From contig JALGVI010000034.1 in NCBI GenBank assembly GCA_029838215.1, positions 1 to 63,509 on the forward strand: a stretch of 63,509 bases of DNA, written 5' to 3'. The notes under the pieces were generated by a model that was not told the origin of the DNA, searched no databases, and saw nothing but the letters and a program-made list of their open reading frames with translations. Of the stretch, positions 1 to 63,509 are shown piece after piece (position 1 is the stretch's first letter; each line of letters opens with the position of its first letter). The position numbers and the translations under genes were made by a program. The stretch comes from Candidatus Helarchaeota archaeon (GTDB taxonomy: Archaea > Asgardarchaeota > Lokiarchaeia > Helarchaeales > RDOG01).

Positions 1-336
1 TCAGAATATACCGAAAATTCTCGGATCCGACGGGCGATTAAATGCGTGTACTGCCCCCCAAAATCCAAAATAACTATCGTATCGGCTTTCTTTAATTTCA
101 TCATGTTTCTTCAAAAATCTAAATTGTTTACGGACTAATAAAATATTTCAGGACGGATCTTTTTAAATTATAATTTTTATTTTATCAGGCTTCTCGCGGA
201 TCGGTTCTGCGATTTGGACAATCATTTTTGAACAAATAAAAAAAAAGGGTATTATAAAAGAGATTTTCGATTTTCAAAAAAGAGGGGAGGATTTGTCTCT
301 CGTGCTGAAGTTTTATTCGAGTACCAAGCGATTAAC

Positions 337-1236
337 TCACGGAATCGGTGCAGGGAGCCCAAAAAGTTGAAAGATACCGTTTACGATGAGCCGTACTCCG
401 ATATATATATAAATGATTGCAAGGAGTATCTTGAATCGTTTTGGATCTATCTTGTGAGCAAGTTTTGGACCGAATTGTGCAAGAATTATGCTAGAAACAC
501 CTATGAAGATAAACGCGCCTAGACTGAACCAACCGAAAGTGAACGGAGGATAATCTGCAGGGTGTATTGCTTGATCAATTCCACCGAATATAGAATATGA
601 AATCGCTCCAACTAAGGAGCCAACAACCATCGTGCTTAGTGACAGGGCAACTGCGAATAATGCGGGAACTCCTAAAATAGTATTTAAGACGGGCATGTAT
701 ATAATACCGCCACCTATACCCATGAAATGTGCCAGCATTCCGGAGAAGAAACCCGCAATACCATACTTCCAGCCAACAGGCTTCTCCAGTTCTTCAAGTT
801 GTAATGGACGAGCACGAAGGAACCTGTATGCTCCAATAAGACAAAAAATTCCAAATAATAATTTCATTATTAATCCTGCAATTGCCCTGAAATTCACGAA
901 GAAGATAAATGCTTCCAAGGAACCCGTAATTGAGCCAAGTGCAACAGGAATGACAAAGTACACGTAATTCTTGGTTGGGAATTCACGATCTTTTGAGTGA
1001 AGGGTTTTTCGGTGCCGCAAAGCACCACTTAATGCAGTGGGCACGACTATTGCCATATTTGTTCCAAATGCTATGAGAGGTGCGAGGGAAGGATTGATTC
1101 CCTGAACATTTTGAAAAATAAAAATCATCACAGGAACCATGATGAAGCAGGCTCCCACGCCGAACAAGGAGCTTACTAAGCCGACGATACTACCGATCAA
1201 CACGAGAAGGATCACGATCAGAATATCGAACCACAT
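337..1236 (-). CDS. Sulfite exporter TauE/SafE family membrane protein
   Basis: Multi-TM protein with twofold internal symmetry; GxxSSLFGVGACFIMVP and GMLAHFMGIGGGIIYMP motifs typical of TauE/SafE. Confidence 0.9.
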   Translation of the reverse strand: MWFDILIVILLVLIGSIVGLVSSLFGVGACFIMVPVMIFIFQNVQGINPSLAPLIAFGTNMAIVVPTALSGALRHRKTLHSKDREFPTKNYVYFVIPVALGSITGSLEAFIFFVNFRAIAGLIMKLLFGIFCLIGAYRFLRARPLQLEELEKPVGWKYGIAGFFSGMLAHFMGIGGGIIYMPVLNTILGVPALFAVALSLSTMVVGSLVGAISYSIFGGIDQAIHPADYPPFTFGWFSLGAFIFIGVSSIILAQFGPKLAHKIDPKRFKILLAIIYIYIGVRLIVNGIFQLFGLPAPIP

Positions 1237-1290
1237 ATAAGGGTACAGTTCTAGATACCTTTATTAATAATATGGTTGAGATTCTAAACC

Positions 1291-1872
1291 ATGAAGCTTG
1301 CTTTTGACGAAATAGATCGAAAGATCCTCGGATTGCTTCGTAAAGATGGACGAATGAGCTTGCACGATTTAGCGAAAGAAACAAGCAGGAGTAGCACGGC
1401 TATCCGTAAAAGATTACTTAGACTGGCAAGAAATGGCATCATTCACTCATCTATTCTATTGAATCTCAAAAACTTCGATTTTTACCTTGTATTTATAAGG
1501 TTAGAAGTCGAGAATGCCGTTGCTAAAGATGCCATCTTTCGACGATTTCGTGATTGTCCTCGCCTCATTTCGCTTTATTCCACGTTAGGAACGGATAATA
1601 TCATTGCATTAATGTTGGCAGAGGACCAAAACACGCTCGAAAGCGAACAATTACAGACTTGTGCCATACGATCCAGCAAGGGTGTTCGACGTTCCGAAGT
1701 TGCGTTAATCACGGAAATGGCATATGACCAATTCTTGCCTGTTCGAATAGAATTGGTAACTCACGATAAAGAAAAAGCTCCTTGTGGTGCAAACTGTGCC
1801 AAATGCAAGCGATTTCTGAATGAAAAATGTCTAGCGTGTCCTGCGACACGATATTACAGGGGACCTCTATGA
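1291..1872 (+). CDS. Lrp/AsnC family transcriptional regulator with C-terminal Cys-rich tail
   Basis: N-terminal DEIDRKILGLLRKDGRMSLHDLAKET HTH, RAM-like domain, tail CGANCAKCKRFLNEKCLACP; divergent from the TauE gene. Confidence 0.88.
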   Translation: MKLAFDEIDRKILGLLRKDGRMSLHDLAKETSRSSTAIRKRLLRLARNGIIHSSILLNLKNFDFYLVFIRLEVENAVAKDAIFRRFRDCPRLISLYSTLGTDNIIALMLAEDQNTLESEQLQTCAIRSSKGVRRSEVALITEMAYDQFLPVRIELVTHDKEKAPCGANCAKCKRFLNEKCLACPATRYYRGPL

Positions 1873-2057
1873 TGATTCGACTCAAGAAACATCTTTTTAA
1901 AAACTCTATCCTTACATCTTCAATATCTCCCTGCAAATAGTGTTTCGAATCTCATTAAAAATCAAGTTGGGCTCATTTGTTTTAATCTAAAATTTCTTTC
2001 TCCTCCAAAAATTATATAGATGAGTCAAATAAAGTAATTTCCAGAGATTATAATTAG

Positions 2058-3143
2058 ACGAGAGAGATCCAGCGACTTTTAAAAATTGCCGGAGGACAAT
2101 ATTTAAAGGAATCAGCCGAAATCCTTAATAGACTATACTTTAGCGGTAATTGTCAAGACGAAAAAGTAGACAATCGGCTGCTTGCCGAAATGATGGATAT
2201 TTCGACAACTAAGGCTTCAAAGATCTTGAGTTCGCTAGCTCGCGTTGATCTAATCCAAAAAGCACCCGAAGAAAACACGTATTTTACTCATGAAGTTGAC
2301 ACGTTATGCAGGATTTGCTTGGAACAACTCAAGGCATCGTGGCAAGCAGATATTCGGGCAATCAATTCCGTGTTTTCAAGAAACTTCTTTACGCCTTTTG
2401 TAGAAAAAATCAACTTTTTTTCGATGTATCAATCCTTGAAGAAAATGTTTAGAATTACTAATCTAAGAAACGATTTATACCTTGAAATTAATTCAGGTGG
2501 TCCCGCTTGTAACGTTCCGTTTGATAGTTTGGACTTAGCGTCTCAAAGGGTCTTGAAACAATATTTTTCAAAAACAGCGTACGATATTTTTCATGAGCGT
2601 TATTTGGCTTTAAAGTGGCGACTGGAAGAACAAAAACGAAGGGGCATCAAGGAAGGGACTGTTTATTACATTATTAACGTGCGTGCCATTAGATCCCATT
2701 TATTAAGAATTTCCGAGAAAAAAGGTCTCGATTCGATTCATGCATATTTAACATTCCTAAAAAATCTTGATATCTTTCTCCAAAACGTTTATGATTTTCT
2801 AGTAGATGGCCATCTTCAAGTCATAATTGATATAGAACACAAAAACGTCAATGGTCCTTTAATAATTTTTGAAAATAACGCTTATCTTTGTCTTACTGAA
2901 AATCCATATCATCCGGGAAATGATCGGATCTTGTATTTTAATGATGCCGAAATCATACGAATCTTAACGGTAAGTTATAAGAAGTTATTCGAGAACATGA
3001 TGAGGGCAGAAAACTATAAGGAGCAAGACGATCTCCCCAATTTCCTGCTTCGAGAAGAACGCGGTAAATGGCTATACGAGAGTCAGACAAAAAAACTACG
3101 AGATGAAATCAGATTTGTCGAAGATACCTATTTAAAAGAATGA
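2058..3143 (+). pseudogene. wHTH/TrmB-like regulator copy 1, 5'-deleted (no SD or start codon; first internal ATG at 2190)
   Basis: The frame encodes TREIQRLLKIAGG... from 2058 but is directly preceded by in-frame TAG (2055-2057). Relative to copy 3, 41 bp containing the SD and ATG are missing. Confidence 0.7.
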
Positions 3144-3250
3144 TTTCACGTAAAGTTCCTTTTTCCTCCAAAAATTATATAGATGAGTCAAATAAAGTAA
3201 TTTCCGGAGATTATAATTTTCTTCCTAACAAAAAAAATAAGGGGAAGTCC

Positions 3251-4348
3251 ATGGACGAGAAAAAGAGAGATATTCAGCGACTTTTAAAAATTGCAGGGGG
3301 ACAATATTTAAAGGAATCAGCCGAAATCCTTAATAGACTATACTTTAGCGGTAATTATCAAGATGAAAAAATTGACAACCGTCTGCTCGCAGGAATGATG
3401 GACATTTCGACAACCAAGGCTTCAAAGATCTTGAGTTCGCTTGCCCGCGTTGATCTAATCCAAAAAGCACCCGAAGAAAACACGTATTTTACTCATGAAG
3501 TTGACACGTTATGCAGGATTTGCTTGGAACAACTAAAGAAATCTTGGCAAGCGGATATTCGGGCAATTAATTCCGTGTTTTCAAGAAACTTCTTTACGCC
3601 TTTTGTGGAAAATGTTAGCATTTTTTCGATGTACGGAGCCTTCAAGGAAATGTTTAGAATCACTAATCTAAGAAACGATTTATACCTTGAAATTAATTCG
3701 GGAGGGCCGGCTTGCAGCATTCCGTTTGATAGTTTGGACTTAGCAATGCAAAAAGTTATTAAACGCAATTTTTCAAAGATGGCTTACGACATTTTTCATG
3801 AGCGTTATTTGGCTTTAAAGTGGCGACTGGAAGAACAAAAACGAAGGGGCATCAAGGAAGGAACTGTCTATTATATTCTTACAGTAAATGCCATTAAATC
3901 TCATTTATTAAAGATTTCCGAGAAAAAAGGTCTCGATCCAATTCATGTATATTTAACATTCCTAAAAAATCTTGAGAGTTTTCTTAAGAATTTTTATGAT
4001 TTTCAGATAGACGGTCATCTTCAAGTCATTATTGATACAGAGCACAAGAACATCAATGGTCCTTTAATAATTTTCGAAAACAATGCTTACCTTTGTTTGC
4101 ATGAAAATCCATTCATTCAAGGAATGTATCGGATCTTATATTTTCATGATGCCGAAATCATACGAATCTTAACGGAAAGTTATAAGAAGTTATTCGAGAA
4201 CATGATGAGGGCAGAAAACTATAAGGAGCAAGACGATCTCCCCAATTTACTAATTCGAGAAGAACGCGGTAAATGGTTATACGAGAGTCAGACAAAAAAA
4301 CTACGAGATGAAATCAGAATTGTCGAAGATACCTATTTAAAAGAATGA
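3251..4348 (+). CDS. wHTH (TrmB-like) transcriptional regulator, copy 2
   Basis: SD-like AAGGGGAAG then ATG at 3251 (MDEKKRDIQ); wHTH NRLLAGMMDISTTKASKILSSLARVDLIQK followed by a large C-terminal putative effector domain. The TrmB-like label is from architecture only. Confidence 0.72.
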   Translation: MDEKKRDIQRLLKIAGGQYLKESAEILNRLYFSGNYQDEKIDNRLLAGMMDISTTKASKILSSLARVDLIQKAPEENTYFTHEVDTLCRICLEQLKKSWQADIRAINSVFSRNFFTPFVENVSIFSMYGAFKEMFRITNLRNDLYLEINSGGPACSIPFDSLDLAMQKVIKRNFSKMAYDIFHERYLALKWRLEEQKRRGIKEGTVYYILTVNAIKSHLLKISEKKGLDPIHVYLTFLKNLESFLKNFYDFQIDGHLQVIIDTEHKNINGPLIIFENNAYLCLHENPFIQGMYRILYFHDAEIIRILTESYKKLFENMMRAENYKEQDDLPNLLIREERGKWLYESQTKKLRDEIRIVEDTYLKE

Positions 4349-4454
4349 TTTCACGTAAAGTTCCTTTTTCCTCCAAAAATTATATAGATGAGTCAAATCA
4401 AATAATTTCCGGAGATTATAATTTCTTCAAAGCAAAAAAAATAAGGGGAAGTCC

Positions 4455-5552
4455 ATGCACGATAAGACGAGAGAGATCCAGCGACTTTTAAAAATTGCAG
4501 GGGGACAATATTTAAAGGAATCAGCCGAAATCCTTAATAGACTATACTTTAGCGGTAATTATCAAGAAGAAAAAATCGACAACCGTCTACTCGCAGGAAT
4601 GATGGACATTTCGACAACCAAGGCTTCAAAGATCTTGAGTTCGCTAGCTCGCGTTGATCTAATCCAAAAAGCACCCGAAGAAAACGCTTATTTCACGCAC
4701 GAAATTGACACGTTATGCAGGATTTGCCTGGAACAACTAAAGAAATCTTGGCAAGCGGATATTCGGGCAATTAATTCCGTGTTTTCAAGAAATTTCTTTG
4801 CTCCTTTTGTGGAAAACATCAATATGTCTTCGATGTATCAAGTTTTTAAAGAAATGTTTAGAATTACTAATCTAAGAAACGATTTATACCTTGAAATTAA
4901 TTCGGGCGGGCCAGCTTGTAACGTTCCGTTTGATAGTTTGGACTTGACGACCCAAAAAATCTTAAAACAATATTTTTCAAAAGTGGCTTACGACATTTTT
5001 CATGAGCGTTATTTGGCTTTAAAGTGGCGACTGGAAGAACAAAGACGGAGGGGCATCAAGGAAGGGACAGTCTATTATATCATCAACGTGCGTGCCATTA
5101 GATCCATTGTATTAAAAATATCTGAGAAAAAAGGTCTCGATCCAATTCATGTATATTTAACATTCCTAAAAAATCTTGAGAGTTTTTTTAAGAATTTTTA
5201 TGATTTTCTATTGGACGGTCATCTTCAAGTCATTATTGATACAGAGCACAAGAACATCAATGGTCCTTTGGTAATTTTTGAAAATAACGCCTATCTTTGT
5301 CTTATTGAGAATCCGAATCATCCCGGAAATGATCGGATCTTGTATTTTCATGACGCCGAAATCGTGCAGATCTTAACGACAAGTTATAGGAAGTTATTCG
5401 AAAACATCATGAGAGCAGAGAATTATAAGGAACAAGATGATCTCCCCAATTTTCTGCTTCGAGAAGAACGCGGTAAATGGCTATACGAGAGTCAGACGAA
5501 AAAACTACGAGATGAAATCAGGTTCATCGAAGACACGTATTTAAAAGAATGA
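4455..5552 (+). CDS. wHTH (TrmB-like) transcriptional regulator, copy 3
   Basis: 365 aa, collinear with copy 2, identical recognition helix. Confidence 0.72.
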   Translation: MHDKTREIQRLLKIAGGQYLKESAEILNRLYFSGNYQEEKIDNRLLAGMMDISTTKASKILSSLARVDLIQKAPEENAYFTHEIDTLCRICLEQLKKSWQADIRAINSVFSRNFFAPFVENINMSSMYQVFKEMFRITNLRNDLYLEINSGGPACNVPFDSLDLTTQKILKQYFSKVAYDIFHERYLALKWRLEEQRRRGIKEGTVYYIINVRAIRSIVLKISEKKGLDPIHVYLTFLKNLESFFKNFYDFLLDGHLQVIIDTEHKNINGPLVIFENNAYLCLIENPNHPGNDRILYFHDAEIVQILTTSYRKLFENIMRAENYKEQDDLPNFLLREERGKWLYESQTKKLRDEIRFIEDTYLKE

Positions 5553-5974
5553 TTTTACAGAATTGCATTAATTTTCTAAATATATTAGAAAGCAAGAGAA
5601 ATGCAGTCAACATCTGATTCTTTGTATTAAAATTTAACGATAAAGAAGTCAAATGATAGCAACAATAGCGATCTTTTTGGGGGGATGTTGGTCCCCCTCG
5701 ATCAAACCCCACTTTCCCATCCAAACTTTACTCGTTTACAAGTAATCTTAAAGCCGGAATGATCATATAATAATACCAGAGGAAATATAAGTCTTCAGGT
5801 GTAAATTTCAGGAAATCCAAGAAAATCAGGAATCATGCACAGAAGAAGAATGAACATCAGTTGAAGAGTCGTGAACTAGTCATGAAAATTCCATGCAAAA
5901 TTGGACATTAAAGAGTATTCGTGAGATTGAGGTAAGACTCGCATTTAAAAGGAGTGTTGAGAACCGGAGTGCCC

Positions 5975-6143
5975 ATGATAGAGAGTGATTTCTTGCGGAT
6001 TGGAGAGGCGGCGAGCTTTCGTGGCACGCATCAGTTAAATGGATGAAGATCACTTGAAAATCCGCTTCCGTCTTCTGGTGGGACGGAGCTCAAGGACCCA
6101 AAGACAAATGTCCAAGGCTGTCCAAGTTTATACCATCAGTTAA
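5975..6143 (+). pseudogene. Possible decayed MerR-HTH / IS607 TnpA-like N-terminus
   Basis: GGAG then ATG gives MIESDFLRIGEAASF, resembling the LRIGEAA start of IS607 resolvases and MerR HTHs; frame broken at 6046; locally GC-richer. Confidence 0.25.
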
Positions 6144-6189
6144 GTAAAAGAGAGTGATATTTCAAGAAATTCAATCGGATTGGATTTGA

Positions 6190-7278
6190 ATGGAAGAAAA
6201 AGAACGAAACATAAAAAGTCTTTTAAAAATGTTTGGAGGAAAATATTTCAGAGAATCTTCAAGAGCAATTTTGAAGTTGTATTTTGAGGGAAATCACACC
6301 AATGCTACAATAGATAACAAACTATTAGCAGAATTGATTGGGTGTACTCCTATACAGGCATCGAAGATCCTCAGTTCTTTAGGAAAGCTCGGTCTGATAC
6401 AGAAAACACATGAATCTAATTCCTATTTCGTGTATCCCATCGATATTTTCCGCATGATTTGTTTAGACAAGTACAAATCTAGGCAAAATGACGAATTACA
6501 AGTCCTCAATTCGCTCTTTCTGAAATCCCATGTCAGTTGTATTGTTGAAAGAATGGATCTTTTGTCATCGTATTCTGTTTTAAAAAATCTATTTAAAGAC
6601 ACGCCTCTTCAGGATAACATCTATCTCGAATTGAATACATCCTGTTTAGCCTGTTGCACGCCTCATGATGAGTTGAGCATGGATGAAAAGAAATTCGTCA
6701 ACCGATACTTTTCAAAAGTCGCGTATGAAATGTTTTACAAGCGATATCAAGCATTGAAATGGCGGCTGGAAGAGCAGAAACATCTCTCGCAATATGTGGA
6801 AACATTTTATATTATTTGCATTAAAAATGTAAGGTCATATCTAATTAATTTGCGTGTTAAAAAGAATCCGAATGCAATGGACATGTATTTGTTTTTCTTA
6901 AACAATTTCAAGAAAGCATTTCAGGAAGTCAAAAACCATATTCTACAAGGTCGTCTCCAAATTCTGGTAGATTTCGATAGAAATCATTACAATGGACCAT
7001 TAATCATAAGAGGAAATACCACGGTTCTTTCCTTAAAGGAGAACCTTGCCAATCTAGGACAAATTTCCAATTTATTTTTCTATGATGATGAATTGGCATC
7101 TTACTTCAGGCAGAGTTATAAGAAATTATTTGAAAGTATCATTAAGACAGAGGGTCTTAAACAAGGTGGTGGACTTTTGGACGGTTTCCAAGGGGAGCAG
7201 CGTGGATCTTGGCTTCTCGACCGCAATGACCGACTAATAAATGAAGAAATTGAGAGTATAAAGCAAAAATTGTTTTGA
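6190..7278 (+). CDS. Diverged fourth paralogue of the wHTH/TrmB-like regulator
   Basis: Collinear with copies 1-3: DNKLLAELIGCTPIQASKILSSLGKLGLIQK, YQALKWRLEEQK, NGPLII, SYKKLFE. Confidence 0.72.
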   Translation: MEEKERNIKSLLKMFGGKYFRESSRAILKLYFEGNHTNATIDNKLLAELIGCTPIQASKILSSLGKLGLIQKTHESNSYFVYPIDIFRMICLDKYKSRQNDELQVLNSLFLKSHVSCIVERMDLLSSYSVLKNLFKDTPLQDNIYLELNTSCLACCTPHDELSMDEKKFVNRYFSKVAYEMFYKRYQALKWRLEEQKHLSQYVETFYIICIKNVRSYLINLRVKKNPNAMDMYLFFLNNFKKAFQEVKNHILQGRLQILVDFDRNHYNGPLIIRGNTTVLSLKENLANLGQISNLFFYDDELASYFRQSYKKLFESIIKTEGLKQGGGLLDGFQGEQRGSWLLDRNDRLINEEIESIKQKLF

Positions 7279-7301
7279 GGGGAGTCGAGAGTGAAAAAAA
7301 A

Positions 7302-8039
7302 TCAAGCATCTGACTCCCAGCCAATGGCATTCTGGAACCAAACCGGCATGGAGATGCAGACATACATTAAAATTGAGAATGCAACGAAACATAACCTGAC
7401 AAATATCGTTATCAAGCCAACGATTCCAACTAATTCGAAAACATAGGCCATGGCAATAGTGCCCGTAGCAATGCCCATCACGGCAGAACGAATTGCTTTT
7501 GGTCTTGCTGTTTTTCTAATGACAATTGCATAATAAAAGAAAACAATGACGGGAATTAATAGTGTTGGACCGAGTAAAGGTAATATTAAAAGCAATAGGA
7601 AATCGGCATATACAATTTCTCCAGAGATCCCAATTGTTGGTTGAAAGATCATTAGAATGATGCCGAGAAGACCCATTAAAATTGCGGAAACTACCGTTAA
7701 TTCTTTCACGTGAGTTGGATAGGTCATTTCAAAGGAAAAAGCATCGAGTAAAAGCACCACAACTAGACTTGCAATTATTGCGATGTTGTGAAATGCCAGC
7801 CCGAAGTAATCGTTTTGCAACACGTATCTCATTGCCGTGCTAAGAAAAATCCTGTTAATGCCTATGCAGGTAAGGGCAAAACCGACGAGAAAAAACACCA
7901 ATATGAAGATAAAAGTTGCCCTGACCTTTTTCTGTTTATATTTCAAATAGGTTACCATTGTTAAAAGGAAGTTTATCCCTGCAGCACTGAATAATTCGAT
8001 GATTCCGAGAATTTGGATTATTAAATCGATCATGCTCAT
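7302..8039 (-). CDS. Hypothetical polytopic (~7 TM) membrane protein
   Basis: About seven hydrophobic segments with short loops; no recognised catalytic motif. Confidence 0.75.
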   Translation of the reverse strand: MSMIDLIIQILGIIELFSAAGINFLLTMVTYLKYKQKKVRATFIFILVFFLVGFALTCIGINRIFLSTAMRYVLQNDYFGLAFHNIAIIASLVVVLLLDAFSFEMTYPTHVKELTVVSAILMGLLGIILMIFQPTIGISGEIVYADFLLLLILPLLGPTLLIPVIVFFYYAIVIRKTARPKAIRSAVMGIATGTIAMAYVFELVGIVGLITIFVRLCFVAFSILMYVCISMPVWFQNAIGWESDA

Positions 8040-8165
8040 GGATTAATCCCTTCTTTAACTTCCATTTTGGAATTATCTTGCGAATATCTCCATTTTTATT
8101 ATTCCAAGTATAAATAATTTTTTATGTTTATTATTTAATTTACAAATACTTCATTTAGTTTTAAA

Positions 8166-9005
8166 TTGGAGGCGTTGAAGATAAATAAACACCAGCTCCC
8201 CATCTTAAAGGTCGAGGCGGAAACCTGCGGTGAAGCGTGGATCAGGACCGTAAAGGCGGTCTGGGATCACGGCAAGATCATGCCCAATCATTACGAAGAA
8301 GAGCCATCCAAGGAGGCATCCGTCATAGTTAACGTGATTAATCCGCTCAAGGAACCACGAATACATAAGGCAGATTATGTCAGCACGTCGGATATACGGC
8401 TCAACCCGACCTACGTCAAGGAAGTGCTTGAAGGCTCGATCGATCACAAGGTTGACGAAGGGAACTTATCATACACGTATCATCGGCGGCTCTGGAACTG
8501 GGGAAAACGCGTGCCAAAACAGGATGAAGATCTTGACTCCCGGAACCTGCCCAAAGCGCGGTTTTTCATCAAGGATGACCTGAAAGAAGACCTCGGGATC
8601 AACCAGATGGAATACCTGATCGAGAAAATGGCGGCAGAAACAATCTCCCGGAAACTACAGGTGACGACGTGGGTGCCTTGGAAAGACCTGAAAATGAGCG
8701 GCGCGCCATGCCTGCAAAGAATCTGGTTCAGGATCATCGAGGACACCGACCTGAAAAAAGAAAGATACCTGACGATGGAAACGCACTGGCGATCCCGAGA
8801 CCTCTTCAAGGCATGGGGAAGCAACGTCTTCGCAATGGTAGAAATGGGAAAATGGGTAGCCGCCGAACTCTCAAAAAAGATCGGCACGGAAATCATTCTC
8901 TCACAATACGTGGACTTTTCAAACTCTCTTCACATCTATGGAAGCGACTTCAAGGACGTCCAAGACGTGTTCACTGTTCTGAAGAAAAGAGGGATGATGA
9001 TATAG
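8166..9005 (+). CDS. thyA: Thymidylate synthase (archaeal ThyA-type)
   Basis: Catalytic APCLQ, WRSRDLFKAWGSN (RSxD plus the dUMP-selecting Asn) and SNSLHIYG motifs. Confidence 0.88.
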   Translation: MEALKINKHQLPILKVEAETCGEAWIRTVKAVWDHGKIMPNHYEEEPSKEASVIVNVINPLKEPRIHKADYVSTSDIRLNPTYVKEVLEGSIDHKVDEGNLSYTYHRRLWNWGKRVPKQDEDLDSRNLPKARFFIKDDLKEDLGINQMEYLIEKMAAETISRKLQVTTWVPWKDLKMSGAPCLQRIWFRIIEDTDLKKERYLTMETHWRSRDLFKAWGSNVFAMVEMGKWVAAELSKKIGTEIILSQYVDFSNSLHIYGSDFKDVQDVFTVLKKRGMMI

Positions 9006-9042
9006 AAACTTTTAGTTGTTCAAGATTTTTTTAATTTTTCTT

Positions 9043-9342
9043 TTACTTTCTCCCCCTATCACGGCATGCATATCGTAAAGTTTTTTCAAACTCTTCTAAT
9101 CTTTCATTATTTGCGAATTGATCCCTCCTTCTTAGTGAGTTAAAAATATTTTGGCCTAATTGCATGACACCTAAAGAATGCTCATATCTTGTATGATTTG
9201 CATTTGGATAGACCGAGTTTGCAGTAGTCTGTCTAATTCTTTTTAAACGTTGGAATATAGGGGAGTCAATGAAATTTAGATCCGCATTATTTAACTCAAT
9301 ATAACCATGAACAATATCTCTAACAATCTTCGACTTTCCCAA
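9043..9342 (-). pseudogene. Truncated HD-domain phosphohydrolase (dNTP triphosphohydrolase-like), N-terminal third only
   Basis: RDIVHGYIEL, FQRLKRIRQ and HTRYEHSLGV motifs; homology ends at LRYAC where LLHDxGH is expected, with a stop 6 codons later. Confidence 0.85.
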
Positions 9343-9348
9343 GGAAAA

Positions 9349-9660
9349 TCATTCCTGAGAATTAATGACGCTTGATATTGTTTCATTTAGTGTCTTTTTT
9401 GTTTGTTCTGGAAGATTCCAATTAATTTCAGAATCAATTACGCTTTTGTTGAAATAACCTCTACCGGTATCAGTATATTTGAGTACCATTACTTTATTTA
9501 TTGTTCCTTTTTGATCATTTTTCTTTTCTTCAAATTCTTTTTTTATAAATCCATTTGAAACCCAATACCAAATCTCTCCAGAAATCGTTTCTCCCCAAAT
9601 ATTATTATCTTGACTACATCCTCTAAATATGAGATTTGTTTGAATGTTCTTTTTTCTCAA
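9349..9660 (-). CDS. Hypothetical protein, possibly a C-terminal gene fragment
   Basis: Frame is open ~22 codons further upstream without ATG; very AT-rich; ends 6 bp before the HD fragment start. Confidence 0.4.
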   Translation of the reverse strand: MRKKNIQTNLIFRGCSQDNNIWGETISGEIWYWVSNGFIKKEFEEKKNDQKGTINKVMVLKYTDTGRGYFNKSVIDSEINWNLPEQTKKTLNETISSVINSQE

Positions 9661-10029
9661 TAATCCTGAAATTAAATTAAGATCTGAAAATAATCTATTA
9701 TTGTGTTGGAGAAATATTTTTTTTATTTAAATTCTTATCCTTCTTGTTGATTCCCACTTTTATCATCTGAAATACAAATTTAAATAATTACGGAATTTTT
9801 GTTTTCTATTTAATTTACGACAAGAATGATATTTAAACACGTTGGAAAAGAGTTGGCTTTTTGTCGGGGGTCATTACGCAATTCAAAATCTTATTGATAT
9901 TTCATCTTCCTTTTTAAAAATATTTTTTTTGACAAAAAGGAAAAGTATTTAAGATGCAATTTGAACAATAATCCAACCTAAATTAAGCTAATTAATTGAG
10001 GTTACAATATAGAGTGAGGTTATAAAGCA

Positions 10030-10527
10030 ATGCTACAATATTTGAAGCAATATAAGAAGATCATCACATCTATAGCTATTATAATGATGATCTTTATGAT
10101 GTTGCCAATGGTATTAGCAACAAACTTCGATCAATCGGGTAATTTTACTTGGAATCAGTTTACTTCCAATATGGATACGACACAAGTGAAATTAGATACT
10201 ATTTGGATCGGTGGAAGTACTCATACAGCAGCAACGTGGAGTTCGGACACGCTTTATTTGCGAGCAATTGCTGCTTGTATTGCAGGTAATTGGATTCAGG
10301 GAAATGTTCGATTTCAAATCTATGTTGATGATTCTCTAGAACATGATTCAGGGACATTGCGACTTCTTCCAGAAGGATATTTTACACTTAAATCAGCGTA
10401 TTCTTCCAAGTATCCGATTTACTATGGTAGCAATATTAAAATCGTCGTGACCTATTATTACATCCAGTACTTCTTTTGGACACCTATTGATGTGATATCA
10501 GGTGCACATACTTTAAATGTTAATTAG
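10030..10527 (+). CDS. Secreted beta-rich hypothetical protein
   Basis: GAGGT SD; signal peptide (KQYKK, hydrophobic stretch, VLA/TN); aromatic/Thr/Ser-rich mature part. Confidence 0.8.
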   Translation: MLQYLKQYKKIITSIAIIMMIFMMLPMVLATNFDQSGNFTWNQFTSNMDTTQVKLDTIWIGGSTHTAATWSSDTLYLRAIAACIAGNWIQGNVRFQIYVDDSLEHDSGTLRLLPEGYFTLKSAYSSKYPIYYGSNIKIVVTYYYIQYFFWTPIDVISGAHTLNVN

Positions 10528-10557
10528 GGGAGTAAATCCACCTTCCCATTTTTTTAG

Positions 10558-11406
10558 TTGATGCAAATGAACCATTCTTTAAAAAAATCTCATGAGATCA
10601 CAGCATTATTCATTATTGGGATGATATCTTGCGGAATTGCATTAAGCGTTGTCTTGGGAGTACAATTTTGGTCTGATCCATCTCGGTATCATTGTTCAGA
10701 GGGAAATTATCGAATTTTTCGTGTTTTAACAACCGCTCCTGAAATATATCCATATGACACAATTAGTGTCAAAATAACCGCGGTAAATCAAACCGGAGTT
10801 TTTGGGGATTTAACAAAAACATTCGTAAATAATTCGGAAACGACTCAACATGATGTAGAATTGAGCATCAATTTAGATTTTTCTCCATTCAGTAGCATTC
10901 ACGTTATAAATAGCATTTACCAATTGCATCAAGACGACTTATGTTCATTCAAAACGTTATTTTATAAACCGGATTGGCAACAAGTCCAAAGATTCTTGAA
11001 TCCCGTATCATGTCCTAAAAATGTCATTGTCGATACTTTAGTTTTAACAAGTTTTGGATTTCAATATTTGAAGTCGTTTTTTATAGAAGTTCAGAAGAAT
11101 GACGTTCCAAATGACATTGTAAATATCATAAGAATAACATTTTATTACGATTTTGATGGTAGATTAGTACGTTTCGAAAATTCGTCTCGAGCCTACAATG
11201 CTACAGATTTCTGGTTAATGAGATTAACAGAACCCTTAGAAGAAACTCGTGTTCAATATGATCTAATAGAATCAGACATACCTTTAAGACCAGTTCTACC
11301 AATCTATCCCGTCTTTTTGTATATCTGGACCATTTCTTGCAGTCCAATATTAATCATCGTTGTATTGATGAGGAAAAAAAAGGGAAGAATAACTAATCAT
11401 GAATGA
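10558..11406 (+). CDS. Membrane protein with N- and C-terminal TM helices flanking an extracellular domain
   Basis: TM at ITALFIIGMISCGIALSVVLGV and at VFLYIWTISCSPILIIVVLM-RKKK; overlaps the next start. Confidence 0.75.
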   Translation: MMQMNHSLKKSHEITALFIIGMISCGIALSVVLGVQFWSDPSRYHCSEGNYRIFRVLTTAPEIYPYDTISVKITAVNQTGVFGDLTKTFVNNSETTQHDVELSINLDFSPFSSIHVINSIYQLHQDDLCSFKTLFYKPDWQQVQRFLNPVSCPKNVIVDTLVLTSFGFQYLKSFFIEVQKNDVPNDIVNIIRITFYYDFDGRLVRFENSSRAYNATDFWLMRLTEPLEETRVQYDLIESDIPLRPVLPIYPVFLYIWTISCSPILIIVVLMRKKKGRITNHE

Positions 11407-12349
11407 AAAACCACTTGTATTTGAAAATCTAACGAAATTATTTCAAAAAACGGTTGCATTAGATGATTTAAATGAGAAAATTCCCAAGGGCATTGTCGGT
11501 TTCATAGGTCCAAACGGAGCAGGAAAAACTACAACAATTAAAATCTTAATGGGATTATTAAGGCCGACTAGCGGTACGGCATATATTTTTGGAAGAGATA
11601 TTTTAAGAGAAGGAATAGAAATAAGGAAAGTCGTTGGATACCTGCCAGAGCGCAATGCGTTGTTTCTAAATAAGACAGCGTGTTCATTTCTTGGTTATTT
11701 AAGCAGGATTTACGGGCTTTCAAAGACAGAATTGAATCTCCGAATAAAAGAAGTCCTTGAGATCGTAGGCATTGAAAAACAATGGTGGAATAAAAAATTA
11801 AAAAAATTCTCAAGTGGAATGCGCCAGCGAGTGAGTTTAGCAAGAGCCATTTTAAATCCGAACATAAAACTAGTAATTTTGGATGAGCCAACTATAAATC
11901 TTGATCCACTCGGGCGAAATTTTTTCCTAAACCTAATAAAAAAACTAAATAAGGAAGAGAAAATTGATTTTTTTATTTCGTCCCATGTTTTATCAGAATT
12001 AGAACAGGTAAGCAAGCATGTTGTCATTATTAATAGGGGAAAAATCATTACTTCAAAGCCAATAACAGAATTGAGACATTTCATCAAAAAAAACGTGTTT
12101 AAGATTAAGACTTCTGACAATACTAAGGTTTTAGCGGAATTGAATCAGCAAAAAGAATTTGATTTTCAAGTGGTGGAAAATAAGTCTTTTCTTAAAATTC
12201 AGACAGAGGATTCACTAAAATTGAAGTCCGTAATTCCCCAAATAGTCGTTAAAAACAAGCTTGTTCTTGATGTTTTTGAAGAAGTGGAAATGGATTTGGA
12301 AGAAATATTTCTTCAATCTATCAATAAAAAAGAGGATGTTACGCATTGA
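11399..12349 (+). CDS. ABC exporter ATP-binding subunit
   Basis: Walker A GPNGAGKTT, signature FSSGMRQR, Walker B VILDEP, H-loop SSH. Confidence 0.95.
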   Translation: MNEKPLVFENLTKLFQKTVALDDLNEKIPKGIVGFIGPNGAGKTTTIKILMGLLRPTSGTAYIFGRDILREGIEIRKVVGYLPERNALFLNKTACSFLGYLSRIYGLSKTELNLRIKEVLEIVGIEKQWWNKKLKKFSSGMRQRVSLARAILNPNIKLVILDEPTINLDPLGRNFFLNLIKKLNKEEKIDFFISSHVLSELEQVSKHVVIINRGKIITSKPITELRHFIKKNVFKIKTSDNTKVLAELNQQKEFDFQVVENKSFLKIQTEDSLKLKSVIPQIVVKNKLVLDVFEEVEMDLEEIFLQSINKKEDVTH

Positions 12350-13248
12350 ATGCCATCTTTTTGATAATTTCAGACGATTTTAAGCAAGGTATTAAATCCA
12401 AATATCTTTTACTTCTACTAGTGACGTTTATAATAAGCCCTTTATTTGTTAATTTTTTTGCGATTTATTTAATTAGACCCGGTTTTAATTTTTTCGGTTT
12501 GGGAATTGTTGAATGCGTCAGTTTGTTTACGGAGTCAAATCTAACGTTATTTTTAATGAATTTCTCGCTAATCGGATCTATCTATGCCATGATTAAAGGT
12601 AGCAGTTTTTTCGCCTCAAATTTGAAAGATGGGACAATAAAAATATATCTTTCATTACCTATTAGAAGGATTGATTTATTTTTGAGTCAGATAATTGAAT
12701 TTATTGCTCAAATTGCGATATTTACAATGTTCGGATTCATTCTAACTAATTTAGTTTGGTCTTTTGTTTGTTCCGGATCCGTGCTTCCTTTTCTCTTCAT
12801 TTTCCCAAAATTGTTGGTATATTGGATCGTTACCGTCCTATTAATAACCGCTGTTTTCTCCGTAACAACATTTATTAATATATTGGGTTCGGGAATTATT
12901 TCAGTTTTAATATCAATGCTTTTCTTTTTAATTTATCCTTTATTTTTATTCAATCAGATTGTTAATGGTATCTATCTAATGGCGACATTTTCGACTTTTG
13001 ATCAATTTGCTTATGTTCAGATATTGGATCTCTTATATCTTTTTAGATTAGATTTTCATGCTTATAGCATTTTAAGCCGTTTGATTCCAGAATTAGCAAT
13101 GATTGACTCTACCAGCGTCATTTTGACCACGTTTAGTTTTCATTTTATTGGAGATTTATTTGAAAGTCTACTTATTTTGACCAGTTATAGTGTCATTCCT
13201 CTTGGTTTAGGGCTTTCAATTTTTATTTTCATGGATATCAAAGACTAA
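12346..13248 (+). CDS. ABC-2 type transporter permease
   Basis: Six-plus TM; DGTIKIYLSLPIRRIDLFLSQ resembles the ABC-2 permease motif; 4-bp overlap with the ATPase. Confidence 0.88.
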   Translation: MNAIFLIISDDFKQGIKSKYLLLLLVTFIISPLFVNFFAIYLIRPGFNFFGLGIVECVSLFTESNLTLFLMNFSLIGSIYAMIKGSSFFASNLKDGTIKIYLSLPIRRIDLFLSQIIEFIAQIAIFTMFGFILTNLVWSFVCSGSVLPFLFIFPKLLVYWIVTVLLITAVFSVTTFINILGSGIISVLISMLFFLIYPLFLFNQIVNGIYLMATFSTFDQFAYVQILDLLYLFRLDFHAYSILSRLIPELAMIDSTSVILTTFSFHFIGDLFESLLILTSYSVIPLGLGLSIFIFMDIKD

Positions 13249-13578
13249 ATTCATGGATCATGATTTTAAGCTCATGACCATTAATTTAATAGAAGAATGA
13301 ACACTAGCAACCGCCAGGGGGATTCAATCATGAGTTTTAAATAATATTATTGGGTTTTGTTGTCCTGCACCACAGTTATGACTACATTTCCCTTTTTATG
13401 TCCTCTATCGACATACCCATGAGCCTCGGCAATTTGTTCCAGCGAATAGCGTCTATGATATTTTTCATAAAATTGAACAACGTCCAAGTATCATGATGAT
13501 GAGATATTGCAAGAATTATTGAAAATTGGATTTTTAACTTAGAAAAATAGAAAAAAAAATTGGATTTACGGATCGTGA

Positions 13579-16566
13579 TCAGTAGGAGTGGCTCAATAAC
13601 TTTTCCCATTTTTCAATGGCGAGAGCTAATTCTTCAGAATCCGATGGAACCAATTTCGAGATTGGATATCGCGTGAGTTTCTTGTCCCACTCATCGAGCA
13701 TTGCAATATTTTCGTCTGTATTTCCGAATTTTTCAATCATGTCGTCTCTAAAAGAATGTATGAGTATTATTAAATCAGAGATCAGCACGTCTGAAATTCG
13801 GCTAACGATGTTAGGAGCGGGTATTTTTTTTGTCGTGGATGATTCTTCAAACGATTCATCCTCATTAATTGATACTATCGCCGGGGATGTTGGTTTTTCA
13901 GGGATGTCCAGTTCTTCGAGATCAAAATACTTACGGAATTCTGCTTTTTTAGCCTTTTTTCTTGAAGTGGTTCTATTGTTTTTTGAGCTTCTCCCTTTAA
14001 TCCATAGTATTGAAAAAACGCCTGCAACAATTGCCATGGATATGCTTAACAGGAGAAAAACAATTGACAATAGGTTTTCAAGATCAAATGTAGGAAGCGG
14101 GTCGACTGCAGGCACGTTGTTCACGTTAATGGAAACACCAGTAGAATTCAGTGAGTTTCCAAGTTCATCAAAGACACGAATATAAATTTGATGCCAACCA
14201 TTTCCTGCTAAATTTGTATTCCATGAAAAGCTCCAACCATCGCTATCGTCAACGTCGACCCAAAGAAGAGTTCCAATGCCGGGTAGACCATCCCAGAATT
14301 CAACTCTATCAATTGATGTATGAAGATCTTGAGCACTGACAATAATATTCACGTTTCCTTCCACTTCTTCACCATTAGATAGTGAAATTATTTGAGCATT
14401 AGATGGATCCGAACTATCTATTGTGACAGAAATGGAATCAGAAGAGGACCTGCCAGACTCATCGAATGCTTCTACGGTTATCGTATGAGTGCCTTCAGCA
14501 AGATTACTCAACACGTAGCTTGTTGCATCAAGTATTATGGGAGCGCCACTATCAAGTATCAGTCTATAATAATCAATTCCAGTTTGACCATCAGATCCAC
14601 TCCATTCGACAACGAGGTCTCGGTTTGCTGTCTTGAATCCATTTGTAGGGGATGTTATAGAAATAGTGGGATCTACAGAATCGGTAGATACCGTAATCCA
14701 TTCCGTATCTGATAGGGTTCCTCCCCACGTACAATTAATTTGTACTTGAACTTGATGGGTTCCTGCCGTGATGCCTTGAATTCTCCATGTAACGGTTTTT
14801 TGTTCCATGTAATTTAAATTTCCAATTTCCATCCAAGTGTTATTTGTTGATAAGCCAGCAGGTAATGAAATTGTCGCAATGGCATCTTCAACAAATGATC
14901 CTCCAAAATTTCTAACATCAAGAACCAAGTCAAAGTATTGAGATTCATAAATCGTGGTCGGAGTTTCATAGAAATTAAGAACAACAATATTTGGGGAAGA
15001 AAGTAAGACAAAATACTTGTTGATTGTAACTTGAGATGCCCCATCGTTTCTAAAATGGAGTTCCCACTTTCCGTCTTCTGGAACTCTAAATGATCCTCCA
15101 TCAGATATGGTATTATAGGTTTCTTCGTATAGAGTACTACTATCGCTCTTCTTTATCCAAAAATCGAGCCAATTATAAGAAGGATTTGTCACGGTCCAAT
15201 CCCACATGATTATCTGACCAGCTACAACGTTGTCCCATGAAAACCAATATTCGAATCCAGAGTTAAAATCAGAACTTGTATAGGATTTTGGTGGAAAATA
15301 TCGATCAACACAGACTTCATAATTGTAACCAACTCTTCGACAGACTGTTATAACCACATCATATGTAGAATTCCGGTAGATGACTACTTCTCCCGTTTCC
15401 GAGCTAAATGGTGCATCTTCCAAGTCAGTTGGGTAAGGGTTTGATCCGGGATTTGCATCTTGAACTTTTACGATACCTTGACCTGTTGATAAGGATTCAT
15501 CAACGTAAGAGATTATCACGGCGTCGTCAGGAAGATAAAGGTCATATCCGAGTTTCTGCCGATTTTCGACCAGAAAATACGTTGTTGAAGTCAATGGTAT
15601 TTTTATTACTTGTATTTGGCTTGATGCTAATTCGAGTGGCTCCAATAAAAACGTTTTTATCTCTCCATCCATGACGGTGGCGATTTTTGAGCTATCGATC
15701 CATCCTAATTGCATTTTTGACCATGAAGTCATGTGTGCGGGATGATACCCGGCATCATTATGCCCTCCACTTGCCATGAGTCCCCATTTCCGGACAAATT
15801 CACTAGCATAATTTATATCATACAAATCTGGCAAACCAATATCATGACCGAACTCGTGAGCAAAAGTCCCCATTTTCGAATTTTCTGCTTGAGCAGTATA
15901 ACCATAAAGACGCACCCCATCAAGGTATAAAGGAGTTCCATAAATATTCCATCTATGGGCCCAGATATCGTTGGGCTGACCAGAAGTTGATTGAGAATCT
16001 CCGGCATAGATGATAATTAGGTGATCGACTATGCCATCGTGATCTATATCATATTGCGAAAAATCTACGGCATCATCTGCTAGAATAGCTGCTTCTCGCG
16101 CTAATTCATAGATCGGTCCATTCAAATTATCGTGTCCAGTTACATCATCGGCTCCGTAATAAACTTTTGTATGAGCACTCCGATACCAACCGTTTCCTAC
16201 GATTTCTCCAGTAACATTTAATTTGTTATACGAAATCTCCCTATAATAATCGTTCATTGCACCATCATGCCCACCAAACAACATCTGTTCATGATAATTT
16301 TTTGAAACAAGACCAATTTGATCGCTGAAATCAATTCTTATTACGACAGTTTTTTTATCACCAATAACAGGTTCTGATGGTGGTGTGTATTCAGCTATTA
16401 GATCTAAAGGTTGGTCGTGAATTCTATCTATTTGTTCAGAGACATAATCATTTGTTTCACGTGTATCAATATCAATTCTCGCGGTTCCAATGAATATAGA
16501 GAGGGTCATTGGAAAAAGAAAGCCTACTACCACTAAAAAAATAAAAAAAATCGCGTATTTCTTCAT
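13579..16566 (-). CDS. Membrane-anchored M6 (immune inhibitor A-like) metalloprotease with beta-sandwich/Ig-like domains
   Basis: Signal peptide; DIWAHRW and FAHEFGHDIGLPDLYD zinc motif; CARDB-like and two Ig-like repeats; TM near the C-terminus and a ~140-aa cytoplasmic tail. Confidence 0.9.
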   Translation of the reverse strand: MKKYAIFFIFLVVVGFLFPMTLSIFIGTARIDIDTRETNDYVSEQIDRIHDQPLDLIAEYTPPSEPVIGDKKTVVIRIDFSDQIGLVSKNYHEQMLFGGHDGAMNDYYREISYNKLNVTGEIVGNGWYRSAHTKVYYGADDVTGHDNLNGPIYELAREAAILADDAVDFSQYDIDHDGIVDHLIIIYAGDSQSTSGQPNDIWAHRWNIYGTPLYLDGVRLYGYTAQAENSKMGTFAHEFGHDIGLPDLYDINYASEFVRKWGLMASGGHNDAGYHPAHMTSWSKMQLGWIDSSKIATVMDGEIKTFLLEPLELASSQIQVIKIPLTSTTYFLVENRQKLGYDLYLPDDAVIISYVDESLSTGQGIVKVQDANPGSNPYPTDLEDAPFSSETGEVVIYRNSTYDVVITVCRRVGYNYEVCVDRYFPPKSYTSSDFNSGFEYWFSWDNVVAGQIIMWDWTVTNPSYNWLDFWIKKSDSSTLYEETYNTISDGGSFRVPEDGKWELHFRNDGASQVTINKYFVLLSSPNIVVLNFYETPTTIYESQYFDLVLDVRNFGGSFVEDAIATISLPAGLSTNNTWMEIGNLNYMEQKTVTWRIQGITAGTHQVQVQINCTWGGTLSDTEWITVSTDSVDPTISITSPTNGFKTANRDLVVEWSGSDGQTGIDYYRLILDSGAPIILDATSYVLSNLAEGTHTITVEAFDESGRSSSDSISVTIDSSDPSNAQIISLSNGEEVEGNVNIIVSAQDLHTSIDRVEFWDGLPGIGTLLWVDVDDSDGWSFSWNTNLAGNGWHQIYIRVFDELGNSLNSTGVSINVNNVPAVDPLPTFDLENLLSIVFLLLSISMAIVAGVFSILWIKGRSSKNNRTTSRKKAKKAEFRKYFDLEELDIPEKPTSPAIVSINEDESFEESSTTKKIPAPNIVSRISDVLISDLIILIHSFRDDMIEKFGNTDENIAMLDEWDKKLTRYPISKLVPSDSEELALAIEKWEKLLSHSY

Positions 16567-16714
16567 TTTATCAATTCCCTTAGATACAAATTTTTCACAA
16601 ATGGAAATATCCTCGTATTACTTCAAATGGAACTTCAGGAACTATTTAAATATTTTCACTACTAAAATTTAAAGAACTAAATGGTGTCAGTGTTTTTATT
16701 AATGAAGCGTTAAT

Positions 16715-18484
16715 ATGGGAGACTTAAGAATGCCGAGTGAGATTCCCCAGAAGATTAGCTCTCGAATTCAAAAACGGCTGGTTTTTTTATATGGAGAGCA
16801 GAAGGCAAGCGAGATATATTCCAAGCTTGAGGAATTGATGATTGATTTTAAGGATGCTCATGAGTTGCCGATGGGCAGAAAAGTATTTACGGAGGAGGAC
16901 ACGATTCTCATCACGTATGGTGACATGGTTCGCAGTGCGGAGAAATCGCCATTGAGGACACTCCGCGATTTTTTGGATGGAACATTGAAAGGAGCCATAA
17001 ACACCATTCACTTTCTTCCTTTCTTTCCGTATTCATCAGACGATGGTTTTTCCGTGATTGACTACATGCGCGTGAATCCCGAATTAGGGACTTGGGATGA
17101 CATTGATGGGTTCAAACAGGATTATCACCTGATGTTTGATGCCGTGATCAACCATGTTTCTAGAAAAGGCAAGTGGTTTCAGGAATATTTAAAGGGAAAT
17201 CCGCGATATGCAGATTATTTCATTGAAGTAGATGAAGGAGAGGATTTGTCGAAGGTGATCCGTCCCCGTGCTTTACCGCTTCTGACAAAAGTGGAGACGA
17301 ATTCGGGACCTAAATTTGTTTGGACCACGTTTAGTGCGGATCAAATAGATTTGAATTTTAAGAGCGGCGAATTGCTCTTGGATATCTTTCGCATTCTATT
17401 TAATTTTGTAAGTCATGGGGCGGAATTGATTCGTCTTGATGCGATTGCGTTTATTTGGAAGGAGATTGGAACCACGTGCCTTCACTTGCCACAGGTCCAC
17501 GAGATCGTGAAGTTATTTCGAGATGTTTTCGATTACGTTGCACCCCAGACGGTCCTCATCACCGAGACGAATGTTCCCCATGAGGAGAACATCTCATATT
17601 TTGGTGATGGAATGGACGAGGCTCAAATGGTTTACCAATTTCCACTTCCGCCCTTGATATATGATGCATTTACGACTCAAAGTGCAAGGTATTTAACAAA
17701 ATGGGCTCGGGGCTTGGAGGAAAGAAGTGGTTCCACGACATTTTTCAATTTTACGGCATCACATGATGGAATCGGCGTGCGACCATTAACGGGGCTGGTA
17801 CCGGATGATCACCTCGATTTATTATGCGAAACGACATTGCGTCATGGTGGTCACGTTTCATACAAGACGAATTCGGATGGTAGCAAGAGTCCTTATGAGT
17901 TGAACATTTCCTATTTTGATGCAGTGAACGATCCGAATCAAAATGAAGAAATAGACCTTCAGGTGAAGAGGTTCATGACCACGCAGGCAATTCAGCTTTC
18001 CTTGCAAGGTGTTCCAGGAATATATTTCCACAATATTTTTGGAACTCGCAATTATCACGAAGGCGTGAAAGAGACTGGACGATATCGAAGCATTAACAGA
18101 CGAAAATATGAGAGAAAGGAATTGGAGGAAGCATTAAAAGACAAAAATTCGATCACGGCTAAAGTCCATGCCGCATACAAGAATTTATTAGAAATTCGAA
18201 TTAAACAGGCTGCATTCAGCCCTCAAGCCGGTCAGGAGATCTTGGATTTAGACGATGCCGTTTTTTCTTTAATCAGACGTGTCAAGGATGGTTCGCAAGC
18301 TGTACTCGGTCTGCACAATGTTTCGAATAAAGATGTCATGATAAGCATTGATTTAAAGAGTGTTGGTTTGGGTGATCATGAGGAATTCGAGGATCTTTTC
18401 TCGAATGAGAAGTTTCGCCCTAAGAATGGCAAGTTGGACGTGAATTTTAAACCGTATGATGTCATATGGCTACGTACACATTAA
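16715..18484 (+). CDS. GH13_18 sugar phosphorylase, probably glucosylglycerate phosphorylase
   Basis: HFLPFFPYSSDDGFSV, nucleophile RLDAIAF, acid/base ITETNVPH, TASHDGIG, YELNISY. Asn after the acid/base Glu and Glu in YE fit glucosylglycerate phosphorylases rather than sucrose phosphorylase. Confidence 0.8.
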   Translation: MGDLRMPSEIPQKISSRIQKRLVFLYGEQKASEIYSKLEELMIDFKDAHELPMGRKVFTEEDTILITYGDMVRSAEKSPLRTLRDFLDGTLKGAINTIHFLPFFPYSSDDGFSVIDYMRVNPELGTWDDIDGFKQDYHLMFDAVINHVSRKGKWFQEYLKGNPRYADYFIEVDEGEDLSKVIRPRALPLLTKVETNSGPKFVWTTFSADQIDLNFKSGELLLDIFRILFNFVSHGAELIRLDAIAFIWKEIGTTCLHLPQVHEIVKLFRDVFDYVAPQTVLITETNVPHEENISYFGDGMDEAQMVYQFPLPPLIYDAFTTQSARYLTKWARGLEERSGSTTFFNFTASHDGIGVRPLTGLVPDDHLDLLCETTLRHGGHVSYKTNSDGSKSPYELNISYFDAVNDPNQNEEIDLQVKRFMTTQAIQLSLQGVPGIYFHNIFGTRNYHEGVKETGRYRSINRRKYERKELEEALKDKNSITAKVHAAYKNLLEIRIKQAAFSPQAGQEILDLDDAVFSLIRRVKDGSQAVLGLHNVSNKDVMISIDLKSVGLGDHEEFEDLFSNEKFRPKNGKLDVNFKPYDVIWLRTH

Positions 18485-19146
18485 ATTTTTTCTAATTTTT
18501 CTTTTAAAATGTTCAACACGTCATGGAAGTCGTCAGAGATAATGATGTTCGGGATTTTTTTAAGTCGTTTTGATTTACTTCGATAGGCGACGGCGATTTG
18601 AGCGAGCTTGAGCATGCAATAATCGTTTTCCGAATCACCAATCGCAAGTATACGAGAATTGGGGATGTTATTTTCCTCTGCAAATTCTTTCACGACGGTA
18701 AATTTACAGATGGAGTGACATTTACAATCCTTAGTCTTGGCCCAATTAAGTGGCATGGTAATCTTTCCGGTAATGATTCCGTTTTTGACTTCAAGCACGT
18801 TTCCAAACACGCGTTTTATGCCTATTCTCTTCGCCAGATCCTCAGCAAGAAACGTGTAGCTGTTTGTAACGATTGATACGATAAATTTTTTCTGGTTCAG
18901 GTAATTAATCAATTCTTCAATTCCATTGCTCAATGGTATCTTTCGAAAGATTTCGAGGATCCTACTTGCTTGAAAACCCTTGAAGAAAGTAGCGATTCGT
19001 TCGCTCTTTTCTGATTCATTTAAATCTTTATACTTAGTGTCGATTTCAGCCAGTTTTTCTTCGAACTTTAGTGTTCGTGCTAGAACGTCTATGGTACGGT
19101 CTTTTAGGATTGTCCCATCCATGTCAATTGCCGCCAGCCAGCTCAT
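18481..19146 (-). CDS. HAD-superfamily phosphatase (SerB-like)
   Basis: DMDGT motif I, VTNS motif II, K motif III, GDSENDY motif IV. Confidence 0.9.
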   Translation of the reverse strand: MSWLAAIDMDGTILKDRTIDVLARTLKFEEKLAEIDTKYKDLNESEKSERIATFFKGFQASRILEIFRKIPLSNGIEELINYLNQKKFIVSIVTNSYTFLAEDLAKRIGIKRVFGNVLEVKNGIITGKITMPLNWAKTKDCKCHSICKFTVVKEFAEENNIPNSRILAIGDSENDYCMLKLAQIAVAYRSKSKRLKKIPNIIISDDFHDVLNILKEKLEKI

Positions 19147-20283
19147 TCAGATGTTCTCCTTTCGGAAATATTTTTCATATATTTTGATTGTATTATCGAC
19201 AGTTTTGTCCCACGTGAATAATCTTTCAACTCTTTTCCGTCCTTCCATGCCCATCTTTCGGGCTATTTTTTCGTCTTGCAATAGATAGATTAGAGCTTCT
19301 GCCATTTTTTCGTGATTTCGTGGTGGTACTAATATGCCTGTTTTTCCATCCTTGATGACTTCGGGAATGGCACAATGCTTGAATGCGACGACGGGCACGC
19401 CTGATGAATTGGCTTCTGCAGGAGTTAATCCAAACCCTTCCCACATGCTTGGATAGCAAAACACGTCAGGAGCTGCATATAATTGAGGCACCTCATCATC
19501 AGGGACAAAACCCGTGAAAACCATTGCTTTTGCAATACCCAACCTCGTGATCATGTCTTTTAAGTTGAGCACGTCTTCGCGAGCCGATCCCGCAATGACG
19601 AATTTGACGTTTGGAACTTCCTTGAGGACTTTAGGCACCGCATTCATGAGATATTGAATGCCCTTGTAGGGGGCAAGACGTCCCAAGAACAACACGACCT
19701 TGTGTCCTTCCAGATTGTATTTTTCTCGGACAATATCTCCTGAATTGTTGGGATTGAACCGGTCAAGGTCGATGCCATTATATACCGTTGTCACCTTTTC
19801 TTCAGGGACACCATAGTCCTTGATCAATTCTTCACGCAAGTAATTACTGACGGGCATGAAGTGGTCAACACCCATTCTCACGTGTAGAAAGTGTCCGATT
19901 CTGTGGTCTATCATCTTCAAGCGTTTTTTTGCGCTTCGAAATTGGGAAATTGGTGCAAAACCGTGATAAGTAGAGACGTGAGGTTTCCTTCTGAATGCCC
20001 TTGCAACATTCCCCGTAAAAATCCCCGGGTGGTATTGAGTATGGATGATATCAAATTCTTTTAAAATGAGACCCGCTTTTAGTCCGAATGTAACTCCGCG
20101 AAAAACAGGAATGCGATCATATAACACGGGAATTTTACGGGAAAACGGGATTGGATCAAATATTTCCCGTGAAAAGATGTTCACGACGTGTCCCCGTTTA
20201 CGCAACCTTTTAGAAACTTCATTTATAACGCGAACTTGTCCAGATCCTTTGAGCAGGGTGGTACGAATGATGGCTATTTTCAT
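19147..20283 (-). CDS. Glycosyltransferase family 4 (GT-B)
   Basis: LFLGRLAPYKG and YPSMWEGFGLTPAEA motifs; abuts the HAD gene with no gap. Confidence 0.93.
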   Translation of the reverse strand: MKIAIIRTTLLKGSGQVRVINEVSKRLRKRGHVVNIFSREIFDPIPFSRKIPVLYDRIPVFRGVTFGLKAGLILKEFDIIHTQYHPGIFTGNVARAFRRKPHVSTYHGFAPISQFRSAKKRLKMIDHRIGHFLHVRMGVDHFMPVSNYLREELIKDYGVPEEKVTTVYNGIDLDRFNPNNSGDIVREKYNLEGHKVVLFLGRLAPYKGIQYLMNAVPKVLKEVPNVKFVIAGSAREDVLNLKDMITRLGIAKAMVFTGFVPDDEVPQLYAAPDVFCYPSMWEGFGLTPAEANSSGVPVVAFKHCAIPEVIKDGKTGILVPPRNHEKMAEALIYLLQDEKIARKMGMEGRKRVERLFTWDKTVDNTIKIYEKYFRKENI

Positions 20284-20483
20284 GAAAATACACGCGAAAT
20301 CGATAATGGTTTTAATATGATTTCTTTTGTTCCGAAGATCAATTTTCTTCCTAAATTTTTGCTTTCATGTCTTGTAAAAGCAAATCGATTTTATTCATTT
20401 AATGAGTTCGACTTAATTAAATTAATTTTTTTAATGATGAACTTGTCATTTTAATAAAATGAATTTACTTCGGTGCTCTTCCT

Positions 20484-20906
20484 TTGAAACTCAATGAAGT
20501 TAGTGTTGATGACGCCTCTTTTTGTTCACCGGACACGCCCGTTGCTGATATCGTGAAGATATTACGTAAGAAGTTCATACGGGCAGTATTTGTTGGAGAT
20601 CCGGAGAACATATTAGGGATCGTTTCAGATCAGATTATTTTTAAAAATATTAGTGAAGGTAAGGATTTGGTCAAGATGAAGGCAAAAGATATAATGCGCT
20701 TTGATTGCCAAATGCTTGATATCAATGCATCCATCGAGGAAGCTTATCGAAAAAGTGCCAAGAATCCTTGTAGAGTCTATGCGGTTAAGAGAGAAGGAAA
20801 AGTCATTGGCGAGATTTCAAAGAAACGAATTGCTCTTCTTTATAATGATATAAAGAAAAATGAGATATTTGATTTAGAAAAGCGAATAAAAAGCATTAAA
20901 ATGTGA
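20484..20906 (+). CDS. CBS-domain pair protein
   Basis: Two CBS repeats (PDTPVADIV...ILGIVS; NASIEEAY...VIGEIS). Confidence 0.85.
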   Translation: MKLNEVSVDDASFCSPDTPVADIVKILRKKFIRAVFVGDPENILGIVSDQIIFKNISEGKDLVKMKAKDIMRFDCQMLDINASIEEAYRKSAKNPCRVYAVKREGKVIGEISKKRIALLYNDIKKNEIFDLEKRIKSIKM

Positions 20907-22285
20907 AGGTTGACCACATGAGGGTTGCGTTCATTCACTACACGGCACCAGATTCGGAACAGGGAGGAGTCGAAACCGTCATTGGGCGGCAAGCGAAGTT
21001 CTTGCTGAAGTATGGCGTGAGAGTTACGTTTATCTTTGGAAAGGGAGGAGGATTAGATCCAAAAATTACGGAGATACAGATTCCGGAATTACACAGCACG
21101 CACCCGGAAATTCGTCCGCTTCAAACATTGCTCTATAGTAAGAAAACAAAAGATGAAGAATTCAGGAAAAAATTTGATGAAGTCAAGAATATAATAAAGG
21201 AAAAAATCAAGCAAGCACTTGCAGAAATTGATATTTGCATCGTTCACAACATGTCCACCATGCCTTTTAATTTTCCGGCAACGATAGCCATAAACGAGTT
21301 GACGGAAGAATTAAAACATATTGGATTCGTTTATTGGCTCCATGATTCCGTAGTCTTACGTGAGCAATGGCAGTCTTACTTGAATATTTGGCCCTATACG
21401 GAATTACATTATAAGTCAGATAGAATTCACTTCGTTACGATTACGAGATACCGGGAGAGGCAGTTTTCAACATTGCCCGACAAGTTCAGGATTAGCAACA
21501 TTAGAATCATTCCTAACGGTATTAATGTTGAAGATTACTTGAAGTTAGATGAAACGACATTATTGCTTAAGAAAAAAGTTGTTGACGTGTTTTGGGAAGA
21601 TTTGGTATTATTGATGCCCATTAGAATTACCCCACGCAAGAACATTGAATTGGGAATCCGTGTTTTAGCAGAGCTCAAGAAGTTCTTCGTAAATATATGC
21701 TGTAACGGGAAGGATTCATGTTCGGTTGTCGAGAGTGTTGATCGTGCACATGTAAAACTGTTAATTACAGGGCCACCCGATAATCAAGCTGTCGTAGAAG
21801 GACAGAATTATATTGAGTATTTGCGGCAATTAGCCGAGGATTTAGGGGTGAAGGAAGACATTTACCTGTTACATGAATTTATTTCATTTAATCGGGAGTA
21901 TAGAGACGGCAAAATCTATAAGTTCAGTGTTGCAGATGCCTATGCCTTGGCAGACATCGTTCTCATAACGTCGATAGAAGAGGGCTTTGGATTGCCGCTC
22001 GTAGAAGCGGCTGCAGCTCGTAAGCCGATTTTTTGTTCCCGCATCCCACCTTTTCAAGAGATTCTAAGAGAAGGAATCGATGGACACATGTTTGATTTGG
22101 CTGATCCACCCACGAACATTGCATACCGAATTTATAAGTTTTATTTAGACAACGTCGTGGAACATGGTTTCACGCGTGTATTGGAATTATATTCTTGGAA
22201 AGAAATTCTTGAAACCAAGTTTTTGGCATTGTTAAATTCTATTATTTACAATGGAAATGGAAACAAGAGCAATAATAAGAAATGA
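20903..22285 (+). CDS. Glycosyltransferase family 4, possibly mannosylglucosyl-3-phosphoglycerate synthase (MggA)-like
   Basis: RVAFIHY...GGVETVI, MPIRITPRKNIE and TSIEEGFGLPLVEA; the MggA assignment rests on recalled family pattern and gene context. Confidence 0.6.
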   Translation: MKVDHMRVAFIHYTAPDSEQGGVETVIGRQAKFLLKYGVRVTFIFGKGGGLDPKITEIQIPELHSTHPEIRPLQTLLYSKKTKDEEFRKKFDEVKNIIKEKIKQALAEIDICIVHNMSTMPFNFPATIAINELTEELKHIGFVYWLHDSVVLREQWQSYLNIWPYTELHYKSDRIHFVTITRYRERQFSTLPDKFRISNIRIIPNGINVEDYLKLDETTLLLKKKVVDVFWEDLVLLMPIRITPRKNIELGIRVLAELKKFFVNICCNGKDSCSVVESVDRAHVKLLITGPPDNQAVVEGQNYIEYLRQLAEDLGVKEDIYLLHEFISFNREYRDGKIYKFSVADAYALADIVLITSIEEGFGLPLVEAAAARKPIFCSRIPPFQEILREGIDGHMFDLADPPTNIAYRIYKFYLDNVVEHGFTRVLELYSWKEILETKFLALLNSIIYNGNGNKSNNKK

Positions 22286-22397
22286 TCTCGAAATAGAATC
22301 GTGTTTCATTCTCTTTTAATCAGCTAATGAAATCTTGCAATGAAATAGATGAGACTTAAAGGAGGCGTGGTTTATTTCAATAGAGTATAAAAAAATC

Positions 22398-23414
22398 GTG
22401 AGAAAGATTCGACAGGAATTACCCGAAGCCCTAAAAAAAATTGGAAAGGAAGAATATGAATTTGAGATGAGATTACACCCGTTAATACGTTGGCATTGGG
22501 CTTCTTTATCTAGAGCCAGAGGTGATTACAAGCCTTACAAGATAGACGAAAATATAATTGAAGATTTGCTCACGCCTCGCGTTCACTATTTTACGGATCC
22601 GGAAAATAATACGCCAAAAGATCCAAATTATGGGCGTCTGTCGCGTAATGAAGCAGCACTCTTTCCCAACTTATTCTCTTGGAACAAGATTGCGGTCTGC
22701 AAGATCACGGAGAAGGAATCGATACCGATAAATGAATTCACGTCAGAACAATTTTTTGATGCATTCATTCTTTCCCAAGAATTTTTTGAAAAGGAGGCAA
22801 CGCTCGAAATAGATTTCTATCCAACTATCAACATGAATTATTTAAGACCGGCAGGATCGTCTGTTTGTCATCCACATTTACAGGTCCTCACGATTCCAGA
22901 GGCACCGCCCCCATTATTAAGCCAAGTGTTCTTTTTCGGCGATATCTACAAGAAGAATAACGATTCCAATTTCTTTACGGATTATATTTTTTTAGAGAAG
23001 AAAAATGAAGAAAGATGGATTGGGATGACGGGCGAAGGAGAACACGAAGTGGCGTGGATGACTTCATTCAGTCCACTTGCAGGGAGAGATGAAGTGATGT
23101 TCATCGTTGAGAGTGAGGCTGCTTTTCCCTTATCGGAAAGGATTTGGCGTGGCATTGCAGATGGTTTCATAAAGATCTTGAACGGATACCATGAGATGGG
23201 AGTCAGGTCATTCAACATGGCGATGTTTTCAGATCGCTGGAAATCCATCGAGCACACGGACAAATTTAGAATTTTCGGATTAATTTGGTCCCGCCCATTG
23301 AGAAATCTCGATTCGTCAGACATGGGATTTGCCGAGATTGCTTATAAAATAGCGAACATACAAAATCCGCCAGAAAAAGTTGCAGAAGTCTTGCGAAAGA
23401 CTTGGGAAAAATAA
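22398..23414 (+). CDS. GalT-like HIT-superfamily nucleotidyltransferase
   Basis: INMNY..PAGSSVCHPHLQ (HxHxQ) motif; C-terminal PEKVAEVLR. Confidence 0.8.
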   Translation: MRKIRQELPEALKKIGKEEYEFEMRLHPLIRWHWASLSRARGDYKPYKIDENIIEDLLTPRVHYFTDPENNTPKDPNYGRLSRNEAALFPNLFSWNKIAVCKITEKESIPINEFTSEQFFDAFILSQEFFEKEATLEIDFYPTINMNYLRPAGSSVCHPHLQVLTIPEAPPPLLSQVFFFGDIYKKNNDSNFFTDYIFLEKKNEERWIGMTGEGEHEVAWMTSFSPLAGRDEVMFIVESEAAFPLSERIWRGIADGFIKILNGYHEMGVRSFNMAMFSDRWKSIEHTDKFRIFGLIWSRPLRNLDSSDMGFAEIAYKIANIQNPPEKVAEVLRKTWEK

Positions 23415-23418
23415 AAAA

Positions 23419-24849
23419 TTAGCGGAACGTATAGCCTTTTTCAAGGCATCTCGTCCACGTGCTTTGTGTTGCGCGACGGGAAAGCATTCGGCGAACGAAC
23501 TCGTAGTTTTTTGTCTGTTCTCTCAAGAAATTCCAAGAAGGCAAATAAGTTGTTGTCACGGGTGAATTTTTGAAGTCTTTTGGAAAGCTTGCAAGTATGT
23601 TCTTGAATTCCTGCAGAACTTTAAAGTCGCTTTCGGAATCGTGAGTTAATTTAACCTGCATTTCACTTTCAGCATTTTGAGCTTGAGCTTTAAAATGCTC
23701 TTCGTTATCTCGAATGACTTTTTTAGCAATGCGTTCATATTCTTCAAGAAATTCTGGTTGGCTGAAAATCTCAGAAAGTGCCGAAGGAATATATCTCCTT
23801 ATTGCAGTCATTATTTGGAAGACCATTGTGTTGAGTGCTGAAGAAGATTGACCGATGTGATAGAAGTCTTCGAAATCTATGTTTGCAATTGCTGTTGGAC
23901 CATATAAGTCAAAAACTTGGAATAGTGAGCTCATTTCTATGGCATAATTGTTAGGGAATTCGAGTTTTTCGAGGAGTGTTCGACAGGCGGAAAATTCTCC
24001 AGACAGTGGATATTTGATGGTGTTTAGCCCTTCATAGACACCATAGCTTTTCGTCAAGAGCTCGATTATTGGACGGGCGAATAGACGTGTTGTACGTCCG
24101 CCATAAATCAATCTTTCACCATCAGCAAGACTCGAAACAGTTAATCGATTGTAATATGCCTTCGTCATTTTGATTGTCGGTTCATTCGTGACTTCATTCC
24201 ACGAATAAATGATCGGATGAGACAACCCGGTTATGAATTCTCGCTTGAAGTTGATGATATCCGAATCAACGAACGTGATGATGTCACCATGACATATGGG
24301 AATGGAAAGCCATAACCCCGTTCCTTTTCCAGATAACGTGCGTATGCTTCCGATATAAGTAACGAAACCGGCTTGTGCCAGTATTTTTTCGATATTGCGA
24401 TCGAATTGATGGACAACCTTAAAACAAAATGGATATATACCTCTCTTGGCTTTTTCATTTTCAATTTTAAATTTCCTGAGCAGGTGGACTTGTTCTCTAA
24501 ACAGTTCCAGTTCCTCATATGCGATTTCAACCACATTTCTCAAAATGGTGTAATCTATATCGCCATGTTCATCTTGTGTTGCATCCATGATAAGAATTTC
24601 ATCGATGTAACCGGCATCTACGAGATGTCCACACTCCGAAAGAACCTTATGAAGGGCGTCATGTTCAATTTCCAACTCCGATCTAGAAGCAATATCCATC
24701 TTCGTGGGAATTACTACAGATATAGAAATTGGAGATCTAAGACCACCTTCATCAACAATTAAAGTTTTTAATTTATCCGCAATGCAATTTTCTGTATCAA
24801 ATGTTTTATATGACCCTAAATCCATTACTTTTTTTTCTACACTTGTCAT
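23419..24849 (-). CDS. gpgS: Glucosyl-3-phosphoglycerate synthase (GT81, GpgS-like) with C-terminal extension
   Basis: SVVIPT, GKGTGLWLS, ITFVDSDI, KAYYNR, GGRTTRLFARP, YPLSGEF motifs. Confidence 0.82.
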   Translation of the reverse strand: MTSVEKKVMDLGSYKTFDTENCIADKLKTLIVDEGGLRSPISISVVIPTKMDIASRSELEIEHDALHKVLSECGHLVDAGYIDEILIMDATQDEHGDIDYTILRNVVEIAYEELELFREQVHLLRKFKIENEKAKRGIYPFCFKVVHQFDRNIEKILAQAGFVTYIGSIRTLSGKGTGLWLSIPICHGDIITFVDSDIINFKREFITGLSHPIIYSWNEVTNEPTIKMTKAYYNRLTVSSLADGERLIYGGRTTRLFARPIIELLTKSYGVYEGLNTIKYPLSGEFSACRTLLEKLEFPNNYAIEMSSLFQVFDLYGPTAIANIDFEDFYHIGQSSSALNTMVFQIMTAIRRYIPSALSEIFSQPEFLEEYERIAKKVIRDNEEHFKAQAQNAESEMQVKLTHDSESDFKVLQEFKNILASFPKDFKNSPVTTTYLPSWNFLREQTKNYEFVRRMLSRRATQSTWTRCLEKGYTFR

Positions 24850-25182
24850 AACTAATTCTTCTCTTTTTAAATTAGTTTATTTGAATTGGATGGCAAACGA
24901 CTGTCATCGACCTGAAAAAGAGTGATTCCTACATCTACAATCCTTACAAATCCATTCTTCTAAAATATTATAGAAGCCGATTTATTTATAGATTTCGTTA
25001 TCTTTATAAGCAAAACGAATTTGGCTTGGCAATTTGGTAATGCAAAATTACCATTACAAGATTTCAATTCATTTTGATGAAGTGTCATATTTTTGTAAAC
25101 AGGACGTGAAGATTCTCAGGGATCGTTCTTCAATCCAGAATTAACGGTGCAATATCGTGTTTTTGTCGCTTTTAATGAAAGA

Positions 25183-26262
25183 TTAGGAAAGACGTTTTCC
25201 ACTTATGAATTCGTCAATCATCAGTTGAGCCTCTTGAATCGTGACTTCCTTTGGAGGTCGCTTGAAGCAAAAGGCAGAGACGCTTTCAATGGCACCCGAC
25301 AATTTTCGATCGAGGGCAATCTTGACACCCCTAATGGCATCGATCAGGATTGCAAAAGCATTTGGTGCATCAACGGTTGATAATTGGATGTCGATTCTCA
25401 CGAGTGCATCTTTAAAATAATGTCCTAATATCCAGAAGTATGAATCACGCTTGTTCTCTAAGAAATCGACAAAGTCGGTCGAACCCGAAACAATCGGAAC
25501 ATCATGAAGGCCGGGAATCTGGCTTTTTACGGCTTCAGATTTGAATTTACGCTTGATCATCCGAGAGCGTTCGAGTGAATTTAACGATTCCATTGCACCG
25601 CCAACATCAAGACAATAGCTTTCCTTGATGTTAATGCCTCTATCCGTGAGCATCTTCAATATGGATTTATGCATGATTGTCGAGCCGATTTGATTCATGA
25701 TGTCGTCTCCGACAACAGGAATGCCCGTGTCCTTGAATTTTTTTGCCCACATTCGGTCGCTTGCGATTTCGTGAGGCGTGGCGTTTATGAAGGCACATCG
25801 TGCTTTTAATGCTTCGGAAGCATAATATTCAGTCGCTTCAATGGCTCCGGATGGGACCAAGTTTATCAGGATTTCAGCTTTTGTTTTTAGAAGCGTGTCA
25901 CAGACATCAACAGGAGATGATGGGCTTACCGTTATGACTTCTTTTGCATTTTCACTCAAGCCATCTAAGAGTTCCCCTCTTTGAACCGTGATGCCTAATT
26001 TAGGAACTTCATGGATTCTCATCACGTTATTTGGGGGTTGAAAAATTGCTGTTGATACATCCTGTCCAACCTTTTTTTCCGAAACATCAAATGCAGCCAC
26101 GATCTTGATGTCAGAAGGAAGATATCCACCAAAAGTTTCATGTATTAGCCCAAGTGTCGAAGCTCCTTCGTCCTTGTAATAGGACGTTCCCTGTACAAGA
26201 GCAGCACAACAATTTCCAACACCAGCCACGGCAATTCTAATCGGTTGCATCAAATCCCTCAT
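25183..26262 (-). CDS. ino1: myo-inositol-1-phosphate synthase
   Basis: IAVAGVGNC, DIKIVAAFDV, FINATP, VVGDD...GSTIMH, LDVGG, DAIRGVKIALDR. Confidence 0.93.
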   Translation of the reverse strand: MRDLMQPIRIAVAGVGNCCAALVQGTSYYKDEGASTLGLIHETFGGYLPSDIKIVAAFDVSEKKVGQDVSTAIFQPPNNVMRIHEVPKLGITVQRGELLDGLSENAKEVITVSPSSPVDVCDTLLKTKAEILINLVPSGAIEATEYYASEALKARCAFINATPHEIASDRMWAKKFKDTGIPVVGDDIMNQIGSTIMHKSILKMLTDRGINIKESYCLDVGGAMESLNSLERSRMIKRKFKSEAVKSQIPGLHDVPIVSGSTDFVDFLENKRDSYFWILGHYFKDALVRIDIQLSTVDAPNAFAILIDAIRGVKIALDRKLSGAIESVSAFCFKRPPKEVTIQEAQLMIDEFISGKRLS

Positions 26263-26402
26263 TTCTCATTTCATTTCAGGTGAAATTGAACGGGTTTTCC
26301 AAAATTTAAATAGAAAAAAGGAAAAATATTTAAGAATCTTATCATCACGAGAAATTCATCCTTGGATGGTCGGAGATTTCGTAGTAACCATAAATGAGCG
26401 AA

Positions 26403-26714
26403 TTATTGTTCCGCTCCGCATTTCGAGCAAAATTTGGACCCAGGAGTGATTTCAGCCCCACAAGTCTTGCATATATTGGATTTATCCAGTTCTTTTCCAC
26501 AGTCATTACAAAATTTGGAATCAATTGGATTTGGTTTTCCGCAATCCTTGCAAATAATTTTTGGTTCTTCTTCGGGAATTGTTCCTTCTTCAGGAATATC
26601 TTTATCTTTCTTTTCGCCATCGTCGGCTTGCCCAGTCGTGCGGCGCGCAACTCTTCGACCAGTTCTTCGTGCGGTTCGTCTTACAGCACGTCTTACTTCT
26701 CTTCGACGTCTCAT
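26403..26714 (-). CDS. Double zinc-ribbon protein with Arg-rich N-terminus
   Basis: Four CxxCG motifs (KFCNDCG, KFCSKCG); N-terminus MRRRREVRRAVRRTARRTGRRVARR. Confidence 0.88.
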   Translation of the reverse strand: MRRRREVRRAVRRTARRTGRRVARRTTGQADDGEKKDKDIPEEGTIPEEEPKIICKDCGKPNPIDSKFCNDCGKELDKSNICKTCGAEITPGSKFCSKCGAEQ

Positions 26715-26963
26715 TTGTTATCTTCTCACGTGATTTTAATTAAAAAATCAAGATTCCTAATAATTCATCTTTTTCATTCCTTATAAAGGAAGGAGAAATT
26801 TTTTGAAGGATTGCATCCGTGTTTTTCAAAGAAAAAAAACATTCTTCCCCATACTCAATGAGGATTAGCTCTGACAAGGACGAACGTTAAGAGTTGGACA
26901 TCTTAACGAGATGTGTTATTATAGTTACTCCGAGAAACGTTCCCTCAATGAGGGGGATGAGGA

Positions 26964-27776
26964 ATGTTAGCGAGCCTGAAACACATGGATCAGCAGAAAG
27001 AAAAGAATGGCACTTTGGTTCTTCTAGAAAGAGTACAAAGGATCGGCATTCTAACCCTGAACCGACCCGATGTATTAAATTGCATTAATCTTGAGACAAT
27101 GAAGCAGTTGAACAAAGCAGTCTTGGAGATTAAAGAAGACAAGAGCTTGAAGGTTCTAATTTTAAAAGGTGCTGGAGAACGCGCATTTTCCACGGGAATG
27201 GACCTCAACACGCCAGCAAATGCAGAAGAAACAGATAAATTGCAAGATTTAGGGCGATTAACGTTATACGAAATCAGCCAGCTTCCTCAAATCGTTATTG
27301 CATCGATTCAGGGTTACGCTTTGGGCGGCGGGCTTGAGTTGGCATTAGCCGCAGATTTTCGAATTGCCTCCGATGATTCCCAATTTGGATTTCCCGAAGT
27401 CAAGTATTTCCTTTTACCGTTTTGGGGCGGACTTGTTTTATTACCGAAAATAGTTGGTCGATCACGAGCAAAGGAATTAATACATACAGGAGAATCGATT
27501 AGTGCATCTTGGGCTAAAAATATTGGGTTGGTCCATGAAGTCGTGCCGAAAGATAGTTTAGACTTATTCGTGATGGAATTTGCAAAAGAAATGTCCAGAC
27601 GTTCGGGCATCATGCACAAGCTGGCTAACTTGGCCATTGATCACGGCACGGAATTGAATCTAAAAGATGGTTTCAAGCTGGCAAAAACAATATTTGATGT
27701 TTTTCGTTCCAAGGAAAAAGAAGAACGATATCAAGACCTTTTTTCAAAATTAAACAGGTCAAAGCTTGATTTATGA
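26964..27776 (+). CDS. Enoyl-CoA hydratase/isomerase (crotonase) family protein
   Basis: LTLNRPDVLN, AFSTGMDL, GYALGGGLELALAADFR, FGFPEV. Confidence 0.93.
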   Translation: MLASLKHMDQQKEKNGTLVLLERVQRIGILTLNRPDVLNCINLETMKQLNKAVLEIKEDKSLKVLILKGAGERAFSTGMDLNTPANAEETDKLQDLGRLTLYEISQLPQIVIASIQGYALGGGLELALAADFRIASDDSQFGFPEVKYFLLPFWGGLVLLPKIVGRSRAKELIHTGESISASWAKNIGLVHEVVPKDSLDLFVMEFAKEMSRRSGIMHKLANLAIDHGTELNLKDGFKLAKTIFDVFRSKEKEERYQDLFSKLNRSKLDL

Positions 27777-27786
27777 ATTAAAATCA

Positions 27787-28026
27787 TTATTTTATGCGGA
27801 CTTTTGTTCCAAGAGCTTCTCCAGTTAGAGCCTTTTCAAAAATCGCGCGAACCACACCTTTTCGACCGTGAAGGGCAACAATTTTTCCTTTAATTGTTTT
27901 TCCGGATTTTGTTTCCCAAATGACGGTTTTTCCGATGAACTTGCTGGCAGAAGGTCCGTCAACATCCGGAAACTTAATCAGGAGGTGTTTCAAATATTGA
28001 TGATAGCGCGAGCGCCTGAAATTCAT
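27787..28026 (-). CDS. rpl35ae: 50S ribosomal protein L35Ae
   Basis: IGKTVIWETKSGKTIKGKIVALHGRKGVVRAIFEKALTGEALG; the start may lie upstream at 28074 (see findings). Confidence 0.95.
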   Translation of the reverse strand: MNFRRSRYHQYLKHLLIKFPDVDGPSASKFIGKTVIWETKSGKTIKGKIVALHGRKGVVRAIFEKALTGEALGTKVRIK

Positions 28027-28233
28027 TATGACTCCTTCTTTACCCTTGAAAATTTCAACAGGAGCATTCGAGATTTTCGGTCACCTACTACAAGTATAAA
28101 TTCATGAGTTGGTATTCTTGATTTTAATAATACAAAAAAATTGCCTATTTAATTTTATCGTTCATGCAGGCCGGTAAGTCTAAAATAATCAATAATTGGA
28201 AGCAGAGAAACTAATAAAAAAAAGGAAGTGATG

Positions 28234-28428
28234 TCATCCCCCCACGATTTTCGGAAGAACCATTATTTTGGAATCGGGATTTACGATCGTGTCCAAGTCC
28301 GTGACTTTTTTCCCGTCGACTAAAATGACTTGATACCTATGATTTAGGTGAAGTTCCCTAATTAGAGCGCGAAGAGTCTTGCTTTCAGTGAGTTCTAATT
28401 TTTGAATGAGTAATTTTTTTTCAGGCAT
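28234..28428 (-). CDS. Ubiquitin-like beta-grasp protein (MoaD/ThiS/SAMP type)
   Basis: 64 aa, VILVDGK...IMVLPKIVGG, C-terminal diglycine; GGAG SD. Confidence 0.85.
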   Translation of the reverse strand: MPEKKLLIQKLELTESKTLRALIRELHLNHRYQVILVDGKKVTDLDTIVNPDSKIMVLPKIVGG

Positions 28429-28576
28429 CTTCAGGTCTCCAATGGATATAGTCTAATTTGTATTATTTATATTTAATAGCTATTCCTCGTGCTTCTCAGC
28501 TTTCAACAACACATTAAAATAAAAAGAAGAATCTCATATTGACAAAAACGGCTTCCTCCATTTGTCTATGTCTTGA

Positions 28577-30655
28577 GTGATTATCATGAATGTTGATGTT
28601 TTTGGATTGGCTCGCGAAGATTTGATTCAGGAAATTGATGATGAGGACATTGAATTTTTCAAGTTGGAGAAACTGCAAGAAGGAGACATCCAAGACTTGC
28701 TCATCTTGCTACTTCCTGAAAAGAAAAAAGGAAAAATCCGGAAAAAAGGATATTTACCGGAAGAAGTTGAAATCATCCAGAATTACATTGAGAATGGAGG
28801 AACTGCAATCATTATCGCTCCAATGGATGAGAAACACGTAAATAAGATGTTAGAATTATATGAAAAGTTCGATTTCACGCCCATCATTAATGATGCCGAG
28901 AAATTATTGCACGGAAACTTGAATTTAGGGTTCTTCATTCGCAGGAAAGATGGAAAATATGGAAACGTGAAGAAACACGTGAAACGTTATGCTCATTTTG
29001 TAACAGCTGTAGAGGATGTAGAAATTTTATTCGAAGGTAATTATCTGCCCGCAGTATTGCGAAGATGGATTGGAGAGGGTCAGATTCTCTTGTACGGGCT
29101 GGAAGAGGAGGAATTTTGGAGAAATGATTTTGGAGTACTTGTCAAATACCTCATTAATGATTATGAAGGATTATGGGAACAGGTCGATGATGAATTAGAA
29201 TTTTTCGAGGCGTTTGAAAAGAATAACAAGGTTACTACGGAGCAAAGACAACAAATTTACAGGGCAATGGCTCGACAAGTCTTAAAAAAGAAATCTCTTG
29301 ACAGCATTTTGGACTTCACGAATCAAAATTTTCGAGATATCGTTTTGGGCGAATTAGATTTTGAAAAAATCGTTCAAGAAATGGCTGAAGTCCATGAGAA
29401 GAACTTGGTTCGACAGTATCGCCTGCTTCATGAGCGTGCCCGAGAAATCAAGAACGATCGCGTGAGGGAATTACTCGAGCAATACATGATAAAGCAGATC
29501 GAAGAAGGTCACATCACGCAAGATGATTATGAATTGTTATTGAAGCGAAATCTCCTCCCAAAAGAAGGAGATATTTTATATTTTTTCTTTTTTCAGCCAC
29601 ATTCAATGAAAGATTATGAAAAATTCAAGCAATTAGCAAAAAGGCTGCAAGAATGGAACAAAGAAATGAATCTTTTTGATGAACAAAATATAAAGCGGAT
29701 TTTGAAAGAGCATTTACGAGTGCAAAGAGAACGAATTCAGGCACATGAAGAAGAACAACGACGCTTGAAAGAGCTAGAAGAAAAAAGACTTAAAGAAAAG
29801 CAAGAAGAAGAACTCAGAAAAAAGCAGAAAGAGGATGAAGAACGACGTCGTAGGGAAGAACTAAACCGCCAGAGACTAGAACGATTAAAAAAAGAAAGAG
29901 AAGCAGAGATAGAAAGACAGCGCCAACTCAGGGAACAACGTAAGAAAGAATATGAAGAACAATTGAAAAAACGCATAGAAGAAAAGAAACGCCGTGAGCA
30001 ACAAAAAGAGGAGATCAGACGTAAAAAGGAACAAGAAGAACTGGAACGTCAAAAAATTAAGGAAGAAATTCGACGACGTAGCATTGAAGAAATGAAACGC
30101 AAAAAAGCATACGACCTCAGAATGCAACAAATTAAAGAGCAGAAAATGCTGATGGACAAGTTGAAACAAAAAGAAGAGCTGGAATACAAGAAAATTCAAG
30201 AGGATTATAGGAAACGTAGACAAGAAATGCAAGAACGCGTTGAAAGAGCTCGAAAAGAAAAAGAGTATTACAAAAAACTCAAGGAAGAAAAGATTTCTCA
30301 GCGGATAGAGGAGTTAACGGCTCCAAAGTTACTTGCACCAGCACTGGAAAAGACGCCAGAAGAAAAATTGGAATTAGAGCAAAAATTTCAAGACAAAATC
30401 ATCAATTCGACCATTGAAATTATTGAATTTCTCTTTAGACCCGAGGAATTCATTACGCTTGCCAAAGAACTAGAAGCTGAACTCGAGCTCGATGAGTTTG
30501 AATTGGAAGAAGTGAATAAGACCACCCAAGAAGCCATGGAATTTTTGAATTCACTACAACCATTCTTCGACTTCACGGATTTCCTTTTCAATCCTTTAGT
30601 GGTCATTTCTGAAGATGATTTAGAGGAATTAGAAGAATTAGATGATTTAGTGTGA
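28577..30655 (+). CDS. Protein with GATase-like N-domain, long E/R/K-rich helical segment and acidic tail
   Basis: EEVEIIQNYIENGG and RRWIGEGQILLYG resemble class-I GATase-like folds; ~200 aa of EEEQRRLKELEEKR-type repeats. Confidence 0.75.
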   Translation: MIIMNVDVFGLAREDLIQEIDDEDIEFFKLEKLQEGDIQDLLILLLPEKKKGKIRKKGYLPEEVEIIQNYIENGGTAIIIAPMDEKHVNKMLELYEKFDFTPIINDAEKLLHGNLNLGFFIRRKDGKYGNVKKHVKRYAHFVTAVEDVEILFEGNYLPAVLRRWIGEGQILLYGLEEEEFWRNDFGVLVKYLINDYEGLWEQVDDELEFFEAFEKNNKVTTEQRQQIYRAMARQVLKKKSLDSILDFTNQNFRDIVLGELDFEKIVQEMAEVHEKNLVRQYRLLHERAREIKNDRVRELLEQYMIKQIEEGHITQDDYELLLKRNLLPKEGDILYFFFFQPHSMKDYEKFKQLAKRLQEWNKEMNLFDEQNIKRILKEHLRVQRERIQAHEEEQRRLKELEEKRLKEKQEEELRKKQKEDEERRRREELNRQRLERLKKEREAEIERQRQLREQRKKEYEEQLKKRIEEKKRREQQKEEIRRKKEQEELERQKIKEEIRRRSIEEMKRKKAYDLRMQQIKEQKMLMDKLKQKEELEYKKIQEDYRKRRQEMQERVERARKEKEYYKKLKEEKISQRIEELTAPKLLAPALEKTPEEKLELEQKFQDKIINSTIEIIEFLFRPEEFITLAKELEAELELDEFELEEVNKTTQEAMEFLNSLQPFFDFTDFLFNPLVVISEDDLEELEELDDLV

Positions 30656-30660
30656 GAAAT

Positions 30661-31413
30661 TCACGCATGCCACTTTTTGATGACGGGAATTATCTCCTTA
30701 AGGGATGAAACCGATACGTCGGGTTTGATATCTAAATCGGGAGGAACGGGAAGTTCAAATCCCCTATCGATGTGAATTGTTTTCATGCCAAGCTGCCGTC
30801 CTCCGTAAATATCGGCATGAATGTCATCGCCAATCATTACGGCATTGCTTTCAACAGAACAATTCAGGGCTTTAAGGGCGTGTTCGAAGATCTCCTTGCT
30901 CGGTTTTCTCTTGCCAACAAGAGCAGATGTTATAACAACATCAAAATAGTCAAATAATCCTTCTTTCTTCAAGATTCCCTCGACGGATTCCTGATCCGAA
31001 GCATTGGAAATCACTCCCAATTTAACTCGTAATTCATCACGAAGATACTTCAAGAGGTCGCGCGCGCCGTCTCGTTTTTGCCATATTTTGTTCTCAATAT
31101 CGTGATATACTTGTCTGGCTTTTCTCAACAGGTTTTCGTCATATTTTATATTGAGTTTTTGAAAAGTCGCACGAAGAACATCTTCTGTCGTGAATTCCTT
31201 CTCTCCAAAATATGCTTTTTGAAACATCCTGTTCTGAATCTTCTTAAAAGTCTCGAAAAAAACCTTTTCATCAGGATATATGCCTTCAGATTTAAAAAAG
31301 CTGGCAAGTCGCATCAGGCTTTTCTTCAACTGCTGGACATACTTTTGTAATGCATTTTCATCGGGTATCGTCACGAGCGTGAAGCCGAGATCGAAAAATA
31401 TCGCATCGGGCAA
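30661..31413 (-). CDS. HAD hydrolase, subfamily IA
   Basis: FFDLGFTL, VISN, KRKP, MIGDDIHADI. Confidence 0.92.
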   Translation of the reverse strand: MPDAIFFDLGFTLVTIPDENALQKYVQQLKKSLMRLASFFKSEGIYPDEKVFFETFKKIQNRMFQKAYFGEKEFTTEDVLRATFQKLNIKYDENLLRKARQVYHDIENKIWQKRDGARDLLKYLRDELRVKLGVISNASDQESVEGILKKEGLFDYFDVVITSALVGKRKPSKEIFEHALKALNCSVESNAVMIGDDIHADIYGGRQLGMKTIHIDRGFELPVPPDLDIKPDVSVSSLKEIIPVIKKWHA

Positions 31414-31569
31414 TTCAAATAACCTCTATCAAGATGTTTTTTAGTACAGGATTCAAAAAAATATATAAATTAGTACTTGCAGATGGTCGAATTTTGGAAA
31501 TTCTTGGCTCATCGTCTGAGATTTTGAAGATATCAATTTTTTGGGCAAGCATCATTAATTTTCGATTTC

Positions 31570-31790
31570 TCAAATTCGAATTGGTAATTTTGTTTCAGGT
31601 CCAATACAACTCAAATACTTTTTCCGAAATTCTATATTAAACATGGGGCATTCTTTCTTCATGCACGGGTCTTCAAACATTGAATGCGTCCATATGTGCT
31701 TCAAAATGTCCGTAAGCGGCCCTTCTCGCACGTTACCAAAAGCTAAAGGCATATACGTGCAAGGTTGAACAGAAATTTGTCGTCAGGAGT
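31570..31790 (-). pseudogene. C-terminal SPASM-like fragment of a radical SAM gene
   Basis: VQPCTYMPLAFGNVRE...CPM; TPD lies just upstream in another frame; no radical SAM core upstream. Confidence 0.7.
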
Positions 31791-32092
31791 TTCGAGAGTG
31801 TCCTTTTATGTCTATTCTTAAGAATTTGATTAAAAAAAAGCCCGATTTTCATTAAGAAATTGTTAAAAACTTCATTTCATCGGGAATTTAATAAAAATCA
31901 TCTTCAATTTTATAAAGAAAAGTAGAAAAATTTGGTTTGAATGAGTGAAAGTCGCGAGCGGCGAAAAGATTTAAATAAACACGCGTGAATGTGGTACAGA
32001 CCTGCTTATAGTGTTTCTATGAGAATTCTCGGGCGTTTTTCGAGAAAATCCGTGAATAGATATCTCCCAGCAGGCCAACATATTTTTTCAAG

Positions 32093-32392
32093 TTAAATTA
32101 TGGGGGTACAAGTTTTTACGTCCATTCCCCCTTCCAGAAGAGGAAATAATTTTTCGAGTGTTTTTGGCAAGTCTGCAGAATGCTTGTTGAATGCTTCTTT
32201 GTTTTCGTAAACTTCGTAGAATATTATCATATTCTTATTTTTTTTGCCTTTGACAACATGCGGTATATAGGCCTTGCATCCAGACTCCGAATTTTTCACC
32301 TTTGGAACGATTTCCTTGATGACTTCGATGGCTTCATCCATCTTTCCTTCTTTTATTTTTAAAGTCGCGATGATCGTGATCATTTTAATCAT
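32093..32392 (-). CDS. Antibiotic-biosynthesis-monooxygenase (ABM) domain protein
   Basis: IATLKIKEGK...ESGCKAY...IIFYEVYENKEAFNKH pattern. Confidence 0.88.
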   Translation of the reverse strand: MIKMITIIATLKIKEGKMDEAIEVIKEIVPKVKNSESGCKAYIPHVVKGKKNKNMIIFYEVYENKEAFNKHSADLPKTLEKLFPLLEGGMDVKTCTPII

Positions 32393-32438
32393 CCTGTTCC
32401 AGCGATTTGAGGGATTTAAATTTACCTGTTAAAACAAA

Positions 32439-32627
32439 TCATTCCCCGAGGAACCGGGCGAGAAGCGTTGCGCCGGTGATTATTGAAACGACTCCGATCC
32501 AAAAGAATACGGGAAACGAGATGACCTGTCCAAAATTATTGATAAATGCTCCTATTAATGCTAAAGTAATGCCAATAATCGTGTTGATGACATAACTGAC
32601 AAAAATGAAATCAGAAAGAGAGCTCAT
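32439..32627 (-). CDS. Small two-TM membrane protein
   Basis: 62 aa with two hydrophobic helices; SD-like GGAAGTGA upstream. Confidence 0.55.
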   Translation of the reverse strand: MSSLSDFIFVSYVINTIIGITLALIGAFINNFGQVISFPVFFWIGVVSIITGATLLARFLGE

Positions 32628-32914
32628 TTCTTCACTTCCAAGTTCAAGTAAAATCGTCCAGTAACGAAGAATAAAATTCGTTAAAACTAAAGCTTCTAAT
32701 TTTGAAAAGATTCAAGCCTAATTCATCGATAATTCTCAAACAAATCATGGTAATTAATCTAATAAACAAATGAAAATTTATATTTAGTTCTTAATGTAAA
32801 TATTCTACACGTAATTCTGTGAGGTTTTTGCTTGCACGAAACGGGATTAAATAGACGGATCTTGAGATATGCTGTTTTAATTCTCTTTATATTGTCATTG
32901 GAGTTAATCTCCTG

Positions 32915-34135
32915 TTGACGACATGTTATGCTTTTTCTGACTTGCTTCCAATGGATCTTGGCATGAGTTTAATATATCCTGCACTTGGACCCTTTTTATG
33001 TTTCACGTATATCACGAGTGCACTCATAATCATTCGGTTTTCTTTTATGAAGAACCGTAAATACATGCTCGTGGTCGTGGGAATTTGCACGTTCATGCTC
33101 GTGGTCGCGTTTTTACCATATTCGGCCATTCCTTATCGCGCGGTTGAAACAGAGAATCAGTTCATTCAGGAATACGGCACTGCATATACAAGTTTAAACA
33201 CGTTAAACATGAGACCTCAACTATTTTCCATTCATGACGACATTTATGGCGTGCCAATCGATGATTCCAGATTCACGGTCATGGCTGATCTCGTTTATCA
33301 TGATAATGGAGTTGATTCATTTCGGTTTGACTTTTACAAGCCGGTTGGAAATGGGCCGTTTCCCGTAATAATTGCCATTCATGGCGGTGGGTTTGTCATG
33401 GGAGATAAAGCAGCGGGGAACATGCCTCAGTTTAACCGATACTTTGCCTCGAAGGGTTATGCGGTTTTCGACATCCAGTATGGACTCTACAACATCAACG
33501 AAGTTGCAGCCATGATGGGAAGCATTGGAGCCGCATTATCAATGATGGCGCCACTAATCACGCCAAATTACAATCAAAGTTACACGATCGAACAGATGAT
33601 AGAAAATATCGGGCGTTTTACACAGCATCTCGAAAGTAAAAACATTACATATAACATTGACATGAACAACATTTTTATTTTGGGACGGTCCGCTGGAGGT
33701 TGTTTAGCGAGCATAGCGACTCTAGCATATAAGAACCCCATGTTTGCGGGTAACTTTTCCACGACAATGAATATCAAGGCAGGTATCTGGATTTATCCGA
33801 TCACGGACCCCCGAGTTTTGAGATCGCCATTTTTCGATACATTACTGGCCGGTTCGCTTTCTCTTGATGATCAATATAACAAGTATTCGGCAGCATATCT
33901 TCTTGGCAACAGCACGGTCGTGCCTCCGATCATGATAGTCCATGGTGACAAGGATAATTGGGTCAATTATTATCAACAGGGACTTGCGTTTGATCATTTA
34001 GCATCTTCATTGGGGAAGAAGTGCATCTTGTGTACCATTCCCGGTGCAGGGCATGCATTCGACCTTGTCTTTCAATCGTACGGAGGGCAAATTTCCACGT
34101 ATTACATCGAGCGTTTTATTGCATTGAATTCTTAG
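32915..34135 (+). CDS. Membrane-anchored alpha/beta hydrolase (HSL-like esterase)
   Basis: IHGGGF oxyanion hole, GRSAGG nucleophile, HGDKD and GHAFD; N-terminal TM helices. Confidence 0.9.
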   Translation: MTTCYAFSDLLPMDLGMSLIYPALGPFLCFTYITSALIIIRFSFMKNRKYMLVVVGICTFMLVVAFLPYSAIPYRAVETENQFIQEYGTAYTSLNTLNMRPQLFSIHDDIYGVPIDDSRFTVMADLVYHDNGVDSFRFDFYKPVGNGPFPVIIAIHGGGFVMGDKAAGNMPQFNRYFASKGYAVFDIQYGLYNINEVAAMMGSIGAALSMMAPLITPNYNQSYTIEQMIENIGRFTQHLESKNITYNIDMNNIFILGRSAGGCLASIATLAYKNPMFAGNFSTTMNIKAGIWIYPITDPRVLRSPFFDTLLAGSLSLDDQYNKYSAAYLLGNSTVVPPIMIVHGDKDNWVNYYQQGLAFDHLASSLGKKCILCTIPGAGHAFDLVFQSYGGQISTYYIERFIALNS

Positions 34136-34300
34136 ATTATGATAAACAATGGTCTAGTTTATTCAAGAATCATTCATGAATTTAGATGAATGCTTGAATT
34201 TCAATTTCTTTTTTTGAAGCCGTGATCTTGGAGATATTTTGCCGATACGAGAAAATTTGATTTTTCTTTTTTTTATCGAGGAGTCTCTCTTTTCTTTTAA

Positions 34301-34480
34301 GTGAATTTTGCAAAATATCATTGTAGAAAAAGAAAATTGAAAAACACGGTGAAAAATTTGTTGAGTTCTTATGCACCAACCTGCACGCAGTGCGGCACTC
34401 GAATGACGATTTTGGAATGGAGAACGAAGAAAAAGTGCCGAAAATGTCGCAGGCTAAATTCAAGTTCGAGATATTATTAG
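34301..34480 (+). CDS. Small zinc-ribbon protein, below the ORF-track cut-off
   Basis: My translation: ...SSYAPTCTQCGTRMTILEWRTKKKCRKCRRLNSSSRYY*; CxxCG plus CxxC; possible starts GTG 34301 or 34349. Confidence 0.55.
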   Translation: MNFAKYHCRKRKLKNTVKNLLSSYAPTCTQCGTRMTILEWRTKKKCRKCRRLNSSSRYY

Positions 34481-34525
34481 AAGCAACTCTATCTTTTTTG
34501 ATATATCGACACGAGAAAGGAATGC

Positions 34526-35320
34526 TTATACCAATTGATATTTTTCTGAAGAGATCGTATATTTTTTTGCATGTTTTTTGAATGTCCTAGTACCACCGCC
34601 TTCGCATATGATCCGTTCTACTCTTTTTGCATCCAAGAATTTCATTCCACTTACCAGATCAATTCCCATCTTGAAAAACGGGTCCGGGAGCATGCTTGCA
34701 GTCGGTCCCAATAAAACCATCCTGACTGCATTCTTGCAATATTTTAACACGTCTTCGAGAGTTCTATTTACAAGCGTCGTTGCGGTGATGATGATCTTGT
34801 CTAATCCTTCAAGCATTTCAGGATTCGAATGAACGAATTCCTCGAGACCGTGAAATTTTAACCGTTCAATTACCAATAATTGCTTCACGCGTTTTTGTAT
34901 GCGTGGAATCATTGGTTGAAAGTACCCGACCATTCCAACAGTATCGTCAGACTTGAGATCTAAATGATCGAGAACGTCGGTTGAAAAGTCCAGCTCGATT
35001 TTTTGTTGCTGGAAGTAATCTTGAGATAAAGCGTTTATTGCAGAAATGCCAAGAACGCGATCGAGGTGATGGTCGGACAGAGCAAGATCCATGAGATTCA
35101 ATAGGTGTTCTTCACCATATTTTCCTGCCTTCACGCGCGTGCTGCACGTGATCGGGTTATATTCCTGTGTCAACGTGTTGCAGACACCAAGAATGTCATT
35201 CATTAGACGAATGCCAGAATAGCTCAATCCAAAAAAGACTGATTTTACACGCGGTATTTCATGATCGGTATAGAGTTGCTTTAGGAGATTAACGAGATCC
35301 GACAGGAAATCCATCATCAT
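34526..35320 (-). CDS. DUF364 family (Rossmann-like) protein
   Basis: GISAINALSQ, VGMVGYFQP, IITATTLVNRTL, LLGPTASMLP, GGGTR. Confidence 0.85.
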   Translation of the reverse strand: MMMDFLSDLVNLLKQLYTDHEIPRVKSVFFGLSYSGIRLMNDILGVCNTLTQEYNPITCSTRVKAGKYGEEHLLNLMDLALSDHHLDRVLGISAINALSQDYFQQQKIELDFSTDVLDHLDLKSDDTVGMVGYFQPMIPRIQKRVKQLLVIERLKFHGLEEFVHSNPEMLEGLDKIIITATTLVNRTLEDVLKYCKNAVRMVLLGPTASMLPDPFFKMGIDLVSGMKFLDAKRVERIICEGGGTRTFKKHAKKYTISSEKYQLV

Positions 35321-35362
35321 TCACTTGAATTCTTAGAAGTTAAGAATACTGGAAAAAAGAAG

Positions 35363-36502
35363 TTAGAGGTGCGAGTTGAGAAGCTCGACTACATCCATCA
35401 TTTTCAATGAGGAGTTTGATTTTTCAATTGCATCCGAAAGATTCCTGCAACAGAATGGACAGGATGTGATGAGCATGTCCACGCCCAGAGCTTCCGCTTC
35501 TTTTATTCTTTCGGTTGCAATTTCCACGGACCAGTCCTTGAAGGCGGATTTCACGCCGCCGCCAGCGCCACAGCACCAAGCATTTTCACGATTTCGCGGT
35601 AACTCAATAAGAGAAACACCCGGAATTTTTTGAATTAATTCACGGGGGGAATCAAAGATTTTCGAATGTCGCCCTATGTGGCAAGGGTCGTGATATGTAA
35701 CTTTCAGGTTTTCTTCCTTGAATGGTAGAGCATCAATTTTTTCAAGGAGAAAATCGGTCACGTGCTTGATTTCGAATGGTAATTCACCAAATAGTTTGGA
35801 ATAATCCTTAGTTAGGGTTCTATAACACCCCGCACAAGAGGTCACGACCGTTTTCACACCCAGATCCTTGATGGTTTGGACGTTATGTTCGGCGAGTTTT
35901 TTTGCAACGTTCACCTGTCCCGTTCGGAGAAGTGGAGATCCGCAACACCATTCATCAGGACTTACGGTATAATCAATTTTTAGTGCTTCGAAAAGTTTTA
36001 CCGTTGCTTTTGCGAGATTTTCTTGTCGATAGGAGGACGTGCATCCGACAAAGTATAGAACATCTGCCTTTTCGGGAAGATCCTTTTCTAACCATGCAGA
36101 GCGTTTTTCGTGAGGTTCGTTGTATGGATTATTTTCTCGAGCGATCATGTCAGGAAATGTCTTATGAGCTTCGAGTTGGCATCCTGCATTTACGGCATCG
36201 GCACGCAATGCTTCGAATATGTCAATGAGATGGTCTGCAACTTCCTGCTCGCATTGTGCTGCGCAGTTTCCGCAAGTTGGGCAAGCGAATATGACGCGTG
36301 CGATTGATGGAGACCATTCCAGTTCTTTCTTGTAGATGGCATTTGCCAACCAGACGCGACCGCTTGACCAGTAAGTTTCAAAGATGAATCTTTCACCAGA
36401 TGGACAGGAGAGAGAATAATCCTTGTAGAGCGATTTACAGGAACCGCATCTCCCACAACGATAAAGCCATTCTTTAACTTCTTCTAAGTACACTGCCATC
36501 AC
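35363..36502 (-). CDS. Fe-S oxidoreductase (GlcF/HdrD-like: 4Fe-4S dicluster plus two CCG domains)
   Basis: CGRCGSC, CPTCGNCAAQC, YFVGC, CCGSP, SCAGC, YHDPCH, CCGAGG, SCPFC. Confidence 0.92.
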   Translation of the reverse strand: MMAVYLEEVKEWLYRCGRCGSCKSLYKDYSLSCPSGERFIFETYWSSGRVWLANAIYKKELEWSPSIARVIFACPTCGNCAAQCEQEVADHLIDIFEALRADAVNAGCQLEAHKTFPDMIARENNPYNEPHEKRSAWLEKDLPEKADVLYFVGCTSSYRQENLAKATVKLFEALKIDYTVSPDEWCCGSPLLRTGQVNVAKKLAEHNVQTIKDLGVKTVVTSCAGCYRTLTKDYSKLFGELPFEIKHVTDFLLEKIDALPFKEENLKVTYHDPCHIGRHSKIFDSPRELIQKIPGVSLIELPRNRENAWCCGAGGGVKSAFKDWSVEIATERIKEAEALGVDMLITSCPFCCRNLSDAIEKSNSSLKMMDVVELLNSHL

Positions 36503-36503
36503 C

Positions 36504-37985
36504 TTAAAAAGTAAACCTTCCAGGGTTCATTATTCCATTTGGATCTAATAGCTTCTTGAGATTGTTGAAAAGAGCAATAAATCCGGGATCCGACCGTTTG
36601 AAAACCTTTGATGCAGCCCAACTAGGCATTTTATATGGAATTCCTCCGACATCCAAGACCACGTCAACGAGTTCGTCGCAAATTTTCTTCACGGTTTCGA
36701 TGTCGCCTTCGTCATTTTTATTAAAAGGTAGGAAAAACCGCATGACTGCATAATGTCCGCCTTTCATTGGACGGTGAAGGACACCGGGAACAAAACCATA
36801 TTTTTCAATGATTTTTAACCCTCGATTACAACCGTTGATCCACTCATTAAGTGGAACATAACTGCCCACCCAAGTTAGACCTCCACCTTGACGCAAGTCA
36901 TACATTGGTGGTAATTGCATGGGTAGGTCAAGGACGCGATCGATCTTCTTTCCAATTTCGCCGAAGTCGCCAGTCCGAACAACCAACAAGTTAGTTTTGT
37001 TTTTCTTGTTGGATTCGCTTACCAGCTTTTCCAAGACTTTCCACTTTTGCTTGAGTTCCTTGTCGTTATTAGCTCCAATTGTAATCCATGTAAGAAAGAA
37101 GCTTTTCTCTTCCATGTTATCAATCTGAACGATAGACTGAATGAGATCTTTCATTTCGTCCAGGGGTAAAAGACCATTTCCTAAAGTAAAATGAAAGAGA
37201 CCGCCTGCTAACTCATCGCAGATTTCGGCGCGGGATAGTTTGTAAATGAAGTCCGTGCCGTATACATCACCAGGACCATTCACTGCAAACAAGATCCCAT
37301 TTGCAGAGACAGGAGGGCGGGGCCAGAGATTAATTCCCGCCTTTGTAACAATACCTAAAGTACCTTGTGAATTAATGAATATGCCACCCAAATTTGGCAG
37401 GGGATGTAGCCCAAACCAATAGGGCGATGTAGCTGCTGAGCCTGTTTTGATGATTTCTCCTGTAGGTAAAACGACTTCCAAGCTAGATACCATGTCAGAC
37501 ATTGAACCATGTTTATGGCTCAAATTTCCCAATCCTCCCATTATTGCGTTGACCAGAACCGATACGGACGGTGGTGCCATTGGAATGGAAACAGTAAGAT
37601 CAGGATGATTATCTAGCAGGTATTTTTTTAAGAGACCAAAAGAAACACCTGGTTCTACAACGGCAATCATGTTTTTCTCATCGACGGTTATGTTCCTCAT
37701 TCGCTTCATATCAATTATGATACCGCCTTTACGAGGAATGGCGAGTCCTCCAACATTCGCTCCTGCGACGAAAGGGGTTATGGGTATCTTGTATTTATTT
37801 GCAAGTTTCACGATTTCGACGATTTCGTCAACAGTAGAAGGCAATACAACAAATTCAGGATTGCCAGGAGGATTTTCAGTCATGTCACGTGCATAGTTCC
37901 ACAATTCTTCGGGACGATTTGATGCCCAATCTGAAGAACCCACGATATTTTCCAAATCCTTAAGGACTTCTACCAATATGATCAA
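36504..37985 (-). CDS. FAD-binding oxidoreductase (GlcD/D-lactate dehydrogenase/VAO family)
   Basis: VVLPSTVDEI, VVEPGV, LEVVLPTGEI, SQGTLGIVTK, LDPNGIMNPG. Confidence 0.92.
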   Translation of the reverse strand: MIILVEVLKDLENIVGSSDWASNRPEELWNYARDMTENPPGNPEFVVLPSTVDEIVEIVKLANKYKIPITPFVAGANVGGLAIPRKGGIIIDMKRMRNITVDEKNMIAVVEPGVSFGLLKKYLLDNHPDLTVSIPMAPPSVSVLVNAIMGGLGNLSHKHGSMSDMVSSLEVVLPTGEIIKTGSAATSPYWFGLHPLPNLGGIFINSQGTLGIVTKAGINLWPRPPVSANGILFAVNGPGDVYGTDFIYKLSRAEICDELAGGLFHFTLGNGLLPLDEMKDLIQSIVQIDNMEEKSFFLTWITIGANNDKELKQKWKVLEKLVSESNKKNKTNLLVVRTGDFGEIGKKIDRVLDLPMQLPPMYDLRQGGGLTWVGSYVPLNEWINGCNRGLKIIEKYGFVPGVLHRPMKGGHYAVMRFFLPFNKNDEGDIETVKKICDELVDVVLDVGGIPYKMPSWAASKVFKRSDPGFIALFNNLKKLLDPNGIMNPGRFTF

Positions 37986-38418
37986 GACCTTTTAAAATGA
38001 GTATCTTATTTGATTTTCAATCCCATCAGATCTATATTAAACTTGCTGAATTTTTCCGAGTTTATTCCCAAAAACCGCCATTACTCTGTTTTAATTCCGT
38101 TTCTTCGTGGAATTTGTTTCGAATGATGTCATTGCTTCATTATAACAATGTTAAATTTATGGAAAAAACGAATAAATCCAAAAAAAGTTCCTTTAATCAA
38201 GTTAACGAAATCGAAAAAAAAAATTCTCATGTCATTGTTATCGTAATTTCAAAGATCTTTCTTCTAATAGCATATCTTTGATTAAAACATGGAAAGAATT
38301 ATAATTAATTGGCTTCATAAAAACTTATGTACTAGTCATGAGAGATTTTGTGATCGTAAAAGCGATTTAGATTTCAATTTCATCATTAAGATAATTCGAA
38401 CAACGGTGTTTATGAAAT

Positions 38419-41400
38419 ATGGCACGATTATATCTTGCTGCTGAAGGTGATGATGACATACCTGCAGAAATCGTATTAATTTCTGAGAAGAATCTTAAGA
38501 AATTAGGGATTTCTGAGGGTGATCAGATACAATTTGAGGACGTTCCTGCCAAAATAGAAGGCAATGCTACAGTTCAAATTGCGGGAGTTTCGGACGATTC
38601 TTTAGTTGTAAATCAACAATTATATGATGATTGGTCAGATAGATCGGAATGGTTTGGAACCATTGAGGTACGTGCACTTAAAAAAGAAGAGGCTCCTAGT
38701 AAAGTATCCGTTTCCGAGCCTGTTTCGCCTGAACCTCCCGCTGCACTTCCAGTTGCAGAGCCCACACCTCCTGAACCTGAGCCGGAACCTCCCGTTACAC
38801 CTCCGGTTGCAGAGTCAAATCCTCCTGAACCGGAACCTGAACCTCCCGTTACGCCTCCGGTTACGGAACCGTTACCTCCTGAATCAGAACCTCCAGCCAC
38901 ACCAGAAGTTATACCTCCACAAGAAATGCCCTCAAAGCCCACAACACCAGGAATGCTACCATCTTCCCAGGGAACCAGCGACATTTCGTGGGCACCATCA
39001 CGTGAACATGAAAAAATCGAGCAATCTGGACTAATGGACCTCATCCCAGAAGAGGAAAAAGCAAGATTGAAAGCAGAACCGGATTCGATACCTTCATCAG
39101 TTTCAGTTTCGGAGACTCCTGTTTCAGAAGCCGATGAAGGTGGTCCTGCAGAAGGCGGTGACATTGATTTGGATTCCTTATTAGATTCCTTGATCGAACA
39201 GGATATTGGAGAAATGACAATACCGGATCAAGAAGTCGCACCTTCTGTAGAAGTCGAGGATATTAACACCATCCCTACACCAGCACCTCCAGTCTCGGTT
39301 CCGACTAAACCTGCACCACCATTAGTTGAATCTACACCAACGACACCCGCACCTTCACAACCGGCACCATCAATACCCGTCAAGCCGTCGGTCCCCACGA
39401 CTCCCGCACCTTCACAACCAGCACCGTCAATGCCCGTCAAGCCGTCGGTCCCCACGACTCCCGCACCTTCACAACCAGCACCGTCAATACCCGTCAAGCC
39501 GTCGGTCCCCACGACTCCCGCACCTTCACAACCAGCACCTTCAATACCCGTCAAGCCATCGGTCCCCACGACTCCCGCACCTTCACAACCAGCACCATCA
39601 ATACCCGTCAAGCCGTCGGTCCCCACGACTCCCGCACCTTCACAACCAGCACCATCAATACCCGTCAAGCCATCGGTCCCCACGACTCCCGCACCTTCAC
39701 AACCAGCACCTTCAATACCCGTCAAGCCAGTGACCTCATCGACAACAACAATCCCAACAAGTCAGGTTAGTTCCCAAATACCTGCTTCTGCACCACAAAC
39801 AAGCTATCCTTCTGCTCCAGCTTCCTATCCTTCAGCAGGAGTGGCTTATCCTGCAGCACCTGGAAAAGAAATTGAACGACCTGAAGAATACTTAACACTA
39901 ACAATCGAATTGCAACACGGTTTGGAAGGTAAGATTCTCGTCAGCCAGGAATCATTTAATTTTCTATGTCCAGATCCGCTGAATCCTGCGCCTGTAATTT
40001 TTGAGGATCCCCAAACAGGGAACAGGGGGGGTGCCATTCCAATTGCGGCAGCAATTCCCAATAATGTCATTCGAATGGAACCCGAAACTTATGAATCATC
40101 GGATATTACATCCTTGCAGGTAAATGTATGGTCTTCAGTTCCCAAAGAGCCCCCCATAGTAAAAACAGACCGATTAGATTTAAAGGTACGAATAACTCAC
40201 AAGGGCATTGGTAGCACGGTTGTTTTGAGTAAGAGAAACTGTCTTTCTTTAGAAGTGGAAACAGGAGATATTGTCACGTTTGAAGACGAATTAATTGGAG
40301 CATGGGGTGCAGGGTATATAAAGATGGATGAATCGGGCTCGGTTACAGATGACGTAATTGAGATAGAAAGTGAGATCTTTGAAGCCACGGGAATTGGTAG
40401 CGATGAAGTCGTTGTCAGGCGAAATGATAAAACGGTTGTTCCTCTCCAATCTTTAGAATTGGGAATTTCTCCAATCCAAGGAGACAACATGTGGGATACG
40501 ATTACTCAAGTTCGAAACAATAAAGAATCAATGAAGCAATGGTTATCTCAATTTCTCATTTTCAAGGGATTAAAACTACGGTGGACGGATGCAAATGCCG
40601 CCATCAACATTCTCTCAACGGTTCCAGACTTGAAGGGAGAGATTTTAGCAGCTCCAAAGATCACGTCGAGCTTACAATTGAAAGCAGAAGGTCTTGTCAC
40701 GTTTAATGCTATTCTAATTATAGACATTTCAGCATCCATGCTTGCACCGGACTTGTTATGCAAGAATATTGCTCCTGCAATTGAAGGCATTAAAGCCGCA
40801 ATGGATAACGAGGAAGTCACACGATTTTTAGGACGATTTCGTGAAGGCGTCAACGTTCCGAGACGACTTGGAGCAGCATTTGCAGCACTATTATTTCTGG
40901 CGGAAAAAGTTGGACGCGGCTTCGGCGAGAAGGTATCAATTATTAGATTTGCAGATGACGCAGAAATCCTTCAATTTCCGGATGCCCAGAATAATGTTCA
41001 GCCTTATTTTGATTCTGCAAGTGGAAAGCACGGCATTCTTGAAACGGCAGCCATTCAAATTGTTGATAAAATCGGAAATTATAAGGGACTTGCAACGAAC
41101 ATGTCAAAGGCTTTCATAAAGGCAAAAGAAGTACTTGACCTTTATAGAAGCATTGAAGGTGACGATGAAAAGCCCTGCATGATGATTTTGTTAACTGATG
41201 GATATCCTACCGATGAGGCAGAATTTATCAACGCAATAAATCAACATTTCATAGGAAATCCGAATTTGGTATTATACATTCTTGGAATTGGGACTACTAA
41301 CGAGAAACTAATGGTTGATATTGCTTCTAGAAGCGGTGGCGAGTTTTTCGTTCCTGATGATTTAGGCAGTCTTCTAATTTGGTATTCGAAACGTGCTCGA

Positions 41401-41457
41401 GACCTTGTAGTGAAGTTAAAAGGCGGAAGAACAGCTGGCTTCACTCGAGTATATTAA
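38419..41457 (+). CDS. Cdc48-N-like (double-psi barrel) domains, Pro-rich linker and C-terminal vWA domain
   Basis: VLISEKNLKKLGISEGDQI and VVLSKRNCLSLEVETGDIV resemble Cdc48-N barrels; complete MIDAS (IIDISASM, ATNM, LLTDG); no Walker motifs. Confidence 0.78.
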   Translation: MARLYLAAEGDDDIPAEIVLISEKNLKKLGISEGDQIQFEDVPAKIEGNATVQIAGVSDDSLVVNQQLYDDWSDRSEWFGTIEVRALKKEEAPSKVSVSEPVSPEPPAALPVAEPTPPEPEPEPPVTPPVAESNPPEPEPEPPVTPPVTEPLPPESEPPATPEVIPPQEMPSKPTTPGMLPSSQGTSDISWAPSREHEKIEQSGLMDLIPEEEKARLKAEPDSIPSSVSVSETPVSEADEGGPAEGGDIDLDSLLDSLIEQDIGEMTIPDQEVAPSVEVEDINTIPTPAPPVSVPTKPAPPLVESTPTTPAPSQPAPSIPVKPSVPTTPAPSQPAPSMPVKPSVPTTPAPSQPAPSIPVKPSVPTTPAPSQPAPSIPVKPSVPTTPAPSQPAPSIPVKPSVPTTPAPSQPAPSIPVKPSVPTTPAPSQPAPSIPVKPVTSSTTTIPTSQVSSQIPASAPQTSYPSAPASYPSAGVAYPAAPGKEIERPEEYLTLTIELQHGLEGKILVSQESFNFLCPDPLNPAPVIFEDPQTGNRGGAIPIAAAIPNNVIRMEPETYESSDITSLQVNVWSSVPKEPPIVKTDRLDLKVRITHKGIGSTVVLSKRNCLSLEVETGDIVTFEDELIGAWGAGYIKMDESGSVTDDVIEIESEIFEATGIGSDEVVVRRNDKTVVPLQSLELGISPIQGDNMWDTITQVRNNKESMKQWLSQFLIFKGLKLRWTDANAAINILSTVPDLKGEILAAPKITSSLQLKAEGLVTFNAILIIDISASMLAPDLLCKNIAPAIEGIKAAMDNEEVTRFLGRFREGVNVPRRLGAAFAALLFLAEKVGRGFGEKVSIIRFADDAEILQFPDAQNNVQPYFDSASGKHGILETAAIQIVDKIGNYKGLATNMSKAFIKAKEVLDLYRSIEGDDEKPCMMILLTDGYPTDEAEFINAINQHFIGNPNLVLYILGIGTTNEKLMVDIASRSGGEFFVPDDLGSLLIWYSKRARDLVVKLKGGRTAGFTRVY
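38746..38900 (+). repeat. In-frame 54-bp (18-aa) imperfect repeat, about 2.5 copies
   Basis: PVAEPTPPEPEPEPPVTP / PVAESNPPEPEPEPPVTP / PVTEPLPPESEPP. Confidence 0.8.
39337..39729 (+). repeat. In-frame 57-bp (19-aa) tandem repeat, 6 full plus 2 partial units
   Basis: CCCGTCAAGC starts at 39376, 39433, 39490, 39547, 39604, 39661 and 39718; unit PVKPSVPTTPAPSQPAPSI. Confidence 0.97.
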
Positions 41458-41631
41458 TTTTTAAACAAAAATCTTTTTTTATTTTGACTGATGATGATTT
41501 TCCAATAATCTCAAAGTTGATTTTAATAAAAAAACGCTCTTTTCAAATCACTTAAAAAAAATCAAAAACATAAATATAAACGAATCAAGATCTGTGATCT
41601 CCTGCTAATTTAAATCAAGGAAAGTCGCAAG

Positions 41632-42864
41632 ATGGTACAAGACCCTCAAACTCCAACAGTTCAGGAACCGCCTCCGCCAGAAATTCCTGCCGCACAAGTC
41701 TTTTTAGAAAGTGTTCCAGAAAAGATACTGATTAAGGGAAAAGAATATACCTTGAGGGTTAAAATATTAAACATAACTGATGCGAATATTGACGTCTTCA
41801 TCAAATATCGAATTAATGGATTCAAAATTCTCAGTGTATCTCATCCTGCGGGTTCTGGACAAAAGGTGTCAATTGAGCCGTTAAGCTCTATAATGTATGA
41901 CATCAATTTTACACCGGAAATAGAGGGACCACTTCAACTTGAAATCGAGCTTAGAGGATGGAAGAAGCTTTGGGATCCAGTAGAGCGGGAGTATGAAGTT
42001 GAATATGAAGTCGAAGTGGAATATGATGTTCCTTATGAGGTACAATATGAAGTAGAAGTCGAGGTTCCAATACCACCAGAAGAGCTTCCGCCAGTGCCTC
42101 CAACAGAAGATGGAATTCCAGCACCGCAAATACCACGAACCAGAATTGAAAAACAGATTCGCACGAGAACTGAAATCCGTAAAGAAAAACGAGTGGAAAA
42201 ACGGATTAGAATCGAAAAAAGACTTGAATATGAAGTGCGGTTTGAAGAGTTCGCCTTGCATCAAACAGCAGGTTACATGGAAGCAGTCATCTCTGGAATT
42301 GAGGAATTGGATACATTTATTACACAGGGCGATGTAAGTACGGAGATCGTAACGGATATCGGAGCTGCATTAAATTCAATAATTTTTTACTTTCCAAACA
42401 ATCAATTACCGCATGATGCGAACCTATTGCGGTCAATCAATAAGGAAATGTTTCAGAAAACGGGTAAGAACTTCCTTTACTTAAACTATGCCATTTCAAA
42501 TGAATTCACGCAAAAGGAACAAAAAATCATAAAGCAAGGAATTGACAAGTTCTTGCCACGGCTTGATAAATCGAAAAGATTACTCATCTTGAATCTGGAT
42601 TTCCTTCCAAAAATGATGAAACCGACCATTGTCATTGGTGCTTCTCCACGATCGTTTTCACTGCAGAACACGCTTGCTTCTACATTTGATGATCAACTTG
42701 ACATTATTGTAGATGGTGATGTTTTTGCAGGGGGAAATATCTACGAAGTCATTCAGCAACTAACGAGTAATCATGAAGCGGATATCGTGAATATTGCTTT
42801 ATCTGCAGATTTTATAGAAAATCATGATTTGTTTATTAAAATGATAGATCCATTTGTTCAATAG
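41632..42864 (+). CDS. Ig-like domain with inserted acidic/Pro/basic segment plus degenerate N-formylglutamate-amidohydrolase-like C-domain
   Basis: LRVKILNITD...YDINFTPEIEGPLQLEIEL is Ig-like; LNLDF..PTIVIG...FAGGNI..IVNIALS resembles the FGase fold without its metal-ligand His residues. Confidence 0.55.
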   Translation: MVQDPQTPTVQEPPPPEIPAAQVFLESVPEKILIKGKEYTLRVKILNITDANIDVFIKYRINGFKILSVSHPAGSGQKVSIEPLSSIMYDINFTPEIEGPLQLEIELRGWKKLWDPVEREYEVEYEVEVEYDVPYEVQYEVEVEVPIPPEELPPVPPTEDGIPAPQIPRTRIEKQIRTRTEIRKEKRVEKRIRIEKRLEYEVRFEEFALHQTAGYMEAVISGIEELDTFITQGDVSTEIVTDIGAALNSIIFYFPNNQLPHDANLLRSINKEMFQKTGKNFLYLNYAISNEFTQKEQKIIKQGIDKFLPRLDKSKRLLILNLDFLPKMMKPTIVIGASPRSFSLQNTLASTFDDQLDIIVDGDVFAGGNIYEVIQQLTSNHEADIVNIALSADFIENHDLFIKMIDPFVQ

Positions 42865-42877
42865 ATGTGACCTAACA

Positions 42878-44374
42878 ATGAGTGAAGAATGGGAATTTGA
42901 TGAAAAAAACCCAAAAGAGTTAATCTTTAGTCATGGCATGGAATGCGAGCTTGCCATGCTTGATGTTAATGGACAACTTCCTTCGGGCGAAATCATGCTA
43001 CAACTTTTTAAAAAAATCGTTGAAAATGCTCACCACGCTCTTATCGAAATTTTGCAGTCAGATTATTGCCCCAAGCTCATCAAGAAAAAACTAGTAGGCA
43101 TGCCACAATTGACTTATACGGACGAGAAAGGTGATGTTGTTGTCCAAACATATCGTATTGGCGGAAAAGATGTAACGGTCGAAATTTTCGGTCGCGATGG
43201 GAATGTTGCGAGCATTACTTACATTTTAGAAGTTGTCACGCCTCCGTGCACGCACCTTGACGAACTGACTTGGTGGTTAAAAACCCTTTTTACCGTTGCT
43301 GAGCAAGTCATGGTACCTAGCAACCTATATCTTTTATCCACTGGCATTCCTTCATCAATTAAAGAATACCTTCGAGGGCTTTCTTATGCAGATCATCATC
43401 ACATGAATGCCTTTAAGGATGACCAAGAACGAAAGAAAATCTATAACATGTTTCGTAATTTCATTCCGCATTTAATCGCGTTATCTGTCAACTCCCCTTT
43501 AATTAATGGAATGCCATCAGATGATGTAAAAGTCATGGGAAACACGGCTGATCCAAAAGCCAAGTTGCGGTATGCAGCTCCGGGATGCTTACGAAGCATT
43601 CGATTGAAAAATAACGTTTCTATGTTATCTCGAAATGATCCACGTGTTTTCATCCCGTGGTTAGGACCTGAACAGGGATATAACCCAGATTATTTTTGTC
43701 AGGTGATTCAGAAGGCATCGCTAGAAGATGCGAAGTTTCAAGACCTGTTTCCCTTTACAGATTGGGGAACCATCGAATTTCGCGTGTTTGATGCACCATT
43801 ATCCATCAATAAAAGGATTGGTTTTGCAATTTTACTCCAAGCTCTTGCTTTAAAAGCGAGAAAATTATCGATCGTTCCAGACGTGGGATCAGAATGCTTG
43901 GTTACAAATCGAACGCAAGTCATCCAGCGTGGGTTATTCGGGAGTTTTCGAACTGATCAAATCCTTCAAATTGATGATGAGGAATTTCGGGAATACTACG
44001 TGGGAAACCCCCCTTACAAATATGCATTTCAGGCAATTCAGGGACTATTAAAATACATCACGCCAGAACTCAAGGAAATGAAATACATAAATAAAAAACT
44101 TTACAAGAAATCGGGCGGTATCTCACCATTTTTGATTCCAATATTCCTTTCGGTATTTGGTGACGTTGATCTTGCAATGGCACCGTTTGGAGATTCTGAA
44201 TTCCAATTGCTTCTCTATAACCATTTCCAGAAAAAGAATCCGGGCGTGCCTCCCGGACCCCAAATACTTCAGAATTTGATAAAACTCACGTTTAAGGCTT
44301 CAAAAGATCCATTTTTCAATCCAATTGGTGGAGAGCTGAATTTTAAGAAATCAATGAAATGGTTAAAGGTTTAG
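42878..44374 (+). CDS. Glutamate-cysteine ligase family 2 (GCS2/YbdK-like carboxylate-amine ligase)
   Basis: GMECE, LEVVTPP, DHHHM, ALSVNSP and WGTIEFRVFD motifs; start taken at MSEEWEF (track start 42854). Confidence 0.85.
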   Translation: MSEEWEFDEKNPKELIFSHGMECELAMLDVNGQLPSGEIMLQLFKKIVENAHHALIEILQSDYCPKLIKKKLVGMPQLTYTDEKGDVVVQTYRIGGKDVTVEIFGRDGNVASITYILEVVTPPCTHLDELTWWLKTLFTVAEQVMVPSNLYLLSTGIPSSIKEYLRGLSYADHHHMNAFKDDQERKKIYNMFRNFIPHLIALSVNSPLINGMPSDDVKVMGNTADPKAKLRYAAPGCLRSIRLKNNVSMLSRNDPRVFIPWLGPEQGYNPDYFCQVIQKASLEDAKFQDLFPFTDWGTIEFRVFDAPLSINKRIGFAILLQALALKARKLSIVPDVGSECLVTNRTQVIQRGLFGSFRTDQILQIDDEEFREYYVGNPPYKYAFQAIQGLLKYITPELKEMKYINKKLYKKSGGISPFLIPIFLSVFGDVDLAMAPFGDSEFQLLLYNHFQKKNPGVPPGPQILQNLIKLTFKASKDPFFNPIGGELNFKKSMKWLKV

Positions 44375-44390
44375 AAAATCGCATTCGAGA

Positions 44391-45923
44391 TTGACTCCAA
44401 TGATAATATCAGAGATTTATAATGCCCAGACGAAACAGCTCATCGAAAGAAGAAATATTCTCATAATTGACGGGCATTCGCACATGGGAAGTGACGAAGA
44501 CGGTCAAAAGATGATGAATCCGCTAGCACCAGGCGGTACGTATGATTTTTATGCACGTTTTCAGGCTAAATTAAAGCAAAAAATGCAAGCAGAACAATTC
44601 TCATATCAGGTTAATAATATCATTTACAGCTTTCGCATTGCGCCATTTCCATATACTCATGCTATCTTTCAGAAGATGGCCCATATTTGTCAATGTGGAA
44701 AACACAAGCAGATGTTCCAGAGCATGAATAATTCGTGGCTTGTTGACCAAGGAGTTGTATTTCCCTTCCATGATGTCTTTCGAGATAAACGACCTGAGGC
44801 ACTTTTTAGAGCTTCGAATTATAATATAGCTCGGAATACAACGACTTTTCCAAATTCTCTTCGATTAATTGGATACGGAAGATGTGATCCTCAAGAAAAA
44901 GAGAAAGCCGTAAACGAAGTCAAGTTTGGCGCAGAGGTATTGGGACTTCGTGGATGGAAATTACACCCACGTAGCGAGTTGTGGCTTGATAAGGTCCAAG
45001 AACCCTTCGTGATAGATGTATTGATTGAGTTGGCGAAACATTCCATGCCCGTGCTTTTCGACACGCGGGGTAAAAAATCCATTTTTGATATCTGGGAAGC
45101 CATCAAGTTGACGAGAAAGGCATTAGAACGCATCAACAAGGATTTGGTTCCCCACTTGAAGGTAATCATAGGGCATTGCGCCGCAGGAAACATCGGAGAT
45201 GAGAATATTTATGAGGTCATTGCAGATCCGAATTCTATTGGCGAAATTTCCATGATGCACGGAGGAGCATGTTCGCAATTTTACTTGGGATTCATGAATT
45301 GGTATAAACAGCGGTATCCAAACGCTCGGAGATGGAGTACACACCTGATTTTTGGCTCAGATTATCCATACTTCTTCGAGAAGCATGCCGCTGATAACTT
45401 GTTTTACTTGATGAGTCCCCAATTCATGCAAAATGGTGGGACTTTAGACGACTTTCAGAACATAATGGGTCTTAATGAGATCCGTCTTTTACCAGAATAT
45501 GGCTTTCAACAGGTTCAGGAAACGGATTTTCCGAAAGCAAGATCGGTACTTTTCTCGCAAGTAAATGATGTATCCAGCTTGGAAATGGCAGGAGAATCAC
45601 TTGCTGCTTTAGTAGAATATAATTTGGTTGACATTCGAAAAATCTTATATATTTTTCAAGGAGATTACAAGAATTTTGGAAACAACATCTTGATTGAAGT
45701 AAGTCCCAAAAAGGATGCCAAAATACGGTCCAAAATACTCGCCCTTAATTTCATTAGTAATGCTGTTAAACTACTTAAAGTCCTCAGAAAAGGAGACACG
45801 TTCCGACCATTGGGAGGCTATAAATTCTTCAATTACGATGACAAGCAATTTTTAATGCAAGATGCAAACCTGTGCGAAGCAGCAGTTAATGCTTTCCACG
45901 TTTTAAAGGAAGCATATCAATAA
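44391..45923 (+). CDS. Metal-dependent amidohydrolase (TIM barrel, amidohydro_2-like) with C-terminal extension
   Basis: IIDGHSH, GWKLHP, VIIGH and IFGSDYP motifs. Confidence 0.88.
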   Translation: MTPMIISEIYNAQTKQLIERRNILIIDGHSHMGSDEDGQKMMNPLAPGGTYDFYARFQAKLKQKMQAEQFSYQVNNIIYSFRIAPFPYTHAIFQKMAHICQCGKHKQMFQSMNNSWLVDQGVVFPFHDVFRDKRPEALFRASNYNIARNTTTFPNSLRLIGYGRCDPQEKEKAVNEVKFGAEVLGLRGWKLHPRSELWLDKVQEPFVIDVLIELAKHSMPVLFDTRGKKSIFDIWEAIKLTRKALERINKDLVPHLKVIIGHCAAGNIGDENIYEVIADPNSIGEISMMHGGACSQFYLGFMNWYKQRYPNARRWSTHLIFGSDYPYFFEKHAADNLFYLMSPQFMQNGGTLDDFQNIMGLNEIRLLPEYGFQQVQETDFPKARSVLFSQVNDVSSLEMAGESLAALVEYNLVDIRKILYIFQGDYKNFGNNILIEVSPKKDAKIRSKILALNFISNAVKLLKVLRKGDTFRPLGGYKFFNYDDKQFLMQDANLCEAAVNAFHVLKEAYQ

Positions 45924-45946
45924 AAACTGAGAGATTATCTCGTGAA

Positions 45947-46348
45947 TCAGCGATTCAGGATTTGGTCTGGTGTGGTGTATTTATTTTTAGGAAGCCAAGC
46001 AAAATCCTTGACATTGCGCGTGACGAGAATCATGTTTCGGAGAACCGCCGTTGCTCCAATAAGACAATCTCTAAAATAAAATGAAGCTCCTTCTTTTGTA
46101 TCTTTAAAAGACATAGCCGCTTTGATTGCTCGCTCTGCAATGGATTTCGTAATGTTTTCATTTTTAATTTTTAGCTCTTTAAGCACTTCCAAGAATAAAT
46201 TCCATTTTTGCCTGACATAATATATGTAGCCTAACTCCAAATAGATAATACTATTAATAAAAAGTTGAATTTTAGTAGAAGTTTGATTTTTTAAATGGGA
46301 AAGTAATTGCTTTTCGTTAAAAACGCAAGTATCAAGTAATAGTTTCAC
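45947..46348 (-). CDS. vapC: PIN-domain (VapC) toxin
   Basis: LLLDTCV, YLEL, FRDCLIGATA, LVTRNVKDF. Confidence 0.92.
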   Translation of the reverse strand: MKLLLDTCVFNEKQLLSHLKNQTSTKIQLFINSIIYLELGYIYYVRQKWNLFLEVLKELKIKNENITKSIAERAIKAAMSFKDTKEGASFYFRDCLIGATAVLRNMILVTRNVKDFAWLPKNKYTTPDQILNR

Positions 46349-46611
46349 GATTCATTCCTCAATGCTTTATTTTGAAATGAACGTCTAGTTCCCAAAATGG
46401 TATCTTGAAATTCTTCATCCATAATAGTACAAAATTCATCTAAAAGCTCGTTAAACGAAGAATGTTCTGTGCTTTCGGCGGTTTCACGATTTTCTTGAAT
46501 TGAATGCATTATTTCCAGTAACTTTCGAATTACATCATCCATTGTTTCCCCTGGTTCTTTTAAACCATTTAATTCTTTCCAAGTATCTTCATTAACATGG
46601 ATTGAGGTCAT
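46345..46611 (-). CDS. Antitoxin (RHH-type, VapB-like)
   Basis: TSIHVNEDTWKELNGLKEPGETMDDVIRKLL; 4-bp overlap with the PIN gene. Confidence 0.85.
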   Translation of the reverse strand: MTSIHVNEDTWKELNGLKEPGETMDDVIRKLLEIMHSIQENRETAESTEHSSFNELLDEFCTIMDEEFQDTILGTRRSFQNKALRNES

Positions 46612-46889
46612 ATGATAATATTATAAAATTATAGCTTAAATTTTATTCGATTCTACGATGAAAATTGAGAGAGAAAAAACTTAGAGATACATGGTTTTAG
46701 TTCTCATAACGGGCTTCGAGCTCGATGGCAGGACCTCTTTCGGTTCTGATTTTTATCTAATGGTCTCCATATGTGATTGTCTCTATTCTTTGTTCTTGCA
46801 AATGTTCCTATTTCATTTTTTTTACTTGCATCCATGCCCATCCATGTCCGAAAATTTAAAATATCCATTATTGTGCTTTAGTATAAAAT

Positions 46890-46964
46890 GCCAGAGTAGT
46901 CTAGAGGTTAGGCGGTGGCCTGCAGAGCCACTTTACAGGGGTTCAAGTCCCTTCTCTGGCTCCA
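46890..46964 (+). tRNA. tRNA-Cys (GCA), CCA encoded, no intron
   Basis: Acceptor GCCAGAG/CTCTGGC, discriminator T, CCA; anticodon arm GTGGC-CTGCAGA-GCCAC; T-loop GGTTCAAGTCC; followed by a T run. Confidence 0.96.
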
Positions 46965-46994
46965 TTTTTTTAAAATATTAATTAGATTTGAAAA

Positions 46995-47681
46995 TTAAAG
47001 CTCGATTTTTATCCTTTTATCCAGTTCTATCTCCGTAATGCTATAATTGCAAGTGAACGCAAGGATTTCAACGCCACTTCTTGCTGCTTTTCTTAACGTC
47101 CTCCCGAATTCAGGATCGGTTTCGTCATTTGGCGAGAATTTAATCGCATCATTACGTTGAATGCAAAAAAAGATTACGGCTCGAAATCCTTTTTTTTTCG
47201 CGTCTATCAGTTCCCTAACGTGCCGACTTCCCCGTTTTGTCGGTGCATCTGGAAATCTTGCCCATCCATCCTCCACGAGTGTACATGATTTCACTTCCAT
47301 CAGGCATTTTTCGGAGTTTTCTTGCAAGAAAAAATCAATTCGGCTATTACCGAAAGAAATTTCGGGTTTAACAAGCGAATATTGCAACTCGGGAATTTTT
47401 TTACGGATAATAGAATGGTAAAGCAGCTTGTTTGGAATGTTCGAGTCAATGGAAACCAATACGGATCTATATTCCACGCCCACCAAATCAAATGCAGTTT
47501 TTCTATTGGGATTTAATGCTCGCCGTAAAAACACGTGGATTTTTGGCACGAGAAGTTCGAACATCCGTCCCGGATTCGGAATGAAGCACTGAACGTGCTT
47601 GCCTTTTACGGAAACGATGCCGAGAAACCGATTTGGACGTGAAATAAATTCACCATCAAGAAATTCCCCTTCGATTTTCAT
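46995..47681 (-). CDS. sfsA: SfsA family DNA/RNA nuclease
   Basis: RPNRF, IPNPGRM, SRIDF, MEVKSCTL, FPDAPTKRGSRH. Confidence 0.95.
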   Translation of the reverse strand: MKIEGEFLDGEFISRPNRFLGIVSVKGKHVQCFIPNPGRMFELLVPKIHVFLRRALNPNRKTAFDLVGVEYRSVLVSIDSNIPNKLLYHSIIRKKIPELQYSLVKPEISFGNSRIDFFLQENSEKCLMEVKSCTLVEDGWARFPDAPTKRGSRHVRELIDAKKKGFRAVIFFCIQRNDAIKFSPNDETDPEFGRTLRKAARSGVEILAFTCNYSITEIELDKRIKIEL

Positions 47682-47689
47682 TCATCTAG

Positions 47690-48607
47690 TCATTCCTGGA
47701 GAAACTCTAACAAGATTTGATTGAATTGTTCGGGATATTCTCTAGGGGGAGCGTGACCACAACTTTCGAATAGTTTCAGCGTTGATAGTGGGATTTTTTC
47801 ATTAATGAGCTTGGAATTCTGTAGGCGTATCAATTTATCGAACGTGCCGCAGGTAATGAGAGTGGGAACCTGTATTTTATTTAGGTCATCAACAACGTTG
47901 AATTTCTTTTTCTCTGTAAGGAGCATGAATTTGACGTAGGCTTCTTTTGTAATTGACCGCGTGCGTCTCTGGATCGACCATTTCTTCAGTTTTTTGTAAT
48001 ATTCTCGTTGTTCTTCGGGTAACTTGTCTAAGGTCAAAGATGCAAATCGGGAGGTTGTTTTAATTATCGTGGCGACATCAGTTGTACGGATAAAGTCGAG
48101 AAATGCTTTGGGTGGGGGGTTTTCAAAGCGAGGTGACGTTCCTATTAGGACGAGCCGTTCGACCAACTCCGGGTGAGTTAAAATAAATTGTTGACATACC
48201 ATCCCTCCCAGAGAGTGACCGACGAGAATCACGCGCGTTATTCCCTTTTTCATTAAAAAATCGAACAAATCTTCAGCCAAGTCTTCAATTGTAGTTTTTC
48301 GTGAAGTTAGATCAGTTTCACCATGTCCTTCCTGATCAATTGCAATGAGGCGATAACCGCGGTTCAATAAATAATCGAGTTGGAAGATCCATTCTTCTTT
48401 TGAACCAGAAAATCCGTGAACAAATATGATTGTCCTTGTCCGGTCAGAGTTTAGCTCCCAATATGCCATGTTCAAATTCTGGAGTTGAATCCTTTTCGTT
48501 TTAGGATGTAAATCGGGAAGAAAGTCAAAATCGTTCATCTTAAGTATGGATTGGGAAATTGCCTTAAAATATGTTATTTTGGAATTAATGATTCCCGTAT
48601 TTGCCAC
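47690..48607 (-). CDS. Alpha/beta hydrolase
   Basis: FVHGF, DQEGHG, GHSLGG, CGTFD, CGHAPP. Confidence 0.92.
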   Translation of the reverse strand: MANTGIINSKITYFKAISQSILKMNDFDFLPDLHPKTKRIQLQNLNMAYWELNSDRTRTIIFVHGFSGSKEEWIFQLDYLLNRGYRLIAIDQEGHGETDLTSRKTTIEDLAEDLFDFLMKKGITRVILVGHSLGGMVCQQFILTHPELVERLVLIGTSPRFENPPPKAFLDFIRTTDVATIIKTTSRFASLTLDKLPEEQREYYKKLKKWSIQRRTRSITKEAYVKFMLLTEKKKFNVVDDLNKIQVPTLITCGTFDKLIRLQNSKLINEKIPLSTLKLFESCGHAPPREYPEQFNQILLEFLQE

Positions 48608-48628
48608 GTATTAAGACATGATAAAAAA

Positions 48629-49297
48629 TTAAGAATTATAAATTAGTTCACAAGTGTCGGTTAGATATTTTAAAGTAGTTTTGTATCCCATTTTAAGCAC
48701 GTTAATGACAGGTGTTTTTAGGACTTCAGGTACTTTGAGGATGGAAATATCCTTAATTATCAGGTTGATGGCTCTTTGAGTATATCGTACTTGTTTGAAG
48801 AGTTCTTTTTTCGCATGTTTGAATTCGGGATACGTTCCTTTTATGATATCACCATAAGTGTTGGCATCGGGAATTTTCATCATTTGGTGCGTTTCCACGA
48901 CACGATGGCGAAATGTCTTGAGTTGATATTCAATAATTTCATCATAGTTTTTGTGTTTTGTTTTCAAATTTTGTGCTGTAATATCAAATCTTAAGTACTT
49001 ATCACGATATTTTTCCATTAATTCATCAATGTTGGAGGAATCATATTCTAAAGCGGCTCTAATGACGATATCGATTTGTTTTATGGTTTTAGCTTTTAGG
49101 TCTTTTAGAAATGTATCGTAGATCTGTTTGATAACTGGACTGGAAAGTGGTTGTGCGACTTTTTTTAATTTTTGAGACCTCAAGATGCTTTCAATCACCA
49201 CATCACTCATTCCTTTTTCCACATTCTCCAGTCCAAAAATGATTTCGCGCACCCATGCTGATTTCATTATTTGTAAATTATGTTCGTATTTTTCCAA
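48629..49297 (-). CDS. Hypothetical all-helical protein
   Basis: 222-aa ORF in a same-strand run; no recognised motif. Confidence 0.7.
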   Translation of the reverse strand: MEKYEHNLQIMKSAWVREIIFGLENVEKGMSDVVIESILRSQKLKKVAQPLSSPVIKQIYDTFLKDLKAKTIKQIDIVIRAALEYDSSNIDELMEKYRDKYLRFDITAQNLKTKHKNYDEIIEYQLKTFRHRVVETHQMMKIPDANTYGDIIKGTYPEFKHAKKELFKQVRYTQRAINLIIKDISILKVPEVLKTPVINVLKMGYKTTLKYLTDTCELIYNS

Positions 49298-49334
49298 AGT
49301 GAATTCCTCAAGGATTTAAAATGAGATGCGGGAT

Positions 49335-50606
49335 TCACGCCTTGTATTTTACACCTCGTAGCGTGCAGTCTTTTCCCCCGCATACGATTTCGAGGACACC
49401 GTCGCCATCAAGATCACCAAGCGTTATGACGCGAACGTAGTTGTCCATCTTGTATTCCATGATTTGTTTTCCTGTTGTGCCTTCAAATGCTATAACTCGT
49501 GATTCAGCAGTCCCAATCACGACTTCGGGCTTATTATTACCTGTTATATCTCCAATGGCACATGTATAGACAGGATCGGTCTTGACAGACCAGATTTCTT
49601 TTCCAGTTCCATCAACAACGAGTAAATTATTGCCTGATTTAAGTTCATCAATACCAATCACGATTTCAAGCTTTCCATCACCGGTTAAATCTGCCACACT
49701 TGCACAATGAACCACGTTTTCGAATTTTTTCATCCATAGAACGTTTCCCGTTTCATCAAAAACCTTAAACGTGCCATCTTCGGAACCAGCAAGAACTTCT
49801 GCCTTACCATTTCCAGTTAGGTCACCAACAAGACAGAACAAACCTGTTCTATAATCGATACCCGAATAGTCAACATCTTCGAACTCGTGAGTCCAAAGCT
49901 CCTTTCCAGTATTATCGAATACTTTCAATACCTGATCGGTGCTCGTTCCAATTATTTCAAGTTTTCCATCTCCGGTAATGTCTCCGATCTCTAAATGGCG
50001 GACTTGATCTTCAAATGACCCTTGCCAAAGTTCTTTTTTCGTTTCATAATCTATCACGCGAAGTGTACGATCCCTGGAGCCGAAGATGACTTCCTTTCGA
50101 CCATTTCCCGTGATGTCAGCAACTCTAATGACATAAATCCATTTTTTCGTAGGAAATGTCCAGATTTCCTCACCTTTAGCATCAAAAACATGAATTTTTT
50201 TATCACACCCTCCACAAAGCACTTCATTTTTTCCATCATTGTTTACATCATTAATGATACAAGTTATTACGGCTCGAAAAAACTTTTCAGCACCAAATTT
50301 CCATAGAACAGAGCCATTGTCACCTTGTACAACGCGAAGTGAAGCATCCTCAGACGCACCAACGGCTTCGGCTTTACCATTACCAGTAAGATCTCCCGTG
50401 GCACAATCGTATATAAACCAATCATATTCCTGTAACCACAACTCTTTTTCATCTTTGACACGAGAATCAAATTCTTTCCATTCGGCTTTGTGGTCCATTT
50501 CTGATCCTTTGGGCATGACGGTCACCTCTATTTCTTCATCTAAACAAGCAAAAATGATCTTTTTGTATTTGGTCTCTTTTTTACTTTTAAGTCTTGTTTT
50601 GCTCAT
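49335..50606 (-). CDS. FG-GAP/VCBS-repeat beta-propeller protein, no signal peptide
   Basis: About eight repeats of (G/A)D(L/I)(T/N/D)G(N/D)GxxE(V/I); basic, non-hydrophobic N-terminus. Confidence 0.85.
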   Translation of the reverse strand: MSKTRLKSKKETKYKKIIFACLDEEIEVTVMPKGSEMDHKAEWKEFDSRVKDEKELWLQEYDWFIYDCATGDLTGNGKAEAVGASEDASLRVVQGDNGSVLWKFGAEKFFRAVITCIINDVNNDGKNEVLCGGCDKKIHVFDAKGEEIWTFPTKKWIYVIRVADITGNGRKEVIFGSRDRTLRVIDYETKKELWQGSFEDQVRHLEIGDITGDGKLEIIGTSTDQVLKVFDNTGKELWTHEFEDVDYSGIDYRTGLFCLVGDLTGNGKAEVLAGSEDGTFKVFDETGNVLWMKKFENVVHCASVADLTGDGKLEIVIGIDELKSGNNLLVVDGTGKEIWSVKTDPVYTCAIGDITGNNKPEVVIGTAESRVIAFEGTTGKQIMEYKMDNYVRVITLGDLDGDGVLEIVCGGKDCTLRGVKYKA

Positions 50607-50762
50607 GTAAAATATAATTTCTCGTCTTCATTTTAACCTGCAATAGACTACTGACACGCGATTTATTTTTCAAGAAGAAATTGCTTTTTTTGCATACAAA
50701 TTTGTATGCAAGAATTATCATTTCCAAAAAGATTTGTATTGCAATCGTGATTTCTTTGAGGA

Positions 50763-51527
50763 TCATGTCAAATTTATTTTCTTCACGATTTCCTTGACGG
50801 CAATCAGGCTTGATGCATCTGGAGTAACTTCAAGGATAGATGCACCTCTCAAGTCAAGATCGGTTATGGCATCGTCTAAAGGTACTTGTCCTATTACTGA
50901 CAAGTCGTTATCTCTTGCATATTGCAGGAGTCGATCAATATTTCCATGGACTTTATTTATGACGAGATACATTTCTTTCGTTTGCGTGAATTTGTATGCA
51001 GTTTTTTTTATTGCCAGAGCCGTCTGCAGGCTTCTGAGACTTGAATCGGATACAATTATGAGTGTATCGACCACTCGAATGACCTTTCGGTTGATTTGTT
51101 CGAGTCCGGCTTCACAATCGATGATCATCAATTCGAAGCTTTCACAGAATTTCTCAATAACTTCGCGCAGTAACGTGTTTGCAGGGCAGAAACAACCTTT
51201 TGTCTCGGGCTGACCCATTGCCAGTAGAGAAAACTGTTTTGTTTCAATCAGGGCTTCGAGAACGCGATATTCAATACTCTGAACGAAATCTTGTTTTTCA
51301 TCTTCATCTTTTCTTGCAGCAACACCGATGACTTCTTTTCGGATGGTCTCGATGTTTTTATCAGTCTTTAAACCCAGAATTGTTGTCAAATGGCTCATTG
51401 TAGGGTCGGCATCCACCATCAGTATCTTTTTTTGTCCCATTTCAATCAAGCTTTTAAGAAAGAGTCCGGTAAAGATAGTTTTCCCCACGCCACCTTTTCC
51501 CACGATGGCGATCACGCGGTTTTTCAT
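50763..51527 (-). CDS. cooC: CooC/AcsF-type nickel-insertion ATPase
   Basis: GKGGVGKT, VDADP, GCFCPAN, IDCEAGLE. Confidence 0.9.
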   Translation of the reverse strand: MKNRVIAIVGKGGVGKTIFTGLFLKSLIEMGQKKILMVDADPTMSHLTTILGLKTDKNIETIRKEVIGVAARKDEDEKQDFVQSIEYRVLEALIETKQFSLLAMGQPETKGCFCPANTLLREVIEKFCESFELMIIDCEAGLEQINRKVIRVVDTLIIVSDSSLRSLQTALAIKKTAYKFTQTKEMYLVINKVHGNIDRLLQYARDNDLSVIGQVPLDDAITDLDLRGASILEVTPDASSLIAVKEIVKKINLT

Positions 51528-51530
51528 TTT

Positions 51531-52328
51531 TTATTTCTCCTCCTTGTTATTTTCTTCTCGATATTGCCGCATTAGTTTTATCATGTCTTCGATTTCATCA
51601 CAGACTTCGGAGTAATCGCAGGCATCGCATTCCCAATCAAATTCACAATCTTCCCTTTTCTTAAGCACGTCTTCATATTTTTTATATAGGTTGGCAACGT
51701 AGGGCTTTGAAAGTGCTGCTGCAATCTTGCTACCAATTTTTTCCAGATCTTTCACGTTTGCTTGCTTGCTGGTAATGAAATAGATTTCAATGGCTTGAAT
51801 TTCGGGAAAAGACTCTAGATAAGTTACCATTAATGCCTTGCCCAGATCCTGAAACGTGAATCCTTTTTCAGCAGCTTCCGTGCTCACGCGACACCAGAGT
51901 TTACGCGGGATGCTTCTTACCATGTAACCTTCGAGATAGTTTGAAATGTTGGCCGCACGTTCGTATTTCTTATATTTTTCAGGTTCTAGGTTGTTGCCCC
52001 CGATGAAAATTATCTGTCCGAAATCTAAATCAGCATCCCGTGATTCGGGAATGTCCGGACCGATCAAGGTAATTTTTCCGGGTGAAATGGTAAATTCATC
52101 ATCAACAGTAAGAACGATAGAAACAGAGGCTGATTTCGGAGAACCAAGTTCAACCCACGTATTTTCCTTCAAGATAATATTCTCGCTTGAATCGCTATCG
52201 AGCTTGAATTTCAAGGATTTCTTGAGAGATTCAAGGTCAAGGGCATGAGACCACTCCTTGACTTGATCAATTTTTCGTTTTTTATCAGCGATGAAGATCA
52301 TGAGTTCTTTAAAAAACACGGAAATCAT
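51531..52328 (-). CDS. Stand-alone acetyl-CoA synthase beta (CdhC) middle-domain-like protein with Cys-rich tail
   Basis: VELGSP, ITLIGPDI, EGYMVRS..KLWCRVSTEAAEKGF match ACS-beta; tail CEFDWECDACDYSEVC. Confidence 0.72.
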   Translation of the reverse strand: MISVFFKELMIFIADKKRKIDQVKEWSHALDLESLKKSLKFKLDSDSSENIILKENTWVELGSPKSASVSIVLTVDDEFTISPGKITLIGPDIPESRDADLDFGQIIFIGGNNLEPEKYKKYERAANISNYLEGYMVRSIPRKLWCRVSTEAAEKGFTFQDLGKALMVTYLESFPEIQAIEIYFITSKQANVKDLEKIGSKIAAALSKPYVANLYKKYEDVLKKREDCEFDWECDACDYSEVCDEIEDMIKLMRQYREENNKEEK

Positions 52329-52377
52329 TCCTGTTTAAATATAATATCGTGGAGCAAGAAAGCCGTACATGGAAAGC

Positions 52378-53214
52378 TTAGAAGTCCCACTTTTTAAGGG
52401 TGCGTTTTTTTGGCTTGGATTTTTTAATCAATTCATCTTTGGCGAAAAGTGCAGCACCCAGTGCTCCCATTAATTGGGGGTCCATTGGTAATTTTTTGAT
52501 TTCAAACCCTAATTTTTTCTCAAGTGCGTTGACCACGCCTTCATTTTTTGCCACGCCGCCGCTTATGGTGACGTCCTTCACGATCCCCACTCGATTTACA
52601 AGCGACATGATTCGAGAAGCAATGGCTTCGTGTATTCCCGCAATAATGTCTTCTACTTTTTTTCCTTCGGCAATGAGCGAAACGACTTCGGTTTCAGCAA
52701 ATACACTACATTGAGCGGTGATGAGAGCAGGATGTTTTGACAGGAATGATATTCTTCCCATGTCATCGAGTTTCACTTCTAGAGCACGTGCCATTACTTC
52801 CAAAAACCGTCCCGTTCCAGCCGCACATTTATCATTCATTGCAAAATCCAATAGCTTGCCCGTTTCGTCGATTTTTATGACTTTTGAATCTTGTCCACCG
52901 ATGTCGATGATCATTCGCACGCTTTCGAGTTGAGAATGAGCACCTCTTCCGTGGCACGTGATTTCAGAAATGTTGGAATTCGCAAATGGAATCCGAACGC
53001 GACCATATCCCGTCCCAATTATGTATTGAACATCAGCACGGGTCAGGTTGTCTTTTTCCAAAGCCCGATCGTATGCATTATTTGCCGTTTTTGCGGGAAT
53101 TGGTGAGGTTGGAACAATTGCAGAACTAATAATTTTATAGTTATTCCCCGGTTCAAATTCTAGAATTACAGTCTTTCCTGTTAGTGATCCGACATCGATA
53201 CCCGCTACAATCAT
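52378..53214 (-). CDS. ATP-dependent acyl-CoA dehydratase/reductase activase (HgdC/BcrA-type ASKHA ATPase)
   Basis: GIDVGS, TGYGR, EITCH, IDIGGQDSK, NDKCAAGTGRFLE, CSVFAE. Confidence 0.93.
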   Translation of the reverse strand: MIVAGIDVGSLTGKTVILEFEPGNNYKIISSAIVPTSPIPAKTANNAYDRALEKDNLTRADVQYIIGTGYGRVRIPFANSNISEITCHGRGAHSQLESVRMIIDIGGQDSKVIKIDETGKLLDFAMNDKCAAGTGRFLEVMARALEVKLDDMGRISFLSKHPALITAQCSVFAETEVVSLIAEGKKVEDIIAGIHEAIASRIMSLVNRVGIVKDVTISGGVAKNEGVVNALEKKLGFEIKKLPMDPQLMGALGAALFAKDELIKKSKPKKRTLKKWDF

Positions 53215-53360
53215 CGTGCATTCACTCTCATGCTATTAATTAGCTGTTGGTCTCCGAGCTCTGTAAACGACTCCACGTGTATTTAAATTTGTCTAAATCT
53301 GTCTAGAATGTTTCCATTTAAAATGATTTAGTATATTGGAGTAAAGTATTGGACGATTCA

Positions 53361-53903
53361 TTACTCTTTGATTTCTTCAGAGGATGACAGGTTTTCCTTT
53401 TCTTTCTTATCACGTTTGACGTGTCCGAGCTTCGTTATTATTAGCATCATGACAGTGTAAAGACCCATGAACATTATGGAAAATAAATAAACATCCCACG
53501 TGAACTGGAAAAGAGAAAGACCAATACCCAAACAAAAACCCGTAATCACGCGTCGAGTATTAGTGCTTTCCCTGGCATACCACGTCAATTTTTGCACGCC
53601 CCAATCAATGATCATTGGTAGTGAGAATATTATCATGAGAATAACAGTATTTATTGCGCCAATTGGAAGGGTTTGACGAAGTCCAGGTAAGGGTAAGATT
53701 GAAAATCCAAAAATTATAAAAAATATCGTGGTTAGGATGAATCCCAAGTATATGCCAGTACATCGAGCGCAAAGCCGTGTTTCATGTGAACCGACCTTAA
53801 GCCGAATGGTATGCGCGTAATAATCTTCATGACCTTTTCGATGATGACTGCAAAAACCATAGGAGGATTTTTTCTTATTTTTTTTAGACATGAAAAAAGC
53901 CAT
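53361..53903 (-). CDS. DUF2085-like membrane protein
   Basis: FCSHH...LCARCTGIYLG, PMIIDWGVQ, RRVITGFCLG. Confidence 0.8.
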   Translation of the reverse strand: MAFFMSKKNKKKSSYGFCSHHRKGHEDYYAHTIRLKVGSHETRLCARCTGIYLGFILTTIFFIIFGFSILPLPGLRQTLPIGAINTVILMIIFSLPMIIDWGVQKLTWYARESTNTRRVITGFCLGIGLSLFQFTWDVYLFSIMFMGLYTVMMLIITKLGHVKRDKKEKENLSSSEEIKE

Positions 53904-54331
53904 CAGATGAATCCGAGCAACAAGACTGAAACCAAAAATACGATGATCAATATCATCGTGACGCCACCGCGATATCCGTGTTCGGTATCGATTCTAACCA
54001 CGTCGGTCTTAAAGGTCTCAGTCTCGCCATCCTCGTTTGTGAGCGTGATTGTTTCGGGAATTAAAAGCCCTTCTTTCACCTTTTCTTTCGGTCTTTTTCG
54101 TTTCACGTGCACCGTGAAACAGGGTTCTTCGGTATCCTCGCCACCAATTTCTTTAGTTCCGAGCGAGACTTGATAGGTATTTTTTTCGTCAATTTTTTCG
54201 AGCAATTTAATTCCTTGTTTTTTAAACTTGCGGATCTTTTGTCTCTTCAAAAATAAATCGCGTTCACGCTTGATTCGTTCTTCTCGTTCGGTTGCCAACA
54301 AGATCACCTTCAAAAACGTATATATTCTCAT
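53903..54331 (-). CDS. Hypothetical protein with protease-prodomain-like motif and C-terminal TM anchor
   Basis: FTVHVKRKRPKEKV...IPETI...KTDVV then GVTMILIIVFLVSVLLLGFI. Confidence 0.55.
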   Translation of the reverse strand: MRIYTFLKVILLATEREERIKRERDLFLKRQKIRKFKKQGIKLLEKIDEKNTYQVSLGTKEIGGEDTEEPCFTVHVKRKRPKEKVKEGLLIPETITLTNEDGETETFKTDVVRIDTEHGYRGGVTMILIIVFLVSVLLLGFI

Positions 54332-54342
54332 TCTTTTAAGTT

Positions 54343-54708
54343 TTGTTCAAGGCGATCATGATGGATCAGGAGGCATTCCGACTAACTTGTCCGAAAGGGC
54401 ACGAAGAGCTCGTATTCGTGGCAATGGATCGAAACCAAGACTATTTTTATGTTTGTCCGACGTGCGTGAAGGAATATCCTGCAAGCTTCGTTAAAGAAAA
54501 AACAGAAACACTTCACGAAATTAGACTCGATGGCTTTAAAATAACCTGTCCACAAAAACATGAAAGTGGCGATGTTCGATTCAAGATCAGGCTGGATTTC
54601 GAACTTGACATCATTGAGGGCACGTATCATTGCCAAGAGTGCGATATAGAATACTACGTGCCAGTAGAAGACGTGGAATTATTGCGGAAATATGTCTTGC
54701 AAGAATGA
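54343..54708 (+). CDS. Tandem zinc-binding (CPxxH...CxxC x2) protein
   Basis: CPKGH/CPTC and CPQKH/CQEC. Confidence 0.72.
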   Translation: MFKAIMMDQEAFRLTCPKGHEELVFVAMDRNQDYFYVCPTCVKEYPASFVKEKTETLHEIRLDGFKITCPQKHESGDVRFKIRLDFELDIIEGTYHCQECDIEYYVPVEDVELLRKYVLQE

Positions 54709-54712
54709 ATTT

Positions 54713-55204
54713 TCATTCAACGATTGGGATCTTAATCGTCAAAACGCCATTACGTAATTCAGCATCTGCCTTTGTTGGATCGACGATTTTGGGTAGGGAA
54801 ATCACCTTATTTATCTCGCGAGTTTTACCGTTAAAGGGGACCTTGCCAAAAATGCGAATTCGTTTTGGAGCACAATTCAAATCGAGGTTCTCCTTCGAGA
54901 AACCGGGCACGTCGATTTCGACCTGAAGATAGTTACCTACTTGATCAATCTCGGGAAAAGGTGGATTTAGATCAAAAAATTTCAGAAGTTTGTTGACATC
55001 ATTCAAGTAAATATCCTTCTTGCCCAAATCCAGTCCGGTGATGCGTTCAACCTCGTCTCGAAGTCCGCCAATCGCATTTTTGACGTTATCAAATCCTTCT
55101 TTTAGTAGGGATATTGTCGATGAAGTCTTGAATTTCTTGCGTAATCGTTCTTCTTCATCGTCCAAGCGTTCGATCAAGTCATCAACGAGTCGTCGAAATA
55201 CCAT
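54713..55204 (-). CDS. Small heat-shock protein (Hsp20/alpha-crystallin)
   Basis: EIDVPGFSKENL...ISLPKIVD...AELRNGVLTIKIP. Confidence 0.93.
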   Translation of the reverse strand: MVFRRLVDDLIERLDDEEERLRKKFKTSSTISLLKEGFDNVKNAIGGLRDEVERITGLDLGKKDIYLNDVNKLLKFFDLNPPFPEIDQVGNYLQVEIDVPGFSKENLDLNCAPKRIRIFGKVPFNGKTREINKVISLPKIVDPTKADAELRNGVLTIKIPIVE

Positions 55205-55214
55205 TCCTAAAACC

Positions 55215-55760
55215 TCATCGTATCTTTACTTCCACAAAACCATCTTCTTCTTCGCTTTGTCTTATCTTTTCATTAACAATATTTAGGTGCGCTTCGATCA
55301 TTCCCCGTAATTTAAGCAGTCGCTCGAGAATCATTTCATCATGAGTTTCGAATTTTCGATTTTTAATCAGCAAGTAGTTGCGTTCCATTTTTTTTATAAC
55401 AAGATCCAGGACATCGAGACCTTCAAATTGCTCAGCGCCATAACTCAAGATGAGATCATGGAAATCCGTTGTTTTTTCAAAGTATTCGAATGTATCCTCG
55501 AGTGCTTCCAGCCCATCTTTTGTTATTTCATAAGGGGCTTTGGTTCCTATTTTTTCTTCTTCAATTGTTCGGAGAAGACCTTTTTCTTCCAAGCGCTTTA
55601 AGATTGGATGCACGGTCCCAGCTTTAGGAATCCAAGCGTCCCGAAATTCTATCTCCAAGATCTTGATAAGATCTTTGGAAAGGATGCGTTCTTCTTTTTT
55701 AATAGCAAGAAGAATTAAGTATTCTATTACTGATCTAATACTAGCTTGAGCTGGAAACAT
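55215..55760 (-). CDS. PadR family transcriptional regulator
   Basis: WIPKAGTVHPILKRLEEKGLL...YEITKDG; start placed at MFPAQ rather than the track start 55943. Confidence 0.9.
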   Translation of the reverse strand: MFPAQASIRSVIEYLILLAIKKEERILSKDLIKILEIEFRDAWIPKAGTVHPILKRLEEKGLLRTIEEEKIGTKAPYEITKDGLEALEDTFEYFEKTTDFHDLILSYGAEQFEGLDVLDLVIKKMERNYLLIKNRKFETHDEMILERLLKLRGMIEAHLNIVNEKIRQSEEEDGFVEVKIR

Positions 55761-55797
55761 TATCATTAATTCCAATTTTTTTCCTATTATTACATAT

Positions 55798-55934
55798 TTA
55801 GAGGTCTTAAAAAAATTTCCTTCTACTGGAAATTGTGTCGGCTGTTTTCGACACCACAAGGTTTTTATAGGTAGAGGTCTAAAAAAAGTATCAACAAAAG
55901 TTAGAGATCTAACATTAAAAAATGAGATCTCTAA
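55798..55934. promoter_or_regulatory. Four TAGAGRTCT boxes in the divergent PadR intergenic region
   Basis: TTAGAGGTCT 55798, TAGAGGTCT 55872, TTAGAGATCT 55901, inverted AGATCTCTAA 55925. Confidence 0.5.
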
Positions 55935-55972
55935 AAAACCCACTCAAAAAAATCCTATCGAAGTGAAAAAAA

Positions 55973-56446
55973 ATGGCTGAAGAAAAAAAAGAAACAATCA
56001 TTGACGTTTTGTTAAAACCAATTCGTTCAATCCTGAGTCCTGAAGAAGGCGAAGAACGCCCCTCTCTCGCAGAGAGAATAGAAAAATTCCGTGAGACCCT
56101 TGGTCTTGATAAAGTAGATGAAAAAGTAAAAGAAGTCTTGAAAGAACTCGAAGTTGATAAACGAGTTGAGAAGATCAAGAAAATCAATGAAATTGTAGGC
56201 ATTACAGAATTAACTGGTCGAGTAAAAGAATTCATTGAACGATTAGATCTTCCCAATCAACGTGAAAAATTGAAGGAAAGCCTTGAAAAATTAGGCGTTA
56301 AAAGTGAACGAGTTCAGGACATCCTTGATGATTTAGGCATTAAAGAAAGAGAGACCAAGATTCAAGAAATCATGGAAGTTGCAGGTCTTGGTGCGGACTT
56401 CAAGGAAATGAAGGAACTCTTGGGAATTGATAAAAAAGAAGCGTAA
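55973..56446 (+). CDS. Charged helical-repeat hypothetical protein
   Basis: Recurrent xLG(L/I/V)(D/K) turns between amphipathic helices. Confidence 0.75.
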   Translation: MAEEKKETIIDVLLKPIRSILSPEEGEERPSLAERIEKFRETLGLDKVDEKVKEVLKELEVDKRVEKIKKINEIVGITELTGRVKEFIERLDLPNQREKLKESLEKLGVKSERVQDILDDLGIKERETKIQEIMEVAGLGADFKEMKELLGIDKKEA

Positions 56447-56524
56447 TCTTGATACACCCACGCCTCATTTTTTTATTTTTTTTTGTTTTAACTCTTTTTA
56501 TTGATTGTTTGTCCTTCTATAGAT

Positions 56525-57418
56525 TTATAGAGAAGGATCGCCTTTCAAATATTCGACAACGCCATAGCCTTCTTCGCCAGTGTCATCCATCTTGAATTTT
56601 GAGATGGTTTCATAGATATAACAACTTCCTTCGTCTGTCTTTTGCGGCAAGGTCTGTAAGAATTTAAGGGATGTCGTGAATTTAACGGGGTTGCCGTTGG
56701 AGTCTTCAAGTTCGAATCTAGAATTGGTGGGCACGCCTTTAGAAGAATAATCGGTGTCGATTTTCGCCTTGACAATGCTCGTATTTCCCGATGCCTTTGA
56801 AATGAAGCCGTGCAAGTATTGCTTGCCGCGAATCGTGTTCAACCAGCAATTCATTGCCCAATCGGGGAATTGTGCAGATATCCAAACCCACTCTTTAATG
56901 TGCGCCCAATTCCGAACGCCCCAACTGTGGTCTCGATGACCCAAACCGTTTACAGGTCGGCTTTCATTATTTCTGAGCGTGATGGTTCCTTTTACAATGC
57001 CCGATTGTTCATAATGTCTTTGATCGAGAATATCAGGGACGTTCCAACCTCCGCTCGGATACACGTATACGGGAAACCGAGCCATCCATTCATATTTGAG
57101 CTCTCGCGTGCGTCCGATTTTAAACGAAATTTCCCATTTTTCGTTTGGTTTAAGCAAGTTAAATGACATCACGCCATCGGAGGGATTCATCTTAAAGTAT
57201 TCATCATCTTGAAAGTGGACTTCATTTGCGTGAAATTTTTTCACCTTACCGTCCATGTAAAGAATGCCAAAGTAATGCGTCCGTCGTTCATGAGGGATAA
57301 AACCCATTGTCTGCACGCAATAAATGTCGTTTTCGGGATCCATGAAATTGAAATAGTAGCTTTCGCGATAGAATGGAGTTTTATTCAATTCATGTAAATA
57401 TTCTTCCTTATCATCCAT
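56525..57418 (-). CDS. Tocopherol-cyclase/AttH-like beta-barrel protein
   Basis: RESYYFNF, HYEQSG, GHRDHSWGVRNW..WVW. Confidence 0.7.
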   Translation of the reverse strand: MDDKEEYLHELNKTPFYRESYYFNFMDPENDIYCVQTMGFIPHERRTHYFGILYMDGKVKKFHANEVHFQDDEYFKMNPSDGVMSFNLLKPNEKWEISFKIGRTRELKYEWMARFPVYVYPSGGWNVPDILDQRHYEQSGIVKGTITLRNNESRPVNGLGHRDHSWGVRNWAHIKEWVWISAQFPDWAMNCWLNTIRGKQYLHGFISKASGNTSIVKAKIDTDYSSKGVPTNSRFELEDSNGNPVKFTTSLKFLQTLPQKTDEGSCYIYETISKFKMDDTGEEGYGVVEYLKGDPSL

Positions 57419-57473
57419 TATATGACCTCAATAGATTTATTAATTTAACATCATGAAAAGTGACATCTCATTC

Positions 57474-58658
57474 TCATTTTTGTTTCTCTCTTCGGGGAAT
57501 GAAAGTTGGATTTTTCTTCTTTCTTTTATTTGGACGTAATAGCCACGATATGGACTTGAATGCACGATTGCCTATCATGTTTACAAGATCTTCGTATTCG
57601 TTTTTTCGCACGTCGTCAGTGATATCCCAGTCGATCTTGTCAGTGATTCCCACGAGATTCGTAAACCGGTCAAAATTTTTGTTATATACGAGAGCTCCTG
57701 CTGCAATTTTTTTTGCTCGGTCCCATTTTGCCATTTTTATGAATTGTTCCGTGAGAGCTTGTTGAGCATACGTGTTGAATTCCTGTAATTCTTTTAATGT
57801 CAGAACATCGAAGTGTTGATCCCGCTTGTTTTGAGCAAGAATGGCGACGCTTTCGATGTTTTCACTATAATCAATGGGTTCCGTGAACATGGTGCCCCAG
57901 TCGTTAAACCAGATTCGGTCCATGTCCTTTAACCCGTAAACGAATGCTATGCTTGAATATGGAGCTTTTGCTTTGGTTTCGGACCAGGGCCACTGCTGCG
58001 ACTCACCCGTGTGAAATCGGATCATTTCCGTGATGACGAGATCCTGATTTTCATGAGGATATGGACCGTGACTGCTAATCCGCATTCTTGTTTCACATTC
58101 ATCCATGAAGGATAGTAATTGGAGGTTTGCTGCGACCTTTTTTATTTCTTTTATCTCTTCTAAAGAAGTAGATGTCATGCTCTTCTTAATTTCTCTCAAT
58201 TGTGATTCATCAAGGATTTGACACTTTCCATTCATTTCGTAAACAGTTAGATTTCCGTTGAAATATGTGCTTGCCAGTCGTTCCCAGAAATCCACGATGA
58301 ATTGCATTTCTTTAAATTTTTCTACGGATTCTTTAAATGGATCTCCTTTATGCAGTGATATTATACGAGACATCCGACCGAATAAAGGAAACATCACGAT
58401 ATCAAAGATCTGCAATGGCGTGATTTCAGAGAACAGATATTTTTGATTTTTCCCAATTTCTTCGGGCGTTATTAAGTTTGCCACCTGCGAAAGCTGAGAA
58501 TAGAAAGTAATGTAAGAATTCACGCAAGCAACAATGATATATTCCGTTGTAGGGAACAACTGAGATTCAATTGCCAACCGCTTCATGAACATTTCGTCAA
58601 ATGCTTTACTGACATGCACGATCAATTCGTTCATTCGTTCAATTGATTTTAAGGGCAA
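57474..58658 (-). CDS. Conserved-looking hypothetical protein
   Basis: 394-aa ORF with TTG start; motifs DFWERL and ETRMRISSHGPY; no function recognised. Confidence 0.7.
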   Translation of the reverse strand: MPLKSIERMNELIVHVSKAFDEMFMKRLAIESQLFPTTEYIIVACVNSYITFYSQLSQVANLITPEEIGKNQKYLFSEITPLQIFDIVMFPLFGRMSRIISLHKGDPFKESVEKFKEMQFIVDFWERLASTYFNGNLTVYEMNGKCQILDESQLREIKKSMTSTSLEEIKEIKKVAANLQLLSFMDECETRMRISSHGPYPHENQDLVITEMIRFHTGESQQWPWSETKAKAPYSSIAFVYGLKDMDRIWFNDWGTMFTEPIDYSENIESVAILAQNKRDQHFDVLTLKELQEFNTYAQQALTEQFIKMAKWDRAKKIAAGALVYNKNFDRFTNLVGITDKIDWDITDDVRKNEYEDLVNMIGNRAFKSISWLLRPNKRKKKNPTFIPRREKQK

Positions 58659-58863
58659 GTTATCAAAATCCTATTGTATTTCATGAGATTATTCGCGTAT
58701 TTTGACTTGAGGATAAAAGGAAAAACCAAATTTCAATTTTTTCAATGCTTTATTCTGATGAATTTTTTAAAATAAAACAAAACAAGAAATTTACAAATAA
58801 AAATCACGTTAGACGGACTGGAAAGATAGAAAAGGATAATTCATTTCACCAGATGAAAGATCT

Positions 58864-59481
58864 CTATTCTTTATTGAAATTCTTGTCTAAATCTAATTTT
58901 TTTGAGATGATCGAGAGCAGTTTTTCCTCTCTGAATGGTTTTGTTATGTAACTATCGATGCCAACTTTTCTACCTCGTTCGATATCTTCAGGAGTTGCAC
59001 GGGCACTTAAAAAGATGCAGGGGATCTTGCACCAGACAGGATTCTTCAGAATTTCTTCTACAAACTCACATCCATTCATTATGGGCATTGCGACATCGCA
59101 AAGAATGAGATCGGGCGTTATGTTCATCTTTTTGAGAAGATCCAATGCCTTTCTTCCATTTTTTGCGGTTCTGATGCGGTATCCATTAAATTCCAAGCAT
59201 ATCTGTAAGTTAAATAATGTGCCGGGATTGTCTTCGATCAGCAGGATTAGGGGGGCACCCCCTCCATCTTCAGCTTCTTTATGATTCTCCCTTTTACCAG
59301 TTTTACAATCCATAGGCTGTGAACGCCGAGTAATGTCAGCATCTTTAAACCTAGGCATCAAATCAACCGCTTTGTTTCCCGAGGTTTTTGATGGTGGGCG
59401 TATTTCCGCAAAAATATCTTCTAAATCGAGGGTTTCCATTTCCGAGTCAAGATTTCGTGCAAATCCCATGTTTCTAACCAA
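58864..59481 (-). CDS. Response-regulator receiver (CheY-like) protein; N-terminal ~75 aa uncertain
   Basis: LLIEDN, DLILCDVAMPIMNG, IFLSA, YITKPF. Confidence 0.88.
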   Translation of the reverse strand: MVRNMGFARNLDSEMETLDLEDIFAEIRPPSKTSGNKAVDLMPRFKDADITRRSQPMDCKTGKRENHKEAEDGGGAPLILLIEDNPGTLFNLQICLEFNGYRIRTAKNGRKALDLLKKMNITPDLILCDVAMPIMNGCEFVEEILKNPVWCKIPCIFLSARATPEDIERGRKVGIDSYITKPFREEKLLSIISKKLDLDKNFNKE

Positions 59482-59986
59482 CCGCCTTTCTTTTGTGAAT
59501 CATCTCGAACACGCATCTTGAGAAGACGAGTGTAAAGATTGTCGTTAGTCCATCGGACCATGAAGCAAAACAACACGCTCTACGACGATTGCAATTCATT
59601 TTGGAAATATCGTGCTTTTTCTTAGTACGGAACAATTTTTTCGAGAATCTCACAATGTTAAATGATGACTTGGGTGATTCTCTTAGATTATCAAGATTAT
59701 TTTGCGAATATTTTATCTAGTATATAAGAAGACATTTGCCAATTTAAATGAATTTAAAAAAGGATAATAAGGGTAACTAATGAAGTTAAAGATTAATTGT
59801 ATAAAAAAATAGAAAAAAAATGAAAGATTTTTAAAGCTGAGTGAACAAGTAGTAAGTGCAAAGACAGATATTGAGGATTTTTCATAAATGACAAAAAAAA
59901 TCAAGTATGAATGATCTTCATTTTTGTCAAATTTTAATTTGCACTATTTAAATGAAATCTTGATTTTTGAAAAGGACGGAGGACAA

Positions 59987-61024
59987 ATGACACGTTGGAA
60001 TAAGAAGAAAGTAACAAAAAACATCAATATTGAATTATCTCAAGAAGCATATCTTAAAAATAAGTTTGGAAAAGATGTGAACTTCTCTGATTTAATTAGG
60101 AAAATATTGAAACTAGGAATAACTCTATTAGAGCTCTCCATCATAAATGATTTTGAAGAGTCATCCATATCGGGATTATTTTCAGATTTAAGTGAAGAAA
60201 CCATAAGAACCGTTGTCAGAAAGGACAAGGTTCTAGAATATAAGGAGTTTTTCGAATTATTAACTCAAAAATCCTTGTATCTGATTCCAAAGATTGAAAG
60301 CTTTCCCAGTGTTCTAATGAACATTGGTGATATCTTTTCGAATATCGGTTTTACGAAAATAGACAAAAAAACAAAGCTTCGGCTTAGTAAGATCGTGAAA
60401 GGTAATAATATCATTGATGAAGTGAACGTCACGAGTGAATATTTCGAATTTTCAGGTTCGTATCCTTATTCATTGATTTGGTATGCAAAAATTGTTGTGG
60501 TCATGTTAACCCGATCAAAACACAAGTGGGAAATCAGGAAGATGATACCCGAAGAATTAACAAACGTTAGCGATCTCCGTAAGATCCGAATATACATGAA
60601 AAAGGGCACTTCAAGAGAAGCCTCTTTAAAAACCGTAGATAAATTTTTCAATAGTTTATCTATAAAGTTGAAGGATCAAAACAATGAAGGAATCTGGACT
60701 TTATTGAATAATGACTTGAGTTTTATCTTAGACGAAAGTGCTCTCAGGCATTTAAAAGGGAATCCGGGCACAAGCATTCCTTTTTTAAATCATATCAAAG
60801 AAATTAATTCTTTAAAGATTCAAAAACGTGAAAAGGCCTTGTTGCTTTTTAATTTTTATAATAAAATCCATTTAGTTACAAGTTTATTTTGCTCAGATGG
60901 AGTATTCACGTTAACTATCCGAGAAGAAGGCGTTAAATCCATGTTATTGAATACTTTAGCTCATTTAAAAATAAAATATGAGTTGGAAACTCAAGGAACG
61001 AATTTGATTTTTTCAATTTCCTGA
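59987..61024 (+). CDS. Hypothetical protein with RHH-like N-terminus
   Basis: GGAGG SD before ATG 59987; NINIELSQ...NFSDLIRKILKLGI. Confidence 0.6.
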   Translation: MTRWNKKKVTKNINIELSQEAYLKNKFGKDVNFSDLIRKILKLGITLLELSIINDFEESSISGLFSDLSEETIRTVVRKDKVLEYKEFFELLTQKSLYLIPKIESFPSVLMNIGDIFSNIGFTKIDKKTKLRLSKIVKGNNIIDEVNVTSEYFEFSGSYPYSLIWYAKIVVVMLTRSKHKWEIRKMIPEELTNVSDLRKIRIYMKKGTSREASLKTVDKFFNSLSIKLKDQNNEGIWTLLNNDLSFILDESALRHLKGNPGTSIPFLNHIKEINSLKIQKREKALLLFNFYNKIHLVTSLFCSDGVFTLTIREEGVKSMLLNTLAHLKIKYELETQGTNLIFSIS

Positions 61025-62452
61025 GATTTTTCTCATTGCTTCTCCAATTTTGATGAGTTTATCATTATATGGTGTTTTTGGGCGGTTTTTTATGATATCA
61101 ACGGCTCTTGCATAATAATTGCCATAATTTGAACGTATGAGATCATCGATTTCCAGCATAAGAGGGAGGCAATCAACGAAACCGGGTCTAAAGTGCGGAT
61201 GCTTAAAAGCTTGATAGCCCCAAAGCATTCGAAATTCGGGCGGCACGTCTAGAAGTCTCCCTTGTTCTTGATATTCGTACCATAATTTGGTTTCATATAA
61301 TATTCGTAGATTTACCACGTGCAAAATGCTTGAATCAATTTCAATGGCTTGCTTTACTTCTTCAATTGCCGAATGGTGGTCATGATAATCATACCCGACG
61401 ATTAATGAAAGCGCAGAAACAATTCCCTGTCCATGAAGCTGGGAAACCAGTGATTTCCACTCAATATTTCTATTCTTGTTATATTTCAATTTGAAGCTCT
61501 CAATTCCTATTTCAAGAAATGTCACTTGAAATTCTTCGGATCTTTTGAATTTATCGAAAAGACCGCCTGGTTGTAAATATTTTCGAATGAGAGTGCTTGT
61601 TGTTAGACCCGCCAAATGGAAGCAATGGTTTTGACCTTTCATTAGGCTTATGACCTTTTCCCATTTTTTTTGGTCGATGAATGCAATTGGATCGGTTACA
61701 ACGACACTCACGTCATCTTGATTGAGCATGTCCCCCATTTCGATTAGAGCATTCACGATCTCTTGAGCATCTCCGATGACGTGGTTTCGTCCATAAAGTG
61801 CTGCCGTTATGCAGAAATCACACCCGTGACTACAACCGAGATTCGTTGTCAATGCGGCCATTGGAGTTTCGACATATTTTTTAGGGTCAAATGGTGATGG
61901 ACGAAAGCGCTTGACGATTGTTCTGGGAATTCTCAAGGGGGTATCCGTTTTTTCACCTAAGAGTTTTCGCACGAAGATACTTCCCTCACCTTTGCATACG
62001 TGATCGGCAATAGCATCGATCCCAGGAATGAGAGCACCCGGACCACCCACGATAATCTCAATTTTAGGATACTTTTTTCGCAGAAAATTCACACATTCAA
62101 GAAAAGTCGTATATGCGCCGAATACGACAGAAAATCCGACATGAGTGGGATTAAATTCCTGAACGTGTTTTTCAAGAATTGATGTTGAAATGGGGTCATT
62201 GATGACTTGGGATGGCGATTCAATATTTTGTGAGATGAATTCTCCACCCAGATTTCCAATTGTATAAATCAGGTCTTGGAGAGTCCCACGTTTTGAATCA
62301 CCGAGAGTTTTTTCAAGAAACTCCTTATCATAATACTTGTCGAATTTGGGATTTGCCAAAATATCATCTTTTTTAGCCCAAAGGGAATATCCTTTCGCTT
62401 CGTCACAATGTGCAAAAAGAACGCGTTTTTCATTCAAGATAATCAACCTCAA
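61013..62452 (-). CDS. B12-binding radical SAM protein
   Basis: HVGFSVV..., IIVGGPGA cobalamin domain; GCSHGCDFC; LEIGIES; LIVGYD. Confidence 0.9.
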   Translation of the reverse strand: MRLIILNEKRVLFAHCDEAKGYSLWAKKDDILANPKFDKYYDKEFLEKTLGDSKRGTLQDLIYTIGNLGGEFISQNIESPSQVINDPISTSILEKHVQEFNPTHVGFSVVFGAYTTFLECVNFLRKKYPKIEIIVGGPGALIPGIDAIADHVCKGEGSIFVRKLLGEKTDTPLRIPRTIVKRFRPSPFDPKKYVETPMAALTTNLGCSHGCDFCITAALYGRNHVIGDAQEIVNALIEMGDMLNQDDVSVVVTDPIAFIDQKKWEKVISLMKGQNHCFHLAGLTTSTLIRKYLQPGGLFDKFKRSEEFQVTFLEIGIESFKLKYNKNRNIEWKSLVSQLHGQGIVSALSLIVGYDYHDHHSAIEEVKQAIEIDSSILHVVNLRILYETKLWYEYQEQGRLLDVPPEFRMLWGYQAFKHPHFRPGFVDCLPLMLEIDDLIRSNYGNYYARAVDIIKNRPKTPYNDKLIKIGEAMRKISGN

Positions 62453-63452
62453 TTAATTTCTGATATATTTTTCTTGTTTTTGGAAGAAGTTTTGGACTAT
62501 TTTTATAAATGGAGAATACAAACATGTCATTTCCTCCCCAATAATTTGGTAAAAAGGCAGTGAAGCGGAACCGATTCTGAATAAGGAGGTCCTGAAGCAT
62601 CAGGTCAGGTGGAACCATTATTTCGGTATATGACGAATCGAGACTTTTTAAATGAGAAATTAAGAAGTTAGCCGCATCGGGATCATTCACAGTTAGCGTT
62701 GCTTCGTAAATATTGTCTAAATAGGTATTGTGGGCATAGCTAAGTCTATTTTCTTCATCAATTTTTACTTCATTCATGTAATGATGGGGTTTATCAGGAA
62801 TGCACGTTTCTATGATGTCAAATGTTGAATCTTTCGGAGTATTCTTACAAATTTCGGAGTGTATTGACCAGATTTTATCGAGCTTGTTAATTTCTAAAAT
62901 ATATTTCAGAACAGGGGCAATTCTTGCATCCACTTGAACGATTTTTGGATTGCGCTTGAATAACAGGGCACAGGGAATGAGATCCAGTCGTGTTTCTTTT
63001 CTTAGAGTCTTGTTCATGTAATAGCCGAGAAATGCCATTCCCATTTTTTCTATCATTTCTTGCGATGTCGATTGATTCACGAGAATCTCTGCAAATAATA
63101 AATGCGGATGCCTGGATTGAATTTCTTCGACTATCCTTTGTTCGCTCAATCTCTTAAAGAATATGTTTTTTAAGACACCACGTCCCCGATATTCCGGTTT
63201 CACGAGTAATAATTTCAAAACGCTGATTTCTTTCACGGGATCGTAATAACATATGACCGTACCAACGATTTGTTTTTTTTCTGTTTTTAAAACACCCCAA
63301 ATATAGTTTTCATCAATGACCTTCCCAGCAATCCATTGGGGGTCAAAGAACCACCTGTATGGATAATCGGGTTCAGTCTGGCGGAGAAATTCAATGAATG
63401 GGGCAATATCCTCCTTTTGAATCCTTACAAAATTTAAATTGTTCTTCTCCAT
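62430..63452 (-). CDS. GNAT-domain protein
   Basis: LKLLLVKPEYRGRGV acetyl-CoA motif A; 23-bp overlap with the radical SAM gene. Confidence 0.8.
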   Translation of the reverse strand: MEKNNLNFVRIQKEDIAPFIEFLRQTEPDYPYRWFFDPQWIAGKVIDENYIWGVLKTEKKQIVGTVICYYDPVKEISVLKLLLVKPEYRGRGVLKNIFFKRLSEQRIVEEIQSRHPHLLFAEILVNQSTSQEMIEKMGMAFLGYYMNKTLRKETRLDLIPCALLFKRNPKIVQVDARIAPVLKYILEINKLDKIWSIHSEICKNTPKDSTFDIIETCIPDKPHHYMNEVKIDEENRLSYAHNTYLDNIYEATLTVNDPDAANFLISHLKSLDSSYTEIMVPPDLMLQDLLIQNRFRFTAFLPNYWGGNDMFVFSIYKNSPKLLPKTRKIYQKLIEVDYLE

Positions 63453-63509
63453 TTGGATCCTCCATCTTTACTTGAAATATTCTATGTCAAACAGAATTTG
63501 TTTGATCTA

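Follow-up and report, generated by a model that had tools for sequence, protein, structure and literature searches.

In an archaeon of the Helarchaeales (Asgard), four genes lie side by side, and the question is whether they work together and, if so, on what kind of target. The genes, here called A, B, C and D, are co-oriented and occupy positions 38419-45923 of the whole stretch of DNA that was analysed (the window, 63,509 nucleotides); all features described below lie on the plus strand. The original prediction read them as a reversible tagging system with a ligase as writer, an amidohydrolase as eraser and a vWA/Cdc48-N protein as reader. The ORFs were confirmed together with the predicted gaps of 174 bp (A-B), 13 bp (B-C) and 16 bp (C-D), the last widening to 25 bp if D starts at its ATG. 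Gene A (38419-41457) is an ORF of 1012 aa and gene B (41632-42864) one of 410 aa. Gene C (42878-44374) encodes 498 aa from the ATG at 42878, where the recorded protein begins, or 506 aa from an alternative TTG at 42854, while gene D (44400-45923) encodes 507 aa from the ATG at 44400, the start favoured by the orthologues, or 510 aa from a TTG at 44391. All four are strongly conserved among relatives and are therefore real genes and not chance ORFs. The A-B intergenic region (41458-41631) was read directly: gene A ends before an oligo-T run, and about 50 nt upstream of the ATG of B the sequence becomes AT-rich and TATA-like; these sequence signals suggest that B-C-D is likely a transcription unit separate from A. 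A look-up of RNA or DNA sequencing runs containing this stretch returned none.

Linkage of the genes in other genomes, the test that had been set beforehand, was then evaluated and held. B, C and D were adjacent in all the Lokiarchaeia loci examined (16/16). Elsewhere, namely in Frey-, Jord- and Asgardarchaeia and in families f25 and f30, A, C and D also lay next to one another, arranged in three further orders. In Thorarchaeia, D adjoined A at about 10-12 kb from C. Across 251 Asgard genomes, A, C and D occurred in one identical set of families, comprising 10 of those sampled and the family of the window itself. In the remaining 17, no match to any of the three reached family strength. The module was present in the majority of the sampled genomes from Loki-, Thor-, Jord-, Frey- and Asgardarchaeia. 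The gene trees of C, D and A showed one common deep split into two types, and Frey/Jord genomes keep both complete sets. The conserved neighbourhoods in several orders, the same family distribution, the congruent trees and an A-C fusion described below support the conclusion that the four genes are functionally linked, and the conserved linkage ruled out chance adjacency. The four genes are a genuine gene set co-inherited across Asgard archaea, and the module is mainly Asgard-archaeal and vertically inherited.

The chemistry of the module is best approached from C, which on sequence grounds is a very divergent GCS2/YbdK-type ATP-dependent carboxylate-amine ligase with intact catalytic motifs and predicted activity. 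The motifs G-M-E-C-E (42932-42955), D-H-H-H (43391-43405), N-S-P (43490-43510) and T-I-E-F-R (43769-43795) contain residues E30, E32, H181, H183, N213, S214, E308, R310 and D313, all invariant in 15 Lokiarchaeia sequences; the equivalent positions were also invariant in 15 non-Loki sequences and aligned with the YbdK motifs, in agreement with the predicted GCS2 assignment. The C profile matched YbdK (1r8g) at 1.8e-7, in an alignment that pairs GxExE, HxH and ExR with their YbdK counterparts. Pfam GCS2 (PF04107) scored 22.3 bits on C against a cut-off of 21, over a single 32-aa stretch, with orthologues reaching 30-33 bits, whereas NCBIfam TIGR02050 gave 46 bits against a cut-off of 176.4 and every equivalog model remained far below its cut-off. 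These scores place C inside the GCS2 superfamily and outside the named YbdK and GshA families. Among 1.84 billion proteins, only 273 clusters reached E 1e-3 with C.

The structural model of C is of low confidence (pLDDT 61), so that the ligase pocket is unreadable from it. Foldseek returned 1r8g (E 1.2e-7) and 1tt4, followed by the plant GCL 2gwc, GshA and then PafA, with PafA and Dop at ranks 11 and 41 among the structural matches. The proposed likeness to PafA thus stood at the level of the fold and went no further, as YbdK was nearest and no Pfam or NCBIfam match of C to the Pup-ligase family was found.

Such a ligase could also be imagined in a small-molecule pathway, in which C makes a low-molecular-weight amide, D hydrolyses or converts it, and A and B are regulators or assembly factors; the product could be a gamma-Glu-Cys thiol buffer or a gamma-glutamylated amine as in Puu/Ipu-type catabolic routes. 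Consistent with this, C is the sole GCS2-type gene of the Helarchaeales genome, and no canonical GshA and no clear glutathione synthetase (GshB) were found there; the original prediction had noted no glutathione synthetase nearby. YbdK is the nearest solved relative of C, and YbdK-type enzymes can make gamma-Glu-Cys, a thiol in some archaea, which counts against a macromolecular target. Moreover, ligase and hydrolase pairs are typical of gamma-glutamylation pathways, and the family of D consists mostly of small-molecule enzymes. However, C lies far under the curated YbdK/GshA cut-offs (46 vs 176 bits), it strictly co-occurs with a vWA/DPBB docking protein to which it is once fused, and it is also fused to very large non-enzymatic regions, while no oxidoreductase, dehydrogenase, oxidase or transporter was conserved with the module across lineages. 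We consider this pathway rather unlikely. Canonical glutathione biosynthesis, as the simple reading, was set aside as unlikely, since the family scores are very low, the partners are fixed and non-metabolic, and fusions occur.

The same observations favour a macromolecular target. Ligases of other lineages carry a fused non-enzymatic part of 500-3300 aa, those of Lokiarchaeia family f4 bear Lys-rich disordered heads, and the partners of the ligase consist of docking or scaffold domains (vWA, DPBB, Ig-like and helical repeats), which, together with the lack of conserved oxidoreductases and transporters, favour a macromolecule as the target. The C-terminal extension of the non-Loki ligases had no Pfam match; its comparison with complement C3 MG domains was insignificant (E 0.25-0.45) and that with the Ig-like domain of B weak (hhalign probability 28%). 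The N-terminal 240 aa of a Thermoplasmatota ligase (P0141) were not B-like.

The enzyme encoded by D was predicted to be an amidohydrolase, and the analysis agreed: its sequence identifies it as a divergent Amidohydro_2 metalloenzyme with a complete metal site and a predicted TIM barrel. Pfam Amidohydro_2 (PF04909) gave 17 bits on the window protein against a cut-off of 26.4, and 63.9 bits on the orthologue in L029; PF04909 was carried by 100/100 of the nearest named Atlas clusters. The DxHxH motif (44469-44489) belongs to the metal site and is followed by KLHPR (44958-44975), GHCAAG (45165-45188) and GSDYPYF (45351-45374). Residues D27, H29, H31, H192, H262 and D324 were invariant in 16 Lokiarchaeia sequences, and the same metal positions were invariant in 17 sequences spanning both module types. 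At its C-terminus the protein has a further domain, of about 130 aa, with no recognised fold. A Lokiarchaeia-only profile found no match in the PDB, and the nearest solved relatives of the wider profile were decarboxylases, with weak values (E 0.02-0.2). The characterised members of PF04909 are mostly decarboxylases, hydratases and lactonases. As the family is mostly non-amidase and the solved relatives are weak, the role of D as eraser is a guess.

Gene A was expected to encode a vWA/Cdc48-N-like protein, and the vWA half of this description was recovered, with weaker matches for the Cdc48-N half. A DPBB-like barrel (aa 1-87) stands at the N-terminus. After it, a disordered stretch rich in Pro and Thr and containing tandem repeats leads to a second and a third barrel (aa ~491-572 and 586-668), which a helical linker separates from the C-terminal vWA domain. 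The repeats comprise a 54-bp unit (38727-38883, 2.9 copies) and a 57-bp unit (39340-39728, 6.8 copies, 96% identity), the latter encoding a Pro/Thr/Ser-rich linker that differs in length and sequence between orthologues. Across the phylum, what is conserved of A is a single barrel together with the vWA domain (aa ~590-1012), and hhalign relates the N-terminal barrel to the internal one (E 1e-4, probability 58%). Pfam VWA (PF00092) scored 24.3 bits, above the cut-off of 23.8, and the orthologue profile matched the vWA structure 5a8j at 6e-9. Pfam CDC48_N (PF02359) was weak (15.1 bits vs a cut-off of 35.1, E 0.027); the profile also matched DPBB proteins, namely FwdD (7e-4), designed DPBB proteins (8e-4) and VAT-N 1cz4 (3e-3). 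The MIDAS is intact, with D-I-S-A-S at 40723-40737 (aa 769-773), the T within GLATNMS (41086-41106) and the D within LLTDG (41188-41202), and the pattern DxSxS..T..D was invariant in 15 A orthologues from 8 families.

As vWA/MIDAS proteins often serve metalloenzyme maturation, A might be an assembly or metal-insertion factor for D, comparable to the vWA partners of chelatases and MoxR, with the ligase acting separately on a cofactor or metabolite. The adjacency and common direction of D and A in Thor-, Frey-, Jord- and Asgardarchaeia would fit this explanation. On the other hand, no AAA+ partner (MoxR or chelatase) was present at any locus examined, and a single 962-aa metagenomic protein, P0167, joins the A family (aa 8-408, E 2e-54) to a ligase (aa 434-904) and not to D. 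A is also found beside giant ligases where D is not nearby, as for P0162, which is adjoined by an A-family gene (E 3e-76). Maturation of D therefore appears improbable to us. Being fused to the ligase once and lying beside the ligase or D elsewhere, A looks less like a downstream reader than like a subunit for docking or targeting. Hence, of the writer/eraser/reader scheme, the domains and the linkage held, and the assignments of D as eraser and A as reader lost ground.

P0167 was the only A-C fusion recovered when further ones were searched for, a single metagenomic observation, and its neighbours are DNA-modification and defence-type genes (Mom, TGT/DpdA-like, QueC, QueF, TIR and SLATT). Since vWA domains are common in conflict systems, these surroundings would suit a module that modifies invader or self proteins under virus attack. 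The Asgard module is nevertheless mostly single-copy, its trees follow class-level groups, its surroundings are stable and of housekeeping type, and no relative was found in a viral contig collection, so that we judge a defence function very improbable.

The remaining component, B, starts with an Ig-like beta-sandwich. The Glu-rich stretch that had drawn attention to this protein does exist, as part of an alternating acidic/basic region (41983-42222; Glu-rich alternating stretch at aa 118-146, basic stretch at aa 169-197). The Glu-rich hairpin is limited to the window's own Helarchaeales lineage and cannot be a conserved substrate. The C-terminal domain (42217-42861) was modelled (pLDDT 79) with a fold like that of the PghP/FGase family, as the original prediction of a degenerate FGase-like domain implied, and language-model features of B agreed with this assignment. 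Its best Foldseek match was PghP 3a9l (E 1.3e-5), YndL matched too, and the VIA matches were 2odf (Z 9.7), 2q7s (Z 8.8) and 5onj (YndL, Z 8.6). According to the model, the domain would be closest to enzymes cleaving gamma-glutamyl or N-acyl-glutamate amides (PghP, YndL and the FGase family). In 24 sequences no His, Glu, Asp or Cys was conserved, and two glycines were nearly invariant; the domain is therefore catalytically dead. Pfam returned no match for it in the window protein or in the orthologues. A B-like domain was undetected in the type I modules (f25, f30 and Frey/Jord set 2) and in 150 cluster representatives, and in one Lokiarchaeia genome B is fused to C with the dead domain missing; this domain is therefore not universal.

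The resemblance of B to PghP raises the possibility of a polymer machine, in which C would lengthen a chain of glutamate (gamma-linked) or of some other amino acid, giving an oligomer or polymer that is free or sits on a primer protein, B holds the chain, the MIDAS of A binds carboxylates and D trims. MIDAS sites do bind carboxylates, and the Lys-rich heads of some ligases are compatible with such a process. The PghP match is, however, at superfamily level, with its Z values of 8.6-9.7 tied with those of other phosphorylase/hydrolase-like folds, among them M18/M42 aminopeptidases and pyroglutamyl peptidases, and B was not detected in the type I modules. To our knowledge, poly-gamma-glutamate synthetases are of the Mur-ligase type and not of the GCS2 type. 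A polymer product is accordingly a long shot.

Taken together, we tentatively prefer, at somewhat less than even chances, the reading in which the four-component module builds an amide bond on a macromolecular target and probably processes or removes that bond; the module probably marks a protein or peptide with an amide-linked mark. C would be the catalyst, using ATP to activate a carboxylate as an acyl-phosphate before transfer to an amine, the carboxylate being, by family analogy, most likely the gamma-carboxylate of Glu. A could be a ligase subunit or targeting adaptor whose vWA MIDAS can hold a partner carboxylate via a metal ion and whose DPBB barrel or barrels would offer a second docking surface. 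B may be a non-catalytic adaptor: what its dead gamma-glutamyl-hydrolase-like domain holds could be the ligase or else the acyl or gamma-glutamyl group, and the Ig-like and helical parts of B would add to the scaffold. D looks like an active mononuclear-metal TIM-barrel enzyme that would act on the product or the substrate, possibly by amide hydrolysis, and the target would be a protein or peptide, or else a tail attached to such a molecule. The analysis establishes which domains are present, that the catalytic, metal and MIDAS residues are intact, that the domain of B is dead, and that the genes are linked by genomic position, distribution and phylogeny, including an A-C fusion; which groups are donor and acceptor, whether the bond is reversed and what each non-catalytic part does are inferred. 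The complete scheme is more doubtful, namely an Asgard ATP-dependent covalent marking of proteins or peptides, independent of ubiquitin and Pup, in which the vWA/DPBB protein and the dead adaptor aim a YbdK-like ligase and the TIM-barrel metallohydrolase erases its mark, predating the split of the classes and existing as two paralogous types.

A literature search on Asgard archaea with GCS2/carboxylate-amine ligases or vWA returned nothing relevant, the amidoligase survey of Iyer et al. 2009 (Mol Biosyst) lying outside its scope, and no description of the module was found in the literature searched. No known lineage is more closely related to eukaryotes than the Asgard archaea, whose regulatory protein chemistry has hardly been explored. 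The module has an amide-bond ligase at its centre, is old and is inherited strictly as a set. It is thus a tangible candidate, open to cloning, for a new covalent modification system or, failing that, for a new ligase clade; with known genes, boundaries and partners and a natural A-C fusion, it offers a direct experimental route.

Among known systems, YbdK/GCS2 enzymes (PF04107; E. coli YbdK 1r8g, Salmonella 1tt4, plant GCL 2gwc) have the same fold as C and align with it at GxExE, HxH, NSP and ExR, YbdK being the best match by both sequence and structure. C differs in its scores of 22-46 bits on the family models, far under the NCBIfam cut-offs, in being about 130-150 aa longer, or fused to far larger regions in other lineages, and in always having a vWA protein and an Amidohydro_2 enzyme as partners. 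Pupylation (PafA/Dop) likewise combines a GS/GCL-fold ATP-dependent ligase with an activity proposed here to undo the bond, possibly on a protein target. In contrast, C is not similar in sequence to either PafA or Dop, the enzyme proposed to reverse the bond is a TIM-barrel amidohydrolase and not a ligase paralogue, no conserved small Pup- or ubiquitin-like gene was seen beside the module (ORFs of at least 90 aa, 32 loci), and vWA/DPBB and dead-hydrolase partners are added. PuuA/PuuD, Ipu and the GlnA-like gamma-glutamyl-polyamine synthetases resemble the module in that an ATP-dependent GS-superfamily ligase is encoded with an acyl-removing hydrolase; unlike it, these catabolic pathways include oxidoreductases, transporters and a GATase-type hydrolase, without scaffold proteins. 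The PghP/YndL and N-formylglutamate amidohydrolase family (PF05908, PF05013) would share its alpha/beta fold with the C-terminal domain of B, as modelled, from which the Pfam signature and the conserved His, Glu and Cys are missing. Finally, A has a complete MIDAS vWA like the vWA docking subunits (archaeal VWA2 5a8j, chelatase BchD/CobT and Rpn10) and a DPBB barrel related to VAT-N of the Cdc48/VAT N-domains and to FwdD, but in place of an attached or nearby AAA+ ATPase its partner is an amide ligase, with which it is once fused.

The four co-oriented open reading frames of the original prediction were all found in place on the forward strand, encoding a double-psi beta-barrel (DPBB)-vWA protein (A; 38419-41457, 1012 aa), an Ig-like adaptor (B; 41632-42864, 410 aa), a GCS2/YbdK-type ligase (C; 42854-44374, the recorded protein of 498 aa starting at ATG 42878) and an Amidohydro_2 enzyme (D; 44391-45923, with the ATG at 44400 favoured by the orthologues). 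The intergenic gaps measured 174 bp between A and B, 13 bp between B and C and 16 bp between C and D (25 bp if D starts at ATG 44400). The stop codon of A is followed by an oligo-T run, and some 50 nt ahead of B the sequence is AT-rich and TATA-like, so that B-C-D look like one tightly packed unit and A a neighbouring one. The module is flanked on the reverse strand by a co-oriented trio upstream of A (34526-37985; a GlcD-like FAD-linked oxidase, a CCG/4Fe-4S protein and a DUF364/DUF4213 "heavy-metal chelation" protein) and, directly downstream of D, by a VapBC-type toxin-antitoxin pair (45947-46611; a 133-aa PIN protein and an 88-aa antitoxin-like protein), with SfsA and alpha/beta hydrolase genes also present on that side. 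These flanking genes are unrelated to the module and none was kept with it in the loci compared.

Linkage in other genomes, on which the original prediction depended, was borne out by gene neighbourhood, other classes, phyletic pattern, trees and fusions. Each of the 16 Lokiarchaeia loci retrieved has B, C and D side by side; A adjoins them only in Helarchaeales, the Lokiarchaeia order to which the window belongs, being 4 kb away in Asgard family f5 and 10-100 kb away, or on a separate contig, in family f4. Outside Lokiarchaeia, proteins of 980-1400 aa carry the ligase at their N-terminus, and a 215-260 aa gene directly upstream is homologous to the C-terminal domain of B (hhalign probability 91%, E 1e-6; HMM E 1.6e-4). 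The ligase gene neighbours D and A in three distinct orders: Frey-, Jord- and Asgardarchaeia have D> A> <C, f25 has D-C-A, all co-directional, and f30 has C and D adjacent with A at 8 kb. Thorarchaeia carry an adjacent D-A pair about 10-12 kb from C. Among 251 Asgard genomes, which are kin to each other so that co-distribution is to be read as a pattern and not as a statistic, C, D and A are each present in f2, f4, f5, f9, f10, f11, f22, f25, f29, f30 and the window's own f1, and at family strength in none of the other 17 families, including f8 (0/26), f15 (0/19) and f17 (0/10). The module was probably lost in genus g11 of f5, as the closed 4.4-Mb Lokiarchaeia genome G219 and two other g11 genomes all lack a match to C or D and show a weak A-like match only (E 1e-33). 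In f25 a 206-aa Ras/EF-Tu-like GTPase and a 303-aa protein are encoded co-directionally just upstream of D-C-A (locus L034:12572-14125; same place in L041 and L043), and in Lokiarchaeia f4 a Roadblock/LC7 gene occurs two genes downstream of D.

The trees of C, D and A share a split into two deep clades, type I (Frey/Jord set 2, f30 and f25) and type II (Frey/Jord set 1, Thor, f29 and the Lokiarchaeia class, with Thor and f29 sampled in the C tree only). The C tree alone places family f9 with type II; in the D tree f9 is a long branch next to type I, and in the A tree its position is unresolved. As Frey-/Jordarchaeia genomes keep two complete paralogous C-D-A sets (loci L029/L030 in genome G075; L032/L033 in G046), this shared split indicates that the module was duplicated and passed on as a unit. 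Both genomes also carry a third A paralogue elsewhere.

Gene fusions tie the same proteins together. In P0167, a single 962-aa open reading frame, an A-family DPBB-vWA part (E 2e-54) precedes a complete ligase, and the divergent neighbour of P0162, a giant ligase-bearing protein of 2783 aa, is an A-family gene (E 3e-76). The original prediction had cast A as the reader of a tag; as A is fused to the ligase, the presumed writer, it is better termed an adaptor of the writer. P0167, the only vWA-ligase fusion found, is encoded at the end of a 99.8-kb JGI metagenome contig (L128:1-10905). It adjoins four genes of the N6/N4 DNA methyltransferase family, and the vicinity also contains the 7-deazaguanine DNA modification genes Mom, TGT/DpdA-like, QueC and QueF, as well as TIR and SLATT genes, so that the region resembles part of a virus or a defence island. 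A role of the module as a conflict system is suggested solely by these surroundings, and we regard it as very improbable. In the Lokiarchaeia f4 genome G204 (L129:3138-9586), residues 1-473 of B are joined in frame to C, the C-terminal domain of B and the Lys-rich head of the ligase are missing, and a 1129-aa open reading frame separates the ligase from D. The arrangement may be a true deletion variant or an artefact of assembly.

Protein C scored 22 bits against Pfam GCS2 and 46 bits against the YbdK subfamily model (cut-off 176), and its profile matched YbdK (1r8g; 2e-7). In that match the GxExE, HxH and ExR motifs line up, and their residues are invariant in the sequences aligned. C is a highly diverged member of the GCS2/YbdK superfamily, and would act as an ATP-dependent carboxylate-amine ligase with an active-looking site. 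Its clade is small and distinct, as only 273 clusters reached E <=1e-3 when 1.84 billion representatives were searched exhaustively by profile. The f4 ligases (L017-L028; columns 1-140 of the ligase alignment A1) bear a disordered Lys/Ser-rich head of 60-100 aa with runs of K, a feature absent from the window's lineage. The head could accept the mark, bind acidic partners or act as a localisation signal. Seven metagenomic proteins (P0151, P0155, P0162, P0170, P0177, P0178 and P0188; L044-L046) reach giant size (2200-3800 aa); their ligase domain sits close to the C-terminus, and hardly any other domain can be recognised, apart from an HhH motif in P0162; in L044 a 2619-aa WD40 protein is encoded after the ligase gene. 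Protein D is a divergent Amidohydro_2 protein (63.9 bits for one orthologue), and all 100 nearest named Atlas neighbours carry PF04909. Its metal site (DxHxH, H, H, D) is invariant in the aligned sequences, and D looks like an active TIM-barrel enzyme with a mononuclear metal; a further C-terminal domain of about 130 aa is present, and the closest solved relatives are decarboxylases, matched only at E 0.02-0.2.

The vWA domain at the C-terminus of A barely passes the Pfam cut-off; the orthologue profile clearly matches vWA structures (5a8j, 6e-9), and the MIDAS residues DxSxS...T...D do not vary in 15 orthologues from eight families. For the barrel that precedes this domain, the matches are double-psi beta-barrels like those of VAT/Cdc48-N and FwdD (E ~1e-3). 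The core conserved across the phylum is one barrel and the vWA domain only, to which the window's protein adds two further barrels and a Pro-rich stretch of tandem repeats, about 400 aa long. Near-perfect tandem repeats of 57 bp (39340-39728; 6.8 copies, 96% identity) and 54 bp (38727-38883; 2.9 copies) within gene A encode Pro/Thr/Ser-rich linker units; their high identity suggests a recent expansion, and they explain the markedly negative GC skew between 38 and 40 kb. A is a predicted docking protein with a competent MIDAS site and is physically linked to the ligase. That A, through its vWA domain, assists the maturation of D seems improbable.

Protein B opens with an Ig-like domain (several Ig-type matches, all sub-threshold), followed by a variable middle that consists of alternating acidic and basic stretches in the window and of about 300 aa of helical repeats in Lokiarchaeia f4. 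The C-terminal domain (about 215 aa) is conserved. For its model (pLDDT 79), the top Foldseek match was the phage poly-gamma-glutamate hydrolase PghP, and the best VIA matches included the FGase-family structures 2odf (Z 9.7) and 2q7s (Z 8.8), in a tie with other phosphorylase/hydrolase-like peptidases; language-model features indicated the same families. Since 24 sequences share no conserved His, Glu, Asp or Cys, the domain is catalytically dead, in agreement with the earlier description of a degenerate FGase-like domain. Active relatives of this fold cleave gamma-glutamyl or N-acyl-glutamate amides. A gamma-glutamyl polymer machine seems an improbable account of the module. The Glu-rich hairpin of B, confined to the window's lineage, was ruled out as a conserved substrate.

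Our tentative preference is for a module that marks a protein or peptide through an amide bond, in which A and B would be the targeting and scaffold subunits. This reading is preferred because the ligase repeatedly shares one protein with long non-enzymatic parts (Ig-like, helical, HhH and Lys-rich disordered heads; total length up to 3800 aa) and no oxidoreductase or transporter was kept with the module across the lineages compared. On the same evidence a small-molecule gamma-glutamyl pathway appears rather unlikely. Within the amide-mark reading, D is at most a putative eraser.

A literature search, whose coverage did not include the 2009 amidoligase survey, found no paper on the module, and the database matches of its proteins all carry the annotation "hypothetical" or the generic "glutamate-cysteine ligase family". 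With one genome scanned per species, relatives turned up in 233 species, every named one being Asgard; one divergent relative bears the label Thermoplasmatota. Among known systems, the low-confidence structure model of C matched YbdK best, followed by plant GCL and GshA, and then by PafA and Dop.
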